In this document: positions 1-10,124 of the stretch, in pieces
How the letters are laid out: each line of letters opens with the position of its first letter
Position numbering within the stretch: the first letter of the stretch is position 1
NCBI GenBank assembly: GCA_029821745.1
Contig: JALGSS010000102.1
Span: 1 to 10,124, forward strand
Direction of reading: 5' to 3'
Length of the DNA: 10,124 nucleotides
Source: Candidatus Zipacnadia bacterium
GTDB lineage: Bacteria; Armatimonadota; Zipacnadia; Zipacnadales; JABUFB01
Position numbers and translations under genes: made by a program
The notes under the pieces: generated by a model
Databases searched by the model: none
Told to the model about the DNA's origin: nothing
The model's input: only the letters and a program-made list of their open reading frames with translations

Positions 1-1034
1 GCGCCGCCCGCTCCGCCGCTCTCGATCACGTCCGGGTATAGCGTCCCGTGGACGATGAACTCGAACTCGGCGAGCTTGGCGCTCTCCTCTTCGAAAGTGC
101 GAATGAATGTCTCCCCGATGATGTTGCGCTTCGTCTCAGGGTCTTCGACGCCTTCGAGACGTGAGATGAAGCGCTCCCTGGCGTCAATTGCGACAAAGCG
201 GTCGCCGAGAAGACTGCCGAAGAATTCTTGCACCTGCTGCGGCTCATTCTTGCGCATCAGGCCGTGGTCAATGAACATGCACAAGAGCTGGTCGCCGATC
301 GCGCGGTCCAGCAGCGCTGCGCAGACTGACGAATCCACTCCGCCCGACAGCGCGCAGAGAACTCGGGCATCGCCGACGCGCTCGCGAAGCTGCTCGACAG
401 CCTCCTCGATGAAGGACGAGGAATGCCAATCGCCGCTGCAGCCGCATATCTTGTGCAGGAAGTTCCCCAGCACCGTCTGCCCGAGGGGCGTGTGCTGGAC
501 CTCAGGGTGGAATTGGACCCCGTACAGCTTGCGATCGGAATCGCCCATGGCCGCGACGGGCGAGTGCTCGGTGTGGGCGAGAGCGCTGAACCTCTCCGGG
601 AGGCCGGTGACCTTGTCTCCGTGGCTCATCCAGACCTGGATCTCGTCGCCGCAGCCTTCGAACAGAGGAGATGACGCGTCGACCTGAGCCATCTGGCGCC
701 CGTACTCGCGCCGGCTTCCTCCCGGGGAGACCACGCCGCCGAGCGATTGGGCCATCAGTTGTTGCCCGTAACAGATGCCGAGAACCGGGACGCCGGCCGT
801 GAAGACGCGCTCATCGACGCTCGGCGCGCCCTCCTCGTAGACGCTGGAGGGGCCGCCGGACAGGATGATGGCTTTCGGGCTATCTGCCAGCAGTTCCTCG
901 ATTGGGGTATCGTGGTGGCGAATCTCAGCATAGACGTTCAACGCGCGAACCTTGCGCACGATCAATTGAACATATTGGGCGCCGAAATCCAGCACCACGA
1001 CACGCTCGCCACCAAAGCCTTGGCGTGTAGTCAC
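1..1034 (-). CDS. guaA: GMP synthase (glutamine-hydrolysing), N-terminal ~344 aa; C-terminal part lies beyond the left window edge
   Basis: Minus-strand translation from GTG at 1034..1032 gives VTTRQGFGGERVVVLDFGAQYVQLIVRKVRALNVYAEI.... It contains class-I glutamine amidotransferase motifs (PVLGICYGQQLM, QFHPEV). These are followed by the ATP-pyrophosphatase P-loop LSGGVDSSV and ...FEEESAKLAEFEFIVHGTLYPDVIESGG, collinear with E. coli GuaA. The frame stays open to position 1. AGGT lies 8 nt upstream of GTG. Confidence 0.93.
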   Translation of the reverse strand, partial: MTTRQGFGGERVVVLDFGAQYVQLIVRKVRALNVYAEIRHHDTPIEELLADSPKAIILSGGPSSVYEEGAPSVDERVFTAGVPVLGICYGQQLMAQSLGGVVSPGGSRREYGRQMAQVDASSPLFEGCGDEIQVWMSHGDKVTGLPERFSALAHTEHSPVAAMGDSDRKLYGVQFHPEVQHTPLGQTVLGNFLHKICGCSGDWHSSSFIEEAVEQLRERVGDARVLCALSGGVDSSVCAALLDRAIGDQLLCMFIDHGLMRKNEPQQVQEFFGSLLGDRFVAIDARERFISRLEGVEDPETKRNIIGETFIRTFEEESAKLAEFEFIVHGTLYPDVIESGGAGG

Positions 1035-1335
1035 TGGTCTTTACCTGTATTGGGTGGAGTTCATAGCTTGCGGATGCGAACAACCGAGGGACGCCGCGGG
1101 TTCGATCCCATCAGCACTCGTTTACAGCCATTCGCCTGCGGCGTCAGGACTGCCCGGCTGTTGTGTTGGCCGCTCACGGACACTTACCCACGTGGGTAAG
1201 GGACGGGGGATTGACAGCTCATGCTGTAGGGCACTACCACTCGCACAATCCACTGCACCGTGACGGTTTGGCAAGGAAGATCAAGGAACAAAGCTTGGGA
1301 ATCATTATGGAACATCAGGGGACCCACTTGCACTT
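1035..1335 (-). promoter_or_regulatory. Long (~300 nt) 5' leader between predicted TSS and guaA start; unclassified candidate cis-regulatory RNA or small-RNA region
   Basis: No convincing ORF on either strand; minus-strand uORFs are 6-27 codons with no RBS. The region is locally AT-rich just downstream of the promoter (ccataatgattcccaagctttgttccttgatcttcc). It contains a perfect palindrome and several GC hairpins. Class not recognisable by eye. Confidence 0.3.
1183..1200. repeat. Perfect 18-bp palindrome CTTACCCACGTGGGTAAG (7-bp arms around ACGT; CACGTG core)
   Basis: The sequence is identical to its own reverse complement. It lies inside the guaA leader, about +135 to +150 from the predicted TSS. 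It could be an operator for a dimeric regulator or a 7-bp-stem/4-nt-loop RNA hairpin. Confidence 0.85.
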
Positions 1336-1341
1336 GAAGCG

Positions 1342-1371
1342 AGTATAGCAACGCGTCTGAGGCTTTGTCAA
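1342..1371 (-). promoter_or_regulatory. Sigma70-type promoter reading toward guaA: -35 TTGACA (1371..1366), 18-bp spacer, -10 TATACT (1347..1342); predicted TSS near 1335
   Basis: The reverse-complement of 1342..1371 is TTGACAaagcctcagacgcgttgcTATACT. The -35 is perfect and the -10 is 5/6. The AT-rich discriminator and early leader follow. Confidence 0.5.
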
Positions 1372-1415
1372 CAGGTAATGCACCGCAGTTCGGCCCCAGG
1401 CGCGCCCGCACCAGG

Positions 1416-2009
1416 CTACCAGGTGACCCGGATCAGGGTAAGGCCCGGCATCGTTGACTCGGCGAGCGGGCCGGACGGCAGGAAGGACGCAGGCGAATCA
1501 TCAGGCACAATCGCGTGTCCGAACATGCCGCCGCCCTCGGATGCCTCGCGACCGACGAAGTAGCCCAGGGCCGCGCCGGCCAGTACCTGGTACCACTTGT
1601 GCTGCCTGAGCTCGATGCGTGACCAGCCGACGGAGGCAGCCCACAGGTACGCCCAGGGACGAGCGCCCGGCTCGCGGCGCGAGAGCACTGTTGCGACGCA
1701 GAACGCCGTGGATGTGTGGCCACTCGGGAAGCCGGTCGTCGCGTGGTGTTCCTTGGGGCGGTCATCGTCGATCACCGATTTGAGCCCGCAGGTGAGTGCC
1801 CCCGTCGCCAACATACCGTCCACCGCGCGTCGCGCGCTTTCGACCTCACCTTCGCCGCCCCCGAGCCACAGGGCCCCGACGCTCGTGCCGATCACCGGAA
1901 AGATCGTGTCTGATATGGCGTCGGCAATATAGGCCTCCGTGGGGGCCCCAGTACACAAAGCCTGGCTGAGCGCCGCCAGCAATAGTGACGACAGGCTGGA
2001 CACGCGCAT
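1416..2009 (-). CDS. PAP2-superfamily membrane phosphatase (PgpB/BcrC-like candidate undecaprenyl-diphosphate phosphatase)
   Basis: All three PAP2 motifs are present: K-x6-RP (LKSVIDDDRPKE), PSGH (FPSGHTSTAF) and SR-x5-H (WSRIELRQHKWYQ). There is an N-terminal signal/TM segment MRVSSLSSLLLAALSQALC plus about five further hydrophobic segments. The ATG at 2009 lies 2 nt after the upstream stop (TAGggATG). The track's alternative TTG start at 2039 would overlap the upstream gene by 27 nt. Stop TAG at 1416..1418. Confidence 0.75.
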   Translation of the reverse strand: MRVSSLSSLLLAALSQALCTGAPTEAYIADAISDTIFPVIGTSVGALWLGGGEGEVESARRAVDGMLATGALTCGLKSVIDDDRPKEHHATTGFPSGHTSTAFCVATVLSRREPGARPWAYLWAASVGWSRIELRQHKWYQVLAGAALGYFVGREASEGGGMFGHAIVPDDSPASFLPSGPLAESTMPGLTLIRVTW

Positions 2010-2011
2010 CC

Positions 2012-3385
2012 CTACCAACCGTACCTTTTGGGTCCCCAAGGCTTCTGGACGGTCTCCTGCTTCACAAGAACCAGAGTGTTGTGCGGGACATCCTCATACT
2101 GCACGACACCGGGGCCAACGCACGAGTACGCCCCGACCTTGACGCCGGGCATGATGATGGCGTTGACTCCGGTGCGCGTGTAATCGCCAAAGTAAGAATC
2201 GTTCGCGCCGGATTCCGGATACTCTCTGCGTCCGGCCACGGTGTGGGGGGCCTTGCCGTCGTCGAAACGGAGGGTCCCGAAAACGGTCGCCGCGCCGACG
2301 TCATGCCGCGCGCCGAGGATGCCGGATATCTCGCAATAGTGGTACAGCACGGCCCCCTCGAATAGCACGCCCCACAACTCGGCCCCATGCGCGACGAGGC
2401 ACTCGTCGCCGATGACCGTGGAGCCACCCACTGCGCAGTAGTCGCGACACCGCACGCTTCTGCCCAGAATGCAGTCGCCACCGATGATGGCGCCGTTGGT
2501 GATCTCCGTGCCCGGTCCGGCGATGAGATTGCCGTTGATGACCACGCGGCTGCCGATGACCGCGCCGGGTCCCAACTTGACCTTGCCGTGGATCTCCGCG
2601 CCATCACTGATGGTCGCGCCGTCGGCGATCTCGCTCTCTTCCAGCCGGTCGCATAGATACGTGGCGAGCAACGCATTGGCTTCCAGCAGTTGCCAGGGCT
2701 TGTCAATGTCGACAAACAGCCCATTGTGCTCGGCGGCGAGCACTTCGTGGCCGTCGTCGAGCATCAACTGCACCGATTGCGACAACTCGGCCTCCATCTT
2801 GGGCATGCCGCCGACGTTGACCTTGTCCGCGACGCCCGGGTTGGCAAGGATGTAGGGGACGGCCCCGGGCGTGAAGCAGTAGATGCCTGCGATCCGATGC
2901 TCGGCGCTCCGCGGGTGGCCCGAGGTCCCTGTCAGGCGGCCCTGCTCATCCATTGAGCCGCAGAGCCAGTCGAGCGAGTTCCTCTCGCCAAGCGGAGAGA
3001 GCATCGCTGCTGCGAAGGGCTCCTCCTCCCGGCAGGTCTGGATAAAGGCCCGGAGGCCCTCCTCGTCGATCAGACAATCCCCGTACAGGACGAGGAACGG
3101 GCGATCGGCGGGCTGGTCGGCAAGGGCGTCGAGGACGGCAGGCGCGGTGCCTGCCGTCGATCCCTGGGTCACGAACCGGACCTCCACGCCCAGTAAGGCG
3201 TGGCGCACACGCTGCTGGAGATGGCCCACCACCACCGTGATATCGGACACGCCGGCCCGCTGCAGGCATTCGACCGTCCAGCGGATCAGGTATGTGTCAC
3301 CGACAGGCAGGGCGGCTTTCTGCCGGGTGATATCGTACGGGAAGTTCCTCTCGCCTTGTCCCGCTGCCAGGATCACCGCTCGCAT
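2012..3385 (-). CDS. Bifunctional sugar-1-phosphate nucleotidylyltransferase / left-handed-beta-helix acetyltransferase, GlmU-like (non-canonical)
   Basis: N-terminus MRAVILAAGQGERNF... matches the NTP-transferase fold (GlmU MSVVILAAGKGTRM) and is followed by ...LVLYGDCLIDEE.... The C-terminal half is rich in hexapeptide repeats (ISDGAEIHGKVKLGPGAVIGSRVVINGNLIAGPGTEITNGAIIGGDCILG...) and is collinear with the GlmU acetyltransferase domain. 457 aa, close to GlmU size. Strong SD CCAGGAGGAG 5 nt upstream of the ATG. The start lies 2 nt after the upstream stop (TAGgcATG). Confidence 0.8.
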   Translation of the reverse strand: MRAVILAAGQGERNFPYDITRQKAALPVGDTYLIRWTVECLQRAGVSDITVVVGHLQQRVRHALLGVEVRFVTQGSTAGTAPAVLDALADQPADRPFLVLYGDCLIDEEGLRAFIQTCREEEPFAAAMLSPLGERNSLDWLCGSMDEQGRLTGTSGHPRSAEHRIAGIYCFTPGAVPYILANPGVADKVNVGGMPKMEAELSQSVQLMLDDGHEVLAAEHNGLFVDIDKPWQLLEANALLATYLCDRLEESEIADGATISDGAEIHGKVKLGPGAVIGSRVVINGNLIAGPGTEITNGAIIGGDCILGRSVRCRDYCAVGGSTVIGDECLVAHGAELWGVLFEGAVLYHYCEISGILGARHDVGAATVFGTLRFDDGKAPHTVAGRREYPESGANDSYFGDYTRTGVNAIIMPGVKVGAYSCVGPGVVQYEDVPHNTLVLVKQETVQKPWGPKRYGW

Positions 3386-3387
3386 GC

Positions 3388-4242
3388 CTACTCCTCCTGG
3401 AGGCGCTCGGGTGACTCGCCTCGCTCTGCGGCTTCCTTCTCGATCCCCTTGCGAATCTTCTCGCGCGCTTCGTCAATGAGGATCTGCACGTCCTCGGTGC
3501 GGTACGTGCGCTGTTCCCACGTCCGCGCCTCCACGCTCTTCAGGAAGCCTTCGAAATCCTCGAAGTACGAGCCGTAGATGTGGAATGAATCGACGACATG
3601 GTTGTACTGGCCGACTTTGATCTCGCGGCCGATCCGCTCGCTGATGCGCTCCGCGACCGCTCGCTGCAGGTCGGTGAAGGCATACATATTCATGTACGCG
3701 GCCTTGAAGGCGTCGTTGCTGCGCATGTGGGCGGCGAGCACGAGATGATCGTCGAAGATGCGGAACCAGAGGCGCTGCAGGCACGCGGGGTCGTCGATCC
3801 CCGCGTCCTCCCACGGCTTCCAGATGACGGCCTGGGCGCGGCGCGAATGGGGCACTTCGCTGAGGGTGTCGACCACGTACTGGATCTGATCGACGGGCTC
3901 AGGCAGGCCGGGAACCGTGTACCCGGCGAAGCGCTGGTGGTAGGTGTACTGCCACTTGCCTTCTTCAGGGGCGACCCAGTGGTCGTGAATCCCGTCGAGG
4001 ACCTCCTGGCGGTAGATCTCCAGGTCGTACAGGCCGCCGGGCATGGCACGGTGAATGCGGGGCTCGGCGAAGGGATCGGCGACGGCGATCATCACCGATG
4101 CGTCGCGGCTTGGGGGATCTTCCGGGCGGTCATACTGGGTGGCGATGCGGGCGCCACGCTCCCAGGCAGCCAGGACAGCCTTCTCCCAGCCCTCTGCCAG
4201 CGTCTGTGCTTCAACATGAATGGTGGGGAGTTGGAATTGCAT
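3388..4242 (-). CDS. Thymidylate synthase (ThyA)/dCMP-hydroxymethylase family enzyme, divergent
   Basis: Collinear with E. coli ThyA. [28 protein letters not shown] aligns with [26 protein letters not shown]. The catalytic-Cys motif is [15 protein letters not shown] (ThyA ALPPCHAFFQFYVAD). [20 protein letters not shown] aligns with [32 protein letters not shown] aligns with DTHLYSNHMDQ. Differences: PPCH becomes PACL, YGKQWRAW becomes [10 protein letters not shown], and there is a Glu/Lys-rich C-terminal tail. GGAGG lies 11 nt upstream of the ATG. Confidence 0.8.
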   Translation of the reverse strand: [284 protein letters not shown]

Positions 4243-4323
4243 CCGTCAACAGACCTCCATCGAAGTTGTGCAGGGCTCTGTACTCGCACGGCACCTTGGC
4301 GAGCCCCTGGTGTGGGCTATCAA

Positions 4324-5829
4324 CTAGGGGGCCTGAGTGGCCTGGGCTCCCGTCAGACGCTCCCACTCTTGGACTTGCTCGGGCTCGCGCTTGGCGAGGG
4401 CCATTGCGTCCTGGGCCGCATAGTCAGGTATGCGCGAAGCTAGAGCACAAGCCATCCAGAAATAGATTCCCCCCGGTGCAAGGTACAGCGATGACCCTAC
4501 CATGAGCTGCAGGGCGAGATTCAGCGCCGAAGCCACGAGGCCGCTGGCCAGCCAAGCGTCGCGCCCGGTGCTGTGCGCCCATCCCGCAAATGCGGAGGTG
4601 AATACCCGCCACAGCAGCCAAAGGAACAGCGCCGTCCCGGGAAGCCCCAGTTCCTTCATCGCGCGGCCGACCTCATTCTCGATGAGAACCGCCGTCTCGC
4701 TCTTCACGTGCATCGGCTCGTCCATCAGGAAGACGGCCCGTCCTGCCCCCGTGCCGCTGGCAACACCGGTGCCAAGCGGATACAGCGAGAGCATCTCGAA
4801 GCCCCGCGTGAAGGGACCGATGGCTCTCTGCCAGATGACTGTCATGTTGAGACGGCTCTGAGAGTAACGGGCCGACATCATGCGGCCAACGTATTTCTCG
4901 GCTTGCCACCCACCTATCAACAGCAGGATGATGAGGCCGACGACAAGGTGGGCGCGGCGCGTCATCAGGATGAAGGCCATCAACCCGATCGCCGCACCAA
5001 CCAGCGGCGCTCGACTGCCGGTGGCTGCCATGGCCGCGAGGCAGATCGGTGCCGCCAAGAGCAATAGAACCTGGCGTAGCGAGAAAGCGCGCGCCGCCAG
5101 AGCGACGCCGATGCAGACCGTGGCGGCGAAGCTCATCGCCGACCCGGCAGTGCCGGGATGGACATACGTGCCGGGTGCCCGGACATTGGCGCCGTGAGCG
5201 AAGGCCGTGTAGAAGGCGAAGCTTGACGAGATCTTGTATAGGTGCTGGAACCCAATCCGGTGCTGGACGATCCCGTAGACGCCTGTGACAGCGCTGATCA
5301 CCGCGATGAACAAGATCAAGCGCTCGAACTGCTTGCGCGTCCGGATCGTGTCGTAGGTGATGAAGAAGACGGGAATCCAGACGCACCACGAGCGGAGGCC
5401 CGCGAGAGCCAAGGCCCAGCTAACGTTCTCGGAGTTGAACATCTGGGCGGTGCAGTACAGAATGAACATGACTGCCGGCGCGGCCACGCGATGGGACAGC
5501 GAAATGCGCGGGCTACCGTTCATGCCGTCCCAGATCCAGTGCGCCAGGGCGATGGCGAGGAAGATGTCCTTCAGGAGCATACTGAACATGCTCGGGTGGA
5601 AGCCCTTGATGATCCCGTCGAAACAGGCGACGGCTATGACGGCGTATATGGCAGCCTCGGTGGAGGCGATCGCGGCCACTGTTCCCAGCGTGGCAATGGC
5701 CGCGACCAACGCCAGCAAGGCGTTGTTCTGGGTCATCATGACGCCCACGCCGACAGCGATCGCGCTGCATACCGTCCCCACTGTCAGGAGGGCGGTCAAC
5801 TGGGGATCGGGTTGGTTCTTCCGAAGCAT
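4324..5829 (-). CDS. Polytopic membrane protein with Wzy_C / O-antigen ligase (WaaL)-like or O-antigen polymerase domain
   Basis: 501 aa with about 10-12 hydrophobic helices. The conserved Wzy_C-type loop motif is AATGSRAPLVGAAIGLMAFIL. There is a large extracytoplasmic loop before the last TM block and a charged C-terminal tail. The start codon is uncertain (no clear SD at 5829). Confidence 0.65.
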   Translation of the reverse strand: MLRKNQPDPQLTALLTVGTVCSAIAVGVGVMMTQNNALLALVAAIATLGTVAAIASTEAAIYAVIAVACFDGIIKGFHPSMFSMLLKDIFLAIALAHWIWDGMNGSPRISLSHRVAAPAVMFILYCTAQMFNSENVSWALALAGLRSWCVWIPVFFITYDTIRTRKQFERLILFIAVISAVTGVYGIVQHRIGFQHLYKISSSFAFYTAFAHGANVRAPGTYVHPGTAGSAMSFAATVCIGVALAARAFSLRQVLLLLAAPICLAAMAATGSRAPLVGAAIGLMAFILMTRRAHLVVGLIILLLIGGWQAEKYVGRMMSARYSQSRLNMTVIWQRAIGPFTRGFEMLSLYPLGTGVASGTGAGRAVFLMDEPMHVKSETAVLIENEVGRAMKELGLPGTALFLWLLWRVFTSAFAGWAHSTGRDAWLASGLVASALNLALQLMVGSSLYLAPGGIYFWMACALASRIPDYAAQDAMALAKREPEQVQEWERLTGAQATQAP

Positions 5830-5930
5830 GCTCTGAGATACCCGATGGAGTGCGTGTGATGATGCGGCTCAAGGGGCCGGTGGACCGGCAGGACCCGCGG
5901 TCCGACGCCGGCGCGGGAGCCCGGATACTG

Positions 5931-5960
5931 ATTATACCGATCGACACCTCCGCAGGCAAT
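5931..5960 (-). promoter_or_regulatory. Sigma70-type promoter for the minus-strand envelope operon: -35 TTGCCT (5960..5955), 18-bp spacer, -10 TATAAT (5936..5931); TSS near 5924, ~95-nt 5'UTR
   Basis: The reverse-complement reads TTGCCTtgcggaggtgtcgatcggTATAATcag. The -10 is perfect, the -35 is 4/6, and the spacing is canonical. Confidence 0.45.
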
Positions 5961-6121
5961 CTTTGCGTGCCTGGTCGGCATTGCAGGAATCCACCGCAAC
6001 GCCCCGAAATAGGCAGTACACGCGTTGTGAAGCATCCGTCACCGGGCGGTGCCGATTTCCGTTTGCCGGGTGGTGGGGCGGGTATATTTGAGTCAAGAGG
6101 GATGAATTAGAGAGCAGGAAT

Positions 6122-6718
6122 ATGAAGAGCATACTGAGTTGGCTGCGACAAGTTGTGGCTGACTTTTTTAGTGCCGACCCGGATGCCGCCCGGCGGACCA
6201 CCCAAGTCGCTGAGGAAGAACTGGCGACGGAGAAGACCGTGGCAGCCCTCGCCGTCGCTCACGCCGGGCGCGCCGCACTGGCCTTGCAGGAAGCTCTCGA
6301 CAGCGGTGAGGGAGACCCCGAGCGGCTGGGGATCCTGACTGCGCAGCTCGAGGACGCACGGGAGCGCGCGCGCAGCCAGGTCGCCATCTACCGCGAGCTG
6401 CAGCAACGTGTGGCGAACGACTTGGAGCGGCTCAATGAGGCGCAGCGACTTGCCGAAATCAACGAGGAGCGCGAGCGGCTCCGACGTCTTGCGGCACTCA
6501 CTCAGCCGGGCGTCGACTCCGAGGCCCTGAATGCGCTGGAGGCCGAGGCGAAGGCCGAAGCGGCGAAGCTCGACGTACTTGACGCTCTTGACAGCGGCGC
6601 CACTGACCTGTACACGGGCAGCCACGCGGGCGACGGTCGCCAGGCGGATAACCCGGCCGTTCGCGCCCGTGAACTGCTGGCGGACAGCTCATTGGATGAT
6701 CTCTGGCCGCGGCAATAG
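6122..6718 (+). CDS. PspA/IM30 (phage-shock protein A / LiaH / Vipp1)-like coiled-coil protein, putative
   Basis: 198 aa, predicted all alpha-helical, charged and Ala/Glu/Arg/Leu-rich. N-terminal amphipathic helix SILSWLRQVVADFFSADPD resembles PspA [24 protein letters not shown]. Length and heptad character fit PF04012. AGGA lies 4-7 nt upstream of the ATG. The CDS is confident; the family call is moderate. Confidence 0.55.
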   Translation: MKSILSWLRQVVADFFSADPDAARRTTQVAEEELATEKTVAALAVAHAGRAALALQEALDSGEGDPERLGILTAQLEDARERARSQVAIYRELQQRVANDLERLNEAQRLAEINEERERLRRLAALTQPGVDSEALNALEAEAKAEAAKLDVLDALDSGATDLYTGSHAGDGRQADNPAVRARELLADSSLDDLWPRQ

Positions 6719-6763
6719 ACTGTCGGCTGTCGGCAAGGCCGAGAACCGAAGGGAGCGTGCACG

Positions 6764-7645
6764 ATGGAATTGCTGGCCTGGTACAATCTGGTTTTCCTCG
6801 CGCCGATCGGGCTGGCGGGTGTTTATCTCATTCTCAGCGCCACGGGACTGGGTGGCCACGACGTTGATGCCGACGCCGATGCCGATCTGGACCTCGATCA
6901 CGACGTGGATGTGGATCTGGATCTCGACCACGACGTGGACGTGGACTTGGATCACGATGTCGATCTGGACCTGGACCATGACGTCGACGTCGACCTGGAC
7001 CATGATGTCGACGTGGACCTGGACCATGATGTCGACGTGGACCTGGACCATGACGTCGACGTGGATCACGACGTGGATGTTGACCACGATGTCGACGCCG
7101 AGCATCACGTGGCGCCGGAAGGCATCGAGCACGAGGCCTACGCCAGCCACGTGAGCGCGCACAGTGAGCACTCGCTGTTCATCCGGGCGCTGTCGGTGCT
7201 CGGGGTCGGGCGGGTGCCGGTGTCGATCCTACTGACCACCCTCATGGTGCTCTTCGGAGCGATTGGCCTGGTCTGCAACGGCCTGTTTGAACTCGTGCTG
7301 CCCTGGGAATGGGCCCCCAACATCTACGTGTGGCCCTCCATGGGTGTCGCATGTGTCGTGTCGCTCGTGCTGACCAGCAAGTTCGCCCGGCTGATGTACC
7401 GGGTCATGCCCACCAGTGAGACCTATGCGGTCAAGCCTGTCGAACTCGTCGGCCGGATCGGGGCGGCAGTCTACGAGCTCAGAGAAGGCGAGAAGGGCGT
7501 CGTCGACGTGAAGGATGAAGGTGGAACGTGGCAGCGGATCGCCGCGGAGTCCACCGAAGAGCAGATCGGGAAGGGCGAAGACGTCATCATAGTGCGATAC
7601 CACAGGGAGGGCGACTACTACGATGTCAGCCGCTCGCCTCTGTGA
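6764..7645 (+). CDS. NfeD-short / YqiJ-family membrane protein (flotillin partner) with expanded (Asp-X)n His-rich loop
   Basis: TM1 is LLAWYNLVFLAPIGLAGVYLILSATGL. An acidic repeat loop (residues ~32-115) follows. HSLFIRALSVLGVGRVPVSILL aligns with E. coli YqiJ [20 protein letters not shown] as I recall it. Two more TM segments follow. The C-terminal OB-fold NfeD domain is VKPVELVGRIGAAVYELREGEKGVVDVKDEGGTWQRIAAESTEEQIGKGEDVIIVRYHREGDYYDV (G..G.V...G.V.V...W.A...I..G..V.V pattern). RBS AAGGGAG lies 8 nt upstream. The start is 45 nt after the upstream gene. Confidence 0.8.
   Translation: MELLAWYNLVFLAPIGLAGVYLILSATGLGGHDVDADADADLDLDHDVDVDLDLDHDVDVDLDHDVDLDLDHDVDVDLDHDVDVDLDHDVDVDLDHDVDVDHDVDVDHDVDAEHHVAPEGIEHEAYASHVSAHSEHSLFIRALSVLGVGRVPVSILLTTLMVLFGAIGLVCNGLFELVLPWEWAPNIYVWPSMGVACVVSLVLTSKFARLMYRVMPTSETYAVKPVELVGRIGAAVYELREGEKGVVDVKDEGGTWQRIAAESTEEQIGKGEDVIIVRYHREGDYYDVSRSPL
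6860..7096 (+). repeat. In-frame tandem repeat encoding 79 residues of strictly alternating Asp-X (X = V/L/H/A), about nine 8-residue DHDVDVDL-type units; underlying 24-nt DNA repeat with two identical adjacent copies (6998..7021 and 7022..7045)
   Basis: Codon string is gac cat gat gtc gac gtg gac ctg repeated. Neighbouring copies differ only at synonymous third positions (gac/gat, gtc/gtg), while outer copies are more diverged. Confidence 0.9.
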
Positions 7646-7859
7646 GCTGAGGATGGGCCGGGCGCCGCTTCCGCCCCATGTCGGCAGGTTCAAGCCTGCG
7701 GTACGGGCCTGGCAGACGCGAGCTCTCCATCGCCTGCTGCGGCCTCAGTGGCGCGGAGCGAAGAGAGTCCGCGAGGCGCATCTGGTCCTGGACGTGGCCG
7801 CAGGGATGGCCGCCTACCTGGGCTCGGCCAACTTGCCGCCGCCCACCCAGAACTAGCCT

Positions 7860-7888
7860 TTGCGCGCCGGTAGCTGCAGTCGTCTAAA
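7860..7888 (+). promoter_or_regulatory. Weak candidate internal promoter for the flotillin gene: -35 TTGCGC (7860..7865), 17-bp spacer, -10 TCTAAA (7883..7888)
   Basis: Spacing is canonical, but both hexamers match only 4/6. A GC hairpin CGCCGCC-GTCAGAC-GGTGGCG (7892..7912) lies between it and the RBS AGGAGGG (7917..7923). Confidence 0.2.
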
Positions 7889-7930
7889 CCCGCCGCCGTC
7901 AGACGGTGGCGTCATCAGGAGGGAACTTCC

Positions 7931-9874
7931 GTGGCAATGGCAATTGGGATGGTGCTGTTAGGTCTTGGGATGATCATCGGCGGGGCGCAGTACGCCGTGA
8001 CCGACCGGATAAGTGGGTTGATCTTCATCGTCCTTGGGGCGCTAGTACTGGTAGCCGCGGCGATCGTCATCATCGTGGCGAAGCTGTACCAGCGAACCAG
8101 CGCGAACGAGGCGTTCGTGCGGACGGGTGTAGGTGGCCGGAGGGTAGTGCTCGACGGTGGCTGCATCGTGATACCGGTCGTCCACAGGGTCGTGCCGGTC
8201 TCCCTTGAGACGATGAAACTGGAGGTCGAGCGTGTCGCCGAGGATGCGCTCATCACGCAGGACAACCTGCGCTGCGACATCCGGGGAGAGTTCTACATCA
8301 AGGTGCAGGCGCAGGAAGACGACATTCTCAACGCGTCACGGTCCCTGGGTGACCGGTCCATCAACGCGGCGGCCGTGCGCGACCTGATCTTCGAAAAGCT
8401 CGTATCGGCGCTGCGTTCCGTGGCCGCGACGCGCGAACTGTCGCAGTTGCACACCGAGCGCGACGACTTCGCCGGCGCCGTGTCGGCCCTCGTCCGCGAG
8501 GACCTGAAGTCCAACGGTCTGACGCTTGAGTCCGTCACGATCTCCCGACTCGACCAAACGGACACGGACCGCCTCAACGCCGACAACGTGTTCGATGCCC
8601 AGGGCCTGCGGAAGATCGCAGAGATCACGCAGCAGGCCCGCGTCGAGCGCAACATGTATGAGCGAGATGCGGAGCGCGAAATCTCGAACAAGGACGTCGA
8701 CACTCGCAAGCAGGTGCTCGACTTCGAGAAGGACCAGGCGCAGGCTGTGGCGACCCAGCAGTCCGAGGTCGCCATCATCCAGGCCGAGAGAGCACGGCAA
8801 GCGGAGACGTACGAGATAGAGCAGCGCCTGCTCGTCGAGACGAAGGATATCTCCAAGGACCGGCAGGTTCAGGAAGCGGGCGTCGAGCGTGACTTGCAGG
8901 TCAATATCCGGAAGGTCGAGGCCGAGAAGGAGCTGATCGCGAAGGAGCAGGAACAGCAGACTGCGGACATCCTGCGCAACGAGGCGATCCAGACCGCCGA
9001 CGTCGAGCGCGAGCGGGCTGTGGAAGTCGCGACCCGCGAACAGCAGATCGCCGTGGCTGAGGCGGAGCAGCGCCGCGCGTTCGCTGAACAGGCCCAGCTC
9101 GACGCCGAAGCCCAGCGGGAGCAGGCAGCGCAGGAAGTCGTCACGGTTGAGGAAGTTGCCAAGGCCGACCGTGACAAGCGGGTCCAGGTCATCCTTGCTC
9201 AGCAGCAGGCGGAGCAGGAAAAGATCAAGCAGCAGATGGAAGCCGATATCGACGCGTACAAGAACGCTAAGGTGGCCGAAGGCGAGCAGCTCGCGACCCG
9301 GAGCCTTGCGGACGCCATCCGGACCAAGGCCGAAGCCGAGCGGGACGCCGCATCTCTCACCGCCGACGGCGAACAGGCCAAGCAGATGGTGCCCGTCAAC
9401 GTTCTCCGCGAGCAAGTCGCTGTTGACGCCACCCGCGTCCAGGACGTCGACGCCGCCAAGGTCGAGGTTCTGCGCAATGAGCTGAGCGCCAAGGCCGAGT
9501 ACGACCAGATTTCGGTCGAGCTCGAGAAGGCGCTGGCGCAGATCAACGCCAACAAGGAGGTCGGGGTCGCCTTCGCCGCCAGCTTCGGCGAGGCCTTCAG
9601 TCAGGCCGACCTGAACCTGTACGGCGACGCCAACATGCTCGGCACGGCCATGAGCTCCTTCACGAAGGCGGCCGGTATCGGCGCGTTCATGGACGGGATG
9701 AAGGAGACGATGCCCACAGGCGCCATCGAGACGGGCGCGGCCGCGCTTCAGGCGATGTTCCCGCAGTTGAAGCAGGCCATGGACGTCGTGACATCGGCCA
9801 AGGATGCAGAGCCGGAAGAGGCCGAGACGGACGAACCGCAGGCGCCGCCTACAGACACCGGCGAACCCGTGTAG
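7931..9874 (+). CDS. Flotillin-like SPFH/band-7 protein (YqiK / FloT family)
   Basis: GTG start 7 nt after AGGAGGG. There is an N-terminal membrane hairpin (GMVLLGLGMIIGG...LIFIVLGALVLVAAAIVIIV). YQRTSANEAFVRTGVGGRRVVLDGGCIVIPVVHRVVPVSLETMKLEVER is nearly identical in pattern to E. coli YqiK YRRASAEQAFVRTGLGGQKVVMSGGAIVMPIFHEIIPINMNTLKLEVSR. A long E/A/Q/R-rich coiled-coil flotillin region and C-terminal tail follow. 647 aa. Confidence 0.9.
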   Translation: MAMAIGMVLLGLGMIIGGAQYAVTDRISGLIFIVLGALVLVAAAIVIIVAKLYQRTSANEAFVRTGVGGRRVVLDGGCIVIPVVHRVVPVSLETMKLEVERVAEDALITQDNLRCDIRGEFYIKVQAQEDDILNASRSLGDRSINAAAVRDLIFEKLVSALRSVAATRELSQLHTERDDFAGAVSALVREDLKSNGLTLESVTISRLDQTDTDRLNADNVFDAQGLRKIAEITQQARVERNMYERDAEREISNKDVDTRKQVLDFEKDQAQAVATQQSEVAIIQAERARQAETYEIEQRLLVETKDISKDRQVQEAGVERDLQVNIRKVEAEKELIAKEQEQQTADILRNEAIQTADVERERAVEVATREQQIAVAEAEQRRAFAEQAQLDAEAQREQAAQEVVTVEEVAKADRDKRVQVILAQQQAEQEKIKQQMEADIDAYKNAKVAEGEQLATRSLADAIRTKAEAERDAASLTADGEQAKQMVPVNVLREQVAVDATRVQDVDAAKVEVLRNELSAKAEYDQISVELEKALAQINANKEVGVAFAASFGEAFSQADLNLYGDANMLGTAMSSFTKAAGIGAFMDGMKETMPTGAIETGAAALQAMFPQLKQAMDVVTSAKDAEPEEAETDEPQAPPTDTGEPV

Positions 9875-9936
9875 TCAGGTAAGTCGGCTGAGAGGCCTCC
9901 GGCAAGGCCGGAACCGGCCCGTTGTTGATGCACATG

Positions 9937-9973
9937 AGACGGGGCGCGAAGCAAGCGCCCCGTCTTCTTCGTT
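9937..9973 (+). terminator. Rho-independent terminator after the flotillin gene
   Basis: AGACGGGGCGC-gaagcaa-GCGCCCCGTCT is an 11-bp GC-rich stem with a 7-nt loop, followed by the T-rich tract TCTTCGTT. It lies 63 nt after the stop codon. Confidence 0.7.
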
Positions 9974-10021
9974 GGTGTGTAGATGGGCCGACTTCGCCCT
10001 TTCACGTTCGTTGTACCGTCG

Positions 10022-10124
10022 TCAATCATAGGTAACACATTGGTCGTGCTGCCATGCTTGTAGATGTTGTACCGGCGACCTCCATTTCAGAGTGCCGTGG
10101 GCGCGTTGGTGGTTGTAGTAGCGA
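10022..10124 (-). mobile_element. 3' end of a DDE transposase ORF (integrase-core/rve C-terminal motif); partial IS element entering from the right edge
   Basis: The minus-strand frame reads ...RYYNHQRAHGTLKWRSPVQHLQAWQHDQCVTYD* with stop at 10024..10022. The spacing Y-N-x2-R-x-H-x2-L-x4-P is exactly that of the conserved C-terminus of IS3/IS481-type transposases (YNxxRPHxxLGxxxP). Local GC is about 52-54% versus ~65% elsewhere, and third-position GC drops. Only 33 codons are visible. Confidence 0.45.

Follow-up and report, generated by a model that had tools for sequence, protein, structure and literature searches.

An alternating Asp-X tract in a YqiJ-type flotillin partner of Armatimonadota is a clade-wide expansion of a family-wide Asp/His-rich loop

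Results

The window analyzed in this study, that is, the whole 10,124-nt stretch of DNA from a Candidatus Zipacnadia bacterium (Armatimonadota), belongs to a short-read metagenome contig (JGI 3300033148), and the repeat number of the tract described below is given as assembled. All features discussed here lie on the forward strand unless stated otherwise. Three genes form a clearly conserved cluster, in the order 198-aa helical protein (6122..6718), 293-aa YqiJ-type (DUF1449/NfeD2-like) membrane protein (6764..7645), and 647-aa YqiK-type (SPFH2) flotillin (7931..9874). The flotillin matches Pfam Band_7 (E = 2.9e-20) and is 35% identical to Escherichia coli YqiK over 451 aa (E = 5e-73). In every clade locus, the YqiJ-like gene is immediately followed by a flotillin ortholog (71-77% identity), and the pairing of this gene with an adjacent flotillin gene, on the same strand in the window, is kept from Armatimonadota to Phycisphaerae, Rhodothermales, Herpetosiphonaceae, and soil contigs. 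The upstream gene encodes a protein that is rich in Glu and Arg and carries a conserved SWLRxxVADFF motif at its N-terminus; in 11 of 12 Armatimonadota loci, the YqiJ-like gene is directly preceded by an ortholog (36-46% identity), and in the twelfth, L002, the contig ends inside the YqiJ-like gene, so that the upstream region is absent. Although the PSP literature describes operons of PspA, flotillin, and YqiJ, we rejected PspA as the identity of this protein (hhalign probability of 0.2% against E. coli PspA), and Pfam and PDB searches returned no match for it. It is possibly a third component of the YqiJ-like/flotillin module. A tentative terminator-like hairpin (9906..9919), recognized by its match to the consensus only, lies 32 nt 3' of the flotillin stop codon and is the sole non-coding site of this kind on the strand; the others, at 6136..6165 and 6801..6817, are each inside a gene. 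The window gave no hits in Rfam or tRNA scans, and no metal-transport or metal-regulation gene recurs beside the YqiJ-like/flotillin pair across the loci examined.

The YqiJ-type assignment is based on Pfam YqiJ_N (PF21001) and on BLASTP to E. coli YqiJ. The native protein scores 23.5 bits against YqiJ_N (cutoff 23; profile positions 40-113), a score that rises to 31.8 bits (E = 1.8e-7; positions 14-113) when the tract is removed, and the BLASTP alignment with E. coli YqiJ, which includes the C-terminal region, has 23% identity (E = 6e-7). The C-terminal domain has no match to Pfam YqiJ_OB (PF07290) at E <= 0.1; the same profile leaves the family members P0019, P0020, and P0109 unmatched and gives E. 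coli YqiJ 54 bits. Since the YqiJ_N match comes without a YqiJ_OB match, we file the protein as a divergent YqiJ_N-type branch rather than as a strict YqiJ ortholog. Pfam NfeD (PF01957) does not match the protein at E <= 0.01 either, in agreement with published work that treats NfeD2/YuaF/YqiJ as NfeD homologs with hardly any conservation (PMC2636767). Matches to NCBIfam MSCRAMM/Sdr models (E = 1e-7 to 1e-10) were discarded as a compositional artefact, with 28-38 bits against cutoffs of 999-2500 and coverage of the repeat region only.

An AlphaFold model built from a 21-sequence alignment, which superseded a single-sequence model with a pLDDT of 52.7, predicts three transmembrane (TM) helices (residues 6-26, 153-178, and 185-214) followed by a soluble beta domain, whose barrel is predicted at residues 230-290. 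TM1, placed at residues 8-28 (6785..6847) from the predicted helix (pLDDT 70-86) and hydropathy, lies in a region where W6, N8, F11, P14, and G28 are near-invariant among the homologs. TM2 (residues 153-178; 7220..7297), with invariant G165, G168, and N172, is entered through a conserved segment (residues 138-152; 7175..7219) that holds a short predicted helix (138-145) and the family anchor motif RALSVLGVGRVP, in which G147, G149, and P152 are invariant. TM3 (residues 185-214; 7316..7405) is followed by a Lys/Arg-rich flank. No Asp, His, Glu, or Cys is conserved in the TM helices, where the invariant residues in the homolog alignment are Gly, Pro, Asn, Ser, and Thr, which is evidence against a transporter. 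On the predicted structure, the C-terminal domain (residues 225-290; 7436..7633; pLDDT ∼90) is an NfeD-type OB-fold beta-barrel: the best two PDB matches found by Foldseek are the NfeD soluble domains 2K14 (YuaF; E = 3.7e-4, target TM-score 0.71) and 3CP0 (E = 9.5e-4, target TM-score 0.72), and a profile comparison with YuaF gives E = 0.044.

Between TM1 and TM2, the translation of the 6764..7645 reading frame contains a tract of 40 Asp-X pairs (residues 33-112; 6860..7099) without a single break in alternation. Asp fills every odd position of the tract, and X is Val (17), Leu (10), His (9), or Ala (4); at the whole-protein Asp frequency, 40 successive alternate Asp residues would arise by chance with p ∼2.5e-33, and the remaining 213 residues of the protein hold merely 5 Asp. 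The His residues (positions 46, 56, 64, 72, 80, 88, 96, 102, and 108) are regularly spaced: the first two lie 10 residues apart, the next five intervals are 8 residues each, and the last two are 6, and the tract is flanked by H32 directly before it and H114/H115 directly after it. An HDVDVDLD unit occurs four times, with variants besides; at the DNA level, the tract consists of degenerate 24-nt and 18-nt units, of which Tandem Repeats Finder reports a 24-nt period with 6.2 copies and 85% matches (6918..7065). The tract gives way to a non-repetitive His/Glu-rich tail with 7 His (residues 113-137; 7100..7174), which aligns with the His/Glu-rich segment of the homologs (e.g., a GxEHEVH motif), so that loop 1 as a whole spans ∼108-120 aa with 40 Asp, 5 Glu, and 16 His. 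The tract is almost certainly the first (TM1-TM2) loop of a YqiJ-type, NfeD2-like membrane protein, and conserved homologous sequence on either flank fixes its reading frame; open reading frames over the tract in another frame (6531..7154) and on the opposite strand (6689..7171) were rejected as by-products of the repeat. Collapse of the repeat during assembly is unlikely, as no exact repeated word in the tract DNA exceeds 38 nt. In one relative, L012, a run of N interrupts the tract.

These results bear out the core of an initial annotation of this DNA, made from the sequence alone. It had proposed a YqiJ/NfeD-type flotillin partner with the tract in its TM1-TM2 loop, and the YqiJ_N match, the barrel resembling 2K14 and 3CP0, and the neighboring YqiK-type flotillin gene agree on the host, as do the AlphaFold model and the YqiJ_N profile on the position. 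Strict alternation with 40 Asp was likewise read correctly, and the start at 6860 stands, although the end is 7099 rather than 7096.

A search with the tract-free part of the protein as the query returned 22 homologs, and similar tracts are present in 23 of 23 Armatimonadota relatives, with loop lengths of about 70-167 aa. One of them (L009) has 42 strictly alternating Asp, and the 167-aa loop of another (L004) contains 60 Asp and 23 His. Homologs thus often have tracts of equal or greater length, which the initial annotation had itself named as a refuting observation, and its implication that this particular protein is special fails. Clustering at 50% identity divides the wider family into 2,374 clusters, and among the best 150 of these, 119 representatives fall outside the Armatimonadota clade. 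Loops of these 119 are shorter, with a family median of 5 alternating acidic residues compared to 41 in the window protein, and yet they are strongly biased: His makes up 15.4% of the loop compared to 1.3% elsewhere in the protein, and the pooled loops contain 20% Asp, 6% Glu, 0.8% Lys plus Arg, and 0.1% Cys. At least three His are found in 104 of the 119 loops and no Lys or Arg in 92; seven lack His altogether, so that His is not essential in every family member.

Comparison of window, clade, and family separates what is constant in the loop from what is specific to the clade. The share of His among X positions is 23-24% in all three sets, and the acidic positions are filled by Asp in 88-92% of cases (Asp:Glu ∼9:1), which identifies Asp and His as the constant feature of the loop; Lys or Arg occupies 0 of the ∼1,200 X positions examined across the three sets. 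Asp and His are classic ligands of hard and borderline metals. Hydrophobic X residues (Val, Leu, Ile, Met, or Phe), on the other hand, are a clade-specific trait, with 60-68% in the clade compared to 36% outside, where X is mostly Ala, Gly, Ser, Thr, or His. A lineage-wide compositional bias was considered and rejected, as the YqiJ-like gene alone, out of 473 ORFs with a minimum length of 100 aa from the window and related loci, has runs of 9 or more alternating acidic residues. A search of 5.8 billion proteins with the tract alone yielded nothing beyond two N-terminal pieces of proteins from this family and an unrelated low-complexity fragment, although HMMER's bias correction probably suppresses matches of this kind. 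The tract is thus better described as a clade-wide expansion of a family-wide Asp/His-rich loop than as an insertion into it, as the initial annotation had worded it; its suggestion that a short motif had been amplified agrees with the difference between 5 and 41 alternating acidic residues, and the His/Asp stretch that it gave for E. coli YqiJ is real (GALDAHLDHYDSITTGH, before NIGRLP). We conclude with high confidence that the Armatimonadota loop grew by in-frame gain and loss of 6-8-residue units, during which X became mostly hydrophobic.

The tract is under purifying selection, as had been suspected from synonymous differences between its repeat copies. Codon pairs from repeat units within the tract differ by 31 synonymous and 4 replacement changes, and in close species pairs the synonymous:replacement counts of the loop (19:8 and 37:16) resemble those of the rest of the protein (26:8 and 40:15). 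Indels in close species pairs (10, 16, and 12 aa) are all even-numbered and all located in the tract. Exact DNA repeats in the clade loops are short, with the DNA degenerate while the peptide pattern is exact, and the two Asp codons are used more evenly in the loops, where GAT accounts for 33%, than in the flotillin genes, where it accounts for 18% (p = 2e-7). The folded-domain-like ratio, the even indels, and the degenerate DNA repeats together argue that selection maintains the tract.

The tract is predicted to be disordered (pLDDT 30-43 in the alignment-based model). The model gives no hint of an ordered state, and metal-induced folding is beyond AlphaFold; since known His-rich metal loops are also disordered, predicted disorder is no argument against metal binding. 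With Lys plus Arg counts of 0 in the N-terminus before TM1, 2 beside TM2, 0 in loop 2, and 4 after TM3, we infer that the N-terminus is outside and loop 1 cytoplasmic. A strongly acidic loop would, however, also be typical of the periplasm. Loop 1 is two membrane crossings away from the OB domain and should thus lie on the same side of the membrane, where it would face the cytoplasmic flotillin scaffold; NfeD OB domains and SPFH cages are cytoplasmic (PMC11222466; PMC13086221).

Discussion

The biochemical role of bacterial flotillins and their NfeD/YqiJ partners is still unsettled. Our analysis adds that loop 1 of the YqiJ-type partner is a selected, Asp/His-rich, and nearly Lys/Arg-free segment in all sampled branches of the family, which one phylum, Armatimonadota, expanded into an alternating tract of 80-170 residues; the family itself is known, and the tract is a variant of its loop. 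We found no literature that combines NfeD, flotillin, and histidine-rich, and none of the publications found that name YqiJ describes loop 1. A silver chemical-genetic hit table lists yqiJ among its entries, and a yqiJ frameshift in Salmonella had no phenotype in egg white.

Based on the composition of the loop and its analogs, we tentatively propose, at somewhat less than an even chance, that it acts as a high-capacity, low-affinity binder of divalent cations at the flotillin/NfeD assembly. Carboxylates would take up Mg2+ or Ca2+, and His together with Asp would take up Zn2+, Fe2+, Mn2+, or Ni2+; the unliganded loop would be an extended polyanionic coil whose charge could be neutralized by cation binding or by His protonation. 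Cytosolic His loops of variable length recruit or sense Zn2+ in ZnT/CDF transporters (PMC10932157), and in Shewanella, deletion of a YqiK-type flotillin beside a DUF1449 gene lowered EPR-detectable free iron threefold, and the authors of that study suggested a metallochaperone role for the DUF1449 protein (PMC1468410). This phenotype is pleiotropic and stems from deletion of the flotillin rather than of the YqiJ homolog. The seven family loops without His and the lack of recurrent metal-transport or metal-regulation genes beside the pair also speak against metal binding. For the Armatimonadota clade, a further step is conceivable but doubtful: once neutralized, the (hydrophobic-Asp)n pattern would favor a coil-to-beta transition, after which strands of neighboring subunits might pair and thereby make the packing of the NfeD-flotillin oligomer depend on metal or pH status, or enrich cations at the microdomain. 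The synthetic peptide (Ile-Asp)4 passes from random coil to beta-sheet, self-assembles, and chelates Ca2+ at 1.5 mM Ca2+ (PMC9514854). Millimolar cytoplasmic Mg2+ may screen the charge of the tract permanently, which would leave little room for such a switch.

What does the composition of the loop require beyond charge? It could be a passive polyanionic brush or spacer whose effects come solely from charge and excluded volume, without any specific ligand; it might, for instance, keep NfeD subunits or the enclosed membrane patch apart, repel anionic lipids and nucleic acids, or set the cage geometry, with His adding mild pH sensitivity only. The predicted disorder, the near absence of Lys and Arg together with the very negative charge in clade and family, and a loop length free to vary among close relatives (about 70-167 aa), as if bulk properties outweighed exact sites, all suit this reading. 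We nonetheless consider it unlikely, as charge alone leaves the 12-fold enrichment of His and its constant 23-24% share of X unexplained, generic entropic bristles are usually mixtures of Glu, Lys, Ser, and Pro rather than strictly alternating with Asp favored ∼9:1 over Glu, and replacement changes are constrained as much as in folded domains. If instead the alternating strand paired with beta-strands or hydrophobic patches that unfolded membrane-proximal proteins expose, its Asp face keeping the clients soluble, the loop would extend the reported role of FloA-NfeD, which stabilizes unfolded proteins without ATP, with capture aided by NfeD (PMC11222466). Such a holdase would make use of the amphipathic beta pattern created by 60-68% hydrophobic X in the clade; outside the clade, however, only 36% of X is hydrophobic, so the hydrophobic face is not the conserved property of the loop, and the Staphylococcus aureus NfeD of that study belongs to another type, with six TM helices, for which no loop of this kind is described, which leaves this reading improbable.

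The remaining two alternatives concern where the loop is and whether it is real. Were the topology inverted, loop 1 would lie in the periplasm or cell envelope and bind Ca2+, Mg2+, or envelope polymers, in keeping with the long, acidic, Lys/Arg-free loops typical of translocated segments and with alternating Asp as classic Ca2+-binding chemistry, for which there is a peptide precedent (PMC9514854). This is very improbable given two confidently predicted TM helices between loop 1 and the OB domain, which place both on the same side, the cytoplasmic location of the flotillin SPFH domain, the partner of the OB domain (PMC11222466; PMC13086221), and the fit with the cytoplasm of both the conserved Arg/Lys in GxG(R/K)xP by TM2 and the Lys/Arg-rich flank past TM3. 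A tandem repeat on a short-read metagenome contig, an assembly gap within the tract of one relative, and one 38-nt exact duplication indicative of a recent gain of a unit could also be taken to point to neutral slippage or an assembly artefact without function. Yet in-frame tracts of the same pattern recur in more than 20 independent assemblies, their synonymous:replacement ratio equals that of folded domains, degenerate DNA repeats encode an exact peptide pattern, and the flanking protein is intact and conserved, so that this explanation is effectively refuted.

Taking cation binding by the loop as the preferred reading, we speculate that YqiJ-type NfeD proteins could be the metal-binding subunits of bacterial flotillin assemblies and serve as a cation-responsive store, buffer, or sensor, a possibility that we regard as distinctly unlikely. 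The QmcA-YbbJ cage, along with FloA-NfeD (PMC11222466) a precedent for a physical complex of the two partners, consists of 26 heterodimers (PMC13086221); with the same 1:1 stoichiometry, an Armatimonadota assembly would tether, at a single membrane patch, ∼1,000 carboxylates or more along with several hundred imidazoles, and the coil-to-beta transition of such an Fe2+/Zn2+/Mn2+ store, buffer, or sensor might gate scaffold packing. If true, this would give the conserved Asp/His loop a function and account for the free-iron phenotype in Shewanella. Metal binding, if found, could tie flotillin microdomains to metal or pH homeostasis, and even as a charged spacer only, the tract would remain a clear case of a low-complexity repeat under purifying selection.

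The tract shares single traits with several known systems. The Ser-Asp repeats of the staphylococcal MSCRAMM adhesins ClfA, ClfB, SdrC, and SdrD are also long dipeptide repeats with Asp at every second position, but they form stalks of secreted, wall-anchored proteins without architectural likeness to the window protein. An alternating Asp pattern is also the basis of the (Asp-Y)n model of acidic shell-matrix proteins. The peptide ID8, (Ile-Asp)4, has the same alternation of hydrophobic residues and Asp (PMC9514854), although it is synthetic, 8 residues long, free of His, and exposed to extracellular Ca2+, whereas the tract has 80 residues and is tethered at both ends. Closer in setting are the His loops of ZnT/CDF/ZIP transporters, which are disordered, variable in length, His-rich, often rich in Asp, and located between TM helices on the cytoplasmic side (PMC10932157), the side that we infer for the window loop; this is an analogy only, as the window protein has no recognizable transport site and its tract is far more acidic and strictly alternating. 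With Bacillus subtilis YuaF/NfeD2 and the NfeD OB proteins (2K14 and 3CP0), the window protein shares the operon logic with flotillin (PMC2636767) and, in the predicted structure, a superimposable barrel (target TM-scores of 0.71-0.72), despite lacking a significant Pfam NfeD match. The closest counterpart is E. coli YqiJ. The two differ in loop 1, which in E. coli comprises ∼14-30 residues including 3 Asp, whereas the window protein has 108-120 residues there, among them 40 Asp, 5 Glu, and 16 His; they are also only 23% identical, with YqiJ_OB detecting the C-terminal domain of the former but not of the latter. Nevertheless, both combine three TM helices with an OB domain, are encoded upstream of a YqiK-type flotillin, and have the G(R/K)xP anchor before TM2, and E. 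coli YqiJ carries its own His/Asp motif (DAHLDHYD...GH) at the matching position of the loop.

RESULTS

The YqiJ-like ORF at 6764..7645 (+) encodes 293 aa, of which residues 33 to 112 (6860..7099, +) alternate Asp with another residue (X) without exception, placing the tract within one codon of where the initial annotation had located and described it. The 40 Asp are interleaved with 17 Val, 10 Leu, 9 His, and 4 Ala; the His (residues 46, 56, 64, 72, 80, 88, 96, 102, and 108) are spaced by 10, then five times by 8 and twice by 6, the core unit is HDVDVDLD, and the DNA has a 24-nt period (6.2 copies, 85% identity; Tandem Repeats Finder). Only 5 Asp occur in the other 213 residues, and with a chance probability estimated at ~2.5e-33, the tract cannot be a product of chance. 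ORFs in other frames or antisense across it are by-products of the repeat.

The native protein matches Pfam YqiJ_N with 23.5 bits (cutoff, 23) over profile positions 40 to 113 only; with the 80-residue tract deleted, the match rises to 31.8 bits and covers positions 14 to 113, most of TM1 through TM3, which identifies the tract as an expansion within the first loop of this domain (loop 1). An AlphaFold model built with a 21-sequence alignment has three confident helices (6-26, 153-178, and 185-214), a short helix (138-145), and a C-terminal beta-barrel (pLDDT ~90), with residues 30-137 unstructured (pLDDT 30-43). The top two PDB matches of the predicted barrel are NfeD soluble domains, 2K14 from Bacillus subtilis YuaF (target TM-score, 0.71) and 3CP0 (0.72); a profile of the conserved part of the protein also matched YuaF (E = 0.044), and BLASTP against Escherichia coli YqiJ gave E = 6e-7 from TM2 to the barrel (OB domain). 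The Pfam NfeD and YqiJ_OB models have no match in the protein. The next gene (7931..9874, +) encodes a YqiK-type Band_7/SPFH flotillin that shares 35% identity with E. coli YqiK (E = 5e-73). The host protein belongs to a known family, within which it is divergent.

To keep the repeat from recruiting matches, we searched for homologs with the tract-free residues 113-293 alone. The tract is not unique to this protein: all 14 full-length close homologs (54 to 66% identical) carry their own His-punctuated (Asp/Glu-X)n tract, and the same three-gene cluster is found in twelve Armatimonadota genomes and one bin labelled WS1. Across 23 distinct relatives, the loop spans 70 to 167 aa with 22 to 67 acidic residues, 6 to 23 His, and essentially no Lys or Arg; one locus (L009) has 42 strictly alternating Asp, exceeding the tract of the window, and another (L004) reaches 60 Asp, together with 23 His. 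Among 473 ORFs of the window and related loci, an alternating acidic run of at least 9 occurs in no other ORF; long alternation is specific to the YqiJ-like gene.

An exhaustive profile search of the family yielded 2,374 clusters at 50% identity, and loop statistics were taken from 119 representatives outside this Armatimonadota clade. Their loops are shorter (median, 42 aa) but identical in kind of chemistry: His makes up 15.4% of loop residues compared to 1.3% elsewhere in the protein, alongside 20% Asp, 6% Glu, 0.8% Lys plus Arg, and 0.1% Cys; at least 3 His are present in 104 of the 119 loops, and Lys and Arg are both absent from 92. The alternating acidic run has a median of 5 and a maximum of 18 to 22, according to where the loop boundaries are set. 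E. coli YqiJ reads ...GALDAHLDHYDSITTGH... at the same loop position, confirming the motif given in the initial annotation. Constant across window, clade, and family are the share of His at X positions (23 to 24%), that of Asp at acidic positions (88 to 92%), and the exclusion of Lys and Arg (0 of ~1,200 X positions), whereas the clade is set apart by its long loop, more hydrophobic X positions (60 to 68% versus 36% outside), and a His spacing of 6 or 8 rather than 2 to 4.

Other family lineages have long loops with different units, namely P0163 (GDADVHVDVD-type repeats, 123 aa in all), P0109 (a (DHDxDHDx)n loop with 17 His), and P0089 (22 alternating acidic residues without any His), which appear to have arisen separately. 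A distant member, P0017 (L021, 134..1078; 35% identical in the conserved part, and still followed by a Band_7 gene), has an extra N-terminal region of ~100 aa containing an H-x3-C-x2-C motif (HLGGCQRC), plus an additional TM helix. The motif resembles the zinc-binding anti-sigma (ZAS) signature; in P0017, a sensor domain of the anti-sigma type may be fused to a YqiJ-type protein.

The five 8-residue units of the tract differ by 31 synonymous and 4 replacement codon-pair changes. In the two closest species pairs, indels are confined to the tract and are all even (10, 16, and 12 residues, the latter two corresponding to two whole repeat units each), and synonymous-to-replacement ratios are 19:8 and 37:16 in the loop, matching 26:8 and 40:15 elsewhere in the protein. 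Usage of the two Asp codons is more mixed in loops (277 GAC/138 GAT; 33% GAT) than in the adjacent flotillins (366 GAC/79 GAT; 18%; p = 2e-7; pooled from the window and L003-L013), which fits old repeats with decayed DNA identity or selection against perfect repeats. The longest exact DNA repeats in loops reach just 11 to 57 nt. In DNA, the repeats are thus mostly old and degenerate, and units have occasionally been gained in recent times, yet the peptide pattern is kept. In an Armatimonadia MAG (L012, 5644..5972), the gene is split into two ORFs by a run of N (X in translation) inside the tract. Because short-read scaffolds can break at such tracts, the repeat numbers of MAGs call for caution; the copy number in the window is provisional.

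The gene directly upstream (6122..6718, +) encodes a helical protein of 198 aa that is rich in Glu and Arg and carries a conserved SWLRxxVADFF motif in its N-terminal part. The gene is kept in 11 of 12 Armatimonadota loci, the twelfth (L002) ending at a contig end inside the YqiJ-like gene, and is not present in the distant family loci examined. The protein matches nothing in Pfam or the PDB, and hhalign found no similarity to PspA; perhaps it serves the flotillin module as a third component particular to this clade. The only + strand terminator-like site outside coding regions lies on the 3' side of the flotillin gene, with two more + strand matches inside genes. An unusually long gap of 285 nt (7646..7930) separates the YqiJ-like stop codon from the flotillin start. 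Since the ~30- to 45-aa C-terminal tail of relatives in L006-L011 and L013 is missing from the window protein, this gap may be its remnant. A 77-aa ORF called by JGI (7623..7856, +) is matched in none of the related loci and is probably spurious. Farther upstream, a thymidylate-synthase-like gene (3388..4242, −), with a 76%-identical ortholog in L003, has as its best NCBIfam match not a bacterial ThyA model but the archaeal-type thy_syn_methano (TIGR03283; E = 3.9e-32, 111 bits, under the 174.55-bit cutoff). The divergent gene upstream of the flotillin cluster (4324..5829, −) encodes a 501-aa polytopic membrane protein with a weak, below-cutoff O-antigen-ligase match (Wzy_C; E = 9e-4); because it adjoins nucleotidyl-transferase and PAP2 genes, an envelope-glycan neighborhood is suggested.

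DISCUSSION

Loop 1 is under selection, extremely acidic, His studded, and predicted to be disordered, and it is a hallmark of this flotillin-partner family. That the repeat is an artefact or neutral is refuted: the codon, indel, and DNA-repeat data show a peptide preserved over degenerate DNA repeats, which excludes neutral slippage and upholds the peptide-level selection first suggested by synonymous differences between repeat copies, and this preservation, together with tracts in more than 20 independent assemblies, excludes an assembly artefact. A periplasmic loop is highly improbable, being at odds with both charge distribution and two-crossing logic. Lys plus Arg number 0 at the N terminus, 2 in loop 1 (both adjoining TM2, one within the conserved GxG(R/K)xP motif), 0 in the TM2-TM3 loop, and 4 just after TM3; two TM helices separate loop 1 from the OB domain, placing both on the same side. 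Both NfeD OB domains and SPFH scaffolds lie in the cytoplasm (PMC11222466), into which the QmcA-YbbJ cage of 26 heterodimers projects (PMC13086221). TM count, charge, and cytoplasmic partners thus make an outward N terminus with loop 1 and the C terminus inside most likely.

The retention of Asp and His with exclusion of Lys, Arg, and Cys reads, from composition, like the signature of sites for hard and borderline divalent cations. Negative charge alone would require neither His nor Asp in a 9:1 excess over Glu. A passive polyanionic brush would account for disorder and length variation but leaves the constancy of His, the Asp preference, and the strict alternation unexplained, and we consider it unlikely; a holdase strand for unfolded clients, extending the FloA-NfeD model, is less likely again, its hydrophobic face not being conserved outside the clade. 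From composition and analogy, we tentatively favor a tethered, high-capacity, low-affinity cation binder. Among described systems, the loop most resembles the cytosolic His-loops of variable length with which ZnT/CDF and ZIP transporters recruit or sense Zn2+ (PMC10932157). A direct experimental precedent for the hydrophobic-Asp alternation of the clade is the (Ile-Asp)4 peptide, a random coil at physiological pH that with 1.5 mM Ca2+ forms beta-sheet, self-assembles, and chelates calcium (PMC9514854). Neutralized by metal or protons, the loop might compact, or pair as strands between neighboring NfeD subunits, and in this way affect the flotillin scaffold, a step we regard as rather doubtful. 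In Shewanella, deleting a YqiK-type flotillin beside a DUF1449 gene lowered free iron threefold, and the authors suggested that the DUF1449 protein is a metallochaperone (PMC1468410); the link of this phenotype to a metal-binding loop is circumstantial. Counting against a cation binder, no metal genes recur near the YqiJ-like/flotillin pair in the loci examined, a few of the 119 family loops lack His, and cytoplasmic Mg2+ may constantly screen the tract.

In the searchable literature, we found no account of the giant alternating form, and none that presents an Asp/His-rich loop as typical of the family. The finding casts the function of YqiJ-type flotillin partners as a simple, testable metal/pH hypothesis. 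This is not a new system: the window protein and its adjoining flotillin agree with the literature picture of YqiJ and YuaF as NfeD2 proteins with three TM helices and weak conservation that partner SPFH2 flotillins (PMC2636767; also a PSP preprint), to which they add a divergent member with an apparently undescribed form of the loop.
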